NCBI GenBank assembly: GCA_001029775.1
Contig: CP011215.1
Span: 123,187 to 187,186, forward strand
Direction of reading: 5' to 3'
Source of the DNA: Candidatus Campbellbacteria bacterium GW2011_OD1_34_28
GTDB taxonomy: Bacteria > Patescibacteriota > Minisyncoccia > Phycocordibacterales > UBA12079
DNA length: 64,000 bases
In this document: one piece after another, positions 1 to 64,000 of the stretch
Numbering within the stretch: position 1 is the first letter of the stretch
Layout: each line of letters begins with the position of its first letter
Notes under the pieces: generated by a model
What the model saw: the letters and a program-made list of their open reading frames with translations, nothing else
Databases searched by the model: none
What the model was told of the DNA's origin: nothing
Position numbers and translations under genes: made by a program

Positions 1-1135
1 ATTCCATCTGTTGCAATCCCCTCAACGCCAACCCCAGAGCAACGGCAAATCCAGGACCCACTTGTTTTAACAAAGGTGCCAAAAATGCAGGAGCTTCTAC
101 CTTTGAAAAAGGGTCGGAGATCTCTACTTCTACTTCTGTATGGGATTTTGCAAATTCTGTCATGCCGTTGATTATAGATCCTCCTCCTGTGATAACCAAT
201 TTATCTACATTTTTGTTATATTTTTTCTGATACGCTAAAAAAGTTTTATTTACCTCGCCAAAAATATATTCCATACTTGAATAAACAATGTCAGAAACTT
301 CTTTTTCTGTAGGAGTATTCCCAGAAACACCTACTTTTATTTTTTGTTGTTCGGCATCGGTCGCGCTGATTCCTGTTGCTCTCGCAATATTCAATGTTAT
401 ATCTTGTGATCCCCTGCTGATAGAGTGAGAATCCTTGATCATTCCTTTTTCAATAATATATAGTTTTGTAGATCCAGACCCCATATCAAGAACAGCAAAA
501 TTTAGAATATTATGAGAAACAGCCGTTCTGATCGTACTAAAAATTTCTATTTCAAGAAAATTTAAACTTAATCCCGCTCCAGAGACAATTTCTTTTTGTT
601 TTAAAACAGTGTCTCGGTGAATTGCAGCGACCAAAACTTCTGTCTTGGGCACTTCTTCCCTTTTATTACTATTCTCTTCTCCCATAAAGCTTGTAACTGC
701 CATCTCTTCTTTCGGGATAACCTTCCAATCCAAATCCACTTCGGAAATAGGTACCGGAATATATTTTCTCGCTTCAATCGGAATCATTTGTTCCAATTGT
801 TTTTTGTCCATTGTTGGTAGTTGTATATTGAAAACAAGGGAGGATTTTAATGGTATTGAAACGCCACATTCTTTTGTTGTAACATTTGCTTCTTTTAACA
901 AATTTGTTATTGCTTCGCTCAACTGAGCAGAAGAAAGATTGGTTGCCCTACCTGCCTCAATATTTGCATAGGGGCCTAGTGACAGTTCGCCATAAGTTTC
1001 GAGAATTACAACACCATTTTTCTTTTTTAACTGAACAACTTTGATAGACGAAGAGCCAATATCAAGACCCAAAAAGCTGTCGCTTTTGTGCTTTAAAAAA
1101 CCGATATTGGATAATTTGCTAAAAGGATTGAGCAT
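1..1135 (-). CDS. pilM: Type IV pilus assembly protein PilM (runs off the window's left edge)
   Basis: Manual translation from ATG at 1135: MLNPFSKLSNIGFLKHKSDSFLGLDIGSSSIKVVQLKKKNGVVILETYGEL, with actin-like GLDIG, DMGSG and ITGGG motifs. Absent from the ORF track because it is truncated. Confidence 0.9.
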   Translation of the reverse strand, partial: MLNPFSKLSNIGFLKHKSDSFLGLDIGSSSIKVVQLKKKNGVVILETYGELSLGPYANIEAGRATNLSSAQLSEAITNLLKEANVTTKECGVSIPLKSSLVFNIQLPTMDKKQLEQMIPIEARKYIPVPISEVDLDWKVIPKEEMAVTSFMGEENSNKREEVPKTEVLVAAIHRDTVLKQKEIVSGAGLSLNFLEIEIFSTIRTAVSHNILNFAVLDMGSGSTKLYIIEKGMIKDSHSISRGSQDITLNIARATGISATDAEQQKIKVGVSGNTPTEKEVSDIVYSSMEYIFGEVNKTFLAYQKKYNKNVDKLVITGGGSIINGMTEFAKSHTEVEVEISDPFSKVEAPAFLAPLLKQVGPGFAVALGLALRGLQQME

Positions 1136-1240
1136 TATTGTAGAAAATAAAAATTTATTGATTAAATTATAACATATTTTTTAAAGCTAACAGCCAACAG
1201 CTTATAGCGATTTAAAATTTAATTGATAAAATTATCAACA

Positions 1241-1897
1241 ATGAACAAATCTCTCAAAAAAATAGTTGAATATTTTTTAGACATTCTATTCCCCAGAAAT
1301 GAAATCCAAAAGAAACTAGCCACGATGACCGCAGAAGATTTTTTAAACAATATTCCTCGTACCAGACACGACGATAAAAACATCATTACAATATTTGATT
1401 ATCGTAACAAATTTATGAAAGAGGCAATTTGGTCTTTGAAATTTAGAAGAAACACTCGTTTAGCAAAAATCTTTGCTCAAATTATTTATGACGAAATATT
1501 AGAAGATCTTTCCGAGCTCGCTGTATTCCAAAATTTTAAAAACCCGATAATTATACCCATTCCTATTTCTTCAAAGAGAAAAAGGGAGCGTGGTTTTAAT
1601 CAATGCGAATTGATCGCAAACGAACTTTTAAATATCGGGGGTGATATCTTTACATTAGAAAGAAAAGTTTTGATAAAAATCAAAGACACCATTTCCCAAT
1701 CACGCACAAAAAACAAAAAAGAAAGACTGGAAAATTTGAAAGGGTGTTTCTCTGTAAATTACAAAGAAAAGATAAGGGGTAGAAATATTATTTTGTTGGA
1801 CGATGTCACCACGACAGGAACAACACTAAAAGAAGCAAGAAGAATTTTACACCGACATGGTGCAAAAAAGATTATTTGTGTGACGGTGGCGCATTAG
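1241..1897 (+). CDS. comF: ComF family phosphoribosyltransferase-like competence protein
   Basis: RGFNQ and LLDDVTTTGTT (PRPP-binding) motifs. Confidence 0.9.
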   Translation: MNKSLKKIVEYFLDILFPRNEIQKKLATMTAEDFLNNIPRTRHDDKNIITIFDYRNKFMKEAIWSLKFRRNTRLAKIFAQIIYDEILEDLSELAVFQNFKNPIIIPIPISSKRKRERGFNQCELIANELLNIGGDIFTLERKVLIKIKDTISQSRTKNKKERLENLKGCFSVNYKEKIRGRNIILLDDVTTTGTTLKEARRILHRHGAKKIICVTVAH

Positions 1898-2101
1898 ATT
1901 AGTTGGTAGTTGATAGTTTTTAGTTTTTAGGAGATGGGGTTAGTGGAGTTTTTCAGGCTGGAATTGTAATTGACCCCGCCTTGTAAGTTTGTTTTTGCTT
2001 TTTTAAAAATAGAAATCAAAGGTTCTTTGTGCACTGTTTGATATTTTCACTTACCAATTCATCTTAAGCAGTTAATTATCATAAGGACCTAATTCTTTCT
2101 T

Positions 2102-2815
2102 TTAATTCTTTGATTTTTTATTATTCAAATCAATGCCCCTTCCTGCGTAGTACTTTATAAATTCTGACACTAAAACACAATGGTCTTTTTGAGTATTTTG
2201 ACTCGCAAACCCCGACGGATTATGTAATGTTATAGTATTAGTTTTTTTATCATAGCCAGTAACTAAAACAAGATGTCCACCTCGCTGTGTAGCATCAGCA
2301 GTCTTATACCCTCTTATATTTGGGCTTACAGAAACAATTACAATATCACCATTTGATAATAATTTTTGTAATCCTCTAATTCCAAGTCTAGTATAAATCT
2401 TTGCCGACAAACCATAATTTTCTATCCAATCAACAAACTCCTTATAATGCATGCCGGAAATCTCTTGACCCTCTTTTTTATATACTCCATGATTTTTTGC
2501 ATCTTTTGCAAGAGTTACAATTCCTATTTGTTGTTTTTTAAAATGTTGCAAAGCCATTGAAGTACAAGCCATACCACATATAATTAGCACCCATTCCGCA
2601 TATTCTTCCGGAGATTGTGCTCCTGTATTTTTCCAATTTGGATCATTTGTTTTTTCAACCCCATCTTTAAGAATTTTTTCTGCGTATTCTGAGTGTGCAA
2701 ACTGACTTACATACGGAATTTTATTTTCAACAAATTCTTTTTGTTTAAAGAACAACACACTAATAGCAAGTTGCATATTTTGGATCTCATTTTTTATCTT
2801 TGTTAAAAATTTCAT
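2102..2815 (-). CDS. Peptidase C39-like family protein
   Basis: IPYVSQF...CGMAC...GGHLVLVTGYD...LHNP papain-like C39 motifs; start chosen at MKFLTK. Confidence 0.8.
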   Translation of the reverse strand: MKFLTKIKNEIQNMQLAISVLFFKQKEFVENKIPYVSQFAHSEYAEKILKDGVEKTNDPNWKNTGAQSPEEYAEWVLIICGMACTSMALQHFKKQQIGIVTLAKDAKNHGVYKKEGQEISGMHYKEFVDWIENYGLSAKIYTRLGIRGLQKLLSNGDIVIVSVSPNIRGYKTADATQRGGHLVLVTGYDKKTNTITLHNPSGFASQNTQKDHCVLVSEFIKYYAGRGIDLNNKKSKN

Positions 2816-2869
2816 ATTATCTGATATTATAAGATAGTATATAAGAATAAATTGAAAATGATAAGAAAA

Positions 2870-2908
2870 CAAAAATACCGCTTGGGCGGTATTTTTGTTT
2901 TGGTCGTG
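2870..2908. repeat. Hairpin/direct repeat, copy 1 (AAAATACCGCTTGGGCGGTATTTTTGTTTTGGTCGTG)
   Basis: Near-identical to 5616-5654; terminator-like hairpin. Confidence 0.75.
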
Positions 2909-3027
2909 TGGGCTACCTCGGGCTAAGTAATGGTAGGATTAAGCAAAATAAGGTACAGTTGGTGAAAAAGAGAATTGATGGGGGTGCTTTAAATCTAAGA
3001 TTAGAATAAGCAAAAAGGTTGTGACGA

Positions 3028-3525
3028 TTAATTGATAGCTTCTGGTTCGAGGTTCTCTTTAAGGTCTTCGTATAATTTGAGAGCTCCTTTCTTTAAACCC
3101 TCTATAGCAGGTATGTCCTCACCATCTTCCAAAATTTTTATGTAAACAAACCCTAAGTTTTGTGGTACCTCATCTATATTTACCATTTTAGTCACAAGTA
3201 ATGTTCTCACCTGACTATCATTTTCGTAAAATTTATTTTGTTGCAATATATCTAATATAGTTTTTGCCATATTATCAACATCACGGGTCTTATAATCTTT
3301 TTTTGTAGAAGTAAAAAATTGAATTATTGCTACAAAAACTACTTTTGTTGTAGGAAATAATGAAGGGGGTTTATTTTCTGATAAACCAGCGGTTACTACT
3401 TTTTTAAATGTTTTAAGGCTACTGGATTCTTTTTTTCTAACATATATATCAACACCAGATTTTTTATAAGCTTCCTGTGTAGCTGGAATAATCCCATTAA
3501 TAACAAATTCATGATAATTTTTCAT
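3028..3525 (-). CDS. RusA-family Holliday-junction resolvase-like nuclease
   Basis: RDVDNMAKTILD...YENDSQV matches the RusA DxDNxxK...D...DD/DSQV pattern. Confidence 0.75.
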   Translation of the reverse strand: MKNYHEFVINGIIPATQEAYKKSGVDIYVRKKESSSLKTFKKVVTAGLSENKPPSLFPTTKVVFVAIIQFFTSTKKDYKTRDVDNMAKTILDILQQNKFYENDSQVRTLLVTKMVNIDEVPQNLGFVYIKILEDGEDIPAIEGLKKGALKLYEDLKENLEPEAIN

Positions 3526-3836
3526 TTCTTTTTCTTTTTTTCAAAATAAATAGGAGAATTTTCAACAACTGTTGTTTTAGGTCTTTTTTTGGCATCCCTA
3601 ACAGATATAAACTGCCCTGTTTTAGAATCTCTGCCGACAGTATAGTTTCTTGTACGATTATCCTTGCTAGAGTAATGTTCGGTAACAAAACGTCCAGTGT
3701 TTGGGTTTCTATATTTAATATTAAGTTCATCTTTTGATACTGATTTACCTTTTTTATCATAAAAATTAACCCGGGTCTTTTCCCCTTCTGTTTTAGAAAC
3801 AATAAAAAATACTTCCTCTTTTTTCTTTTTTGTCAT
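3522..3836 (-). CDS. Small basic protein with two RxxxTGxF motifs
   Basis: RNPNTGRFVT and GRDSKTGQFISVRDAKKRPKTTVVE; ATGA overlap with the rusA-like gene. Confidence 0.7.
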   Translation of the reverse strand: MTKKKKEEVFFIVSKTEGEKTRVNFYDKKGKSVSKDELNIKYRNPNTGRFVTEHYSSKDNRTRNYTVGRDSKTGQFISVRDAKKRPKTTVVENSPIYFEKKKKK

Positions 3837-3976
3837 ACTTATATTTTACACTTTTTGAGTTTGGTTTAAAACTAAAAACACCCGTCTTTCCTGCGGATGC
3901 TTTTAGTTATCTTAAAAATTATTTAAGATAGGCTTCAAAATAATAATTAACTATAAGTTAGTAAATTATTTCTGAA

Positions 3977-4117
3977 TTATTTCTTCGTATCACCATATCC
4001 TGGTTTAGGAACCCTTTCAACTACTGTTGTGTTAGGTCTCCTTTTAGCATCTTTAACAGGTATGAATTGACCTGTTTTAGAATCTCTACCAAGAGTGAAT
4101 GTTTTAGATTTACTCAT
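3977..4117 (-). CDS. 46-aa micro-protein, paralog of the C-terminal half of 3522-3836
   Basis: Manual translation MSKSKTFTLGRDSKTGQFIPVKDAKRRPNTTVVERVPKPGYGDTKK*; below the ORF-track cutoff. Confidence 0.8.
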   Translation of the reverse strand: MSKSKTFTLGRDSKTGQFIPVKDAKRRPNTTVVERVPKPGYGDTKK

Positions 4118-4293
4118 AAAATGAATTTATCTAGGGTTGATAAAAGGGCGTCAGTTGTGATAGAGTAAAAGTGTTAAGGTTTTACATGAACTCGCAACTA
4201 TCGAATAACCGACACGGGACGTTATAGGAAAGAAATCCCTATTCGTTTAAACGCCCAGAAAAGCTACCAAAAATTGGTGGCTTTTCTTGATTT

Positions 4294-4965
4294 TTAAACT
4301 ATCTTATATTTGGAACCCTTGAAAGGTATCTTTAAATGTTCAAGTCTGATTTCAAGGGCCTGTCTCGAAAGACCAAATCTTTCTTCAAATTTTGAAAAGT
4401 AATCATCCAAATTAAATTCAATAAGTATAATTCCATCAACTAGACCAATTTCTTGTAGAAAAGATTCGACCTCAATTTTTGGTGCTAATAAAGTTCCTGC
4501 GTATACATTAGCCTGCCACTCTCTTCTAATATTTGCTGTATCAAGCTTCTTTTTATTTTTACAAGGACTAGAATCTTCCCATCCAGTGATTAGTCCGTCT
4601 TCAGTAGAAAAAAGTGGACCGTGCAAAGATATGTGACCAGATTCATGAGCAATAGTAAATGAGATACGTTTTTGATTAGTACAACCCTCACCGACAATAA
4701 TTTGGCGTGATTCTGGACGTAGATATCCAAGAGTTTCTTCTGTTTCTAGTTCTTGCTGAATAATTTCAAAGCTAACATCAAAATCCCAAAGTTCCTTAAC
4801 AAAATTATCTACATCAATTGGAGTTGGAACGGATTTATTATATTTTTCTTGATATTTTTGGCGATATTTTGCGAGATCACTTAAAACTTGAGATTCAATC
4901 TCTTGTTTTGTTAGTTGATATGTATCAGCTAACGGATTCCATTTTTTAGTTACTCGTATTTTCAT
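4294..4965 (-). CDS. ImmA/IrrE-family zinc metallopeptidase
   Basis: RISFTIAHESGH (HExxH) and EWQANVYAGTLL motifs. Confidence 0.9.
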   Translation of the reverse strand: MKIRVTKKWNPLADTYQLTKQEIESQVLSDLAKYRQKYQEKYNKSVPTPIDVDNFVKELWDFDVSFEIIQQELETEETLGYLRPESRQIIVGEGCTNQKRISFTIAHESGHISLHGPLFSTEDGLITGWEDSSPCKNKKKLDTANIRREWQANVYAGTLLAPKIEVESFLQEIGLVDGIILIEFNLDDYFSKFEERFGLSRQALEIRLEHLKIPFKGSKYKIV

Positions 4966-5303
4966 TATTTTTTCTTTTTATTAACTTTTCTAAAAAGTAG
5001 TGGTTCTGGTTGCAACTCAATAGAAGATCCTGTTCTCTGAACATCAGCAACATGGTCCTCAAACTTCTCTATTAAATATGCTTGGACAAGATCATCATAC
5101 TCATTTTCGGAAAGATTATATGCATTCTTAATTTTTTTTATAGAATCTATAGGAGGAAGAACTCCAGATTCAAATTTACTAATATACGCATAATAATGCT
5201 CGCCAAAATATGGCTCAAGTTCTTTACTAAGACTTCGGATACTTTTTCCGGGGAAGCGAGCTTCCCTCAAAGATTTTATTTTATTTTTGAATTTATTAAT
5301 CAT
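4965..5303 (-). CDS. XRE-family HTH transcriptional regulator
   Basis: IKSLRE...SIRSLSKEL...YISKFESG HTH pattern; TAATG coupling to the ImmA gene. Confidence 0.75.
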   Translation of the reverse strand: MINKFKNKIKSLREARFPGKSIRSLSKELEPYFGEHYYAYISKFESGVLPPIDSIKKIKNAYNLSENEYDDLVQAYLIEKFEDHVADVQRTGSSIELQPEPLLFRKVNKKKK

Positions 5304-5439
5304 GTAATTATTGTAACAAATAATAGTTACAGATGCAACACTTATAAAGTAAATAAAAAACCTTGTATTGTTAACAAACCAAGGGTTTTTCTTTATTTAT
5401 TATTTTAGGACTATGGGTCTACCGATAACAAGTATCTCC

Positions 5440-5600
5440 TGCGGAGAGGGAGGGATTCGGTCACAAGTCACTAAGTCTTTTGTTCGCCCTTCGCTATCGC
5501 TACGGGCTCCAAAAGCCAAAGTGTTCGCGACCCCGACTCAGAAAGTTGAAAAATTTAATAAATTTTTCCTTTCTTCCGTCTTTCGAATCCCTCCATCGCA
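5440..5600. repeat. tRNA-Ser 3'-end copies bracketing cassette A
   Basis: GCGGAGAGGGAGGGATTCG (identical to 6579-6597) + GTCACAAGTCACTAAGTCTTTTGTTCG...CGACCCCGACTC + inverted TTCGAATCCCTCC. Confidence 0.85.
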
Positions 5601-5615
5601 GTTAGCGACACAAAA

Positions 5616-5654
5616 GAAAAACACCGCTTGGGCGGTGTTTTTCTTTTGGTCGTG
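5616..5654. repeat. Hairpin/direct repeat, copy 2
   Basis: AAAACACCGCTTGGGCGGTGTTTTTCTTTTGGTCGTG matches 2870-2908. Confidence 0.75.
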
Positions 5655-5888
5655 CGGTGGCGATGTCCGGAAGTTTGAACCATTAAAACGCTTAAATATC
5701 AGGAATCTTGACTTGATTATACGAAAATTGAGACTAATTTACAAAGAAAAACCAGAATATTTCGAGGTGCCAAGTTTTGCAGTTAAAGTTTATTGATGTA
5801 TGCAGTATCCTATACTGTTTTGATAAGGATAATGTATATATCTATTTATCGCTATAATCCGCTACAATCGGCTATATAGTTAACATTA

Positions 5889-6479
5889 TTAATCCCGCTC
5901 AAAATCACTAGAAACTTTAACAGGATATTTGAAATCATCTTTTTCTGTCTCGATAACAGTATGAAAGCCAACTTCCCCGTCTTCTTTAACAAACTGCCAG
6001 GAGCCTTCCGGATCGTTTTTGAAACCAGCCGCATCTACAATATAAATAAAACCCTTTTCGACACTAACAAATTTACCATCGGGTAGAGTGTGAATTTCTA
6101 ATTCAAGAGGACTATCTTCACGAATAAAATATGGGTACCCTAGATTAACATTAATATTAGAATAAATTGACCGCATTATTGCAATTGCTGATTTATTCGC
6201 CGCAAAAATTTTCTTGTGATGAGATTTTAATTTGTCATCCTGTATTTCATGAATTGAGCCATGGAGTAAGAAGCCGTGATTTTGGCAAAGATAATCCAGA
6301 AAATGTTCTGTAGTAATACCTTCTTCTTTCAGCTCCTTTAAATTATCAAGTGAAATTTTTCTGACGCCCTCTGTTTGCGTTTCAAAATACTTTTTATAGA
6401 AGCCCTCCATTAATTTTTGCACCTCGATATTTTCGGGAGTCTGTGTCGGCTGTTCTATCTTTGGTTTTATATTTTCCAT
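5889..6479 (-). CDS. Hypothetical protein
   Basis: 196-aa ORF with protein-like composition (FLLHGS motif). Confidence 0.75.
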   Translation of the reverse strand: MENIKPKIEQPTQTPENIEVQKLMEGFYKKYFETQTEGVRKISLDNLKELKEEGITTEHFLDYLCQNHGFLLHGSIHEIQDDKLKSHHKKIFAANKSAIAIMRSIYSNINVNLGYPYFIREDSPLELEIHTLPDGKFVSVEKGFIYIVDAAGFKNDPEGSWQFVKEDGEVGFHTVIETEKDDFKYPVKVSSDFERD

Positions 6480-6576
6480 AAGTTCGAATCCCTTGTGGGT
6501 TTATTCATTTTATCAAAATTCGGTTTCAAAATCTATTGAAAAATAAGGGTTAAATTATCTCATTTTTCAAAACTAC

Positions 6577-6666
6577 TGGCGGAGAGGGAGGGATTCGAAC
6601 CCTCGAAGGATATTACTCCTTGCCACGTTAGCAGTGTGGTGGTTTCAGCCTCTCACCCACCTCTCC
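6577..6666 (-). tRNA. tRNA-Ser(GCT), CCA encoded
   Basis: GGAGAGG acceptor, anticodon loop CT-GCT-AA, long variable arm, GGTTCGAATCC T-arm, GCCA end. Confidence 0.95.
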
Positions 6667-6687
6667 ATGTTTTTTATTCAATTTTTG

Positions 6688-7067
6688 TCGAAGGATTTTA
6701 GTCACGAGTTACTAATCTTTTTGTTCGTTCTTCGCTACGCTACAAACTCCAAAAATATAAGTACTCTCGACCCCGACTCGACTGTCTCGCTTTGCTCGAC
6801 ATGTCTCCGTCTCTTGATTTCAGACAGAAAGCAAAGAAATTTGCTTTCCTTTCTGCTAAATATTTTTTATAAAAGATAAAAGATATTTAGCAGAACTTAA
6901 ATCAAGCCTTGCCACGTTAGCAGTGTGGTGGTTTCACCCACCTATTTCCTATTCGCCTATCGGCTCATAACGGAAATTTCTTCGCTTCGCTCAGAATCGG
7001 ATTAAAAACAAAGCAGTTTGTTTTTAGTCCTCTCACCCACCCCTGCCTGCCGGCAGGCAGGTCTCCA
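6688..7067 (-). pseudogene. Fragmented second copy of tRNA-Ser interrupted by repeat insertions
   Basis: Pieces TCGAAGGAT (~6688), CCTTGCCACGTTAGCAGTGTGGTGGTTTCA (6907-6936), CCTCTCACCCACC (~7029-7041) and TCTCCA (7062-7067) are collinear with 6604-6667. Confidence 0.7.
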
Positions 7068-7258
7068 AAATTCAGTTTTTAGTTATTAGGTTTTAGTCTA
7101 TAGAAAACAAAAACCGTAATAAAGTGTACAAGAGTACACATACAAGAAGATATCATATTTTAACTTCAAAATCTATCTTTTTTAAAATTGCTTAAATTGC
7201 CCCAATCAAAAAGAGCGATTATATCGCTCTTTTTTGTTTTCTATATCTTTCTTGTTAA

Positions 7259-7942
7259 TTACTCTTGGTTCAAGATTTCTATTTCAGCATCTGCTTTTAA
7301 CTCTTGGAGGTATGTTGCAAATAATTCTTGTTGTTTCTGTTGTGTTATAAAAGCTTTAATTTGTTCAGAAATTTCTGAAAGCTCTGCAAGGTTTTCGTTA
7401 ACAGCAGATTCCTGATCATATGCTGTCTGAATTTCTTCTTCAGTTACTGTGATTGATTCAAGATCAAGAACTTTTTCTAGATATTTTTGAGTAACAAGGT
7501 CTCTTTCTATTTCTGTACGCAAAATATCTTCTGTTGTCCCTTGTGTAGAAAGAGCACTTTGATAAGCTGCTTCATCTTCAAATTGTCCCTTTATTGTTTC
7601 AATCTGTTCATCGATATCACTCTTTGAAACTTTTGTACCATCTTTTTTAACTGCTTGTTCCAACAAAGATTGAGAAATTAGACTATCAAGCGCTTGTGCT
7701 TTCAGTTGTCCAAGAGCTTCTTCATCAAGAGAAGCTTTATCTATCTGTTGTTCAGCAAGCATTTTCAATTCATAAGCGTCAAGATCGTTTTGGGTAATCT
7801 CTATACCATTTACACGAGCAACCACTGCTGAAGAATCTGAATCATCTTTAGGTAAGTTTGTATCTTTAATAAAATAAAAGTAAGCTCCAGCAAGAACAAC
7901 TAGAACTCCTATAACTATTGCGATTAATGTTTTTTGTTGCAT
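7259..7942 (-). CDS. SurA N-terminal-domain/PrsA-like membrane-anchored chaperone
   Basis: N-terminal TM, VVARVNGIEIT, LDSLISQSLL, LKADAEIEI. Confidence 0.8.
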   Translation of the reverse strand: MQQKTLIAIVIGVLVVLAGAYFYFIKDTNLPKDDSDSSAVVARVNGIEITQNDLDAYELKMLAEQQIDKASLDEEALGQLKAQALDSLISQSLLEQAVKKDGTKVSKSDIDEQIETIKGQFEDEAAYQSALSTQGTTEDILRTEIERDLVTQKYLEKVLDLESITVTEEEIQTAYDQESAVNENLAELSEISEQIKAFITQQKQQELFATYLQELKADAEIEILNQE

Positions 7943-8214
7943 ATTTAAAATATTAATTAAATCATGGAAGAACTTCCACCACGAATACTTTTTCTTTAAT
8001 AATATACTTATAGATTAACACGACAACAGCCTGCAACACAAATAAAGCTACTAACATCAAAGAAGCTTATGACCGATAGCGACAACGACGAATGACGTGG
8101 ACCTGCCTCTTTTCTGGAAGAAAAGCAACGACACGGCAGGCAGGTCGCGTCGTTTCACTCGCGAAGACGAAGATTCCATAACGAAGCAGTCCCCATTTCG
8201 TAATTCAAAATACT

Positions 8215-10356
8215 TTATTCAAAATGCACCTCTATTTTCTTTAACCTTTCTTTTATCAAAAGATACTTTTTCAATTCTGGATCTTTCTCAATTATTTCTT
8301 TTGCTTCATTGCGAGCCGATTCTACCATTTTAATATTTTTTATTGCCTCCATTCCTATATCAGAAATACCCCATTGTTTTTTGCCCGACAATTCTCCCGA
8401 TCCTCTCAATTCCAAATCAGCTTCGGCCAATTTAAAACCGTTTTCTGCTGTTTTCAAAGCATTTAATCTGTTCAATGTTTGTTCCGATTTTGTATCACTA
8501 AAAATAAAACAATAGGCTTGGGTGTTACTTCGCAATACTCTTCCTCTTAGTTGATGTAGTTGTGCCAATCCAAATCTTTCTGCTCCTTCAATCACTATCA
8601 TTGTTGCATTTGGAACATTTACTCCCACTTCAACAACAGAAGTAGAGACGAGAATATCTATCTCCTTTTCTTCAAATTGTCGCATTGTCTCTTCTTTTTC
8701 TTTTGGCTTCATCTTGCTGTGCAAAATATCAATTTCATATTCTGGGAAAATTTCTTCTTTCAATCTTTTTGCTTCTGTTTTGACAGACTTAACATTGAGA
8801 GTGTTTGCTTTGTCTGGATCTGGTTCGTCTATACGGGGACAAATTACATACAATTGTCTACCTGCTTGCAGTTCTTTTCGCATTTCTTCATAGGCAGTTT
8901 TTCTTCTCTCTGGTGTAACTATTTCTGTTATCACAGGCTTTCTCCCTTTTGGCATTTCGTCCAACAAAGTTAAATCTAGATCGCCATAAATTGTTAAGGC
9001 GAGCGTGCGGGGAATAGGTGTCGCAGTCATGCTCAACAAGTGTGGGATTCTTTCGTCCTTTTTTGTTATGTCTCTTCTTTGCTTTGTGCCAAATCTATGC
9101 TGTTCGTCAATAATCACATACGCCAAATTTTTAAACTCAACACTTTTTTGAATAAGCGAGTGCGTTCCTATTAAAATAGGAATTTCTCCGTTTGCCGTCC
9201 ATTTCAAAAGTTGGGAACGAGAAATATCTGTCCATGTCTCAGGATTTGTTTTTGAAGGAAATTTTTTACAGCCACTAGAAGTGATCAAACCAATCTGAAC
9301 ATTCAAATGATAAAAATATTGAATAAAAGATTCAAAAAGTTGTTTCGCCAAAATTTCTGTTGGCGCCATATACGCTGTTTGCAAAGCTCCAGCATTTGAT
9401 CCGTTTGGTTTTGTTGTGGTTACTGCATAGACGGTCGTGGCAGCAACAGCTGTTTTTCCCGACCCGACATCCCCCTCCAGCAATCTAGACATGGCGTTGC
9501 CTTTTTCAAAATCAGACAATATTTGATCAATAGATTTTTCTTGAGATTTTGTAAGTTTGAAAGGAAACTTTTCTGTAAATTTTTTTGCAGAATCTTTTTT
9601 ATTTTCTATTTTAAAAGACGGTTTTTCTAAAGATTCTCTTTTTTGTTTTTGACGAAGTAGCTGAATAAAGAAAATTTCCTCAAAAGCAAATCTTTTTCTC
9701 GCCGACAAGGCATCGGATTGTTTCTTCGGAGAGTGAATCCAGATGAGAGAGGTTTTTAATTTTGGTAAACTATATTTTTTTAAAATATCTTCCGGAATAG
9801 CATCTTCAATATTATCCAAAAGGCCAGATGTAAAAACCTTTTGAATACTGTGATAGATCCATTGCGATGTGACCCCTTTGCTTTCGGGATAGACGGGAAT
9901 AAAAAAATGATTGTCTGTTTCTTTGTTAAAAATTCCCGATGTTATACTTTCGGTTATCTCATATTCTGGATTAGCCAAATAAGGTTTTCCTTTTCTTTCA
10001 CTAATGGTTCCTGAAAATTTTGCGTATGTCCCCTCGGGCAACATCTTTGCAATGTATGGTTGGCGAAACCAAACTGCTTGAATAGATCCTTCACTGTCTT
10101 CCAACACAGCTTCTGTCATTGTAATCTTTTTGTAATATGCTTTGGTTGGTTTTATTTTTTTTACTCTGGCATAGATAATTATTTTGTCGCCTTTTTGAAC
10201 ATTTTTTGTATTTTTTATCTCTTCGGTATCACCATAACGAGCAGGAAAATAATAGAGTAAATCCTCTACCGTGTTTAGACCGATTTTTTTCAACGCTTTT
10301 TTTCTACTGTCTGGCAAACGAGGAAAAATATCTTCAATTTTTGAGTTTAGATTCAT
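8215..10356 (-). CDS. recG: ATP-dependent DNA helicase RecG
   Basis: GDVGSGKT, DEQHRFG, MTATPIPRTL, QLRGRV motifs. Confidence 0.97.
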   Translation of the reverse strand: MNLNSKIEDIFPRLPDSRKKALKKIGLNTVEDLLYYFPARYGDTEEIKNTKNVQKGDKIIIYARVKKIKPTKAYYKKITMTEAVLEDSEGSIQAVWFRQPYIAKMLPEGTYAKFSGTISERKGKPYLANPEYEITESITSGIFNKETDNHFFIPVYPESKGVTSQWIYHSIQKVFTSGLLDNIEDAIPEDILKKYSLPKLKTSLIWIHSPKKQSDALSARKRFAFEEIFFIQLLRQKQKRESLEKPSFKIENKKDSAKKFTEKFPFKLTKSQEKSIDQILSDFEKGNAMSRLLEGDVGSGKTAVAATTVYAVTTTKPNGSNAGALQTAYMAPTEILAKQLFESFIQYFYHLNVQIGLITSSGCKKFPSKTNPETWTDISRSQLLKWTANGEIPILIGTHSLIQKSVEFKNLAYVIIDEQHRFGTKQRRDITKKDERIPHLLSMTATPIPRTLALTIYGDLDLTLLDEMPKGRKPVITEIVTPERRKTAYEEMRKELQAGRQLYVICPRIDEPDPDKANTLNVKSVKTEAKRLKEEIFPEYEIDILHSKMKPKEKEETMRQFEEKEIDILVSTSVVEVGVNVPNATMIVIEGAERFGLAQLHQLRGRVLRSNTQAYCFIFSDTKSEQTLNRLNALKTAENGFKLAEADLELRGSGELSGKKQWGISDIGMEAIKNIKMVESARNEAKEIIEKDPELKKYLLIKERLKKIEVHFE

Positions 10357-10366
10357 TTGTTATTTT

Positions 10367-10723
10367 TTATTCATTAAAAAACTGCTTTGGCTCTCCTGAT
10401 ACAAGATGAAAGTGTAGATGCTGTGATTCTTGAAAACTTCCACCGTTAGTTATTATTTTATAGTTACTCTCAGAAAGATTCTTTTCTTTAATAATATCTA
10501 TTACCACCTCAAAAATTTCTTTAATTAAATTTGTATTTTCTAAATCTGTAAGTCTAGTTATGTGTTGTTTTGGAATAATAACAATATGAAGTGTCCAATT
10601 TGGTTTTGTATGATAAAAAGCTAAAACATTGTTTGTTTCTCTAACTTTTTCTATTTTTATTTTATTGTTTAAAACAAAATTACAATAAAAATCTTCATTA
10701 ATATTCATAAAGACAGTATACAA
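10367..10723 (-). CDS. HIT family protein
   Basis: HLHFHLV histidine triad. Confidence 0.85.
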   Translation of the reverse strand: MYTVFMNINEDFYCNFVLNNKIKIEKVRETNNVLAFYHTKPNWTLHIVIIPKQHITRLTDLENTNLIKEIFEVVIDIIKEKNLSESNYKIITNGGSFQESQHLHFHLVSGEPKQFFNE

Positions 10724-10844
10724 TATTTATGATTTAACTTGTAACCAAAACCTATACCAGTATTTTGCAAAATACTGGTATAGGTTTTGATAATTATTTA
10801 TTTTGAATAAAACAAAAACAGCAGATACCCTAGGGTATCTGCTG

Positions 10845-11147
10845 TTAATTCCAGTCAGAGAGACTTTCTTCTGATGATTGAAAATCGGTCTCCTCTACAA
10901 AAGCGAGAAAATCATTAAGGTCGGAAAGTATAATAACATCATCATCTCCGTTCGTCATTTTTTCAAAAACACGAGATGCTTTCTCGTACACAGTAAGAGT
11001 TGGGTCCCCAAAGATAGGCACCGTAAAAGAAAAAGTTCTGCCTCTCGGACCACACACGAGGGTGATAAAGTTAATACTTTTTAAACGTCTCAAAGGTTTT
11101 TTCGGCATCATACGACACCTCATTGTTTGTTGATTTGAGCAGCACAA
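10845..11147 (-). CDS. Hypothetical protein (start uncertain)
   Basis: ORF overlapping the upstream gene and followed by a hairpin at 10817-10845. Confidence 0.5.
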   Translation of the reverse strand: MCCSNQQTMRCRMMPKKPLRRLKSINFITLVCGPRGRTFSFTVPIFGDPTLTVYEKASRVFEKMTNGDDDVIILSDLNDFLAFVEETDFQSSEESLSDWN

Positions 11148-11395
11148 TCTGCCTCTATGGAATTTAAAATATTAAACAAAGCGGAAGTACTCTTTTCATC
11201 AAAACTGTTCGAGTTTAAAATAGCTTGGATCAGACGATGAGCTGTCACAGACAAAGTAGGACTAACATGAATAAATGTTCCGTTCATTACATCGTGAAAT
11301 ACAGAAACTCTATTTTCTAATTTTTCTCCAATAGAGAAATGTTTGCCGATAACCCTTGAACCGTCATTAAAGTCAATTAAAACGAAATCTGGCAC
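11120..11395 (-). CDS. Hypothetical protein
   Basis: GTG start preceded by strong SD GAGGAGGT. Confidence 0.6.
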   Translation of the reverse strand: MPDFVLIDFNDGSRVIGKHFSIGEKLENRVSVFHDVMNGTFIHVSPTLSVTAHRLIQAILNSNSFDEKSTSALFNILNSIEADCAAQINKQ

Positions 11396-11535
11396 ATTTA
11401 CCTCCTCTCACATATATTAAAGTATCAATTTCTAATATCAGTAAATCACAAATACATAAACAAAACAACAAAAATTCAAATTTGCGAAAAGATCATTTTT
11501 GATATAAAGTTTGTGTATAAATTGAGTTTGAATAT

Positions 11536-11608
11536 GCGCACGTAGCTCAGTTGGTAGAGCGCCGAGCTTATACCTCGGTGGTCCCAGGTTCGAGTCCTGG
11601 CGTGCGCA
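11536..11608 (+). tRNA. tRNA-Ile(TAT), CCA not encoded
   Basis: GCGCACG/CGTGCGC acceptor, anticodon arm CCGAG-CT TAT AC-CTCGG, GGTTCGAGTCC T-arm, A73. Confidence 0.92.
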
Positions 11609-11646
11609 CAAAATTAAAAATACTTTTGCTAAAAACCAAAAGTATT

Positions 11647-11973
11647 TTATTTAATCAACTCGAATTTAATAACTTTTACAGGGCTATTTTCATCAACTGG
11701 CCTGTGATAATAACCAGAGTATGTTTCATACATTTCCTTTTCCGATTCAAATTTTTCATGACCGTTCCAATCTTCATCAGTTAATTTTCCAAAAGTAGTT
11801 TCATTTACATCTAGTATCTTTGCTCTTTTGAATTCTTCTCCGGTCTCCCAAACCAAAAAAGAAATTTCGTCCCCCGCTGATAAATCTTTGTCGTCAAATA
11901 AACGCCAAGTAGTATCTTTCGTGTTCGACAAAATCATATCGGCTAATTTTTTTCTAAATTTTAATGTTTTCAT
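11647..11973 (-). CDS. ASCH domain-containing protein
   Basis: KDTTWRLFDDKDLSAGD ASCH-type motif; true start MKTLKF (the longer ORF reads through a palindrome). Confidence 0.8.
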   Translation of the reverse strand: MKTLKFRKKLADMILSNTKDTTWRLFDDKDLSAGDEISFLVWETGEEFKRAKILDVNETTFGKLTDEDWNGHEKFESEKEMYETYSGYYHRPVDENSPVKVIKFELIK

Positions 11974-12256
11974 AATTAAAAATTCAATCGCCCTGCCTGC
12001 CGGCAGGCAGGTTTGCAAGAACCGGATAAAAAACTTAAACGCTTTTTATCCAACTGAGCTACATGTGCATACACAAAACTTTATCTCAAAACGTCTATTT
12101 AATCAACTCGAATATTTTTACCTTTCTTACTTTTGATTACCGACATGGATTACTTCGTTTCACTCGCAAGGATGGGCGAGCTGTCGGCTTCGTTTTCGTC
12201 CTTACTACTTAATACTTACTACTTATACCTAGTTGGGAAAACAAAAAATAGTTTTG

Positions 12257-12667
12257 CTATTTTTTGTTTTCCCAACCCCACGAAAAAGGTATCAAACTTT
12301 TTCCGCCCAGACGAACTCCCAAATAAACAATATCACCCATTCCTGGAAAAACCTTGTTTATATTGTCACGCAATTCCTCATCTGCTTTTTGTCGCTCTTC
12401 ATCCGTTCCTCCCAGCCAATATTTTATATCGTGTTCAACACAATATCCTTCCCAGGAAACACCTAGAAATCCTTCTGGCCACAAAGAACATCCGTCACTT
12501 CGAAAATCACTGATCGGGACAGACCTCTCTCCTGCCACTCCTTTAATGTAATCGTTATATTGATTCAAATTTTCAGGGGAATATGTTCTGTCCAAAAAAA
12601 TCATAAAAGCAAAAAAAATAAGAAAGGTTATTTGAAAAATTTCTTTTTTAAATTTTTTTATTTTCAT
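12257..12667 (-). CDS. Membrane-anchored protein with phospholipase-A2-like C-x-x-H-D motif
   Basis: N-terminal TM; SDGCSLWPE...CVEHDIKY...ADEEL. Confidence 0.6.
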   Translation of the reverse strand: MKIKKFKKEIFQITFLIFFAFMIFLDRTYSPENLNQYNDYIKGVAGERSVPISDFRSDGCSLWPEGFLGVSWEGYCVEHDIKYWLGGTDEERQKADEELRDNINKVFPGMGDIVYLGVRLGGKSLIPFSWGWENKK

Positions 12668-12782
12668 CCCGTTAGAGATAGGACGCGGACTTTGTTAAAT
12701 CTCGCACATTATATCTTTAAATTAAATTTAATAAATTGTTTTTGTTAAATATCTCATTCCGTGTCCGCTATCTCTAACGGGA
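12668..12782. mobile_element. MITE-like element with CCCGTTAGAGAT terminal inverted repeats
   Basis: CCCGTTAGAGATA...TATCTCTAACGGGA flanked by a TTCAT direct repeat. Confidence 0.75.
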
Positions 12783-12795
12783 TTCATCATGTTTT

Positions 12796-13710
12796 TTAGA
12801 CTATCTGTTTTTTAGATTTCCAAAAGAAATATCCTACTACTCCAAAAGTTACAATCGGAGATACCCAAGCAGGAATATGAAAACCAAAACTATCCAAAAG
12901 CATAATAGTACCCAAAAACAAAATAGAATACATTGCCCCATTTTTCAAATAGATATATTTTTTAATTCTATCCATATTGCTTACTGTCATCTGACGCAAA
13001 ACCAAAGCGCCAATTCCGTTTCCTAAAACAATCAAAGGCACAGAAAGCGTAAAGGCAAACGCTCCTAAAACGCCATCCACAGAAAATGTTGTATCCAAAA
13101 CTTCAAGATAAAAAATCTTGCTCAAATCAGACATATTTCCTTTTCCTGCCACCAATCTTTTTTCTTCCAATTCTGCATTTTGTTTAAATCCATGAGTGAT
13201 AAAAAACGCGGTTGAACCGATGACTGCTCCAAATGCGAGCATCGGACTAATTTGCAAAGCAAACCAAACCACCACAGACAAAATAATAGAGACGACAGCA
13301 AAAAACCAAACTCCCTGAGCATGGAAAAACTTTTCTCCTTTCAAGCCATATTCTTTTGGTTCCAAAAACAACCAGTGAAAAAACAAAAAGATAAGAAATA
13401 TTCCGCCACCGATAAGTAAAATCGGTGCAGATTTTTCTACCGCTTCCAAAACAGCAGGGTCGCTACTAAATGTTGCCATCAATGCACCAATCGGTCCCAA
13501 CTCTGGCATCACCGCCCAAACAATAAGCCACGGCAACAAGCCTCTCACAACAACAACAGCAAACAAAAGCCCCCACAACAAAAACCATTTGCGGGCTCTT
13601 TGTGACATCGTAGAAAGAACCTCAGCATTAACAATAGCATTATCAACACTACTGATAATTTCAAACAAACAAAGTCCTGCGACTGTTAAAAGTATCGAGA
13701 AAAGAACCAT
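12796..13710 (-). CDS. DUF475/TerC-like integral membrane protein
   Basis: SVDNAIVNA and LEVLDTTFSVDGVLGAFA; multiple TMs. Confidence 0.85.
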   Translation of the reverse strand: MVLFSILLTVAGLCLFEIISSVDNAIVNAEVLSTMSQRARKWFLLWGLLFAVVVVRGLLPWLIVWAVMPELGPIGALMATFSSDPAVLEAVEKSAPILLIGGGIFLIFLFFHWLFLEPKEYGLKGEKFFHAQGVWFFAVVSIILSVVVWFALQISPMLAFGAVIGSTAFFITHGFKQNAELEEKRLVAGKGNMSDLSKIFYLEVLDTTFSVDGVLGAFAFTLSVPLIVLGNGIGALVLRQMTVSNMDRIKKYIYLKNGAMYSILFLGTIMLLDSFGFHIPAWVSPIVTFGVVGYFFWKSKKQIV

Positions 13711-13713
13711 AAA

Positions 13714-15630
13714 CTATTTTTTAGGAGTAATGCCGTTAGCGATTAAAAGATTTTCAAACTCTGCTCTTTCAAGAGTCTCTACTTCTACCAATTTAGCAGT
13801 GATATTGTCTAGTGCTTTTCTGTGTTCGTTGATAACAACGACAGCTCTCTCCAAACCTTGTTGAACAATTCTTGATACTTCCCCATCAACAGCAAAAGCT
13901 GTCTTTTCTGAATGTTCTTTGTTAGACAAATCTGCACCACCAATCATTACTTTTCCGCCATCATCTAGTGCGACAGGTCCAATCAAATCTGACATTCCAT
14001 ATTTTGTAACCATATTTCTCGCCATTGCTGTTGCCACCTGCAAATCGTTTGATGGCCCAGTTGTAATATCACCAAAAACAATTTTTTCCGCCGCATATCC
14101 TCCCAATGTCATTGCTATGTCGTCCAAAAATTCTTTACTGTTGTGAAGTTTTTTCTCTATTAACGGCAATTTCAAAGTATATCCAGCAGCTCTTCCACGA
14201 GAGATAATAGATATTTTATGAACAGGATCGGAATGTTCGAGAACAGAAGAAACCAAAGCGTGACCCACTTCGTGATAAGCGGTTATTTCTTTTTCTTTTA
14301 CAGAAAGAATATGACTTTTCCTTTCTGGGCCCAACATTACTTTTTCAATTGCTCTGATTAAATCGTATTGAGATACTTTGTTTCTCTCTTCTCTCGCAGC
14401 TAAAATCGCTCCTTCGTTCATCAAAGAATACAAATCTGCTCCAGAAAATCCAGGAGTTCTCTCTGCAATCACTATCAGATTTACATCTTCGGCAAAAGGT
14501 TTTTTTCGTGAGTGAATTTTCAAAATTTCCTCTCTGTCTTTTCTATCTGGCAAATCAACCACTACTCGTCTGTCAAAACGACCTGTCCTCAAAAGAGCAG
14601 GGTCCAAAACATCTGGTCTATTTGTCGCCGCAATAACAATCACTTTTTCGTTTGGTTCAAAACCATCCATCTCTACCAAAATTTGATTAAGTGTTTGTTC
14701 TCTTTCATCGTTTCCTCCACCCACACCCGATCCTCTCACTCTACCCACAGCGTCTATTTCGTCTATGAAAATAATAGAAGGAGCAGCCTGTTTTGCCAAT
14801 TTAAAAAGGTCTCTTACACGACTTGCTCCTACTCCGACAAACATCTCTACGAATTCAGAACCAGAAATTGAAAAAAATGGCACGCCTGCTTCTCCTGCGA
14901 CTGCTTTTGCAAGCAATGTTTTTCCTGTTCCTGGGGCTCCCATCAAAATAAGTCCTTTTGGAATCTGTGCTCCAATATCCAAAAACTTTTTAGGATTTTT
15001 CAAAAAATCTACTATTTCCACCAATTCTTCTTTGGCTTCTTTCACACCAGCAACATCATCAAAAGTAATTCTTTGTTTTTTGTCTTTTGGATCAATAATT
15101 CTTGCTTTTGACTGACCAAAAGAAAATGCTTGCATCCCTGCTCCTTTTACCTGTCTTGTCATAAACCAAATAAAAAAAACAATGAAAAATATCGGAATCA
15201 AAAATGGAGCAAGCGCAACAGCCCAAAATCCAAGTCCTGTTGGATTGCTTACCTCTATATTCACTTTGGTCAATTGTTCTGGAGTAACACCGTAATTGTT
15301 TAGTGTTTCGGTCAAAGAAGACCCTTCTTCTTTTTTAGAAATCTGCTCTTTACCATCTTTCAATATAATACTTAGCTGTTCTCCTTTTATTTCTATTGTT
15401 TCAACTTTTTCTGTCTTGATACTCTCAACCAAGTTTGAAATCGTCACTTCATCAATATTTTTATTTTTTTCTGAAAAATATGAATAAATAGACAAGATTA
15501 AAAATAAAATAATAAGACCTGTTAAAATATTGTTAAAAAATTGAAAAGAAATCATCTTTCCGGTTATCTTTTTTTCCGATTTTTTATCCTTTGTCTTTTT
15601 GGTTTTATTTGGGGTTTTTATGATTTTCAT
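13714..15630 (-). CDS. ftsH: ATP-dependent zinc metalloprotease FtsH
   Basis: Two TMs, [19 protein letters not shown]. Confidence 0.97.
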
Positions 15631-15721
15631 AGAGATAAGTATAGAATATTGGATAGCTAGTATCAAGCAAAAAATTTTTATAATACTAGATACTAAATAC
15701 TAAATACTATATACTTTTTCT

Positions 15722-16171
15722 ATGGCTACTTTTATTAGAAACAAAAAAGTTTCATTTGATTATGAAATCTTGGAGAAATTCGATGCTGGCATTGAGCTTT
15801 TTGGTTTTGAAGTAAAATCTATAAAAAGCAATCACGGAAATATAGAAGGATCACATATAACGGTCAGAGGCGGAGAAGCATTTCTTTTAAATGCAAACAT
15901 TCCCCCTTATCAAACAGCCAATACCCCAAAAGACTATAATCCTGAAAGAAATCGCAGACTTCTCTTAACCAAAAAAGAGTTGTCTGAATTGTCTGGATTG
16001 GAAGAAAAGAAAGGATTGACGATAGTGCCTATTTCGATGTATAATAAGGGGAAGAAAATAAAGATAGAAATTGCGGTTGTTCGTGGAAAAAAGAAATTTG
16101 ATAAGAGAGAATCGATAAAAAAGAAAGATACGGAGCGTGATTTAAGACGAGAAATCAAATCACGATTATAA
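15722..16171 (+). CDS. smpB: SsrA-binding protein
   Basis: NKKVSFDYEILEKFDAGIEL...GKKKFDKRESIKK; adjacent to tmRNA. Confidence 0.97.
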   Translation: MATFIRNKKVSFDYEILEKFDAGIELFGFEVKSIKSNHGNIEGSHITVRGGEAFLLNANIPPYQTANTPKDYNPERNRRLLLTKKELSELSGLEEKKGLTIVPISMYNKGKKIKIEIAVVRGKKKFDKRESIKKKDTERDLRREIKSRL

Positions 16172-16235
16172 ATTTTAGATTTTAAATTATAAATTAAAGT
16201 TCATTGAAAAATAAAAAAGAGAAATCGGTCATTCG

Positions 16236-16329
16236 CTTGCCGTATCCAATCACACTCGTATTGCTTGCAATTCGGGACAAACATTTCGTTTGAGCTTCGG
16301 TTCATCCTGAATGGAATGGATATGGCAAG
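16236..16329 (+). ncRNA. Candidate structured RNA/leader abutting the tmRNA 5' end
   Basis: CTTGCCGTATCCA pairs with TGGATATGGCAAG; inner ATTCGGGA/TCCTGAAT; TGAGC-TTCG-GTTCA tetraloop hairpin. Confidence 0.45.
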
Positions 16330-16711
16330 GGGGTGATCGGCATAGACATTTAGTCTACTCTTATATGTGCAAAGTCGAAATGAGTAATTCGTAAAAAGGC
16401 TTGTAAAGATAAGTGCAAACTTGTCACAAAAAGCAAAAGCTATGGTTTCACCATATTTCGCTTTTGCTCCAGCATTAGCTTAAGTCTAGGCTGGCGGTCA
16501 ATCTGTTGATTGTTTGGTAAACAGAATGATTGTCATATCACCAAACTAGAAAATAAATCCGCTTCGCTTTATTTTCAAAATCAAGAAGATCGAGATTTTA
16601 AGGTTTTGTTTATTTATTACTTAACTTCTTTAAAAACCAAAAAATATCCTACACTTTGTAGACTCATATAAGAACGCTATTTGCACGCGAGTTCGATTCT
16701 CGCCACTTCCA
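16329..16711 (+). ncRNA. ssrA: tmRNA; tag ANLSQKAKAMVSPYFAFAPALA* (16415-16483)
   Basis: GGGGGTG 5' end with G3-U70, 3' GCGAGTTCGATTCTCGCCACTTCCA, resume context ATAAGT-GCA, tag ending ALA, downstream of smpB. Confidence 0.93.
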
Positions 16712-17262
16712 CAATTTAAAAACACTGCCTTTAAAGGCAGTGTTTTTAAATTGTGGAAGTGAGCAAGGCAACTGCTTGCCTTGCGTGCGAGAATCGAAAG
16801 TCGGAACATGTTGAGCGAAGTGAAACAGTGAGACGGGGTCGCGAGCACTTAGGCTTTTGGAGTTCGCAGCGAAGCGGAGAACGAACAAAAGACTTAGTGA
16901 CTTGTGACCGATTCTCGCCTACTCTCTTAAGTCCCAAAGCACCTAGCTTTGGGGCTTTTGATTTTGTAAGAAGTGGCGAGAATCGAAACGAGCGAAGTAT
17001 GGAGGAGCGAAACGACGAACACGAGCCTGCCTGCCGGCAGGCAGGCGAGCGGGGATAAAAAACGTTTAAGTTTTTTATCTGTTTTTTGCGAAGCAAAAAA
17101 TTTTCTTAATTGAGTGAAACGAAATAGAAAATAGGAGGAACAGAGTTCTTAGTGAAGACGAGTTCCGAGCTTGTCGAGGGACGAAGTCTGAACTTAGAAC
17201 TGGAGACCGATTCTCGCCCAAAAGACTTAGTGACTTGTGGCCGATACAGACCACCTCCGCCA
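16704..17262. repeat. Mosaic of inverted and direct tmRNA 3'-end copies with cassettes A and B
   Basis: GCGAGAATCGAA at ~16787 and ~16976; CGATTCTCGCC at ~16909 and ~17208; cassette interiors match 5459-5580 and 58238-58860. Confidence 0.85.
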
Positions 17263-17287
17263 GAACATAAAGCAAATTAAAACCGTC

Positions 17288-17342
17288 TGAACTGTACCCC
17301 AAAAAGTGGGCACTTTCGTGCCCACTTTTTGAGGTACAGTCA
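17288..17342. mobile_element. 55-bp TG...CA inverted-repeat element resembling two abutted IS3-family ends
   Basis: TGAACTGTACCCCAAAAAGTGGGCAC-TTTC-GTGCCCACTTTTTGAGGTACAGTCA. Confidence 0.5.
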
Positions 17343-17359
17343 ACAGAGCGGTTTTTTAA

Positions 17360-18163
17360 CTAATATTCAATACATGTTTCTTTTTTTTCTCCTTCACAAA
17401 ATGAACAATTTCTTTTGATTCTGACATAATTGTCCTCTAGATTGTAATTATAATAAGAAGTTCCTCTACATCCACCATCACTTATTTTTCCTTCCATTTT
17501 CATTAAACCCTCTGAAACTCCAACAACATTGCGAGGCGGGGTACTCCACAAATAAATTTCTTTTGCTTGTTCAGGGGCATTTTTAAGATAAGATTCGTTC
17601 GTAACTAAATACCACGGTGTATTTTTACCTCCATTTACATCTTCTCTTACAACAAATTCTAAAACATCATTATATACATCGTATCTTAACAATTTATGCT
17701 GATAACCCATATATACTCCACCAATAACAACAATTATATAATTATCAGATTCACATATAGTGCTGACATCCTCAACATCGACCTTACCAAACTCAACAAT
17801 AAGATCTTGGTAAGAATTATATCGAGATGAATTTTTTAAATACAAATCTTTTGCTTCTTCAACCTCCAAAACATTCAAGTCAGAAATCCTGTCAGAAAGA
17901 TTTTTATACCAAGAAAACTTTTTGTAGTTATCCAAACTTTGACACTTACTTAAACTAAAATTAGCCTCGGAGATATTTAAAAAAGGCTCTCTCGCTTCTT
18001 CAGCCTTAATTTCACCATTCAACACGCCTTCAACATTTGTGTTTTCTTCAATAATCTCCGCATTATCCAAATTTGAATAATAATAATAACCACCCCCAAC
18101 CAAAACAGCCAGTACACCAACAGCTATCAACACACTTATTAAACCAAAACCTTCTTTATTCAT
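17360..18163 (-). CDS. Pilin-like protein with class III (prepilin) signal
   Basis: MNKEG|FGLISVLIAVGVLAVLVGGG leader; Cys pairs in the C-terminal part. Confidence 0.7.
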   Translation of the reverse strand: MNKEGFGLISVLIAVGVLAVLVGGGYYYYSNLDNAEIIEENTNVEGVLNGEIKAEEAREPFLNISEANFSLSKCQSLDNYKKFSWYKNLSDRISDLNVLEVEEAKDLYLKNSSRYNSYQDLIVEFGKVDVEDVSTICESDNYIIVVIGGVYMGYQHKLLRYDVYNDVLEFVVREDVNGGKNTPWYLVTNESYLKNAPEQAKEIYLWSTPPRNVVGVSEGLMKMEGKISDGGCRGTSYYNYNLEDNYVRIKRNCSFCEGEKKETCIEY

Positions 18164-18369
18164 ATACTTTAGTTAACAATATGTAATAAATATATAATAA
18201 CCAATATTACTGAATTAAACCACAAACTCTATCCCCTTTTTATATTCCTGTTTTGATATTAATGTAACTCACCCCTAATTGACCATTTACCTCTATCGTG
18301 TTAAATTAAAATTTAGAAATCTGTTCCTATTTTAAATAATCCTATTTTTTTAAAAAGGAGTGTGTTGCG

Positions 18370-18633
18370 ATGAACAATGTCCTCGTCTTTCCCGTAACAG
18401 TCGAAAAAAAAATAATTGAAGCAGAAACCATTTACAATTTTTTAAATGAGGAAAAGACCCTCGAAGTAAAAATAACTGGAATATTTTTCTTTGAATTTCA
18501 TGTGTTAGATGTCATAGAATTTCTTGCGACAAATTTAATAATTGATAAAGAAAAATGGATCGCCAAACCAAATATTCCATTTTTTTCAAACAAGACCCTG
18601 ACATCAACAATTATCCTTGAAAAGATTGCCTAA
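18370..18633 (+). CDS. Hypothetical protein (solo cassette)
   Basis: TTGACC..TAAATT promoter, AAGGAG SD, terminator at 18634-18669. Confidence 0.6.
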   Translation: MNNVLVFPVTVEKKIIEAETIYNFLNEEKTLEVKITGIFFFEFHVLDVIEFLATNLIIDKEKWIAKPNIPFFSNKTLTSTIILEKIA

Positions 18634-18731
18634 ACCCCAAAGAAAACTCTGCGGGGTTTTCTTTTTTTTACTATCAGCTATTAGCTTGTGTATATTTGCT
18701 TTTTGCTTATTTCAATGACACAATGATTTTG

Positions 18732-20018
18732 ATGAAAAAACTACAAGATAATCCCAAATACGACCTAATCGTAATCGGTGGTGGTCCGAGCGGTATGATG
18801 ATGGCTGGTAGAGCTTGCGAATTGGGTGCAAGGGTTTTAATCTTGGAAAAAAATAAGCACCTCGGAAAAAAACTACAGATAACCGGCGGAGGTCGTTGCA
18901 ACATCACCAACGCCGAATTTGATGTGAGAAAATTTTTAAGCAACTTTCCTGAATCAAAAGAATTTCTTTTTTCTCCGTTTTCAAAATTCTCCGCAAAAGA
19001 CACTTTTACTTTTTTTGAAAAGAAAAAACTTCCCCTTGTTATAGAGGCAAGAAAAAGAGCATTCCCCCAATCACAAAAAGCAGATGACGTTTTTAAGGTG
19101 TTAGAAAAATATATAAAAAAAGGAGAAGGAGAAATAAAGACAGACGTCCAAGTAGTAAAAATGAGTAAAGAAGGAGATAAAATAATTTCCGTTGAAACAA
19201 AATCGGGAGAAAAATATTTTGCAAAGAATTTTGCAATCGCCACGGGCGGAGCTTCTGCTTCGTGGACAGGTTCAACAGGAGACGGATTTAGATGGTTAAA
19301 AAAACTGGGACACGCAATTAAAGAACCAAATGCAAACTTGGTTCCTCTTACGACAAACGACAAATGGATTCACCGAATTTCTGGACTAACCCTTTCTTTT
19401 ATGACAATTCGTTTTATCCAGAACAACAAAACAAAACTAAAAAAGACAGGAAAAATTCTTTTTACTCATTTTGGTATCTCGGGACCTTTGATTTTGAATT
19501 CGGCATACGAAGTAAAAAAACTTTTAGAAAAAGGCCCTGTGACTGCCTCTATAGATATGTTTCCTGACACAGAAGAAAACGATCTAGATAAAAGAGTATT
19601 GAAACTATTTGAAAAAAATAAAAACAAAGTTCTAAAAAATATTTTTCCAGAACTTGTTCAAAAAAATCTAGCGATTGAAATATTGAATTTACCAGACATC
19701 AACCTGTCAGAAAGAGAGGCAAACTCTATTACCAAACTTGAGAGAAAAAATCTGGTAAGGAAACTTAAAAATCTGAGCTTTGAAATCACTGGTACGCTGG
19801 GACTTGATAAAGCAATCATCAGCGATGGCGGGATTGTTTTGGAAGAAGTAAATTTTAAAAACATGAGTTCAAAAATTTATTCAAATCTATATTTACTAGG
19901 AGATGTCTTAAACATCAATCGTCCCTCAGGAGGATTTTCTCTTCAACTGTGCTGGACGACTGGGTGGACAGCAGGAACAGATGTTGGAGAAAAGGTGGCA
20001 CAAAAAAAGAAAAATTGA
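18732..20018 (+). CDS. HI0933/BaiN (YhiN) family flavoprotein
   Basis: IGGGPSG, GKKLQITGGGRCNITN, GGFSLQLCWTTG. Confidence 0.92.
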   Translation: MKKLQDNPKYDLIVIGGGPSGMMMAGRACELGARVLILEKNKHLGKKLQITGGGRCNITNAEFDVRKFLSNFPESKEFLFSPFSKFSAKDTFTFFEKKKLPLVIEARKRAFPQSQKADDVFKVLEKYIKKGEGEIKTDVQVVKMSKEGDKIISVETKSGEKYFAKNFAIATGGASASWTGSTGDGFRWLKKLGHAIKEPNANLVPLTTNDKWIHRISGLTLSFMTIRFIQNNKTKLKKTGKILFTHFGISGPLILNSAYEVKKLLEKGPVTASIDMFPDTEENDLDKRVLKLFEKNKNKVLKNIFPELVQKNLAIEILNLPDINLSEREANSITKLERKNLVRKLKNLSFEITGTLGLDKAIISDGGIVLEEVNFKNMSSKIYSNLYLLGDVLNINRPSGGFSLQLCWTTGWTAGTDVGEKVAQKKKN

Positions 20019-20066
20019 TATATTGTTTAATAGAAAATATCTTATCAATTTTGAAAGGAGGTTCTT

Positions 20067-20543
20067 GTGAAACCAAAAAGAGAGTTTGGACTTGTCCCTG
20101 TTTTGGTACAAATTGAAAGAACAGATTCTTTTATAAGAAATTACAAAGGTATGATTGTTCTTGGAGAAAAAATTATTTTCCATTTTGATGTATTAACAAC
20201 ACAAGACATCAGAGACTGCTCGGTAAAATTAAAAAATAATCTCAATATAGACAACAGACTCCTTTGTATGTCGATAGAAATTAAAAATTCTTCTGGAGAA
20301 AAGATTTTTCTCGACAAAATCAAGTATGATTTTTTTTACAACATTCTTGTTGATCACATTGGCCGACTTGAATATGATATTGAATCAGGTAATTTAAACA
20401 GACGACGCCCTTTAACAAGGCTGACAACCGACGGGTGGTTTAGCATCTATCCCTCCCGAGAGACAGACTGTTATACTTTGGCCATCTCTTCTAGAAAAAT
20501 TCCCCAGGATATTAAAGAGTGCGAGACACTTTTACTTACCTAA
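20067..20543 (+). CDS. Hypothetical protein
   Basis: GTG start with AAGGAGGT SD; 158 aa. Confidence 0.6.
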   Translation: MKPKREFGLVPVLVQIERTDSFIRNYKGMIVLGEKIIFHFDVLTTQDIRDCSVKLKNNLNIDNRLLCMSIEIKNSSGEKIFLDKIKYDFFYNILVDHIGRLEYDIESGNLNRRRPLTRLTTDGWFSIYPSRETDCYTLAISSRKIPQDIKECETLLLT

Positions 20544-22026
20544 CCCCTTCGGGGGTTTTTATTTTGGAAAAAAACAGAAAAACAAATAAATACGCAACCA
20601 CCATAAACCAAACAGAGAATGTTGGTATGTGAATTGAGGCAAAAGGCAAAGAAGAGAAAAAATCTACAATTTTTAATTCATAAGACAATAAAACATAAGC
20701 AATATAAGAAAAAGGCGCAGCGAGAACAGAAGAAAATAATCCCACTACAATACTCAAAAAACCAAATAACATTGTAAAAGGAATAAAAGTTAAAACAAGC
20801 AAATTGACAGGAACAGACACAACAGAAAAATCTCCCATCATATACAAAAGAAGCGGTAAAACAAAAATCTGAGTAGAAATGACGGAAACAAGGGATTCCT
20901 TTATTTTAAATTTTTCAGGAACAAGACTAAAATAATTTTCTATTTTAGGTGACAAAAAAATCAAACCAAATGTCGCCATAAAAGACAGCTGAAACGAAGC
21001 ATCAAAAACAAGTATTGTCGGGTTATGCAAAACCATCAAAAAACCCGCCAAGAAAAGTGTTCTTGTTATTTCATTTACCCTACCAGTTGCTCTCGCCAAC
21101 AAAACCAACAAAGCCATAACAGACGCTCTGACTATTGTGGCGGACGCTCCTGTCATTATTGCAAAAAATATAATACTTATGGCTCCGACAAAAACAGAAA
21201 GTAGCCCAGGCAAAAAAGAAAATAATCCCATTATGAAATCGGCGATAATAGTAATATTGTAGCCAGATAAAACCACGATATGTATCAAACCAACTTTACG
21301 GAAATCATCTTGCAGATCTTTTCCCAAAGATTCTTTCGCTCCAATAATCAGACCACTCAACAAAGATGAGTGCGGTTCGGGAAATATCTCTCTTGATTGT
21401 TCTATAAAAATATTTTTAACTCGAAACAATTTTTCTTTTATAAAGTTTCCATTACCCGAAGAAACAAATTTTGTTTTTGGATAAAAAATTTGATAATTTA
21501 TATTGTCTTTCGCCAGATAAGAAACATAATCAAATTGACGCTCTCCATCAGCATTAAAATTTTTTGGTTTATTTAAAATTCCACCAACTTGAATCAAGTC
21601 GCCATAATTGTATTGCGGGTACTGATCAACAATCGCAAGAATATTACTTTTTGTTTCTATTTCCTCTCCATTTAATTTATGTATTTTCAACTTTAATTGT
21701 GTATTGCTTTCTCTTGTGTCTGGTTCATCTATGACAAATGCATCAATAGAAACACTTTGATTTAAAAAATTGTTTAAGAAAGGTTCTGTTTTTTTAAAAT
21801 CTGTCAGATCAAACCTCCAGACGCCTATTCCTGCTGACAAAAATAAAAGACTTACAAAAATTATTTTTTCTTTTTCTTTCGGATTGCCCAAAAGAAAAAA
21901 CATAAAAATCGCCCAACTTATCAAAATCAAAAATAAATAAAATGTTTGCCCCAAATTAAAAAAGGAACAAAATGCTACACCAGAGATGAAACCAACTAAC
22001 ACTGAATATAAATAATTATCATTCAT
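20536..22026 (-). CDS. comEC: ComEC/Rec2 competence channel (no beta-lactamase domain)
   Basis: GLIHIVVLSGYN, SATIVRA, SFQLSF motifs. Confidence 0.93.
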   Translation of the reverse strand: MNDNYLYSVLVGFISGVAFCSFFNLGQTFYLFLILISWAIFMFFLLGNPKEKEKIIFVSLLFLSAGIGVWRFDLTDFKKTEPFLNNFLNQSVSIDAFVIDEPDTRESNTQLKLKIHKLNGEEIETKSNILAIVDQYPQYNYGDLIQVGGILNKPKNFNADGERQFDYVSYLAKDNINYQIFYPKTKFVSSGNGNFIKEKLFRVKNIFIEQSREIFPEPHSSLLSGLIIGAKESLGKDLQDDFRKVGLIHIVVLSGYNITIIADFIMGLFSFLPGLLSVFVGAISIIFFAIMTGASATIVRASVMALLVLLARATGRVNEITRTLFLAGFLMVLHNPTILVFDASFQLSFMATFGLIFLSPKIENYFSLVPEKFKIKESLVSVISTQIFVLPLLLYMMGDFSVVSVPVNLLVLTFIPFTMLFGFLSIVVGLFSSVLAAPFSYIAYVLLSYELKIVDFFSSLPFASIHIPTFSVWFMVVAYLFVFLFFSKIKTPEGVR

Positions 22027-22062
22027 AAATCAGAATTAAATCTTAAGAATTAGGAAGGAGTA

Positions 22063-22434
22063 TTAGGTAATATTACGAGACGATCTAACTATCCCAGACA
22101 ACAATCTAGTCACATCCATTATGTCTTTTTCTAATCTATAAAAATCTTCTTTGTTTATATAATCTAGGTCTCTAGATAAAATAAGTTGAGTTTTTAATTC
22201 TAAAACCGACCCTTTTGATATAGCATAAAAATGAGCCTTATCTTTTGCTGTGCTTCTACCAAAACCTTCTGCTATATTTGAGACTATGGAGACAGAGCAT
22301 CTTCTCATCTGGTTTGTTAGACAAAATTTTTCGTCATCAGGAAATTTTTTAGTCAATTTATAAATATTTAAAGTAATTTCGTGAGCTTTTTTCCAAACTA
22401 TTAAATCTGTAAAATCTTTAATTTTATTTGTCAT
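22063..22434 (-). CDS. Four-helix-bundle protein (23S rRNA IVS/bAvd-like family)
   Basis: FTDLIVWKKA...FPDDEKF.LTNQMRR.SVSIVSNIAEGFGR. Confidence 0.92.
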   Translation of the reverse strand: MTNKIKDFTDLIVWKKAHEITLNIYKLTKKFPDDEKFCLTNQMRRCSVSIVSNIAEGFGRSTAKDKAHFYAISKGSVLELKTQLILSRDLDYINKEDFYRLEKDIMDVTRLLSGIVRSSRNIT

Positions 22435-22478
22435 TTATTTAAAATAATAAATCCTAATTCTAATACTATTCCTAAATT

Positions 22479-22895
22479 CTAATTTTTTTCGTCCATTGCC
22501 TCATTTGCCAATTTGTCGGCTTCGCCATTTTTTGCACGAGGAATGTGAACAAATTTAATATTTGAAAAATCTACTTTCAAATTGTTTACCCTTACGAATT
22601 GCTCAAAAAGAGCCGGTTGCTTTACACGATACTCGCCTTTCATTTGTTTCACTATCAATTCACTATCCATCCTAACTTCAATTTCGGTACTTTTAGAATT
22701 TTTACCCAATATTTTTTTTACACCCTCCAACCCTAAAATAAGTGCTTCATACTCCGCCCAATTATTTGTTTGGATCCCTAAAAATTTTTTAATTTTTTTA
22801 ATTTCGTTTCCTTCTGCATCGGTAATATAAACACCCGCCCCAGCAATGCCTGGATTATTTCGAGAGCCTCCGTCTGTATAAATAATTATTTTCAT
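22479..22895 (-). CDS. rnhA: Ribonuclease HI
   Basis: YTDGGSRNNPG, TNNWAEY, DSELIV, NGEADKLAN. Confidence 0.93.
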   Translation of the reverse strand: MKIIIYTDGGSRNNPGIAGAGVYITDAEGNEIKKIKKFLGIQTNNWAEYEALILGLEGVKKILGKNSKSTEIEVRMDSELIVKQMKGEYRVKQPALFEQFVRVNNLKVDFSNIKFVHIPRAKNGEADKLANEAMDEKN

Positions 22896-22973
22896 AAAAA
22901 AATTATATCATACTATTAATTACAAAAATCCTCTGTGCTATCAAAAACACAGAGGATTTAAAGTCTCTAAAAA

Positions 22974-23336
22974 TTATTTTCCAATATAAACGAATCTTCT
23001 TACACCGCTTTTATGAAGTCCGATAAAATCATCCTCCAATCTACCCCAAAGAGTACCTTTTGGATAATCTCTAGAATCATACAAAGACCTATAAACAACG
23101 ATCCACTCTTGGGTTTTTTCTCTAAAACCCAAACCAACTGTTTCGTACTCACCCCCCTTAAAATGTCGATAGTGTCCGTCCAATAAAATATCTTTTTTTA
23201 CTTGTTGATGAAGTAATATTATTGCCCCAAAAATATCTTCAGGGTTTTCGGTATTGTGAATATTGTCAACAAGAAGATGACTTAAAGCTATAAAAATATT
23301 AGATATTGGTTTTCCTACTATTTCTAATTTTTGCAC
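22974..23336 (-). CDS. DUF1653 domain protein
   Basis: GHYRHFKGGEY...VVYRSLY...LWGR...RF. Confidence 0.75.
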   Translation of the reverse strand: MQKLEIVGKPISNIFIALSHLLVDNIHNTENPEDIFGAIILLHQQVKKDILLDGHYRHFKGGEYETVGLGFREKTQEWIVVYRSLYDSRDYPKGTLWGRLEDDFIGLHKSGVRRFVYIGK

Positions 23337-23466
23337 AATAATCTCCTTTAATTCTTGTTAAGGTTTATTTTTCTAAATTAAGTTAATCAAAAAAATAAGT
23401 GGTTTGCAAGGTTTTTGCTTATAATAATATTGCCCGACACTGTGCTGGCACAGTGTCGGGCAAATT

Positions 23467-23736
23467 TTAATCTTCAATTTGAGAGAGAATCTCCAAAAGT
23501 TTCTCTCGTGCTTCCAAGCTAAGAGGAATCTCCAGATGAGCGATTTTTGCAAAAGCCAGCAATTCCATATTGGAGGCGTTGGATATACTTACAGTTCTTG
23601 CGTTACCATTCCTTGAAAAAACCAGTTCACTCAAACCAAGTTCATCCCTAAAAAAATCACACAGGGGGCTAAATTTTTGCACCGTCAAAAATACTTTGTG
23701 GATAAACCTTGCGTCAGTTGGTTTTGCATAATTCAT
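23467..23736 (-). CDS. Hypothetical protein
   Basis: GAGGT SD; downstream hairpin at 23431-23462. Confidence 0.55.
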   Translation of the reverse strand: MNYAKPTDARFIHKVFLTVQKFSPLCDFFRDELGLSELVFSRNGNARTVSISNASNMELLAFAKIAHLEIPLSLEAREKLLEILSQIED

Positions 23737-23791
23737 ATATACCTCTCAAATATTAAAGGATTCTTTTCTATTTCCAATTAGAGCAAAATGG

Positions 23792-25498
23792 TTAAACAAA
23801 GTCAACAATTCTCAATCTTAATTCATTTACATTCCTAAAAGTGCTTTTCTCCAAATTAACAACCAAACTGATTTTGTTTCCCCTTTTGAAATCTATTTTA
23901 CCCTCGCCATTTTCATCAGCAAAAAATTGTATTGCAGAAATATTTTGCCCCCGACTATTTTTAAAATCCAACCCTAAATGATTTTTTTGTTTTCCAAAAA
24001 TTTTTACATTAAAGATTTCAATATTTTCAATCAAAAATGTTGGTTTTGGATTGTCTACACCAAAAGGAGCCAGCTGTTCAATTATTTTATAAGTATCCCA
24101 ATTTACATCGTCCAGTGATATTTTTTTATCAATAAAAAATTCTATCTTCTCTGTTGTTTTTGAAACATTTTTATGAGCTTCGTTTAATTTTTCTTCTAAC
24201 AAATGAATATTATCATTTAAAACAGAAAACCCTCCTGCCATTTTGTGGCCCCCCACATTAACAAAAATATTATTCTCCACAAGATTCATCAATTCAACCA
24301 CATCAACAGTTCCACAAGAACGACACGAGCCTTTTATTTCACCGTCGCCACCTCTACCCCAAACAAAACAAGTTCTTCGATGTTTTTCTACCAAAGAGCT
24401 GGCAACCAAACCAGAAACCCCCGGATTCCATTTTGGACTACCGATGACAATAACATCTTTGATATCTCTTTCTTTCAATTTTTTATTTGCCTCTCTAACC
24501 ATAGACGCTACTAGTGTCTTTCTCTCCTTGTTTATTTCATCCAAATGTTTTGCCAAACTGCCGGCAGTGATTTCATTATCGGCTGACAAAAGTTCAAATG
24601 CTTTTATTGGATCTCCCATTCTGGACGCTGCATTAATTCTCGGAGTAACCATAAAAACCAAATCATCTTCATTCAGATTTTTTTGGTCAACTTTTGTTTC
24701 TCGGAGCAGATGAATCAATCCGTGGCGAGGAGACTTTCTCAAAACTTGCATACCAAAATAAGAATAAACTCTGTTTTCTCCTTTTAGAGAAACCATGTCA
24801 GAAATTGTTGCAAGACCAACCATATCAACGAGCCACTTTTCCCAACCCTCTTTGATTTCAAATTCTCCTTTTTTTATCAGTGCTTGAACAAGTTTAAAAA
24901 CCACCCCGCTACCAGCCAAATTTTTATCGGGATAATCACAATCAATTTGCTTTGGATTTAAAATGGCATGTGCTTCTGGCAATTTTTCACCAACAATATG
25001 ATGATCGGTAATGATCACATCTATTCCAAAATCTTTGGCTTTTTTTGTTTCTTCAATGTCTTTGATTCCACAATCAATAGTAATAATCAAATCAAATTTT
25101 TGCGAAGCAAATTTTTCCACAGCTTCCAGATTTAAGCTGTATCCTTCATCGTGTCTGTGCGGAATATAATTTTTAAAATTTTGAAAACCAATCTTTTTAA
25201 AAAAATCAAATAGCACGACAGCCCCAGGAATACCGTCTGCATCATAATCACTGTAAATTAAAATTTTTTGATTTTTTTCTATTGCATTCAAAATTCTATC
25301 TACTGCCTTGCCCATATCTTTCATTAAAAAGGGATCGTGAATATCACGATAATAATCTGGCTTTAAAAATTTTTCCGCAACTTCCCTAGCTTCTATTCCT
25401 CTATAAAAAAGAAGAAGCCCCAATAGCTCTGGATATACGGCAAATTCCTTTTTAACCTTTTCTGGTAACTCAATGTTTCTAATGGAGTATTCTTTCAT
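23792..25498 (-). CDS. recJ: ssDNA exonuclease RecJ
   Basis: DYDADG, TDHH, PRINAASR, GGHKMAGG. Confidence 0.96.
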   Translation of the reverse strand: MKEYSIRNIELPEKVKKEFAVYPELLGLLLFYRGIEAREVAEKFLKPDYYRDIHDPFLMKDMGKAVDRILNAIEKNQKILIYSDYDADGIPGAVVLFDFFKKIGFQNFKNYIPHRHDEGYSLNLEAVEKFASQKFDLIITIDCGIKDIEETKKAKDFGIDVIITDHHIVGEKLPEAHAILNPKQIDCDYPDKNLAGSGVVFKLVQALIKKGEFEIKEGWEKWLVDMVGLATISDMVSLKGENRVYSYFGMQVLRKSPRHGLIHLLRETKVDQKNLNEDDLVFMVTPRINAASRMGDPIKAFELLSADNEITAGSLAKHLDEINKERKTLVASMVREANKKLKERDIKDVIVIGSPKWNPGVSGLVASSLVEKHRRTCFVWGRGGDGEIKGSCRSCGTVDVVELMNLVENNIFVNVGGHKMAGGFSVLNDNIHLLEEKLNEAHKNVSKTTEKIEFFIDKKISLDDVNWDTYKIIEQLAPFGVDNPKPTFLIENIEIFNVKIFGKQKNHLGLDFKNSRGQNISAIQFFADENGEGKIDFKRGNKISLVVNLEKSTFRNVNELRLRIVDFV

Positions 25499-25586
25499 TT
25501 GAGTATTTTAACATAAACAAGTTTACAGTAGACAGTTTACAGTAGACAGAAAAATGAGTACGAATTTTATGGTAAAATATAAAGAT

Positions 25587-25994
25587 ATGGAAAACTGTTT
25601 GTTCTGCAAAATAATAAATGGAGAAATCCCATCACTAAAAATTTGTGAAAATGATAGAGCGGTTGCCTTCATGGATATTTCATATGTAAACAAAGGTCAC
25701 AGTTTGGTAATACCCAAAAAACATTCAGAGAATATTTTTGACATAGAACAAGAAGACCTTAACACAACAATGGAAATCGTCAGAAAAATATCAAAGATTG
25801 TTAAAAAAGCGACAAAAGCAGATGGAGTAAACATACATATAAATAACGGAGCTGCGGCGGGCCAAGTTATTCATCACACCCATATCCATATAATTCCTCG
25901 TTTCAAAGAAGATGGTTTAAAAATGTGGAAATCTAATGAATACAAAGAGGGAGAGCGAGAAAAAATTTTTAAAAAAATTAGAGAACAAATTTAA
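25587..25994 (+). CDS. HIT family protein
   Basis: CLFCKII...HTHIHIIPR. Confidence 0.92.
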   Translation: MENCLFCKIINGEIPSLKICENDRAVAFMDISYVNKGHSLVIPKKHSENIFDIEQEDLNTTMEIVRKISKIVKKATKADGVNIHINNGAAAGQVIHHTHIHIIPRFKEDGLKMWKSNEYKEGEREKIFKKIREQI

Positions 25995-26030
25995 AAAAAT
26001 CCACATTGAGTGGATTTTTTTAAATTTGTT

Positions 26031-27149
26031 CTATTTCAGTGCTTCTATACCCGGAAGTGTTTCATTCAACAAAAAAGCCAACATTGCACCCCCTCCAGTA
26101 GAAACAAAGGTAAATTTATTTTCTATTCCCAATTCTGAGATAACAGCAGTCGTATCCCCTCCACCCACAATAGATTTTGCGTCTGAATTTGCAATCGCTC
26201 TTATCAAATCGGCAGTTGGTTTTCCAAAACCTTTTTCATAATCACCGAGCGGTCCATTTAACAAAACAAATTTTGCATCGTTCACATACTTTATCAAGTG
26301 TGAAACCGTTTCATCTCCAGCATCCAATATTTTTTCATCATTTAAAACTTCGTTTGGTTTTTTCATCTTTATACATCCCCCGTCATTTCTTACCACAACA
26401 TCTGTTGGCAAAATTATTTTTTTATTATTAACCAAACTACTCAAATTTATCTTTTCTTCCGATATGAAGGATTTCCCAACATTCATTCCTTTTTCTTTGA
26501 AGAAATCATTTGCCAAAGCACCTCCAACAAAAACATTGTCGGCAATCTTTAACATCTTTTCTATCAAAGACAACTTTGTTTTTAATTTGTTACCGCCAAT
26601 AATAAACAAGAATGGATTTTCTGGCTGAAAACTTTCTGATAACATTTTTATTTCTTCTTGAAACAAAATGCCTGAATAACTTGGTAAAAACTTTGGGACA
26701 CCAACAATGGAGGCATGTTCTCTGTGAGAATTTGCGAAAGCTTCGTTTACATAAATATCTCCCAATCGAGCAATCTGTTTTGAAAAACTCTCATCGTTAT
26801 TTTTTTCTTGGGGGTGCTGTCGTAGATTTTCCACCAAAACAACATCTCCTTCTTTCATATTGTTTACAAAAGAATCTGCATCATTACTCAAAACATCTTT
26901 TATAAATCCAATCTCCATTGTTTTTTGGAAATAATTTAAAACAGGTAAAAGTGTTTCTGTTGTTTCTCTTCCAATGTGACTAATGATAATTATTTTTGCC
27001 CCTTCTTCTTTCAAGAAATTAATCGTCGGCAAAATTTTCTTTATACGAAAATCGTTAAAAACAACCCCGCCTTTAATCGGGATATTTAGATCAAGCCTCA
27101 ACAAAACTCTCTTTCCCCTCAAATCTTTTACTTCTCTAATATTTTTCAT
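26031..27149 (-). CDS. pgk: Phosphoglycerate kinase
   Basis: RLDLNIP, SHIGR, GGGDT, STGGGA. Confidence 0.96.
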   Translation of the reverse strand: MKNIREVKDLRGKRVLLRLDLNIPIKGGVVFNDFRIKKILPTINFLKEEGAKIIIISHIGRETTETLLPVLNYFQKTMEIGFIKDVLSNDADSFVNNMKEGDVVLVENLRQHPQEKNNDESFSKQIARLGDIYVNEAFANSHREHASIVGVPKFLPSYSGILFQEEIKMLSESFQPENPFLFIIGGNKLKTKLSLIEKMLKIADNVFVGGALANDFFKEKGMNVGKSFISEEKINLSSLVNNKKIILPTDVVVRNDGGCIKMKKPNEVLNDEKILDAGDETVSHLIKYVNDAKFVLLNGPLGDYEKGFGKPTADLIRAIANSDAKSIVGGGDTTAVISELGIENKFTFVSTGGGAMLAFLLNETLPGIEALK

Positions 27150-27334
27150 CCCGTTAGAGATAGGAAGTCATCTTTAACAAAAAGTGACTTCTCTATTTTT
27201 TAAATAATTACTAATAAATTCGTATTGTTATATATCTCCGTGACTTCCGTATATTTCTTATAAATTTGTCTAAACAATTTACTGTTCCAATATATCACAT
27301 ACCCGAAAGAATCAATTTAACATCTCTAACGGGA
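27150..27334. mobile_element. MITE-like element with CCCGTTAGAGAT TIRs at the pgk start codon
   Basis: CCCGTTAGAGAT...ATCTCTAACGGGA flanked by a TTCAT direct repeat. Confidence 0.75.
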
Positions 27335-27453
27335 TTCATTGGATTAATTATAACCTCTTATGCAAAAGAGCTAAACTGTTGACAAATATATCAAAAAGTA
27401 TATAAATAATTTAGAATTTTTTGTTTTCAACTATTTCATTATAAGGAGACAGT

Positions 27454-27840
27454 ATGATCAGGCACCCAGAGGATAGACTATTACTAATCCAATTTCTTTG
27501 TGTTATTGGACTTGTATCAGGATTGATAGCATTTGTATTATTTCTTACTCCGAATAATATCCCTAATCAAAAAAGTGAAGAAGAAAAACTGAGTATTCTT
27601 CGTCAAGTTGATGAGGATCCGTATTATCCAAAAGAAAAATATATCGTCTTGGAAATTGTAAAAAAAGAATTTATCTCAAAGGTAATAGCGAGAAGGGTAA
27701 GCGATGGATTTATGATATCGCCACTCTCTTTCATAGAAGATTTAAAAGCTGGCGACAAAGTATATGTCGGAGCAATTCAAACTAAAACCAGTGAGGTCGG
27801 CAACACGCAGGTCGTGAGTGTCGTCATCAAAAAATTATAG
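27454..27840 (+). CDS. Hypothetical single-TM protein
   Basis: TTGACA at 27379, AAGGAG SD, terminator at 27857-27881. Confidence 0.7.
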   Translation: MIRHPEDRLLLIQFLCVIGLVSGLIAFVLFLTPNNIPNQKSEEEKLSILRQVDEDPYYPKEKYIVLEIVKKEFISKVIARRVSDGFMISPLSFIEDLKAGDKVYVGAIQTKTSEVGNTQVVSVVIKKL

Positions 27841-27892
27841 GGCTTTTCAATTTCAAAAGACCGCACATCAGTGCGGTCTTTATATTTTTTAT

Positions 27893-27989
27893 CCCGTTAG
27901 AAATTTTAATATTAATAATTAAATAACTTCTTCAAAACAAATATTTGATATTAGATAAAATCCCGAGTAATTAAAAATTTCTAACGGGA
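27893..27989. mobile_element. Third CCCGTTAGA-type inverted-repeat element
   Basis: CCCGTTAGAAATTTT...AAAATTTCTAACGGGA; no clear TSD. Confidence 0.65.
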
Positions 27990-27996
27990 CAAGTTA

Positions 27997-28767
27997 TTAT
28001 ATCTTGTTAGCGATTTTTAGTATCAGACCAAAGTCTTCTATATCCAAACTTGCCTTTCCGACAAGCAGTCCGTCAATCTGTCCATTCACAAAAATATCTT
28101 CTGCATTTTTTGGATTAACCGATCCTCCGTACAAAATTTTTGGCAAACTTGTATTTATTCCATATTTGTCAGACAAAACTTTTTTTATAAAAATTGTCAT
28201 CTCATGCACCTCTGCCGAAGACATTGACTGCCCTCCGCTATTTCCACTAATTGCCCAAACAGGTTCATAAACAATCAAAATATTTTTTAAATCACTTTTA
28301 CCTACCTTTTCTAAACCACTCAACAATTGATCTTTGATAAAAGGAAAATACCAACCGTGTTCATCTCTTTCTTTTTCTCCTACACACAAAACAACATTTA
28401 ATCCTGTCTTCAAAGACATCCTAACTTTGTTATTGATAAATTCATCTGTTTCTCCAAGAGCGCGTCTTTCCGAGTGTCCTAAAATAACAAACGTCACTCC
28501 GTTTTTCTTTAACATTTCTGGTGAAATCATTCCTGTGAAAGACCCTTTGTTTTTGCTGAAAGCATCTTGTGCACCGACTGAGATTTTATTTTCTTTACAC
28601 AGGGGTGCAAAGTCGTCCAAATAAATAAAAGGAGGGCACACAACTGTTTTTACATTGGAAAGTTTTATCGCGGTTCTTTTTATTCCAGTAAAAACTTTTT
28701 TTGCCTCTTTCAAATTTGTTGGATTCATTTTCCAATTGGCAATAATAATTTTTTTTATTTTTGACAT
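27997..28767 (-). CDS. tpiA: Triosephosphate isomerase
   Basis: ANWKMN, GHSERR, YEPVWAI, YGGSV. Confidence 0.97.
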   Translation of the reverse strand: MSKIKKIIIANWKMNPTNLKEAKKVFTGIKRTAIKLSNVKTVVCPPFIYLDDFAPLCKENKISVGAQDAFSKNKGSFTGMISPEMLKKNGVTFVILGHSERRALGETDEFINNKVRMSLKTGLNVVLCVGEKERDEHGWYFPFIKDQLLSGLEKVGKSDLKNILIVYEPVWAISGNSGGQSMSSAEVHEMTIFIKKVLSDKYGINTSLPKILYGGSVNPKNAEDIFVNGQIDGLLVGKASLDIEDFGLILKIANKI

Positions 28768-28916
28768 ACTATAAGTATATAGGATTAAGGAATAAGGAGT
28801 AAGTGTGCGATGTTGAAAAAACAAGGATAAATTACGGTCTCTACTTATCCCTTACTCCTTACCCCTTGAGAAATTGAATAAAACAAAAAAGGGCTTTTTA
28901 AAAGCCCTTTTTTGTT

Positions 28917-30818
28917 TTATTCAATTTCTCGCCATGATTCTATCCCCCAACTACCACTCGGTCCCGAAGAAAAATTCATATTAGTTAGTCCCTGTTCGTA
29001 ATTTAAAATAATATTGTTTTTCAAATTCAATTGATCTCCAACCAAAGCCGTAATTGAAACATTGTTTGTCATTTCAATAATTCCGTAAGGAGCAACGAGA
29101 ATATCTGCATGAACATTATTACTTACATTAATTGCCGACACATCACTATTGCAGGTAGTAAATCCGTAATACTTGTCGCACCTTGCCAAGGACATCAACA
29201 TCAAATGCCCCGATCCTGATCTGGGATAATTCAAATCAACATTGTTATACAAATCAATCCAACCATCAGACAAAATTAAACCCGAACCGTTTGCTCCATA
29301 TCCAGCACCCAATTCAATGTTCGCGTCTCCATTTATTATTATATTTCCCAGCACATACAATGTCCCTCCTAAACTTACTGTTGTGTTTGATTCTATTATC
29401 AAATCCCCTCCAATTACTCCAGGACCGATTGTATCACCATCGTCCGCGGTTAAATCACCAGCTGTAATTGTTCCAAAACTAATCGCCTCATTTTTCCACG
29501 CTTCTATATTTGCTTCTGAAATAGGAGTTGGCAAATATGGAGGATCAACAGGAGGAGTGGTCGGAGAGTGGCTCGAACCACCAACATTACAATTTGTTTC
29601 AACATTATAATCCGCATCTCCATTTATAGTACAATTTGAGATACTGTTTGCGATTATATTTCCACCCACTGTCCCCCCAGAAAGAGAGTAAGTAAAAGCA
29701 TCTCCGCTAATTTGAGAATCTATTATGTTGTGTGCATAAGCATTAAATACTCCGCCCACACCATCTCCGACAATAACGGTATCTAATGTGCCAAGACCTT
29801 CTTCGTCAGTCGTCCACACTTTGAAATCAAGATCGCCTGCGACATTCACAAAAGCACTCTTTGTCCAATCGCTACTATACTTTGCTGAACCCAAAGAATA
29901 TCCCGCAGAAGTATCTATCCCCCACACATAGTAATTTGCGTCGTCTCTTGCCATATCAGCAACAATCCAATACAACTGATTTGCGTTAATTTCTGGATTG
30001 TTATTAAAACCAACATCAACATACGCATAATTTTCACTAATAAAACTTGAGAGGATTTCTCCTGTTGCTAAAATATTGTTTTTGTCGGGATTTCCACTTT
30101 TATCTTTTACTATTTTAATATTTAAATTTGCAGGCGAGCCAACCTTTTTTACATACAAAGAAATCTTTGACACTTGCAATTCACTTGTGGATGTTGCAAA
30201 ACTTTGTACGGCGTCTACTCGTTGCTGACCTCCCACATATCTACCAAAAGCAAAATCGTTATTTTGAACAATCCATTTCAAATTTGTCGTCGTTGCAGAA
30301 CGAGGTGCCACATAGACATCTCCTGCGATCATCACATTGCCAGCTCCTTCAATTGATCCATTTGAGTAAACTGATCCATTAATTCTGGTATTGTTTTCCA
30401 TTTCGATACCTCCTTGTCCTGTAAACAAACCGTAATTAAAGCTTACCCCACTTGTCACCTGAATCCTGCTTTTTATTTTTCTAATTTTATTATTTACATT
30501 TGCGGTCGTAACAACTTCTTTAACACCATTTCCCAAATCCGTCACGATTGTTCCTGCAGAACCATCATTCAGTAATATATTTTTTTGCCCAACAATATTT
30601 TCTCCGTTTTTTGTTCTATAGACGATATCTTCATTTCCACTTTCAGAAAGATAATAACTTTTTTTTGCCTCAAAAAGAATTCTGTTTGTTTTAAGTTGAC
30701 TAACAACAGGAGAAGAAATGATCATAATTAAAGAAGAGGAAACAAAGATAGCAAATAAAGCCACTAGTATAACAACTTGCCCCTCATTCTTTTTTCTCTT
30801 CAAGATTTTAGTAGTCAT
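28917..30818 (-). CDS. PilX-like minor pilin with extended beta-helix/adhesin region
   Basis: NEG|QVVILVAL leader, SYYLSESG motif, C-terminal SWREIE; last gene of the pil operon. Confidence 0.75.
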   Translation of the reverse strand: MTTKILKRKKNEGQVVILVALFAIFVSSSLIMIISSPVVSQLKTNRILFEAKKSYYLSESGNEDIVYRTKNGENIVGQKNILLNDGSAGTIVTDLGNGVKEVVTTANVNNKIRKIKSRIQVTSGVSFNYGLFTGQGGIEMENNTRINGSVYSNGSIEGAGNVMIAGDVYVAPRSATTTNLKWIVQNNDFAFGRYVGGQQRVDAVQSFATSTSELQVSKISLYVKKVGSPANLNIKIVKDKSGNPDKNNILATGEILSSFISENYAYVDVGFNNNPEINANQLYWIVADMARDDANYYVWGIDTSAGYSLGSAKYSSDWTKSAFVNVAGDLDFKVWTTDEEGLGTLDTVIVGDGVGGVFNAYAHNIIDSQISGDAFTYSLSGGTVGGNIIANSISNCTINGDADYNVETNCNVGGSSHSPTTPPVDPPYLPTPISEANIEAWKNEAISFGTITAGDLTADDGDTIGPGVIGGDLIIESNTTVSLGGTLYVLGNIIINGDANIELGAGYGANGSGLILSDGWIDLYNNVDLNYPRSGSGHLMLMSLARCDKYYGFTTCNSDVSAINVSNNVHADILVAPYGIIEMTNNVSITALVGDQLNLKNNIILNYEQGLTNMNFSSGPSGSWGIESWREIE

Positions 30819-30841
30819 TATTTAAAATTTAAAATTCGTTT

Positions 30842-31384
30842 CTAATATATTTCTCTCATTACAACTGAATTATAAAAAGTCTCATTTCTTACGACGTCCT
30901 TTCTTTGAGAGGATAAATCTATTTCTATTTTAATCAATTTTGAAACACCCGTATCAACAAGATTTAAATAAAATTTGTCTACAGAAACACCTGGCAAATT
31001 GAGAGTGACTATATCAGCACCTTCCATCATTTTTAAATTGCCATCTTCCAAGAAAAATTTTTTCTCAGAAAAATTACCTGCGTCATCAACAACACTCAAA
31101 ACCAATGCCCCTAAGTCGCTATTAAAAACATTTCCAGAAACAGCCAACCCTCTGGACCATTTTGTTTCAACAACAACTCTTTCTAAAATACCAGAAGCAG
31201 TCTGATTAATTCTCTGCGACATTTTTATGTTGGAATAAGAATCAAACATCATCAGAGTTGTGTTTATCACAATGAACAAAACCAAAACTAAAACACCAAT
31301 GTAAATAAGAGTCTCTAAAAGAGAGAAGCCTTTCATTAATTTATTGTTCTTGATCAAATTTCTCTTAAACATAAATTTACTCAA
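30842..31384 (-). CDS. Minor pilin (PilW-like)
   Basis: KG|FSLLETLIY N-methylation motif. Confidence 0.85.
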   Translation of the reverse strand: MSKFMFKRNLIKNNKLMKGFSLLETLIYIGVLVLVLFIVINTTLMMFDSYSNIKMSQRINQTASGILERVVVETKWSRGLAVSGNVFNSDLGALVLSVVDDAGNFSEKKFFLEDGNLKMMEGADIVTLNLPGVSVDKFYLNLVDTGVSKLIKIEIDLSSQRKDVVRNETFYNSVVMREIY

Positions 31385-31853
31385 ACAAATTCGTCAAATA
31401 AAAATCAACGGTCTGTGTGGTTGTCGCTCCTGCTACAAATGTAGAGACAAAAGCACTCACTTTTCTTGTCCCATCATCCAAAGTTCCAGAGACGGCAATA
31501 TCTCCTCCCGCATCACGATAGACATCATCCAAAATAAAATACCTTTCAAATCTATTATCAATATAAATATTTGTTGTAGTGGCTTTCCAAATACCCCCCT
31601 CAAAAATTATTGAGTAATTAGTACTGGTTGCTAAATCATAAAAATTTGTCCAACTGGCATCCCTCAGAGATCTGACAACCTCTACCTCTTCTTCTAGTAA
31701 ATAATTTATTTTTGTAACATCCATATTTTTAACTGCCACTCTAATGAAAAAATTATAGGCAGTAACAACAGAAAAAAAAGAAACAGAAATAATTGACAAG
31801 CCAACCACAATTTCTATAAGACCAGCCCCTTTTTTGTTTTTAAAATTTATCAT
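31377..31853 (-). CDS. Minor pilin (PilV-like)
   Basis: KG|AGLIEIVV leader. Confidence 0.8.
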   Translation of the reverse strand: MINFKNKKGAGLIEIVVGLSIISVSFFSVVTAYNFFIRVAVKNMDVTKINYLLEEEVEVVRSLRDASWTNFYDLATSTNYSIIFEGGIWKATTTNIYIDNRFERYFILDDVYRDAGGDIAVSGTLDDGTRKVSAFVSTFVAGATTTQTVDFYLTNLFE

Positions 31854-31857
31854 CTAA

Positions 31858-32328
31858 TTAATAGTTAGAAAAAATTGTTCCAATAGGAAAAACTGTTATT
31901 ATTTTGAATCTAACAGGATTATCAACCAAAGAAAATTTTAATGTTCCGCTTGTAACAGTATCGCCTGTAATTCTGTTAAAAACAACATCATTTCCACCTC
32001 CTACTAAAAATAATTCTGTTATTCTAACACCGTCACCAAACACAATTGTTTTATTATCGGGATCTGATTCAGAATAAAAACTTCCCACAAAAAAAGTTGC
32101 ACTATCTGTCTCAAAATGAACACCATAATTAGAAGCATCAGTGGAAGCTTGTGAATTTGTTCTTGCTAACTGAAGCATCTTTTCTACATCTTCAACGACA
32201 CGATTAAGGGCTTGTCTGTCTCTAACTGCTTCAAAAGGCTTTATTCCGAAAATAAAAAGCAATAAAATTATACCGATAGCAAAAAGGGTTTCTAATAAAG
32301 TTATTCCTCTTTTATCTTTTTTAAACAT
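31858..32328 (-). CDS. Minor pilin (FimT/GspH-like)
   Basis: RG|ITLLETLF leader; LQLARTNS. Confidence 0.8.
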   Translation of the reverse strand: MFKKDKRGITLLETLFAIGIILLLFIFGIKPFEAVRDRQALNRVVEDVEKMLQLARTNSQASTDASNYGVHFETDSATFFVGSFYSESDPDNKTIVFGDGVRITELFLVGGGNDVVFNRITGDTVTSGTLKFSLVDNPVRFKIITVFPIGTIFSNY

Positions 32329-32375
32329 AATATATTCCTTATCACCTCTTACTACTTACACCTTATCCCTTAATC

Positions 32376-33590
32376 CTATATATTTCCCATTATAGAATAC
32401 ATCGGAGTAATCATTGATACCGCAAAAAATCCAACAGCCGCTCCAATAAATACCATCAGTATTGGCTCAATGATTGTAGAAAGATTTTTTGTTTTTTGAT
32501 CTACTTCTTCTTCATAAAAATCGGCAAGGCTTGATAACATATCTGGCAACTTTCCTGTTTCTTCCCCCACTTCAATCATGGCACTAACTACGGGCGGATA
32601 AAGTTTTTCATTTTTTGTAAACAATTCAGCCAAAGGATCTCCTTTTTGAATATTTATTTTTGCTTGATCCATAATTTTTTTATAATGACTATTTTGCAAA
32701 ACATCTTTTGTAATATCAAAAGATGAAAGAACATCTACTCCAGAAGAAAGAAGCGAAGAAAGAGTTCTCGCTGTTCTGGCAGAGTTAACCTCGACTGCGA
32801 TTGTCGACACAAAAGGTATTTTCAAAACAAGAGTGTCAATAAGTTTTCTTCCCCTTTCTGTTTTAAAACCTAAAACTATTCCGACAATAGCGATTATGCC
32901 CATTAAGACAAACAGTAATGGGTTGCCTCTTATAAAATCACTGGCGCCAATAATAATTCTCGTACTCATTGGAAGTTCAGTATTTAAATCCGCGAATGTC
33001 TCTTGTAGCCCCGGAACAATAAATACCAACATCAGTACTCCGACAGAAATCATAACAAATGTAATTATTGCGGGGTAAATCAATGCCCCTCTCACTTTCT
33101 TTGCCAGTTTATTACTGTTTTCCATCTGTTTCGAAACAATATGCAAAGAATCAGAAATCCTTCCACTTTCTTCCCCTGCCCTAACCATAGCGATAAACAA
33201 CGGTGAAAAAATATTTGGATATTTTTTTAATGATTCATTGATCGCATTTCCTTTTTTTATCTCTTCATTGATATCTATGATTGCATTTTTAAATTTTCGA
33301 TTTTTAAACTGCTTTTCCAAAGTACTCAATGCTTTTGAGATAGAAAGTCCTGCACCTATCATCGCACCCAAGTTTTTCGCAAACATTATTTTATCTTCAG
33401 CTTTTACTGTGCTAATAAGGGACATTTTTCTAAGCAAAAACATTATTGATTTTCCTTGTTGTTCAAAATCGACAACAACACCCCCTTGAGAGCGAACTTT
33501 TTTTGCCAAATCCTGTTCATCCTTTGCAAAAACAACCCCCTTATAGGTTTCTCCTGTTTCTCTTATTGCTTTGTAATTATAATCAGGCAC
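32376..33590 (-). CDS. pilC: Type IV pilus platform protein PilC (T2SS F family)
   Basis: AGEESG, ALIYP, VGEETG, IIEP. Confidence 0.93.
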   Translation of the reverse strand: MPDYNYKAIRETGETYKGVVFAKDEQDLAKKVRSQGGVVVDFEQQGKSIMFLLRKMSLISTVKAEDKIMFAKNLGAMIGAGLSISKALSTLEKQFKNRKFKNAIIDINEEIKKGNAINESLKKYPNIFSPLFIAMVRAGEESGRISDSLHIVSKQMENSNKLAKKVRGALIYPAIITFVMISVGVLMLVFIVPGLQETFADLNTELPMSTRIIIGASDFIRGNPLLFVLMGIIAIVGIVLGFKTERGRKLIDTLVLKIPFVSTIAVEVNSARTARTLSSLLSSGVDVLSSFDITKDVLQNSHYKKIMDQAKINIQKGDPLAELFTKNEKLYPPVVSAMIEVGEETGKLPDMLSSLADFYEEEVDQKTKNLSTIIEPILMVFIGAAVGFFAVSMITPMYSIMGNI

Positions 33591-33655
33591 GGTGGGAAAT
33601 TATAAATTTTAAATTATAAATTGTATTTTTGACTTTTGATTTTTAACTTTTGAAT

Positions 33656-35404
33656 TTACTCTGAAACCACCCTCAACACCTCTTCAATCGTCGTTACCCC
33701 CTGAACCGCTTTAAAAATTCCATCTTCAATCATTGTCATCATTCCCTCGTTTTTTGCTTGTTCTTCAATCTGGTCAGATGTTGCATTTTTCATAATCAAA
33801 TCTTTCAGAGGGGTACTCATATTCAAAATCTCATGGATACCAATTCTTCCACTATATCCGTCAGAGTCAGCATTTTTATTGTTTTTATAAAAAGCAATTT
33901 TTGCCCAATCATCTTTTGCATCGACGATACTTTCTTTTTTCAAAAAATAAAGTACTCTATCCAAATCAACAACTTTATTTAAAGAGACAATCTCTGATTT
34001 TGATAGGTAATATTTTTGACTATCTTGTGACAGACGACGCACAAGTCTTTGTGCAATAATAACATCAATTGTAGAAACTAAAAGAAACGGGTCAATTTTC
34101 ATATCAACCAATCTGGGAATTGCGCCAGCTGCCGAATTGGTGTGCAAAGTAGAAAGCACCAAGTGACCCGTCAAAGAAGCATTCACCGCAAGAGACGCAG
34201 TTTCGGTATCTCTAATTTCCCCCACCATTATAATATCTGGGTCCTGACGAACAAGAGCACGAAGTCCATTTGAAAATGTAAAACCAATATCAGGCTTTAC
34301 TTGTGTTTGGTTAACTCTCGGCATTTGATATTCTATTGGATCTTCAATCGTAGAAATATTAACACCAGGTACATTTAAATTGTCCAACAATGTATAAAGA
34401 GTTGTGGTTTTTCCAGAACCTGTCGGACCTGTTGTAAGAAGCATTCCTGTTTTACGTTTCATGGCATTGTATATTCTTTCCAACCCTTCTCCGTGGAAGC
34501 CAAGACTTTCCAAGGTAAAGCCCGAAGCTCCTTCTTTCAGCAACCTCATAACTGTTTTTTCTCCGTAATAAACAGGTAAAACGGAAACTCTAAAAGAAAC
34601 TTTTTGCTCGTCAACTTCTACTTTAAATCTACCATCTTGTGGCAATCTTTTTTCATCCAGTTTTAAATTGGAAAGCACTTTTATTCTAGCGGTGATACTG
34701 GCTGTTGCGTTTTTTGGCAAAATCATTGCGTCATGCAAAATACCATCTATTCTGTAACGAATAAGTAATTTGTCTTCCATCGGTTCTATATGAATATCTG
34801 ATGCGTCTTGAATAATCGCGTGTTTCAAAAGAGTATCGACGATACGAATAACTGGCAAATCTTCGGCGATCTTTTTCAAATCTTCTTTTGAAATATTTTC
34901 TGTTTCAACTTCTGAAATTTGTTTCAGAGACTGAGATTGTTTTTGGATCAAATCTCCAAATTCTGCTTTTAAAGATTTTTGATATTGTAACAGAGCACTT
35001 TTTATTGATGCCGTACCGGTCAAACGAGGAGAAATTTTTAAATTTACTTTCTTTTTTATAAAGTTGATAGCTTCAAGATCGTCAACATCAAGCATCGCAA
35101 CCTCCAAATCTTTATCACTTTTTTTGAAAGCAATAATATTGTGCTTTCTGGCAATCGGTTCCGGTATAATAGACAAAACATCAAAATCAATTTTTTGATC
35201 TGACAAATCAACAAAAGGAATACCAATAATATGGGCCTGAATTCTGCGCATTTCATCCTCTGTCAATTTTCCTTCGTTAAGCAAAATTTCACCAAGACTG
35301 ACATTTTCTTTTTCTGCTTTTGACAAAGCCTTTTCCAAATCTGTTTTAGAAATAAGTCCGGAGTCTTTTATAAATTCACCTAATTGTTTTGAATCAATTC
35401 TCAT
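33656..35404 (-). CDS. pilB: Type IV pilus assembly ATPase PilB (GspE/PulE family)
   Basis: SDIHIEP, PQDGR, GPTGSGKTTT, RQDPD, TGHLVLSTLHTN. Confidence 0.95.
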   Translation of the reverse strand: MRIDSKQLGEFIKDSGLISKTDLEKALSKAEKENVSLGEILLNEGKLTEDEMRRIQAHIIGIPFVDLSDQKIDFDVLSIIPEPIARKHNIIAFKKSDKDLEVAMLDVDDLEAINFIKKKVNLKISPRLTGTASIKSALLQYQKSLKAEFGDLIQKQSQSLKQISEVETENISKEDLKKIAEDLPVIRIVDTLLKHAIIQDASDIHIEPMEDKLLIRYRIDGILHDAMILPKNATASITARIKVLSNLKLDEKRLPQDGRFKVEVDEQKVSFRVSVLPVYYGEKTVMRLLKEGASGFTLESLGFHGEGLERIYNAMKRKTGMLLTTGPTGSGKTTTLYTLLDNLNVPGVNISTIEDPIEYQMPRVNQTQVKPDIGFTFSNGLRALVRQDPDIIMVGEIRDTETASLAVNASLTGHLVLSTLHTNSAAGAIPRLVDMKIDPFLLVSTIDVIIAQRLVRRLSQDSQKYYLSKSEIVSLNKVVDLDRVLYFLKKESIVDAKDDWAKIAFYKNNKNADSDGYSGRIGIHEILNMSTPLKDLIMKNATSDQIEEQAKNEGMMTMIEDGIFKAVQGVTTIEEVLRVVSE

Positions 35405-35504
35405 TACCTCTATTTTATCACACAGAAAAAAAAGTTTATGAACATATACACAAAAAGAGCCAAATTTCTTTAAAAAGAAATTTGGCTCTTTTATCTTAAC
35501 TTTT

Positions 35505-38500
35505 CTAAAACTCTATTACCCGTGAATCACAATCTGCCGGACAGCTCAAAAAGTTTTCGTTTGCATCGCAAGTTGTGTTTCCACAACAATCCGCAAAACA
35601 ACTTCCTATCTCACCTGGAGAACAAATATCGTCTCCACAACCACTAGTCAAATGTTCGGCCGTACAAGTGTCAGTAGACAAAGTCCCCTGACAATTCCAA
35701 GTAGCACTATTTCCGGCAGTAGGGAAAGCGGGAGTAAGATTTTTTATTCCTCCCAAACACCAACCATTGGATGGGTCTTGCCAATTTGTTTCTTCCAACA
35801 AATAATCTCTTTCATTTACTCCGCAATCCCCGTCTCCGGTTGGAATAGCTGAACGAGTTGCTGAACAACTTGCAGATCCTAGGCCCATTTGACACGCCCA
35901 ATTTGAAACACCACCTCTAGCTGGGAAAGACACGGGGTTTGGATTTGGATTAAATGCTGTAGTCTCTATTAAACACCAATTTCCAGCAGGCCATGACAAA
36001 GTCTCGTAAGAAAATGCTCTTGCCAAAGTTCCACAGTCAACATCACAGGTTCCTGGCATACATCCGCCCGGACCTTGGCGGTTAGCTGTACAAGTAACAG
36101 AGTCTCCTCCGTTCACACAAGACCACGAAGCTGTAGAATTCATTACAGGGAAACTTGTCGGCGTACCACTTCCGGTTCCAAACTGACACCAAGTGCTTCC
36201 TGTTGGCCATGCGGTTTCTGTTGAAAGATAAGTTCCTGCTCGATAAGTGTCTCTAGTTCCGCAACCAACAGTTGGAGGAGTATCTCTATAAGCAGAACAA
36301 TTTGCTATTGATTCATAAAAATTACATTTCCACGTTACCATCTCTCCCTGATCGGGGAATTTCGCTGATGGAGAAAAAGTTTCTTCCGTTCCGTTGTCAC
36401 ACCATGTGCTTCCAACGGGATAATCTGTTGTTGAATAAGTATATGTTCCGTCTTTAGTTCCACACTCACCTTCTCCAACAGGAAGTGCCGCACGAGAAGC
36501 CGAACAACTTGCGTTCGTTGCTCCGGTACCAGAACCATTACAACTCCAAGAAACAGTTTGTCCATAATTAGGAAATAACGGAGAAGCAGAATTTGTTCCC
36601 GTCGTACAATAAGCAGATCCTGCTGGCCATGCTGTTGTCGTTATAGGATAAGGAGGAGCAACAGTCGTCGAATAATTGTCTGATCTATTTCCGCAAGATC
36701 CATTTAAAGGAAGTCTGGAAGCAGAACAACTTGCATTTGTTCCGCCGTTTATTCCAACACATGTCCAGGAAACACTGGCCCCCAAACCTGGAAAAGCGGG
36801 GCTAGTGCTGTTTGTTCCAAGTGAACAATATGCAGTAGATGCTGGCCAAGCGGTTGTCGTCGCAGGATAAGGGGGAGCAACAGTCGTCGAATAATTGTCT
36901 GATCTGTTTCCGCAAGTAGCATTTGTTGTTTGTAATACTTTTAAATATTTGACCAGAGAACTATTTGTAGCTGCCATTTGATAACAAGGACAAAGAGTTC
37001 CGTTTGAAGCAGCTACTTGTTTTGCAAAATCATTAGGTATTGCTACAAAAGAAGTGGTATGAGTACACGCCAGACAAACATATGATCCAGAAGAGAGTGT
37101 CTGAAAATCATAGCTGTCGCCGTAATACCTTGCAAACAAACCAGAATAAGTCACAGTATGATTTCCGACAGTCCTTGGTCCGAAATTTTTAGTTGTATAA
37201 GCGGTTGACCTCAAAACCCACAAGTGAATAGCAACAGCGGCATTTGGGTTTTGGGTATTTATAATAATATATTGCCAATTATTTGCATCTATCTTTACCG
37301 CACCCTGCATATAACTGATGCTGTTATTACAGACATTCCATGTCAGTTTCATAGAGGCTTGTACATCATCTATAGAATAATAAACATAACGACTGTCAGC
37401 ACTATCATAAGAACGATATCCTGTCATATCATAGACAATCGTAACTGTATCAGTAAGAAAAGAACCCCCAGGATTCCACGAAACTGTAGTTGCTTCTACG
37501 CTATTTCCGCCAAAAAAGATTCCGAACCCTAATAAAAAAACTGCCATAAAAAATTTTACGCCAATTTTTTTTAAATAAATAGCAATTCCAGCAAGGACAA
37601 TAACACCAATTAAAACATAGATTGCCCAGCCAAAAGATTTGTCTTCTTTTGTCTCAACATAAAAAATATTTTCATCCAAAACATTTCCTTCTGCATTCTT
37701 AACCTGAGCCTTGATTACAGGATTTTTACAATCCCTCAAAGAAACAATTTCCATATTTAACACACCACTATCGGCTTTGATTTCTTTTTCTCCACACAAT
37801 CTATCAAAAACACCTGTTGTGATAGAAACAAAAGCAAACAACTCTTGTTGTTGTTGATCTCGGACTCTGGCATCCAAAAAGTTTTGGGCACTTCCTGACA
37901 GAACAAAAGTAATATTTATTTTTTCGTCTTCTTTGTATGAATCCTTGTCCAAACTTACATTCTGAACAGTTGCTGATTCTCCTCTTATAACAAAGTGCAG
38001 CGGAATCATATTAGATAAATTATTACCTAATTTATTTTGCAAAATTAAATCACCGTCGTATGCCTGAGGTTTTTCGGGCAAAGGAACATCCAATTCCAAT
38101 GTTTTTGTTTCTCCTGCAAGTAATTCAACTTCTGGAAACTTTTTTTCTTCAACTGACTGTCCAAAAGAACTCCTTTCTCTAATATTTATAACAGGAATAA
38201 AAGAAATTTTATTTTGAGAACTATTAACAATATCACATTCCATAACAGGACTTTCTGTCGATCTATCTATATCAATTCCCTGATTTACAGCGAACAATTC
38301 TTCTCCGATCTTCAATTTACAACTAAAAGGATTAATCAAAAGTCCTCCATCTCCATCAATATTTACCATGCCAAAAGAAACAAATCCATAATCAAGACCT
38401 TTTTCGTTTCCAGAGGATACAATTATTTCAAACTCTCCTTTCAAATTTGAAGGTGCTGTATATTTAATCTCTTTTACAATATCTTCCCCCGTATTTAGGC

Positions 38501-38831
38501 TAAATACATCCTCATAATATTGTTTATGAACTGGAAATCCATTTTTATCAACCAATTCAACAACATATTTTATCTGAGGCTGAACATCACCATGATTTAC
38601 AATATTAAAAGACAGGCCAAAATCATTTTTGTCTTGTCTTAAAATTTTTCCATCATACAAACTAATGTCAGCCAAAATGACAAATTGTCCACTTGAAACA
38701 TCTATTCCACTCTCTATCATCTGGTCAAGAACAAAGTCCGGAATTTCTACTGGTAATTCTTCTGCGTTAGTGACGAAAACAGAGGAAAAAAACATTAACA
38801 CGAACAAACAAAAAGAGACTATTTTTTTCAT
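35505..38831 (-). CDS. Large secreted/membrane protein with six Cys-rich repeats
   Basis: Signal peptide, central TM pair, six CG...W...C...FP..G....W.C...CSA.R repeats, C-terminal CPADC..IEF. Confidence 0.85.
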   Translation of the reverse strand: MKKIVSFCLFVLMFFSSVFVTNAEELPVEIPDFVLDQMIESGIDVSSGQFVILADISLYDGKILRQDKNDFGLSFNIVNHGDVQPQIKYVVELVDKNGFPVHKQYYEDVFSLNTGEDIVKEIKYTAPSNLKGEFEIIVSSGNEKGLDYGFVSFGMVNIDGDGGLLINPFSCKLKIGEELFAVNQGIDIDRSTESPVMECDIVNSSQNKISFIPVINIRERSSFGQSVEEKKFPEVELLAGETKTLELDVPLPEKPQAYDGDLILQNKLGNNLSNMIPLHFVIRGESATVQNVSLDKDSYKEDEKINITFVLSGSAQNFLDARVRDQQQQELFAFVSITTGVFDRLCGEKEIKADSGVLNMEIVSLRDCKNPVIKAQVKNAEGNVLDENIFYVETKEDKSFGWAIYVLIGVIVLAGIAIYLKKIGVKFFMAVFLLGFGIFFGGNSVEATTVSWNPGGSFLTDTVTIVYDMTGYRSYDSADSRYVYYSIDDVQASMKLTWNVCNNSISYMQGAVKIDANNWQYIIINTQNPNAAVAIHLWVLRSTAYTTKNFGPRTVGNHTVTYSGLFARYYGDSYDFQTLSSGSYVCLACTHTTSFVAIPNDFAKQVAASNGTLCPCYQMAATNSSLVKYLKVLQTTNATCGNRSDNYSTTVAPPYPATTTAWPASTAYCSLGTNSTSPAFPGLGASVSWTCVGINGGTNASCSASRLPLNGSCGNRSDNYSTTVAPPYPITTTAWPAGSAYCTTGTNSASPLFPNYGQTVSWSCNGSGTGATNASCSASRAALPVGEGECGTKDGTYTYSTTDYPVGSTWCDNGTEETFSPSAKFPDQGEMVTWKCNFYESIANCSAYRDTPPTVGCGTRDTYRAGTYLSTETAWPTGSTWCQFGTGSGTPTSFPVMNSTASWSCVNGGDSVTCTANRQGPGGCMPGTCDVDCGTLARAFSYETLSWPAGNWCLIETTAFNPNPNPVSFPARGGVSNWACQMGLGSASCSATRSAIPTGDGDCGVNERDYLLEETNWQDPSNGWCLGGIKNLTPAFPTAGNSATWNCQGTLSTDTCTAEHLTSGCGDDICSPGEIGSCFADCCGNTTCDANENFLSCPADCDSRVIEF

Positions 38832-38962
38832 AATATTATTAATATTCAGTTTATCTTTATAATAATTAATACTAACACCTCGTAAATAAAAAAAATATAA
38901 GCACTGTGAACAACTAAAAAGAGCGGGTTTCCTTACGGAAACCCGCTCTTTTTTAAAACTTG

Positions 38963-41791
38963 TTAAAATTCAATAATTTTTGATCCACAATCCAAAGGAC
39001 AATTCAAGAAATTCTCGTTTGAATTACATGCATTGTCTCCACAGAAAGAATTTTCATTATCTATTGGTTCTCCACAATCTTGAGGACAAAGACTACCCTC
39101 TCCTTGTTCACAAACATTGTTTTCACATTCTGGCTCACAATCTTGCGGACAATTATTAGCATTTTCCCCAGATCCACAAATATAATCTGTTCCACATCCT
39201 TCTGGACAATTTTCAGAACATCCAAGACGACAATCTGTTCCACAATCTCCAGCATTTTCAGTCATACAATTATTACTACATCCATCTCCACTGTTTGTGT
39301 TTCCGTCATCACACTGTTCTTGTCCTTCCTTTACCCCATTTCCACAGACAGCATTTCCTGCTCCTCCTTCAATAGCACAAACACTGCTACATCCGTCCCC
39401 ACTATTTGTGTTTCCATCATCACATTCTTCACCTGTATTTAATGTTCCGTTTCCACAATTTACGCTGACATTTGTCCTAATTGCCGAACAACTCGCGATT
39501 GTTCCCCCATTTCCCGCACATCTCCAATTTGCTGTTTGGCCGGGCAAAGGAAAGGCTGGTGCTGTAAATACCGTTTCCAAAGAATTAGATCCTGTTGAAT
39601 TTATAGGAGTTCCAACCTTACACCACGCACTGCCTGAAGGCCAAGTAGTTTCTGTTGCCAAATAAGTTCCTTTTCTCTGAGCATTTCTTATTCCACAGTC
39701 GCCGTTGGTTACGATAGGTACACTAGGTACATTAGCTCTAGTTGCAGAACAAGTATCTCCCAATCCGGTTCCCTGAGGAATTGGCAAACAACTCCACCAA
39801 ACTGTCTGTCCTGGGTTTGGGAAACTTGTCGGAGTTCCTGAAGGAGTCCCCAATTTACACCAAGCACTGCCAGATGGCCAAGCGGTTTCTGTTGCCAAAT
39901 AATTTCCTTCTCTCTGAGCATTTCTTGCTCCGCAATCCCCGGGCAAGTTACAACTTACTGAACGACTAAGTGTTCCTATCAAAACGTCTATTAGACACAT
40001 CGATCCATTTGCGACAGGTAATCCCTGACACATATCTCCGATTCCAGGTCTTGGACAACAGTGACATCCGTTTTGGGTAAATTTTGCTGTTGCAGAAATA
40101 ACAGTCGGACTAGTTGAGATTGTTTTTACAACTCTGTGTACTCTGGTTGGATTTGCTTCATGTCCATAATCAATAATACTGATACCACCAGCATTGTCAG
40201 TTATCTTTGCTTGCAAACCATTTACACAAGCCCCACAAACCACTCTTAGCGTAACATCCATTATTGCAGTTCCTCCACAAGTCGGAGTAACAGGTTCTCT
40301 AGACACCCAAAATGTTGTTGTGGGAATACCTCCTCCACACATACAAAGAGCTTCTGTCTTTTGATAATCACCAAAGAACAAAATTCCAGGAAGAAATACG
40401 ATCATAATCATCACTGCTAAATCAATTTTCCCTTTTCTTTTTAAATAAACAAAAATTCCTATCAAGACAATTAACAATCCAATCAATATATACATGTCAT
40501 AACTTTTTACTCCATACTTTTTGAAATATTTGATATCCATACTGTAACTATCCAAAACATCCCCTGTCTTTGTATCTTTGATCACCAGATTCATTTCTTT
40601 TAATTTTGTTCTTTGAGAAACAGCGTCATCAAAAATAATTTTTCCTCCATATTCATCCAAAGAAACTTCTTTTGAAAAAGTTTGATCAAATCCCCAACTT
40701 CCAGTCAAATGCAATTCTGCCGTAACAGAATTTCCCTTTCCGTTGATTGAAACAACCTCAGCAGAAATTTCTAGCTTTTCACCATTCTTGTAATAATTTC
40801 TTCCTGAATCAACACTCATAATACGAGCAATCAACTGACCATATTCAACCAACCATCTCAAATTTCTTGTAAACAAATATTCATCTTCATCATTAATCAA
40901 AGAAAATTTTATTTCAAAAGGACCTCCTTTTTTCAAAACCTCATTGCCAGCAGTATCAATTTCTACAAAAAGAGAATCTTGCCCATCAACAACCTTTCTT
41001 GAAAGATCACCTTTTGAAGAAACAATCAGTTTCTTTTCCCCCAAAGTGTCATATATATCCATTTCGTATTTCATCACCTTTGAAGATTTTACATAAGCAT
41101 CCACTCCAGCATTTTCACCTAATGGAATCAAAATAAGAGGTTTGTCTTCTGGTGTAGTAGAAAGTCCCACCATAGGTGCTGTTTTTCCATAAGTGGTTGT
41201 ATAGAAATACATTTTTATTCCGGAAAGTCTTCCTCCTGTTCCGTCTAGTAGAATAGGTTCTTCTATGAAATCAACATTTTGAAATTTTAAATTTTTGTCA
41301 TTAACAAAAACTTGAACAAAATAATTTCCTGTCTCAATATTTTTAGGAACATCAATAGACAAGATTTTTGTTTGAACGGCATTAGGAGCAAGTTTTCCCA
41401 AGTTTTTTACTTCTTGATATGTGTGTTCTGTCGTTGAAAAAATATATCCTTCTGTAGCCAATGCTTCTCCTCTTCTTATTTCAACTACATATTCCAGATC
41501 ATCCAAAAAATTGGCTGTATTATTTTTGATATCTGTTTGAACACTCAATTTTCTGTTCGCTTGATCAAAAGAAATATCTTTTATTTTCAATTCTACTTCG
41601 GGAATATAAGGAACTGTTTCCCCTGCATAGTTTACAGTAATACCTTCTACATCATCGCCAAAACTATTTTCTTCGGCGACTGCATCCACAACGGGAGAAT
41701 CTCCTTCCACAGCAAAAAGCTGTGTCCCAAAACTGACCATTCCTGAAAGGAAAATGGCCAACATCAAAAACTTAACAAATGTTGATTTCAT
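38963..41791 (-). CDS. Large secreted/membrane protein with Cys-rich and Myxococcus-type disulfide (DUF4215) repeats
   Basis: Signal peptide, central TM pair, two CG..W..C..FP repeats, two CGNG....EECDDGN...GDGCS repeats, C-terminal CPLDC..IEF. Confidence 0.85.
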   Translation of the reverse strand: MKSTFVKFLMLAIFLSGMVSFGTQLFAVEGDSPVVDAVAEENSFGDDVEGITVNYAGETVPYIPEVELKIKDISFDQANRKLSVQTDIKNNTANFLDDLEYVVEIRRGEALATEGYIFSTTEHTYQEVKNLGKLAPNAVQTKILSIDVPKNIETGNYFVQVFVNDKNLKFQNVDFIEEPILLDGTGGRLSGIKMYFYTTTYGKTAPMVGLSTTPEDKPLILIPLGENAGVDAYVKSSKVMKYEMDIYDTLGEKKLIVSSKGDLSRKVVDGQDSLFVEIDTAGNEVLKKGGPFEIKFSLINDEDEYLFTRNLRWLVEYGQLIARIMSVDSGRNYYKNGEKLEISAEVVSINGKGNSVTAELHLTGSWGFDQTFSKEVSLDEYGGKIIFDDAVSQRTKLKEMNLVIKDTKTGDVLDSYSMDIKYFKKYGVKSYDMYILIGLLIVLIGIFVYLKRKGKIDLAVMIMIVFLPGILFFGDYQKTEALCMCGGGIPTTTFWVSREPVTPTCGGTAIMDVTLRVVCGACVNGLQAKITDNAGGISIIDYGHEANPTRVHRVVKTISTSPTVISATAKFTQNGCHCCPRPGIGDMCQGLPVANGSMCLIDVLIGTLSRSVSCNLPGDCGARNAQREGNYLATETAWPSGSAWCKLGTPSGTPTSFPNPGQTVWWSCLPIPQGTGLGDTCSATRANVPSVPIVTNGDCGIRNAQRKGTYLATETTWPSGSAWCKVGTPINSTGSNSLETVFTAPAFPLPGQTANWRCAGNGGTIASCSAIRTNVSVNCGNGTLNTGEECDDGNTNSGDGCSSVCAIEGGAGNAVCGNGVKEGQEQCDDGNTNSGDGCSNNCMTENAGDCGTDCRLGCSENCPEGCGTDYICGSGENANNCPQDCEPECENNVCEQGEGSLCPQDCGEPIDNENSFCGDNACNSNENFLNCPLDCGSKIIEF

Positions 41792-42021
41792 AATTTTTAC
41801 TTATAAATAAAATAAACCTAATAATATATCTTTAATTGTATACCACTGACCACATAAATAAAGGTACAATGTGGATATCGCTATCAAAAAAGACTTGTCG
41901 TTTCAAGAAATAATCAAATAGACCTATACCTTGCTTTAAAATAAATACCGTGATATTATTTTTTATGTTAGAGATAAGTTCGCCGAATAGGCGGACTCGT
42001 TTTTTTAAAAAATTAATAATA

Positions 42022-42120
42022 GCGTATAGGGTTTAGCGTTTAGGGTTTAGTAAAGACAAATTTTGCCGAAGGCAAAATTTGTTCTCCTATACGCTGTACC
42101 CTATACCCTATACCCTAAAC
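42022..42120. repeat. Heptamer-flanked hairpin element in the nusA leader
   Basis: (TAGGGTT/TAGCGTT)n + AAATTTTGCC-GAA-GGCAAAATTT + (CCCTATA)n; related copy at 46706-46812. Confidence 0.7.
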
Positions 42121-42122
42121 AT

Positions 42123-43379
42123 ATGTTAGACCTAAAAACAATAAACGCTGTTCTAGACGAACTGGAACAAGAAAAAGGAATTCCTAGAGAAAAAATCATC
42201 GAAGCAATCGAGATGGCTTTGGCGAGCGCCTACAAAAAAGAATATGGCAAAAAAGGCCAAATAATCCGCGCAAAATCTGATCTAAACTCTGGAAAGACAG
42301 AATTTTCACAAGTAAAAATCGTTGTGGACGAATCAATGCTTAAACCAGAAATTGAAGAAGGCGAAGAAGAGGAAATAGTAGAAGAAACAGAAGGAGAAGA
42401 CACAAAAGTAAGATTTAATCCTGAACAGCACATAATGATAGAAGATGCCCAAAGAATCAAAAAAGGTGTTGCTTTGAATGACGAAATCATTTTCCCATTG
42501 GAAGAAAAAGATGATTTTGGAAGAATTGCCGCTCAAACAGCAAAGCAAACAATCATCCAAAAGATCAGAGAAGCTGAAAAATCTTCTGTTTTCAAAGAAT
42601 TTGGTTCAAAAGAAGGTGATATCATCAGCGGAACAGTACAAAGAATTGAAAGAGGTAATATTTTCGTTGATTTGGGTAGAGCAACAGGCATATTGCCTTA
42701 TGAAGAACAAATCAGAAGCGAAAGATACAAACAAGGTGAAAGAGTTCGTGCTTACCTATATTCAGTAGAAGAAAGTCCAAAAGGCGTATTCTTGAAACTG
42801 TCTCGTACTCATCCTCAATTTCTTTACAAATTGTTTGAAGTAGAAGCTCCAGAAATTGCTAGCGGAATTGTAGAAATCAAAGGAATTGTAAGAGAATCGG
42901 GATCTCGTTCAAAAGTGGCTGCTTATTCAAACGATGAACACATTGATCCAATTGGTTCTCTTGTAGGACAAAGAGGTGTCAGAGTTTCTACGATTATGAG
43001 CGAACTAGGAGGAGAAAAAATAGATATCATAGAGTGGTCAGAAGATCCTCAAAAATACATAGAAGACGCTTTGTCTCCTGCAAAAATAATGAGTATCATA
43101 CTAAACGAAGACGAAAAAACTGCGACAGTTGAAGTATCCGAAGATCAACAATCATTGGCAATCGGAAAAGGTGGACAAAATGTAAGATTGGCTGCCAAAT
43201 TGACTGGTTGGAAAATTGACATCAAAGGTGTTGGTGGAGTAGATTTGGAAAAAAGAGAAAGAAAACAACCAGAAGAAACAAAAAAGGTTGAAGAAACTCC
43301 AAAATCAGAAGACATCGAAACAACAAACACAGAAAAAGTTGCGGAAACAACACAAGAAATAGAAAAAACTGAAGAATAA
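42123..43379 (+). CDS. nusA: Transcription termination/antitermination factor NusA
   Basis: FGRIAAQTAKQ, S1 and KH domains, AIGKGGQNVRLAAKLTGWKIDI. Confidence 0.97.
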   Translation: MLDLKTINAVLDELEQEKGIPREKIIEAIEMALASAYKKEYGKKGQIIRAKSDLNSGKTEFSQVKIVVDESMLKPEIEEGEEEEIVEETEGEDTKVRFNPEQHIMIEDAQRIKKGVALNDEIIFPLEEKDDFGRIAAQTAKQTIIQKIREAEKSSVFKEFGSKEGDIISGTVQRIERGNIFVDLGRATGILPYEEQIRSERYKQGERVRAYLYSVEESPKGVFLKLSRTHPQFLYKLFEVEAPEIASGIVEIKGIVRESGSRSKVAAYSNDEHIDPIGSLVGQRGVRVSTIMSELGGEKIDIIEWSEDPQKYIEDALSPAKIMSIILNEDEKTATVEVSEDQQSLAIGKGGQNVRLAAKLTGWKIDIKGVGGVDLEKRERKQPEETKKVEETPKSEDIETTNTEKVAETTQEIEKTEE

Positions 43380-43711
43380 ACAAAAACCACGCAAGCCTCA
43401 AACTTGCGTGGTTTTTGTTTATCTACCTCTTCTGAAACTACTTTTTTAAATAATCTCGGAAGAAGTTCGGTTGGTTTCCATTTACCAACCGAACAAATTT
43501 TTTATTTTTTGAAATTTCTTCACGACCATCTGCCGTTGAGACAGGGGGCAGTTGACCAAACGAGGGCGGAACGAGTGTTCCAATGTTCGATCAGATAGGG
43601 GCCGTTTCAATTTCTATCCTTTTACAAGGATACCATAATATAACACTCCTGTCAAGCCTTAAAACTCCATTTAAAAAAGGCGGAACCGCAGTTCCGCCTT
43701 TTTCTCTCGTA

Positions 43712-44593
43712 TTATTTTCTATTTTTGCCAGCCGAGAGTATCACCGGCATATAGTAACTTATGTTTTTTCGTGCATCCTTGGTGGCTGCACACTGGGCTG
43801 TTGTTCCGTCGCTTTGAATGCAAACCCAGGAGACACTTTTCCCTGGTTCGGGAAACGGTGGTGTTTCTTCGGACGAACCGAATTTGCACCAAACACTGTC
43901 CGACGACCACTCCGTCTCGTGTGTGGCATAGGAAGTCGCCCGATCCCCACATTCAGCGGGTGGAGTGTAAATTTTAACAGTCGGATCTCCTCCAAGCTGT
44001 GCACATCCCGTGTCAACACACTCGGGAAACATCAGCCCAGCATTGTTGAATGCATCCCCCACCATATTCCCATTACCAAGTCCGTTAAGAATCTCGGTTA
44101 TAAAAGGAAGTGAGTGATTCAAACAATCAAGACATGTCGGAGATGCCAAATCGACAAAACCGACTATCGCCTTTGCTGTAGAAGCAAATGTCCCCGGACC
44201 TTCGGCGTTCATGGTAGTACAACCATAAGCAATAAGAAGGTCAGACGGAGGAAGAGCCGTTGCCGGAATCCATGTCGTATCGCAGGTCGTCTTGAAATCA
44301 TCAGGCCCAGCACTATGCCCAGCGTTAAAAACAAACGACGCACCGCCCTCAGGGACGGAAGACAAAATGGTCTGCTCATCCGGACCGACAAGGACCGTCT
44401 TGGGCGAACCAATTTTGTCTGCAAAAAGTTCCGCTTCCTGTTTGAAAGGCCACCACAACTCCGAACATTCGGATGTGTTGGGATCAAGAGCAACTGCAGA
44501 TATGATATAGCTGTTTCCAACTACTTCCCCAGACACTGCGACCCCATAAGAGAGGGTCAGAAAAATGAAAAACAACAATCCTATTTTTTTCAC
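43712..44593 (-). CDS. Secreted protein: putative clan CD (C25-like) peptidase domain plus one Cys-rich repeat
   Basis: Signal peptide; FVFNAGHS...IAYGCTT His/Cys spacing; ECG..W..WC..FPEPG..SW.C repeat; visibly higher GC. Confidence 0.6.
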   Translation of the reverse strand: MKKIGLLFFIFLTLSYGVAVSGEVVGNSYIISAVALDPNTSECSELWWPFKQEAELFADKIGSPKTVLVGPDEQTILSSVPEGGASFVFNAGHSAGPDDFKTTCDTTWIPATALPPSDLLIAYGCTTMNAEGPGTFASTAKAIVGFVDLASPTCLDCLNHSLPFITEILNGLGNGNMVGDAFNNAGLMFPECVDTGCAQLGGDPTVKIYTPPAECGDRATSYATHETEWSSDSVWCKFGSSEETPPFPEPGKSVSWVCIQSDGTTAQCAATKDARKNISYYMPVILSAGKNRK

Positions 44594-44849
44594 GAGACAC
44601 CTCCCTTTCTTTTTGTTTTTTGTGTATATTTCGTGTAGAAAGACTTAAACCTATAAGTCCTTACAAACCTATAAATAATAGTGTCACAAATTCTTAAAAA
44701 AATCAAGGTGTGTGGATAAATTGCTTGTATTTATATTTTTATCAACAAATAATACTTTGTACAATATTCCTGTTTCCTTGTATAATTAAAGTAATGCGAA
44801 AAAATCGTTATCTTTTCGTGTTAATTTATTTAACTTATATAAAAATATT

Positions 44850-45578
44850 ATGAAAAAAATTATTACTTCCCTATTGGTTATGGCATTTGTTATGTCACTA
44901 GGGATTACAGCCTCAGCAGATGAAAATGCAACATCAACAGCAACCTCAACTATCAAAAACCAAGTAAGAAAAGAGGTTGAAAAAAGAAATACAATCAGAG
45001 AAACTTATCAACAAAAATTAAACGAACTGAAAGACAGGTATAAAGAAAACAAAGATCAACTGAAATCTACAACAACAAACGCCTCAACAACAGCAAGAGA
45101 TCTTAACAAACAAAAACAAGAAGAAAAGAGAAATCTTATTCAACAAAGACTGACTGCCCAAATAAAAGAAAGAGTGCAAGCTCAAAACGAAAAAATAGTG
45201 GCTCGTTTTGAAAATGTTATTGAAAAACTTGGTGAAATAAAAACAAAAATTGCTGAAAGAATTACAGCAATGGAAGCAAGAGGAATCGATATGACAAATT
45301 CAAAAGAGCTTTTGAATTTAGTTCAACCAAAGATCGATGCAGCTAAAACAGCCATTCAAAATATGACAACCGAACTAACAACAATCTTGAATTCTGAAAA
45401 TCCGAAAGAATCTTATGAAAAAGCAAGAGAATTAGCAAATTCAGCAAAGACAGCAATTCAAGAAGCACACAAGAGTTTGGTTGATGTTATTACATCAATA
45501 AAAGCGTCTGTTAAGATAGTTCCTTCAGCAGAAACGGCGACAACGACCCCAACAGCAACAACAACAGACACTCAGTAA
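44850..45578 (+). CDS. Secreted coiled-coil hypothetical protein
   Basis: Signal peptide (ASA), long helical K/E/Q-rich body, Thr-rich ends. Confidence 0.8.
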   Translation: MKKIITSLLVMAFVMSLGITASADENATSTATSTIKNQVRKEVEKRNTIRETYQQKLNELKDRYKENKDQLKSTTTNASTTARDLNKQKQEEKRNLIQQRLTAQIKERVQAQNEKIVARFENVIEKLGEIKTKIAERITAMEARGIDMTNSKELLNLVQPKIDAAKTAIQNMTTELTTILNSENPKESYEKARELANSAKTAIQEAHKSLVDVITSIKASVKIVPSAETATTTPTATTTDTQ

Positions 45579-45664
45579 GAAAGACCATTTAAAACTAAAT
45601 ATTTGAATAAAATCAAATAGTAGTATAAAATGCATTATTAATTAACAATTTAATTTAAAATAGT

Positions 45665-45949
45665 ATGGAAGATACAATGAATCAAGGATCAAATCCTGAA
45701 TCAAATATGGGTGACAACCAAAAGTCAACAGGTTCAATCGTAGGGATAATAATCGTTGTTATTATTCTTGTGTTAGGAGGTTTTTACTTCTGGGGAGAAA
45801 AGTTGGATAAAAACGGAGACGACACAACAAACACAGAAGAAACAGCTACAACAACAGAAGAAACAGCTGATATAGAAGCTGATCTAGGCGCAGTAGATAC
45901 AAATCTAGATGCTGATCTAGAAGGTGTTGCAGACGCATTGACTCAATAA
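45665..45949 (+). CDS. Small single-TM acidic protein
   Basis: GSIVGIIIVVIILVLGGFYFW TM followed by an acidic tail; terminator at 45970-46003. Confidence 0.8.
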   Translation: MEDTMNQGSNPESNMGDNQKSTGSIVGIIIVVIILVLGGFYFWGEKLDKNGDDTTNTEETATTTEETADIEADLGAVDTNLDADLEGVADALTQ

Positions 45950-46052
45950 TAATTTTGAGAAATCAATAAACAAAAAATTGCCCGTTCGGGCAATTTTTTT
46001 GTTTTAAAAAAGCCGTCTGTTTCCCGCGAGGGGTAGACGGCTTTTAACATTT

Positions 46053-46535
46053 TCAAACAGCAGGCTTGTGGTCCTGAACCCAAAGGACAGTCGCCAAGCC
46101 GGCGATGTTGATGTCGTATTCACCAGCAAAATAACGAAACCGCTGATTAATACTGATATGAAATCCTGCAAAAACAATAATAAAAGAACTTGCAAAAATA
46201 AAAAGCTGATCAAATCCATACAAGATCCCCGAAACAGCCAAGAGAAAAAACAGAGTATAAGCTGGTTCTAAAAAACCCAATTTCCAGAATTTCCAATCCG
46301 AGACGGAAACCAGAAAGAAGAGAAAAACAGAAACAAAAACCGAAGATATTATAACGACAGAAGCAAGTGAATTAATTAAAAATCCTTCTCCTATCATTTG
46401 GAATCCACACCAGGTGTTACTGACACTGACAAAAAGAACCAGTGCAAACATCATACCCATCCACAGAGAAGACCCCGCTTCAAAAAAACTTTTCTGCTCA
46501 ATTGTTCTCTTCATCAAATTCTCCTTTTTAGTCAA
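46053..46535 (-). CDS. Hypothetical multi-TM protein
   Basis: About four hydrophobic segments; AAGGAG SD before MKRTIEQ. Confidence 0.65.
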   Translation of the reverse strand: MTKKENLMKRTIEQKSFFEAGSSLWMGMMFALVLFVSVSNTWCGFQMIGEGFLINSLASVVIISSVFVSVFLFFLVSVSDWKFWKLGFLEPAYTLFFLLAVSGILYGFDQLFIFASSFIIVFAGFHISINQRFRYFAGEYDINIAGLATVLWVQDHKPAV

Positions 46536-46705
46536 TGGTTTATTTCAAGTAAAAATCTAAATTGAATATAACAAAACAAAATACATTCCGTCAAGCAAGT
46601 ATGCTAAAACACGACTTACTCCTTACTCCTTACTACTAGTTACTCGTGTGTTGGACTTTTCCTCATATTTTTTATAGTATTAGAATCTAATTAAAAAAAT
46701 AACAA

Positions 46706-46812
46706 AGCGTATAGCGATTAGCGTTTAGGGGATAGGTTATGAACGAATTTTGGCTCTGCCAAAATTCGTTTGTCGCATATCTACACCCTACACCCTATAC
46801 CCTATACCCTAC
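46706..46812. repeat. Heptamer-flanked hairpin element in the tig leader
   Basis: TAGCGTTTAGGG...GAATTTTGGC-TCT-GCCAAAATTC...(CCCTATA)n. Confidence 0.7.
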
Positions 46813-46818
46813 AAAAAG

Positions 46819-47865
46819 ATGATTAAATTTGATGTAAAAGTTGAAAAACTAAAAAATTCCGAGGTTGAAATAACAGGATCTATTCCTTTTGAAGAATTGG
46901 AAAAATTTAGAAAAGAAGCGGTAGAAAAGGCAGGAGCAGGAATAAAGATAGACGGCTTTAGAGAAGGAAAAATCCCTGAGAAAATTTTGATTGAAAAAAT
47001 TGGTGAAATGGCAATCTTAAATGAAATGGCAGAAATAACATTTGGTTATGCTTATGTGGATATTTTATTGATGAACAAAATTGATGCAATCACATCCCCT
47101 CAGGTAACAATAACAAAATTGGCAAAAGATAATCCTTTTGAATTTAAAGTAAAAGTAGCCGTAATGCCAAAATTTGAATTGGCAGATTACAAAAAAATCG
47201 CCAAAAAAGAAATGGAAAAAAAGACCGATTCAACCGACGCGACAGAAGAAGAGCTGGATAAAACTATCGAGCAAATTCAAAAATCTCAAAAACATATCAA
47301 AGAAGACGGAGCAGAAGTAACCGAGAAAGATTTGGAAAAAGATTTGCCTGAATTAAATGACGAATTTGTAAAAAAACTTGGCGATTTTAAAGACGTGGAG
47401 GATTTCAAAAACAAACTCAAAGAAAATATTAAGCACGAAAAAGAACACAAACAAAAAGAAAGTAGAAGATTGGCTATTTTGGAAAATATTATAAAAGAAA
47501 CCGAGATAGACTTGCCAGAAATATTGGTTGATTCAGAGTTGCGAAAAATGATTGCAGAAATGAGAGACAGCATCGGCAGAATGGGACTCAATTTTGAAAA
47601 ATATTTGGAACAAATAAAAAAGACAGAGGATGATTTGAGAAAAGAATGGCGAGCTGACGCAGAAAACAGAGTAAAGGGCCAATTGGTTCTAAACCAAATT
47701 TCATTGGATGAAAAAATTCTGCCAGACGAAACACAAGTAAAGAAAAATGTAGATATGCTGATGTCTCAATATAAAAATGCAAAAAGAGAAAATGTGGAAG
47801 TTTATGTAAGTATGATGATTACGAATGACGAGGTGTTTAAACTTCTTGAATCTCAAAAAGTTTAA
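46819..47865 (+). CDS. tig: Trigger factor (short form, reduced PPIase domain)
   Basis: IDGFREGKIP ribosome-binding motif; LPELNDEFVK; upstream of clpP. Confidence 0.92.
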   Translation: MIKFDVKVEKLKNSEVEITGSIPFEELEKFRKEAVEKAGAGIKIDGFREGKIPEKILIEKIGEMAILNEMAEITFGYAYVDILLMNKIDAITSPQVTITKLAKDNPFEFKVKVAVMPKFELADYKKIAKKEMEKKTDSTDATEEELDKTIEQIQKSQKHIKEDGAEVTEKDLEKDLPELNDEFVKKLGDFKDVEDFKNKLKENIKHEKEHKQKESRRLAILENIIKETEIDLPEILVDSELRKMIAEMRDSIGRMGLNFEKYLEQIKKTEDDLRKEWRADAENRVKGQLVLNQISLDEKILPDETQVKKNVDMLMSQYKNAKRENVEVYVSMMITNDEVFKLLESQKV

Positions 47866-47990
47866 ACACGGAGAAAGGAGAGAGGGGTAAGGAGTAAGAA
47901 AATAAAAATTTAAAAAAGCTGATAGCCGATAGCAAAAAAGAAAACCCGCAAAAAACTTGCGGGTTTTTGCGGGTTGCCGGACTGCTATTG

Positions 47991-48308
47991 TTATTGTTCG
48001 GGTTTATCGCCGATACCCGACATCCTCAAAATAATGTGAGCAGCAACAACACAGATAGCAGCGAGTATTGTTAAAGAAATCGCAAGTATCATGGGATAAA
48101 GGGGATAAAAAATCCCAAGCTTTTCCAAAATCTCAACCTGATTCAATCCTGAATCAAATGTTTCTTTTAGATAAATGAAAACGAATATAAATTTGAAAAT
48201 GAAAATTATTATTTCGACATCTTCTTTCAAAAATTCTCGGGTTCTTGCAAGCATTATTTCCTCCGTCAGAAAAAAATTATATAGATTACTCTGAATTACG
48301 AAACTCAT
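47991..48308 (-). CDS. Hypothetical membrane protein (likely start MLART at ~48254)
   Basis: Two TMs; GGAGG SD before the internal ATG. Confidence 0.55.
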   Translation of the reverse strand: MSFVIQSNLYNFFLTEEIMLARTREFLKEDVEIIIFIFKFIFVFIYLKETFDSGLNQVEILEKLGIFYPLYPMILAISLTILAAICVVAAHIILRMSGIGDKPEQ

Positions 48309-48480
48309 GGATTGTAATACTGCTTCAAATTTTTTCTCAAAAGATTTGAAGTGCCAAGGCTCGCAAAGACGACAGCTTTGCTGTCGTCGACGGACGAAAA
48401 AGCAAAGCTTTTTCGTCCGTCTTCACGAGCGAAGCGAAGTGATCCATAAAATAATAGCGAGTTTCGTAACTCAGAATAGA

Positions 48481-49065
48481 TTAGTAACTCGTCGTCTTAA
48501 ATTCTACTCGGCCTTTTGAGACCTCTATCACCACACCCTGCGGGGAAAGTGATTTCGGACGATACCGAAAAACGACGGCGCGACAAGTGGGGAGAAGAAC
48601 AAAATAACGATAATGTTCGGCAATCACCTGCAATAAGCCTTTTTCATTTCCACTCCTTAAATCACTTGTGCTGTAAAGTTCGTCAGGAAAAAAATAACAG
48701 GAATCGACAAAATCATTCCATAGGTTTTTGGGACAATTATCCGCGTTTGAAACCAAATCATCTAATTTTGTTACCTGAAGAATTTCAGAGTTTCTCGGCA
48801 ATCCGCCAAAAAGAACAAATCCGTCAAACACGACAAGGGTTCTTGTTTCACGATAGTCTATCGGCAAAACAACCTTATCCCACGGCAAATGAACAATGAC
48901 ATCAGTTTCTTTAGCTCGCTCAACCAAAGCTTTTCCGTGCGCTTGTTCGTACAACAAATGATGTGCATACATTTTGTTATTATCCACTATTCTCTCCTTT
49001 TCAAAGATTGAGTAAAAACAATTATTTCCTCCCAAAACAATAATACAACAACCACAGCAAGTCAA
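48481..49065 (-). CDS. Hypothetical protein (true start probably ~48987)
   Basis: Long ORF; AAGGAG SD internal to the called 5' end. Confidence 0.6.
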   Translation of the reverse strand: MTCCGCCIIVLGGNNCFYSIFEKERIVDNNKMYAHHLLYEQAHGKALVERAKETDVIVHLPWDKVVLPIDYRETRTLVVFDGFVLFGGLPRNSEILQVTKLDDLVSNADNCPKNLWNDFVDSCYFFPDELYSTSDLRSGNEKGLLQVIAEHYRYFVLLPTCRAVVFRYRPKSLSPQGVVIEVSKGRVEFKTTSY

Positions 49066-49141
49066 GACTTTATACTTCCCCCCAAAACTGTTATATTTTT
49101 AACATCGTTTACTTTACAAACTTTATAAACTTTTAACTACC

Positions 49142-49726
49142 ATGCTTATTCCCACCGTTATAGAAAAATCACAATTTGGCGAAAGAGCCTACGACATCTA
49201 TTCTCGTCTTCTTCGAGAAAGAATTATTTTTATTGGAGGAGCAATAGATGATCACATGGCAAATATTATTATTGCCCAACTACTTTTCCTTGAATCAGAA
49301 GATCCTAAAAAAGACATCACTATTTATGTAAATACTCCCGGAGGACAAATCCAAGCAGGTTTGGCAATCGTGGATACGATGAATCATGTTAAACCAGATG
49401 TTTCTACTGTTTGTATGGGAATGTCAGCATCAATGGGAGCAGTTATTCTTTCACAAGGAACAAAAGGAAAGAGATACGCATTACCCAATTCCGAAGTAAT
49501 GATCCACCAACCACTAACAGGAGTAGAGGGACAAGCGTCAGATATTGAAATCACCGCAAAACATATTATTTCACTTAAAGACAAACTTTACGAAATGCTC
49601 GCAAAGGCAACAGGAAAAACAAAAACTCAAATTGAAAAAGATGGTGATAGAGATTATTGGATGTCAGCCGAAGAAGCAAAGAAATATGGAATCGTTGATT
49701 CTGTATTAAAACCAAAAAATAAATAA
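49142..49726 (+). CDS. clpP: ATP-dependent Clp protease proteolytic subunit
   Basis: [22 protein letters not shown]. Confidence 0.97.
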
Positions 49727-49835
49727 AAAAAATGAGACGTCGGACGTCTCAATTTTTTTATTTATTTTAGAATTAGGTAAAAGTATTAGGATTTAAAAAA
49801 AACCGTCGCTGTGAACCAGCGGCGGTTTTAAATTT

Positions 49836-50192
49836 TTAGTGACTTATATAAACCAAACTAAATTTGTGATTTTCAAAAAAAGAAGATTTGCTAATCGGCC
49901 ACCAAAAGATACTGCCGATATTTGTCCAAACCATTCCGCCAGTAGAATACTTGCGACCACACTTAACGGGAATAATTTTCATCTCTTCGCCGTCTTTGTC
50001 TGGGCCAACAGCCACTTCACAGCAAAGACCATTTTCTCCTAAATCAGCCCCGTCATAAACATCTGCGGGTCCGATGACAACACAGTACCCTTTTCCGAAA
50101 AATCCTTTTGCTCTTCCAAAAAACAATACTTGTTTACCTTTGGGGACTCCCTCAACAGTGGGATGCCCCGACATTTGCTCGCCGATTTTCAT
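49836..50192 (-). CDS. Hypothetical protein
   Basis: 118-aa ORF with SD; downstream hairpin at 49795-49830. Confidence 0.6.
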   Translation of the reverse strand: MKIGEQMSGHPTVEGVPKGKQVLFFGRAKGFFGKGYCVVIGPADVYDGADLGENGLCCEVAVGPDKDGEEMKIIPVKCGRKYSTGGMVWTNIGSIFWWPISKSSFFENHKFSLVYISH

Positions 50193-50383
50193 TTGTCTCT
50201 TTCTCCATAAAAAAGATTATTAGAAATTCCATTTGCAACATTATCACAGCTGTGTTTATAATACAATAAATTATTAATAATAAGTTTTTTACTGAAATCT
50301 TAAACCATTTAAAAAACCACCCCCGCAACTTGCGTTGGGAGGTGGGTAATATAGATTAGCGGTAACAAATGAGCCTGGGATAT

Positions 50384-51034
50384 TTAATAAGGAAACGGCT
50401 CAGGTTTTGGTGGAGGAGGAGGGGGATAATAAGTATGTTTTTCTAAATATTTTATAGCCCCTGACAACAACACTTTGTTGTCACCCCCATCCCATTCATT
50501 TATTATCAAGCAATGACGACTCTTGTCGACGACTTTTTTTTGAGGGAAACAAATAACATAGTTTTCTATTTCCATCCATCCTAAAAGACCTTGTTTCTCT
50601 GTTTTCCATGGCTCTTTTATCCATGTTACAAAAATAGCCACGGGCTTTTGTTTATTTTTTTCAGCAAAATTCATGGCCCTATTTTTTAAATCATCTACAA
50701 AATAACAACCAACCTCTTTTTCTTCTAAGAATTGACGAAGTCGGTAGTCTCCATTCAAAGTCCAATCAATCCCTTCTGAACCGGGAAACTTAGGAGGATA
50801 ATATGTTCTTTCATCTGGATTATGCATGTGATATATCGTCATTTCCTGAATAACGCCCTTGGGACTTTGTCTACGAAGTCCTCCTTGGAAAACCGCAAAA
50901 AATCCTTCGTAAAAAACTCTCACTCCCCCCTTTTTTGGTCCCTTGTGCCTAAATAATCGCCTAGCATAAAACTCATCCAAGTGGCTGTCTTGATCGAGAT
51001 CCATTGAACTAACTAGTTTTATTGCGAAATGCAT
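50384..51034 (-). CDS. Hypothetical protein with Pro-rich C-terminus
   Basis: GGGAGGT SD; 216 aa. Confidence 0.65.
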   Translation of the reverse strand: MHFAIKLVSSMDLDQDSHLDEFYARRLFRHKGPKKGGVRVFYEGFFAVFQGGLRRQSPKGVIQEMTIYHMHNPDERTYYPPKFPGSEGIDWTLNGDYRLRQFLEEKEVGCYFVDDLKNRAMNFAEKNKQKPVAIFVTWIKEPWKTEKQGLLGWMEIENYVICFPQKKVVDKSRHCLIINEWDGGDNKVLLSGAIKYLEKHTYYPPPPPPKPEPFPY

Positions 51035-51290
51035 GACAATACCTCCCTGTCCTGTTAATTTTTTTCAAACTAATATTGTTGAATTTACTAGGTACTTTTC
51101 TGACAAAAATATATAATAAATATATTATCAAGTCAATCCTTTCTGTTTTTCATCAAAATTGTTAAGATTTTTGTATTCATTATTAACTGGATTGCTTCGC
51201 CTAACGACTCGCAAAGACGAATTTTGCCTTTGGCAAAATTCGTCCGTCGTTGCTATAGGCTATAAGCTATCCGCTATCAACTATAAATTT

Positions 51291-52211
51291 ATGCGTCACA
51301 TAATAGGTCACAAAAACCCCGACACCGACACAATCTGTTCAGCATTAGTCTACGCAGATTTTCTTAATCAAAAAGGCATCTCTGCCAAAGCATTTGCATT
51401 GGGTCCGTTAAACAAAGAAACAAAATTTGTTTTTGAAAAATTTGGAGAAAAAGATCCAGAGCATATTACAGAACTACCAAAAGGAACAGAAATTATTTTG
51501 TTGGATCATAACGAAGAAGGACAGAGTATTGATAATATAAAAGATTTGGATATTGTTGAAATCATTGACCACCACAAAGTAAAAATAGAAACCGACAAGC
51601 CAATTTCTATTTATATTGAACCGTTGGGATCTTCTTGTTCAATCATCGCAAAAAAATATTTTGAAACAAGAACAGAATTATCAAAAGTAAACGCGAGTTT
51701 GCTAATCGCTGGAATAATTTCCGATACTCTTTTCTTTCGCTCCCCTACTACCACTCAAATAGACAAAGATTTGGTAGAAAAATTAAACGAAATCGCCAGA
51801 ATTGAAGATTTAGAAAAATTTAGTCTTGAAATGTTTAATGCAAAAAGCGATTTAGGAAATATGCCTGTTGAGGAGATAATAAAATTGGATTATAAAATAT
51901 TTGAATTTGCTGGAAATAAATACGGAATTGGCGTAATGGAAACAACAAACAAAGGTTATGGTCTAAATAGAAAAGACGAAATAACAACCAAACTAAAAGA
52001 AATAAAAACAAAAGACGGATTAAAAGCAGTTTTCTTTTCAATTGTAGATATTTTAAATGAAGCAAGTTACACACTGACATCGGGGAATGAAGAAACAGAA
52101 ATGTTTACAAACATATTCGGAGCAGTAGAAAAAGAAGGAGCATTGTTTGTAGACAAATTGGTTTCAAGAAAAAAACAGGTTGTGCCGAGGTTTCAGGAAT
52201 ACATAAAATAA
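51291..52211 (+). CDS. ppaC: Manganese-dependent inorganic pyrophosphatase
   Basis: GHKNPDTD, DHNE, DHH, SRKKQ. Confidence 0.95.
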   Translation: MRHIIGHKNPDTDTICSALVYADFLNQKGISAKAFALGPLNKETKFVFEKFGEKDPEHITELPKGTEIILLDHNEEGQSIDNIKDLDIVEIIDHHKVKIETDKPISIYIEPLGSSCSIIAKKYFETRTELSKVNASLLIAGIISDTLFFRSPTTTQIDKDLVEKLNEIARIEDLEKFSLEMFNAKSDLGNMPVEEIIKLDYKIFEFAGNKYGIGVMETTNKGYGLNRKDEITTKLKEIKTKDGLKAVFFSIVDILNEASYTLTSGNEETEMFTNIFGAVEKEGALFVDKLVSRKKQVVPRFQEYIK

Positions 52212-52317
52212 AAAAGTGGGCTTTCGGAAAGCCCACTTTTTTATTTTAGAATTAGAAAATAGTATTAGAATTTAAAAAAACCCCACAGACATAATCTGTG
52301 GGGTTTAAACTTTATGG

Positions 52318-52839
52318 TCATCTACGGACAGCCGCAAAGTGATGACTTCGCCAACAACAATCTCTTCCGTGATACTCGTCATAATCTTCCACCAAATTGA
52401 CGCAGGAGAACCCTCCTTCAGCAAGCACTGACAAAACATATTTCCTTCCACAAAAAACTTTTATCGTTCCCAGAGCCATAATCGATATTGTTCCCATTTT
52501 TTTTACATTTAAACAGAGAACTTCATAAGCTGTTGCTGGACGATAACCAGCCAAATGCATTTCGAGAATAGCCTGCTGAGAGACTATCTCCTTGCTGAAA
52601 CGAAATAATGCTATTTTTTTTACTTCTGCTTTGTGAATTTCCTCTTGTTGTAACAAACCAACTATATGAGGATTGAAATGAGAGTGACCCCCTTTCTTAA
52701 TAAGATCTTCAATACTTTTTTTCTTAACAATCACAGAAAAAATACTCGTAATCATAACCTTCTCCCTATTTAAATTTAAAGAACTTTTCTGTTTTCGTCT
52801 TTTTAGACTCATCAGGTAGGACACACATCCTACTAACAA
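52318..52839 (-). CDS. Hypothetical protein (likely start MITSIF at ~52755)
   Basis: GYRPATAYE...W....HFAAVR; GGGAGAAGG SD. Confidence 0.65.
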   Translation of the reverse strand: MLVGCVSYLMSLKRRKQKSSLNLNREKVMITSIFSVIVKKKSIEDLIKKGGHSHFNPHIVGLLQQEEIHKAEVKKIALFRFSKEIVSQQAILEMHLAGYRPATAYEVLCLNVKKMGTISIMALGTIKVFCGRKYVLSVLAEGGFSCVNLVEDYDEYHGRDCCWRSHHFAAVRR

Positions 52840-52878
52840 GGGAGATTTTTAAGAGATCTCCCGAACTCTTTTTAGGAA

Positions 52879-53139
52879 CTAGTCCTTTAGAACTTTTTTC
52901 AGAAGAGAAATTATTTTCTCTAAATTGACGCATTCACCAAGAGAGAACAAATGACCTTTTTCATATTTGAAATGGTATTTACCAAACTGGCAAAACTTTT
53001 CTACATCTACACCCTCTTCTTCAAGGATAACTTGAAGATAGACAATCCAGTTAGGATTTTTTTCATAACAAGTAAGACAATTGCAATCAGAAATGTTATT
53101 TCTTAATTTTTCTTCCAATCTTTCTATTTTGGTTGTCAT
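52879..53139 (-). CDS. Hypothetical protein with CxCxxC motif
   Basis: AAGGAG SD; CNCLTC. Confidence 0.55.
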   Translation of the reverse strand: MTTKIERLEEKLRNNISDCNCLTCYEKNPNWIVYLQVILEEEGVDVEKFCQFGKYHFKYEKGHLFSLGECVNLEKIISLLKKVLKD

Positions 53140-53285
53140 GGCTAGCTCCTTTTTTTATTTTTAATTTGAGAGTTAATCTCCCTTAACTTATCTGACAATA
53201 GTTTAGCATAGTTTGTCAACCCTGTGTTAAATATGTCAACTTTTTTAGAATTAAAAAATTTATGTAAAAATAAATGGCTTTAATA

Positions 53286-53313
53286 TTGACTTTTTTAATC
53301 AATTTGGTATGAT
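53286..53313 (+). promoter_or_regulatory. Sigma70-type promoter of the trmB-like gene
   Basis: TTGACT-16 nt-TATGAT with extended -10 TG. Confidence 0.55.
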
Positions 53314-53347
53314 ATATTTGTTGACATAATTAGCGACAAAATAAAAT

Positions 53348-54088
53348 ATGTCTTTACTAAATGAATTAAAAGAAGCCGGTTTAAGCATTAACGAAGCCAA
53401 AGTATATTTGGCATCTTTAGAATTGGGTGAATCCACAATTGTCAGAATCTCACAAAAATCAAAGGTTAAAAGAGCCACTGTATATCTAGCAATTGATTCC
53501 CTAAAAGAGCAGGGTTTGATAAGTTTTACTAAAAGAAAAAATAAAACCTTGTTTTTTGCAGAAGATCCAAGAAAACTTCAAGAAAAAATAGAAGAAAAAA
53601 AAGAAAAGATAGCAAAAATAATGCCGGAATTGTTATCCTTTAGTAACCTGATTGATAAAAAACCAAAAATTAAATATTTTGAAGGGAGAGAACCTGTTAA
53701 AGAAATTTTTAGAGATCTTTTAAATTATCCAAATCAAGAACTTATCGGATGGTTTCCAGACCAATCTTATTGGCTGGGTGATGATTTTTTTAGCGATTAT
53801 TTTATTCCAAAAAGAATGGCGAAAAAAATTTGGATTAGAAGTATCGCCCCAATAACCGATTACAACAAAAAATTTGCAGAGCTTGGCAAAAAACAACTCA
53901 AAAAAACCAGATTTGTTGATAACGACAAATACAACATTCATATTCAAATCCTTGTTTATGGAAAAAACAAAATTGCAATCATATCCTATACCGAAGAAAT
54001 TGGATTGATTATAGAAAGTAAAAATATTTATGAAGCACTAGAAAGTATCTTTAATGTTATGTGGGAGAGCCTACCAGAAGGAAAATGA
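53348..54088 (+). CDS. TrmB-family transcriptional regulator
   Basis: GLSINEAKVYLASLELG...RATVY wHTH; KPKIKYFEG. Confidence 0.9.
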   Translation: MSLLNELKEAGLSINEAKVYLASLELGESTIVRISQKSKVKRATVYLAIDSLKEQGLISFTKRKNKTLFFAEDPRKLQEKIEEKKEKIAKIMPELLSFSNLIDKKPKIKYFEGREPVKEIFRDLLNYPNQELIGWFPDQSYWLGDDFFSDYFIPKRMAKKIWIRSIAPITDYNKKFAELGKKQLKKTRFVDNDKYNIHIQILVYGKNKIAIISYTEEIGLIIESKNIYEALESIFNVMWESLPEGK

Positions 54089-54166
54089 GGATAGTTTTTA
54101 GTAATTAGTTTTTAGTTTTTAGAATTTAAAAAAACCGTCGCTGTGAACCAGCGACGGTTTTTGTTT

Positions 54167-54515
54167 TTAAACTCTCTTACACCAATCCTTAAGTTTTTCC
54201 AAACGAAAGTTAGACGGTGTACCAAGATAAATATGAAAAGGTGGTATGTTTTTTTTAACGACCGATCCCGCACCAATGACGGAACAAGGACCAATTGTAA
54301 CACCAGGCAAGATTATACAACCAGCACCTATCCAAACACCGTGCTGAATAGTAATTTCATTAAATACATCTATATTTGAAACACCTTGTTGAGAAAACTC
54401 GTGTGTTACTCCCACAATACTACAATTAGGAGCAATCATAACACCCGAGGAAATATTGCATTTTTCCAAATAAGAACCAGCATTTACCTCAACCCGATCC
54501 TCTAAATAACTTTTT
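54167..54515 (-). pseudogene. 5'-truncated hexapeptide-repeat acyltransferase
   Basis: IQHGVWIGAGCIILPGVTIG.CSVIGAGSVV; the frame stays open upstream (KSYLEDRVEVNAGSY) into a palindrome with no start codon. Confidence 0.65.
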
Positions 54516-54750
54516 TTTAAAAACTTACAGGGACCGAGTCCCTGTAAGTTTTATAAAAAATAGACTTTTTCCGAAAAATTGTATAATATTGAATTATTAT
54601 TGAATTTAATTTGAAAAAACCCCGAAAGATAGAATCTACGGCTAAAGAGAACAAATAATATGATAAAAACTTTGAAAAATAACGGTCAAAATCTTCATAT
54701 AACAAGCCATATTTCTGGCACAATTCTAGCTTAAGCGGGTTTAATCGCTT

Positions 54751-56283
54751 ATGTCATCATTAACAATATTAATTCTTTTCACAGGACTGGCGGGTCTTGC
54801 GGGAATGGCTTTGGGATATTTCATCCGTTGGGCCATTACCTTTGGACAAAAAGGTTCTGCTGAATTGAAAATCCAACAAATGATGTTGGATGCCCAAAAA
54901 GAGGCAAAGAAAATAACTACCGAGGCGGAGGGAAAAGCTCACGAAATGGAAGAAAAGGTAAAAAAAGAGGCAAAAGAGAAAGAAACTCAATTGTCTAAAA
55001 CAGAAGAAAGATTAATCAAAAAAGAAGAATTGTTAGACAAAAGACAAACCGATTTGAAGAAAGAGGAAGAAGAAGCAAAGAGAAAACTGGAGAAAATAGT
55101 TCAAAACCAAGAAGATGTTGAGAAACTAAAAAAGGAAGAAGAGGAAAAATTGGCAAAGATCGCTGGAATGACAAAAGAAGATGCCAAGAAAATATTGATA
55201 GAGACATTGGAAAAGAATAGCGAAGAAGATATTCAGGTTAGAATGCAAAAATTGGAAATCGCTGGTGAAGAAAAACTTGAAAGAAAAGCTAAAGAAATCC
55301 TAACATCTGCAATTCACAGATTGGGAAATTCTGTTGCATCAGACGTTCTATCTACAACAATATCTATTCCGTCAGACGATATCAAAGGCAAGATTATCGG
55401 AAAAGAAGGAAAAAATATTCGTGCCTTTGAAAAAGTAACCGGTGTTGAATTGATCGTAGATGATACCCCAGGAGCAATTACAATCTCTTCTTTCAATCCA
55501 ATCAGAAGACAGGTGGCGAGAGTAGCATTGGAAGATTTGATCATAGACGGCAGAATTCAACCAGCAAGAATAGAGGAATTTGTAGAAAAAGCAAAAGAAA
55601 AGATAAACAAAATAATAAAAGAGAAAGGAGAGCAGGCAGTATACGAATGTGGTATTTACAATCTGGACCCAAGAGTAATCTCTATTTTGGGAAGACTACA
55701 TTTTAGAACCAGTTATGGTCAAAATGTTTTGCAACACTCGGTTGAAATGTCACATATCGCAGGAATGTTGGCAGAAGAATTGGGAGCAAATGTAGAAGTA
55801 GCAAAAACAGCCGCTCTTGTTCACGATATTGGAAAGGCGGTTGATCACGAAGTACAAGGAACACACACAGAAATCGGAAAGAGAATCCTTCAAAAATTCA
55901 ATTCAAACGAAGCGGTTATCAGAGCGATGGAATCTCATCACGAAGAAACGCCGTTTACAAGTATTGAATCTGTTATCGTCCAAGTGTCTGACGCCATCTC
56001 TGGCGGTCGCCCAGGAGCAAGAAGAGACACGGTAGAAAATTACCTGAAGAGATTGGAAGAATTGGAATCAATTGCAAATTCATTTCCAGGCATTGATAAA
56101 TCATACGCTTTGCAGGCAGGAAGAGAAATCAGAATATTTGTAAAACCAGAAGAAATCTCTGACATAGAAGCAAAGAAGTTGGCTAGAGAAATAGCATTAA
56201 AGATTGAAAAAGATTTGAAATATCCAGGAGAAATAAAGGTTAATGTGATAAGAGAATCAAAGGTGATAGAATACGCACGCTAA
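54751..56283 (+). CDS. rny: Ribonuclease Y
   Basis: N-terminal TM, coiled coil, KH (KGKIIGKEG), HD (HDIGK) domains. Confidence 0.97.
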   Translation: MSSLTILILFTGLAGLAGMALGYFIRWAITFGQKGSAELKIQQMMLDAQKEAKKITTEAEGKAHEMEEKVKKEAKEKETQLSKTEERLIKKEELLDKRQTDLKKEEEEAKRKLEKIVQNQEDVEKLKKEEEEKLAKIAGMTKEDAKKILIETLEKNSEEDIQVRMQKLEIAGEEKLERKAKEILTSAIHRLGNSVASDVLSTTISIPSDDIKGKIIGKEGKNIRAFEKVTGVELIVDDTPGAITISSFNPIRRQVARVALEDLIIDGRIQPARIEEFVEKAKEKINKIIKEKGEQAVYECGIYNLDPRVISILGRLHFRTSYGQNVLQHSVEMSHIAGMLAEELGANVEVAKTAALVHDIGKAVDHEVQGTHTEIGKRILQKFNSNEAVIRAMESHHEETPFTSIESVIVQVSDAISGGRPGARRDTVENYLKRLEELESIANSFPGIDKSYALQAGREIRIFVKPEEISDIEAKKLAREIALKIEKDLKYPGEIKVNVIRESKVIEYAR

Positions 56284-56289
56284 TAAATA

Positions 56290-56332
56290 AAGAAAAGAGC
56301 GACCTGCCAAGCAGGTCGCTCTTTTCTTTATT
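56290..56332 (+). terminator. Intrinsic terminator after rny
   Basis: AAAGAGCGACCTGC-CAA-GCAGGTCGCTCTTTT. Confidence 0.75.
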
Positions 56333-56639
56333 TATTAGCGAATTATTAATTTTAAATTATAAATTATAAATTACTTTAAATTACACCCAGATGACGAAAA
56401 AGTTCTTTAAATTTCTAATTATTTCAAAATTAGATACAGAACGAGGAGCAAGAACAAAATGGAAGAAGGCATATTTTTAATACGACGACTGATGTTTTGT
56501 GACCTGCCTGCCGGCAGGCAGGATTGCGACAAAGTTATGTGCTAATTTTGAGATAATTATCACCTATTGCACAAAAAATGGCTTAATATATAATAGTTAG
56601 TATAAATGGTTTTATTAGTAATTAATAAAAAATAAAAAA

Positions 56640-56912
56640 ATGAATAAACAAGCAATAGCAGAAGCTGTACAAGGAGTTCTTGGAGGAACAAAAGCTGATG
56701 CAGAAAGAGCAGTTGAAACAGTTTTTGATTCAATCGCCGAAGCTCTTAAAAGAGGAGACGATGTATCAGTAGCAGGATTTGGTATCTTCTCTGCAAAGAT
56801 GAGAGCAGCCAGAACAGCTAGAAATCCTAGAACAGGAGAATCAATTCAAGTTCAAGCAATGAGAGTGCCTAAATTCAAGGCAGGAAAAGGTCTAAAAGAC
56901 GCTGTTAAATAA
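56640..56912 (+). CDS. hup: HU family DNA-binding protein
   Basis: GFGIF...RTARNPRTGE...PKFKAGK. Confidence 0.96.
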   Translation: MNKQAIAEAVQGVLGGTKADAERAVETVFDSIAEALKRGDDVSVAGFGIFSAKMRAARTARNPRTGESIQVQAMRVPKFKAGKGLKDAVK

Positions 56913-57049
56913 CAGAGCTTTCCACTTAAAGAAAAAACCCAACATCCCGTTGGGTTTTTTCTTTTCTAAAATTAATTGACTTCATATATTAAAAAATGCT
57001 TGAATAGAATCCGGATACATATATAGAAAATTTAACATGGAGAAAGACA

Positions 57050-57256
57050 GTGCTGAAACTACAAAAAGGAGATGTAATAACATACGAGTCAGGAAGAATT
57101 GTAATCAGAAACAAAACAAAGACCGTGAGTTGGAATGACATATTCGACATTGGAGTCAATATAGATAAATTAAGGCAACTCTCAGAAATGATGGGATTTG
57201 CGGCAGGATACAACATAAAATTCTGCGAAAAAGACAGAGCCTTCATTGTTATATAG
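57050..57256 (+). CDS. Small hypothetical protein
   Basis: TTGACT promoter, GGAG SD, GTG start, terminator at 57267-57292. Confidence 0.55.
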   Translation: MLKLQKGDVITYESGRIVIRNKTKTVSWNDIFDIGVNIDKLRQLSEMMGFAAGYNIKFCEKDRAFIVI

Positions 57257-57386
57257 ACAAACCATCAAACCCCGCATCTCACGGGGTTTTTCTTTTTTAT
57301 AAATTTATATTTCATAAAAAAGCCCGTCGACAGTAAATCTGCTTTGACGGGCTTTTGTTTTTTCAATAATTTATTTATATGACAAC

Positions 57387-58076
57387 TTATTTGATCAGAG
57401 ATTCCTTGATCTGCAAAAGTTTAGACAGTTTATATGGGCAGTCATCAATTATGTATCCTAGAGGACTCATTCCACACGGCAAGGTAATCAAATCTCCATC
57501 CTGAAAATCTGAAACATCTTCCCTCTTTTCAATCCCCCATGAAATTCTTTTTCCGTTTCGATAAAATGGATATTTGGAGATATCAAATTGTGAAGCATCA
57601 AAGCTTATAACATCAATTGCGGATTTGAAAAGAATGTCCCAATCCATGTTTCCGCAACAATATACACCACGAACGACTGGAAAACTTGAAAATATAGCTT
57701 CCCACGCGTCCTCGAAATTGAATCCTGCCTGCCCCAAAGCTGGTTCGTCCAAAAAAAGAATAATTTCTTTGGCGTTTAAGCCATCCAAAATGGTTGAGAT
57801 GTGACGATAAATTATTTCCACCGCCTCATCTTCACTGCGCCCAATCATGATCAATGTTGCCGGCCCGATGCACTGCACTTTTACAGTAGAAAAATTATGA
57901 CGCTTGAACTCAGCCAAACAACTCATTTTTCCCGGCCGATTAATGTAATTCATAAAATCGTCTCCTAACCTAGGAAGCTCTGGGAAAAAGGGGATATCGT
58001 GGAACAAACTGTATGACACGGCCATACCAACGTCAATAAATGGCAAAGAACCAATCTGAGTGATGATCTTACGCAT
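57387..58076 (-). CDS. Short cobalamin-independent methionine synthase (MetE-like) core protein
   Basis: IGSLPF, PELP, KVQCIGPAT, FLDEPAL, YCCG, ISFDA, LPCG. Confidence 0.7.
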   Translation of the reverse strand: MRKIITQIGSLPFIDVGMAVSYSLFHDIPFFPELPRLGDDFMNYINRPGKMSCLAEFKRHNFSTVKVQCIGPATLIMIGRSEDEAVEIIYRHISTILDGLNAKEIILFLDEPALGQAGFNFEDAWEAIFSSFPVVRGVYCCGNMDWDILFKSAIDVISFDASQFDISKYPFYRNGKRISWGIEKREDVSDFQDGDLITLPCGMSPLGYIIDDCPYKLSKLLQIKESLIK

Positions 58077-58211
58077 TGTTGAAATCTCCTCGTTTTATTG
58101 TCAAAAAATATTATTGTACAAACAAACTGAATGTTGTGTTTGATAATAAAAGATACTACAAAACAAACTTGGTGTCAAAAACAAAAAAATAATTTGGTAA
58201 ATATTTTTCTT

Positions 58212-58929
58212 TGTGCGGATAGGACAGAAGAGAATCGGCGCCAGTTCTAAATATTTTGTTCGTCACTCGACAAGCTCGTGACTTCAAAATATTAAGAACT
58301 CGCTGCCTCGCTCGCCTGCCTGCCGGCAGGCAGGCTCGTGTTCGTCGGGCAAAGCCCTCCTCCATACTTCACTCGTTTCGATTCTCCCTATTCGCTACAA
58401 AAACCAAAGACCCAAAAGCTGCCGCTTTTGGGTCTAGGTTTTTGTGCGGATAGAATAGATGAGAATCGGTCACGAATCACTAAGTCTTTTGTTCACCCTT
58501 CACTTCGTTACGGGTTCCAAAAGTCTAAGTGTTCTCGACCCCGGCTCGCCTTCTCGCTTCGCTCGATATGGCTCCGCCTTTCGATTCTCCACGAAAAGCA
58601 AGCAGTTGCTTTTCTCTATCCGAACAGCACAAAGTGAAAACCACCCTATTCGGGTGGTTCACTTTGGCTGTGCGGATAGGATAGATGAGAATCGGTCTCC
58701 AGTTCTAAGTAAAAATTTCGTTTTCGCTTCGCTTCAACTCATTTTTACTAAGAACTCGCGACCCCGCTCGCTCAGATTTTTTCTCCACCCTGCCTCTTTT
58801 CTGAAAGAAAAGCAACGACACGGTAGGCAGGTTCGTTACGAAAAAATATACTTCGCTCGTTTCGATTCTCCCTATTCGCTACAAAAATATATTACGAAAA
58901 AGCTAGTCGCTTTTTCTCCATTATTTTTG
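58212..58929. repeat. Three-unit mosaic of tRNA-Gly 3'-end copies with cassettes B, A and B'
   Basis: TGTGCGGATAG..GAGAATCG at ~58212, ~58443 and ~58669; TTCGATTCTCC at ~58377, ~58580 and ~58861. Confidence 0.9.
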
Positions 58930-59000
58930 TGCGGATAGGGAGAATCGAACTCCCGACTCATCCTTGGCAAGGACGTATTTTACCACTAAACCATATCCGC
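58930..59000 (-). tRNA. tRNA-Gly(GCC), CCA not encoded
   Basis: GCGGATA acceptor, anticodon loop TT-GCC-AA, GGGAGTTCGATTCTCCC T-arm. Confidence 0.95.
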
Positions 59001-59158
59001 GATTATTCAGTTTTTAGTCATTAGTTTTTAGTGTTTAGAGATAGTAAATAAAAAAACAAAAACTAACATCAACCAGTATAAGATATTTTGGGCTTTTTTT
59101 CAAATTTAAAAACCCCCGGATATGCTTTACGCATACAACCGAAGGGTTTGTTTGTGCC

Positions 59159-59362
59159 CTATTTTTCAAGGGCTTTTTTCTTTATGTGGTCGCCGAGACC
59201 ATGCGAGAGATTCCTCGCACAAATCGCGGAAACCGCACTTTTTGTGGCTACGGCACGAAGATCATCGTCCCGTTCGGCCAATTCGACTTGGGCCTGTGCA
59301 GATTCCTCTGCACTTCCATTTCGAATGACAGAGTACAACTCCTCGCGTGTCTTCTTTTTCAT
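59159..59362 (-). CDS. Small hypothetical protein
   Basis: AAGGAGGT SD; follows 59373-60128. Confidence 0.6.
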   Translation of the reverse strand: MKKKTREELYSVIRNGSAEESAQAQVELAERDDDLRAVATKSAVSAICARNLSHGLGDHIKKKALEK

Positions 59363-59372
59363 ACAAACCTCC

Positions 59373-60128
59373 TTAAAAAAAATCGGTGATTTTTGAAGTA
59401 TATTTACGATCCAACTGCTCGTAATATTTCTCTTCGCCAGTCAGTACTGCGAGTACAAACAATGTTCTCGCACACGGTCGTCGCCGGAGACATTCGTCCA
59501 CAACCCCAACCGTATCAAGACCAAGCTCTGCCATCGGGCCACAGATGTTTTCCTGCACCAACGACATGCTAGGACACATTTCCTCTGCTTCCCACAGGAG
59601 GTCCAACTTTTTCCGCGGGTTGGTTTCCGTGTGTGACTCTGATACCGTCACCGCAGAGGCAACTCCTTCCCAAATCGGGAATGTTGCTACTTCTGGATGA
59701 AAAATATCACAACCCAGTTGAATACTCAACGGTTCAAATTGCTGTCCGTCTATCACAACCACAAGATGTGGTTCTTCATACATGAGCAATTCACTCATGA
59801 ATGAAGGATCCAAACTCTTGGATCGATTCTCGAACAGCATCTGAACCATCATTTCCGCTAAATAGTTTCTGCGAACCTCCCCCAACTCCACACGAGCTGA
59901 AGGGAAATGTTTTTCAACAACCGCTGCCGCCTGAGCTGCACGCCCGAGACAGCTTCGCTTGTCAACTGAAAGATTCAGTTTAACAAACTCCTCTTGGCTA
60001 TATTGCAGACTAACCGCAGATACGCCAAAATTGATTGTTTTCAGAGTTTCCGTTGGAGTATCTCTCTCGACATACTCCAACGACTCTATCCCAACATATG
60101 CCAGCCTTTTCGCCGTTAAAGCATCCAT
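59373..60128 (-). CDS. Hypothetical protein, possible transglutaminase-like Cys/His core
   Basis: SCLGRA...EPHLVVVIDG..FEP; GGAGGT SD; higher GC than its neighbours. Confidence 0.65.
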   Translation of the reverse strand: MDALTAKRLAYVGIESLEYVERDTPTETLKTINFGVSAVSLQYSQEEFVKLNLSVDKRSCLGRAAQAAAVVEKHFPSARVELGEVRRNYLAEMMVQMLFENRSKSLDPSFMSELLMYEEPHLVVVIDGQQFEPLSIQLGCDIFHPEVATFPIWEGVASAVTVSESHTETNPRKKLDLLWEAEEMCPSMSLVQENICGPMAELGLDTVGVVDECLRRRPCARTLFVLAVLTGEEKYYEQLDRKYTSKITDFF

Positions 60129-60381
60129 AAAAAACCTCCACAAAGAAAATTATGTATGTAAATGTTCTGTTATTACCCTTTTACAATTATATAACAAATT
60201 CAATCTAGTGTCAATCTATGTGGCTGAATTCTAACTTGAATGTAAACTGGCATAAACCGCCCGAATAGAGTGGTTTTCACTTTATAAACTTTAAAAACTT
60301 TTACTTATTGACACAAACAGTCAAAAAAAGTAGTCTCTATGATAGAAACCGCCTGTTTAAATATATTTAACAACCGAGGAG

Positions 60382-60735
60382 ATGTTTATGGGCAACCAGA
60401 TCAAAGTCACCTATGTCTTGTGGGTGGGGGTCGTTTTAAGTATAGACGAACCCCCTTTTCCAAATACACCCGGTTTATTAGGATTAGGTGGAAGCGAATT
60501 TCTTGATGAAATTAAAAGAAAGAAACTTGATTTTTCAATCATAGACTCCGGCTCTCTTGGAGTCATAATAGAAAAAACTGAGTGGGAAAATAAGATTGGA
60601 AAGAAAAACAGATTCAACCTCAGCAATCTTTCCAAAGCAGAAAGGGTCTGCAAAAGAATAAACAAAATCTTCGCAGAATTTAATATTTCATTAGATGCTA
60701 AAATTTATCATCATACAGAAATAAAATTGATATAA
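60382..60735 (+). CDS. Hypothetical protein
   Basis: TTGACA promoter at ~60308, GAGGAG SD, downstream terminator. Confidence 0.65.
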   Translation: MFMGNQIKVTYVLWVGVVLSIDEPPFPNTPGLLGLGGSEFLDEIKRKKLDFSIIDSGSLGVIIEKTEWENKIGKKNRFNLSNLSKAERVCKRINKIFAEFNISLDAKIYHHTEIKLI

Positions 60736-61037
60736 ATAAGCACAACAAATAATAAAAGGGCTTCGCAAGAAGCCCGTTTTTTTATTTGCTATCTTCCTTC
60801 AAAATTACAAAATCTACGCGACCGCGTAAATTTTGTAATTTATTTTAAGATTCCTTTTATTCGTATTTTTAAATTATAAAATTTATTTCTAAAACCTTGT
60901 CACAAATCTGAAAATTATAATTTCTCCATTTAATCTTTCACATATTTCATATCCTTGATAAAAATATATTTATAGATATAATTAAATTAGGTTAGATCTT
61001 GAAGTTTCCAAAAATATGTAAACATGCGGAGGTGCAA

Positions 61038-61160
61038 ATGGGATCGATGGCCGGAAGCAAAGGGGGCATAAGGGGAAAGTTTAAAGAAGATCTGAAAAAA
61101 TTGAGGAAACAAAAAAATGAACCGGCGACAAAAAGCGCCAAAGGGGGAGCCAAAAAATAG
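61038..61160 (+). CDS. 40-aa Lys/Gly-rich micro-protein
   Basis: GGAGGTG SD; MGSMAGSKGGIRGKFKEDLKKLRKQKNEPATKSAKGGAKK*; terminator overlaps the stop. Confidence 0.6.
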   Translation: MGSMAGSKGGIRGKFKEDLKKLRKQKNEPATKSAKGGAKK

Positions 61161-61229
61161 GGGCTTGCCCCTATTTTTTTATTTTAGTTTTTCTACTCAC
61201 TACCCACTACCTGCCAGCAGGCAGGCCCA

Positions 61230-61961
61230 CTAATTAATATTTTTTCCCATAAAAACTTTTTCCAAAATATCACTATTCGTAATATTTTTTGCTGTATCTT
61301 TCGCCACAACCTTTCCTTTATCCAAAACATAAGCACGGTCAGCAACACTTAGAAGAGATTTGATGTTGTGTTCAACTATCATAATTGCTGTTTTGTGTTT
61401 CAAATTTATTTCTTTTATCTTTTCAAAAACTTCTTTAACAACCTTTGGAGCCAGCCCCAAAGAAGGCTCGTCCAAAAGTAAAATTTTTGGATCGGTCATC
61501 AAGCCTCTGGCCAGTGCTAACATTTGTTGTTGCCCACCAGACAAAGTGCCAGACTTTTGTTTTCTTTTTTGTCTTAAAATAGGAAACATCTCCATCATCT
61601 CGTTTATTCTTCTTTTCAATTCTTCTTTATCATTCACGGTAAAACCACCGATCTCCAAATTTTCTTCGACTGTTAAGTGAGAAAAAACCCTCCTTCCTTG
61701 TGGAACAAAAGAAATTCCCTTTTGAATTATTTTGTGCGGAATAGGAATTATTTCATCTTCGTGCCACAAAATTTTTCCAGATTCTATCGGAGCAAGTCCA
61801 AAAAGTGCTTTTAAAACGGTTGATTTGCCTGCGCCGTTTGGACCCATCAAAGCGACGATTTCCCCCTCATCCAGGGCAATATCAACACCATCAAGAGCCT
61901 TCACTCCTCCATAGTGAACTGCAATATTTTTAAGTTGTAATAGTGTTTCGCTATCGTTCAT
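61230..61961 (-). CDS. livF: Branched-chain amino acid ABC transporter ATP-binding protein
   Basis: GPNGAGKST, VPQGRRVF, LSGGQQQMLA, LLDEPSLGLAP. Confidence 0.9.
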   Translation of the reverse strand: MNDSETLLQLKNIAVHYGGVKALDGVDIALDEGEIVALMGPNGAGKSTVLKALFGLAPIESGKILWHEDEIIPIPHKIIQKGISFVPQGRRVFSHLTVEENLEIGGFTVNDKEELKRRINEMMEMFPILRQKRKQKSGTLSGGQQQMLALARGLMTDPKILLLDEPSLGLAPKVVKEVFEKIKEINLKHKTAIMIVEHNIKSLLSVADRAYVLDKGKVVAKDTAKNITNSDILEKVFMGKNIN

Positions 61962-62052
61962 GATTTATGGTTTAAGAATATCCTATTTTTATTCATAAAT
62001 CAAAAACCACCAATACTGGTGGTTTTTGATTTTAAATCCTAAATCTTGTTTA

Positions 62053-63129
62053 CTATTTGATATCTACAAGTTTTCCTCCTTTCCATTCTTGAATCAATGT
62101 TTCAAATTCTGCAATATGGTTATTAAAACCGACAAATCCGATTAAGCTTTCTGCTTTGGTCTTGTCCATTTTTTTAACGACACAACTCATATCATTTTCA
62201 CAATCATCCAATGCATTAACCATTTGTTTTGTGTGGAAATAAGCTTGTGCTATTGCCTGATAACTACCTACTGTCTTTCCTGGAAACTCAGCATTTATTT
62301 TTTCAACAAACTCAGCACTTACTGTTGGCAATCCAAACATAACAGAGTTTTCAAGTAGTTCAGAATAATCTTCAATGATATCTGGTGAAATAATTTCAGA
62401 CAAACCAACAAAAGTAGAATCTATACCCATTTCTCTCATATTTTTCAAAGAAGCCAATGTTTCTGGTTGAAATGAAATATTAAACACAGCGCCAATATCG
62501 TCAGATTTTATTTTCAACAAGTGTGTCTTGAAATCTGTTTCTCCTGCATTATATTCCTCAACCAAAACATTATTTTCTCCAAAAACATTTTTTATACCGC
62601 TTAAACACAAATCTCCAAATTCAAGATTCATTTTTAATACACCTACTTTACTTATCCCTCTATTTTTAATCAGACTAGCGGTTTCGCCACAACTCTTTTC
62701 ATAATCAAGATAAGTTTTGTAAATATTTTGTCCCTCTTGAAGAGGAGAAACTGGAGCAGCGTTATACAAGTGCAGAACATTTTTGTCTTTCAAAAAAGAA
62801 CTTACTGCAATAGCTGCTGGATTAAATTCGCTATAAATAGCATTTACACCATTTATATTAACCAACTTCTGGGCCGAACTTAATGCTACCTTTGGATCAA
62901 GTTGTCCGTCTTCAATCACAAACTCTACATTTATTCCTTCTTCTGCAAGATCTTTTTGGGCCAACTCAATTCCCATTTTAGTTGATTCACCCCAATAAGC
63001 GACTCCGCCTGTTAGAGGTGTAATAACACCTACTTTTATTAAACTATCGTCAGATTTGAAATTGTTAAATGCAAATATCAATATCAAAACAATAATAACC
63101 AACACAACCAAACTTTTTAAATAACTCAT
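62053..63129 (-). CDS. Branched-chain amino acid ABC substrate-binding protein (LivJ/K-like)
   Basis: IKVGVITPLTG..A..G periplasmic binding protein type 1 signature. Confidence 0.85.
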   Translation of the reverse strand: MSYLKSLVVLVIIVLILIFAFNNFKSDDSLIKVGVITPLTGGVAYWGESTKMGIELAQKDLAEEGINVEFVIEDGQLDPKVALSSAQKLVNINGVNAIYSEFNPAAIAVSSFLKDKNVLHLYNAAPVSPLQEGQNIYKTYLDYEKSCGETASLIKNRGISKVGVLKMNLEFGDLCLSGIKNVFGENNVLVEEYNAGETDFKTHLLKIKSDDIGAVFNISFQPETLASLKNMREMGIDSTFVGLSEIISPDIIEDYSELLENSVMFGLPTVSAEFVEKINAEFPGKTVGSYQAIAQAYFHTKQMVNALDDCENDMSCVVKKMDKTKAESLIGFVGFNNHIAEFETLIQEWKGGKLVDIK

Positions 63130-63217
63130 AAATTTATACTAATAATTAATAATCTTTTAATAATCATATATTTTTGTAAAAAACATAATATTGATTTTGA
63201 TATTAGTATAATCTATA

Positions 63218-64000
63218 ATGAGTGAGTGGCAAACACCACCACTGAAACAAGCTGTGTATAACGAAATATTTGAACAATTAGGCCTATCAAAGAATGAGGC
63301 AAAAATATATGAAACCCTTTTAAGAGAGGGTGTTTCTCCTGTTAGTCATATATCTTTAAAAGCGAATATTCACAGAAGAAATGTGTATGATTCAATCAAC
63401 AGACTGATAGAAAAAGGGTTTGTCTTTGAAATTGTCCAAAAAAATGAGAACAACTACAAAGCGGTCAATCCTGATAAGTTGATGGAGTTGATCAAAGAAA
63501 AAGAAGAGATGCTCTCAAAAATAATGCCCGATATAAAAAAATTATATAAGAACAAACCACACCACGAAGATGTCTGTATTTATAAAGGAATTGAGGGTTG
63601 GAAAAACTACATGAAAGATGTTTTGACAACAGGAGAAGATTTGTACACTTTGGGAGGAAAAGGAGCATGGTCAGACAAAAGATTGGATAAATTTTCCGAA
63701 CATATCATTTCAGAATTTAAGAAAAAAGGTATAAAGACGATGGCTTTGTTTGATTATGAAGTGAAAGAGAAAAATTCAGAAATAACAAAAAAAATGAAAG
63801 GTAATTATAAAATATTACCAAAACAATACTCAACATCATCAGCAATAGATATTTTCGGAGATCATATTGTAATTGTATCCGACATTAGCTTGGAAAAAAT
63901 TGATGAAAATTCTTCTTTTACTGTAATAATAAATAAAGATATTGCAGATGCTCTCAGGATCTGGTTTAAATTGATCTGGAATTCTATACCAGAACAAAAA
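63218..64000 (+). CDS. TrmB-family transcriptional regulator (runs off the right edge)
   Basis: Manual translation MSEWQTPPLKQAVYNEIFEQLGLSKNEAKIYETLLREG...IHRRNVYDSINRLIEKG. Confidence 0.85.
   Translation, partial: MSEWQTPPLKQAVYNEIFEQLGLSKNEAKIYETLLREGVSPVSHISLKANIHRRNVYDSINRLIEKGFVFEIVQKNENNYKAVNPDKLMELIKEKEEMLSKIMPDIKKLYKNKPHHEDVCIYKGIEGWKNYMKDVLTTGEDLYTLGGKGAWSDKRLDKFSEHIISEFKKKGIKTMALFDYEVKEKNSEITKKMKGNYKILPKQYSTSSAIDIFGDHIVIVSDISLEKIDENSSFTVIINKDIADALRIWFKLIWNSIPEQK

Follow-up and report, generated by a model that had tools for sequence, protein, structure and literature searches.

Hairpin units with inverted and direct copies of the local tRNA tail behind tRNA genes in one Patescibacteria order: probably mobile DNA, with a GIY-YIG nuclease as candidate driver

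Introduction

Behind the tRNA-Gly(GCC) gene of Candidatus Campbellbacteria bacterium GW2011_OD1_34_28, the 3' end of the tRNA is repeated several times in both orientations, and the question is what kind of sequence carries such copies. The gene lies in a window of 64,000 nucleotides, the whole stretch of DNA analysed here, which corresponds to positions 123187-187186 of the single 752,630-bp contig. The genome, labelled G000, has a GC content of 34.8% and is 99.5% complete. ARAGORN gave 41 calls, and 40 tRNA/tmRNA loci were kept after one doubtful intron call was removed.

The array behind tRNA-Gly(GCC)

A preliminary description of the window reported three units behind tRNA-Gly(GCC) (59000-58929, minus strand) with six extra copies of the tRNA tail, and exactly these were found, three of them antisense and three sense. 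In the direction of the tRNA, each unit consists of a leading hairpin, an antisense tail copy that runs to T54, a core, and a sense tail copy that starts at C56/G57. Both junctions fall within the T-loop as proposed, the sense copy at 56/57 and the antisense copy at 54. The supposed spacer after the tRNA is actually the hairpin of the unit and is distinct from the hairpin behind the sense copy. The latter had been described behind each unit; it is present, but weak after the last one. The features of the array are as follows.

58929-59000, minus strand: tRNA-Gly(GCC), the intact anchor gene
58883-58928, minus strand: unit 1 leading hairpin, unit-derived, pairing back onto the tRNA tail; a near-identical hairpin stands at the same locus in G006
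58861-58882, minus strand: unit 1 antisense tRNA-Gly tail copy, positions 73 to 54, with one bulged A
58694-58860, minus strand: unit 1 core, type B (167 nt), two stems, with a composite mini-palindrome inserted near 58788-58831
58670-58693, minus strand: unit 1 sense tail copy, which begins at G57; six bases are inserted in its T-stem strand
58580-58669, minus strand: unit 2 leading hairpin and antisense tail copy (58580-58630), broken by a mini-palindrome
58468-58579, minus strand: unit 2 core, type A (112 nt)
58444-58467, minus strand: unit 2 sense tail copy, with six inserted bases; this copy is undamaged in the run X7 strain
58377-58443, minus strand: unit 3 leading hairpin (58399-58443) and antisense tail copy (58377-58398)
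58237-58376, minus strand: unit 3 core, type B (140 nt)
58213-58236, minus strand: unit 3 sense tail copy, likewise with six inserted bases

The acceptor 10-mer GTGCGGATAG occurs four times in the window, all at the Gly locus (in the tRNA and in the three sense copies), against 0.02 occurrences expected, and none of 100 shuffles reached four. All three sense copies have their six additional bases in the T-stem strand, and in unit 2 this insertion faces the mini-palindrome in the antisense arm. The fold z of the unit 2 region (58444-58630) was -5.1 as DNA and -4.6 as RNA. Positions 58238-58305 in the unit 3 core are identical to the core at tRNA-Arg(GCG), and the 20-base mini-palindrome at 58314-58333 is not present in related copies. 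A 159-aa ORF overlapping the array had no Pfam match, and the units are non-coding. Scanning the window at Rfam gathering scores returned only three tRNAs and the tmRNA. Logan contigs of the probable source runs, which are not independent of the assembly, cover 57600-58261 and 58374-58816 with 0 differences. In a run from a different study, 3 differences were counted over 58364-58468 and 2 over 58442-58680. Most junctions of the array are reproduced by contigs, none of which spans it entirely.

A common fold of the cores

The two cassette types, A and B, can be distinguished as first described, but both are variants of one three-way-junction fold. In this fold, the two tRNA-derived arms pair as the closing stem; a GAA linker leads to stem P1 and a GG linker to stem P2, which carries a T:T mismatch in the units of this genome. 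Among 60 distinct foreign rows, 94.2% of cells were paired and two-sided changes were present in 27 of 31 pairs, in an alignment fitted to the model. G-U pairs were few, about 37 of roughly 1,380 paired cells by manual tally. Leading hairpin, P1 and P2 are shuffled among units. At tRNA-Arg(GCG) and tRNA-Arg(TCT) (G000 C1 270836-271026 and 298246-298439), the tail is the same and hairpin and core are nearly identical, which suggests whole-unit conversion across the two loci.

A third cassette, C, consists of three consecutive hairpins. Its insertion points are the D-loop GG in partial tRNA copies and the GG linker in T-loop units. Of its eight copies, six interrupt the D-loop of a partial tRNA copy, a variant stands at tRNA-Lys(CTT), and one is nested in the GG linker of a tmRNA unit, as is also the case in G008. 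The sites are 6938-7030 and 17053-17138 in the window, and G000 C1 105080, 275606, 396778, 510825, 523069 and 653759.

Units elsewhere in the window and in the genome

A covariance model was trained on 11 type-A units, three of them from this window. At E<=5e-7, it matched seven units in the window (58462-58587, 58688-58868, 58231-58384, 16791-16915, 17090-17214, 5453-5589 and 6694-6820), and the A and B sites reported at tmRNA and tRNA-Ser were found again among them. The features outside the Gly locus are listed below.

16713-17260, plus strand: tmRNA-linked type A unit, type B unit in which cassette C of the D-loop type is nested (17053-17138), and a third unit that is partial
5440-5660, minus strand: type A unit with tRNA-Ser tail copies; a 196-aa ORF lies between the unit and tRNA-Ser(GCT)
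6694-7060, minus strand: partial upstream tRNA-Ser(GCT) copy with cassette C in its D-loop (6938-7030), then a type A core with degenerate flanks

The cassette reported at 6701-6810 does have a type A core, but it follows the partial upstream tRNA-Ser copy and lacks intact flanks. The 196-aa ORF (5889-6479, minus strand) had no Pfam match, stands between the tRNA-Ser antisense arm and the orphan unit 5440-5660, and is possibly captured cargo.

In the whole genome, the motif screen gave 19 complete units and 2 composite calls, and the model gave 23 matches at E<=1e-4. For 20 of the 23, a tRNA or tmRNA precedes the match on the same strand by no more than 800 nt; these represent 16 loci, and the zone of 800 nt behind such genes makes up 3.75% of the genome. 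The remaining three trail displaced or partial tRNA copies (Ser twice, Gln once). The motif screen adds Gly(TCC) to the 16 loci, so that units stand at 17 or more of the 40 tRNA/tmRNA loci. The unit at G000 C1 714165-714331 follows a half copy of tRNA-Gln(CTG), 17.7 kb from the intact gene, and marks the end of an island.

Local copying of tRNA tails

The flanks of the units had been described as copied locally and the interior as common, and foreign genomes agreed with this. At 32 foreign loci, 124 of 160 bases of the antisense arm agree with the T-stem strand of the local tRNA (mean of 5000 permutations 86, maximum 103). In this and the other counts, the copies are related to one another and are not independent events. 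At variant positions 57-64 of 50 tRNA-proximal units, the antisense arm follows the local tRNA in 88 of 102 cases and the consensus in 3, in a set pre-filtered for a match of at least 8/12, which inflates the agreement with the local tRNA. At orthologous Gly(GCC) loci, the arms track lineage-specific T-stem changes (G001, G004, G008 and G012). The arm in G003 tracks a tRNA change at position 55 (read by eye, outside the filtered set); in G006, the proximal unit fits the present tRNA and the distal unit retains an older-looking tail. The locally copied stretch comprises tRNA positions 54-73.

Distribution and turnover among relatives

The model found units in 49 of 60 relatives, namely 18/18 in the family and 31/42 in other families of the order. 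In the rest of the phylum, 2 of 120 genomes were positive, both with the full design, in a survey that used stricter filters and a type-A model built from one genome. Therefore, an occurrence all over Patescibacteria is unsupported, and units are assigned to this order and scattered others only. A pattern scan of GTDB contigs gave at least 120 matches; among the 80 that were read, a same-strand tRNA was located within 400 nt at 29/44 loci labelled as CPR by title versus 3/36 others. Pattern search also revealed true unit loci in G055 and G039. The copy number reaches about 30 units in 0.8 Mb. There was no unit match in 50,697 phage records, and IMG/VR gave 6 pattern matches, none beside a tRNA, with only one weak model match.

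The orthologous Gly(GCC) locus contains 0 to 3 units among 10 genomes: three in G000, two in G001, G003, G004 and G006, one in G008, G009 and G012, and none in G007 and G002, where the locus is within 100 nt of the contig end in G002. In G011, a GIY-YIG module stands in place of a unit. Run X7 comes from a strain whose neighbouring ORF is about 94% identical; there, only the middle Gly unit is present, its sense copy is undamaged, and unit 1 is missing (25 letters support one of the joints). These differences support the earlier idea of non-autonomous elements, the units behaving as modules that come and go. The units are mobile or at minimum rapidly turned over, occur well above chance behind tRNA genes, and are widespread in one order of Patescibacteria. 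They break assemblies at tRNA genes and can mislead the annotation of island boundaries and tRNA fragments. Some relatives (run X7 at window positions 58953-59000; L211 and L212) have an extra upstream partial tRNA-Gly copy, positions 1-48, which is not in this genome.

Comparison with the RtT repeats of E. coli

RtT has reportedly been listed among small RNAs since 1991, with no known mode of action. In E. coli K-12, RF00391 matches 16 times, at Tyr, Pro, Lys, Ser and Arg tRNAs, and the RtT loci that were read have a local antisense arm (imperfect at Lys), a common core and a local sense tail. RtT (RF00391; the 178-bp repeats of tyrT; rttR) shares with the units the order of tRNA, trailer, local antisense arm, hairpin-rich core and local sense 3' end, as well as the tandem arrangement. 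GNA mini-hairpins in the core and a sense copy starting in the T-loop are also common to both. In contrast, the RtT sense copy starts from 58/59 and its antisense arm runs to 59, while these positions are 56/57 and 54 in the CPR units, whose arms are longer and set in a unit-derived hairpin. Cassette C, the D-loop counterpart, and the GIY-YIG modules were observed on the CPR side.

RF00391 gave 0 matches at E<=1 in the whole genome (E. coli was positive) and none at E<=10 on 58100-59100, and the type-A model had no match at E<=1 at the E. coli tyrT locus. The units are RtT-like in layout and are not members of RF00391: the design is the same, and the cores are unrelated by covariance model in both directions. 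A resemblance in head sequence between RtT and cassette C at tRNA-Lys(CTT), seen by eye, was unsupported by the RF00391 genome search. The preliminary description had offered the arrangement as an undescribed system and had held that a known family with the same architecture would speak against this. Because RtT shares the layout, such a family exists as far as design is concerned, with unmatched sequences; since E. coli RtT shows the layout, the design was already known in sequence, whether or not it was described. The literature search gave no account of the CPR units and none that connects GIY-YIG proteins with tRNA-linked repeats; the local flanks of RtT may already be described in Bosl and Kersten 1991 or Rudd 1999. 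RtT gain or loss among strains is mentioned for Erwinia in PMC7542023. The units form a second, sequence-unrelated family with the RtT layout, abundant in streamlined genomes and polymorphic among strains, which makes the origin of tRNA-linked repeats testable.

DNA or RNA

The cGNAg triloops on the sense and antisense strands numbered 20 and 0 in 19 own units, leaving out two composite Ala calls (shuffle mean 2.8, maximum 9). In 59 foreign units, the numbers were 53 and 1 (shuffle mean 9.5, maximum 17), after duplicates and one overlapping antisense match were removed from 64. No cUUCGg loop was present in the 19 own and 59 foreign units. A 4.9-kb rRNA-region control displayed the opposite balance, with 22 GNRA and 5 cGNAg loops. 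GNRA loops in foreign units were raised with stems of at least 2 (46 vs. 18.7), but not with stems of at least 3 (8 vs. 4.7, maximum 12). GNA mini-hairpins are far more stable as DNA than as RNA, as stated in PMC13037366. The preliminary description had considered that each unit might form a tRNA-like minihelix with the cassette as a small RNA, whereas the loop signature suggests DNA rather than RNA. Because the DNA-type cGNAg loops are enriched only on the tRNA-sense strand, the unit fold would appear to act as ssDNA. RtT repeats likewise contain cGNAg loops, and RtT is known as RNA.

The units are likely transcribed together with the tRNA. In the predicted precursor fold, the antisense arm captures tRNA positions 61-65 with a probability near 1 and outcompetes the tRNA's own T-stem; this competition may explain the frequent damage to the arms. 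The units could be RtT-like RNA maintained by the host, co-transcribed and released by processing, with an antisense arm that tunes tRNA maturation and gene conversion that keeps the arms matched. Their place directly behind the tRNA in the same orientation, the predicted capture, the strong covariation and the reported freeing of RtT from tRNA operon transcripts (PMC4986893 and 10.1101/2024.07.17.603846) are consistent with such a role. However, close relatives differ in the presence, number and type of units, the loops are of DNA type with UUCG absent, G-U pairs have the low share given above, and arms are frequently interrupted or damaged, so that a host RNA is unlikely. The units are quite probably mobile DNA and not conserved host RNA.

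Candidate enzymes

No candidate enzyme gene had been seen in the window and none was identified there; a GIY-YIG candidate is encoded elsewhere in the genome. The inventory comprises two short GIY-YIG genes, three RAYT-like genes and one tyrosine recombinase, and RVT_1 had no match in this 99.5% complete genome. One GIY-YIG gene (G000 C1:396946-397194) encodes 82 aa, lies between inverted repeats and interrupts the T-loop of a second tRNA-Thr(TGT) copy at 53/54 (L007, G000 C1:396300-397600). The same duplicated copy has cassette C in its D-loop, and a long 7-base tandem repeat precedes the intact tRNA. The nearest solved structures of this clade are UPF0213 and SLX1, and the protein had no NCBIfam match.

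Fifty loci of the clade were read, a subset of about 155 matches, and at 21 of them a tRNA, tmRNA or rRNA/RNase P gene was located within about 500 nt (Rfam; query gene included). Two further loci in RNase P RNA were recognized by eye. At tRNA 5' ends, the start of the tRNA is duplicated, and the gene separates this duplicate from the intact tRNA. Three loci at tRNA-Gly 3' ends (L179, L181 and L302) show tRNA, GIY-YIG gene, antisense arm and sense copy in this order, with an arm that differs along with the local tail in 3/3; L181 is the ortholog of the Gly(GCC) array locus. In these modules, only 7-8 bases are inverted and 10-11 direct, and the T-loop is not reached. Many other loci of the clade are intergenic with inverted-repeat ends, and gene-less end motifs are common in the genome (21 + 21 sites). 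Among the loci read, none had a GIY-YIG gene within an A or B core, and the inverted repeats of the modules have no evident sequence in common with the unit cores. One module with tRNA-Gly-type ends was observed at an intergenic site without tRNA (L170, in G055). In a non-CPR genome, a GIY-YIG insertion in 23S rRNA-like sequence (L011, by eye) has inverted-repeat ends closely resembling those of the tRNA-Thr element.

The preliminary description had looked to protein families that co-occur with the units, and this check did not single out an enzyme. Among 42 one-per-family genomes, the co-occurrence of GIY-YIG genes and units gave p values from 0.004 to 0.17, depending on a cut-off picked after seeing the data, and RAYT presence did equally well (23/31 vs. 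4/11, p=0.03). Gene counts of GIY-YIG and unit counts had no significant correlation. Genome co-occurrence is weak and unspecific and does not single out GIY-YIG. G003 (100% complete, 24 units) and G004 (91%, 19 units) are without a detected gene of the clade, and G058 has nine such genes and zero units. The sole match to the clade profile in E. coli K-12, at 3.30 Mb, is distant from the RtT loci. The Slx1-like 82-aa GIY-YIG nuclease is the best driver candidate, with roughly even chances, and would act in trans. To our knowledge, this nuclease class is not known as a bacterial transposase. A candidate enzyme for tRNA-linked repeats can now be named; if it drives the units, this would be a transposition route with that nuclease class and with DNA-shape targeting, of possible use in ssDNA engineering.

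The three RAYT-like genes (G000 C1 near 1.6, 344.6 and 379.2 kb) each have their own palindromic repeats. The units could be BIME-like products of such a RAYT (Y1 HUH) transposase if it took tRNA arms for REP hairpins; BIME-like products had also been considered before. In addition to the three genes and the association of RAYT presence with units, the cores fit as imperfect hairpins with a conserved T:T mismatch. However, the palindromes flanking the three genes are unrelated to the unit repeats, 0/20 RAYT loci taken from a larger list had any Rfam structural RNA nearby, and no Y1 gene was detected in 9/50 unit-bearing genomes. Without positional support, a RAYT origin is improbable.

Comparison with other mobile elements

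The second short GIY-YIG gene (L008, G000 C1:367600-369100) has SRM-like hairpins on its flanks, with 44 such motif sites in the genome, and is probably an Ssn-type system; the SRM consensus pattern gave 0 matches in the whole genome. Ssn nucleases with NTS/SRM repeats (cd10448) are similar to the tRNA-linked element in having a single-domain GIY-YIG gene flanked by hairpin repeats. They cleave one strand of ssDNA beside a hairpin and are proposed to be a domesticated mobile element, and the word tRNA does not occur in that paper (PMC11893778). This cleavage is a biochemical precedent and was counted for the GIY-YIG driver. In contrast, the tRNA-linked protein is shorter and UPF0213/Slx1-like, and is 36% identical over 72 aa to the L008 protein.

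REP/BIME/REPIN elements with RAYT are likewise non-autonomous imperfect hairpins in mosaic tandem arrays, probably at the ssDNA level. Unlike them, the CPR unit loci are without RAYT, are strictly targeted to tRNAs, and have the target copied into the element in both orientations. Non-intron GIY-YIG insertions in CPR rRNA genes are related in that the same protein clade was seen here inside 16S, 23S and RNase P genes. They are described as not introns and unlike homing, and the source does not mention tRNA and, in the part consulted, reports no non-coding derivatives (PMC11270868).

Integrative islands that target tRNA genes also lend themselves to comparison. In the class with T-loop crossover, the gene is restored, a 3' fragment is displaced and tandem arrays form, and a displaced 3' fragment starting in the T-loop together with tandem arrays is what such elements typically leave behind. 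The units, which show a displaced direct copy of the tRNA 3' end, could accordingly be scars or decoy attachment sites of tRNA-targeting integrases, or minimal islands integrated at the T-loop. The 196-aa ORF inside one unit at tRNA-Ser and the unit at the far end of the 17.7-kb insertion at tRNA-Gln are further points in favour of this origin. However, the units are 150-260 bp long and have no integrase, integration leaves the locally matched inverted arm inside the element unexplained, and near-identical cores stand at unrelated tRNA species. The single tyrosine recombinase gene of the genome is not at a unit, and the phage and IMG/VR records gave the negative results reported above. We therefore consider integrase scars as doubtful as RAYT products.

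Proposed mechanism

The reading we prefer is that the units are non-autonomous, selfish ssDNA hairpin modules that target tRNA genes and are driven by a GIY-YIG nuclease, to which we assign a probability of about 0.5. Insertion of a module would spare the tRNA gene by duplicating its end. The tRNA-sense strand would be exposed as ssDNA and fold, and the folded strand would receive a nick near C56/R57 of the T-loop. Fold-back synthesis across the tail to T54, giving the antisense arm, could then be primed by a hairpin attached behind the tRNA. The core would be copied from another unit, and synthesis would rejoin the template at R57 and yield the direct tail copy. Host recombination would afterwards convert, shuffle and delete units.

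A palindrome of tail, hairpin and antisense arm is what fold-back synthesis would give, and replication slippage without an enzyme (tRNA hairpins causing fold-back and template switching) could also be the origin, as could reverse transcription of precursor tRNAs. However, the T-loop junction positions are constant over many genomes, a conserved core is inserted every time, RVT_1 was not found, and the copies read through position 58, which leaves this origin with slightly poorer prospects than the RAYT and integrase ones. An assembly artefact, conceivable in a repeat-rich region that no single contig spans in the runs compared, can practically be set aside, given that the copies differ among themselves, contigs of another study cross unit junctions and 49/60 relatives share the design.

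The preferred mechanism of GIY-YIG-driven modules can tentatively be extended, and we regard the extension as possible rather than probable. There may be one class of mobile ssDNA elements with minimal GIY-YIG nucleases, whose target is the folded shape of stable-RNA genes (T-loop, D-loop, rRNA stems and RNase P stems) and not a fixed sequence, and which write the local target into themselves in inverted orientation with every insertion. Such a class would comprise the CPR units, the D-loop cassettes and the GIY-YIG mini-elements, and the RtT repeats of E. coli might be a relic of this process and not primarily a regulatory RNA.

Mini-palindromes and a rare tRNA

A 20-base mini-palindrome is inserted into unit stems in the window (58314-58335, 17030-17047 and 7042-7061) and genome-wide. 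It has 59 motif matches over both strands, 21 of them within 1 kb of tRNAs, and its presence differs among strains. The window also encodes a tRNA-Ile with a TAT anticodon (11536-11609), which is uncommon in bacteria; G055 has this tRNA too, with a unit behind it.
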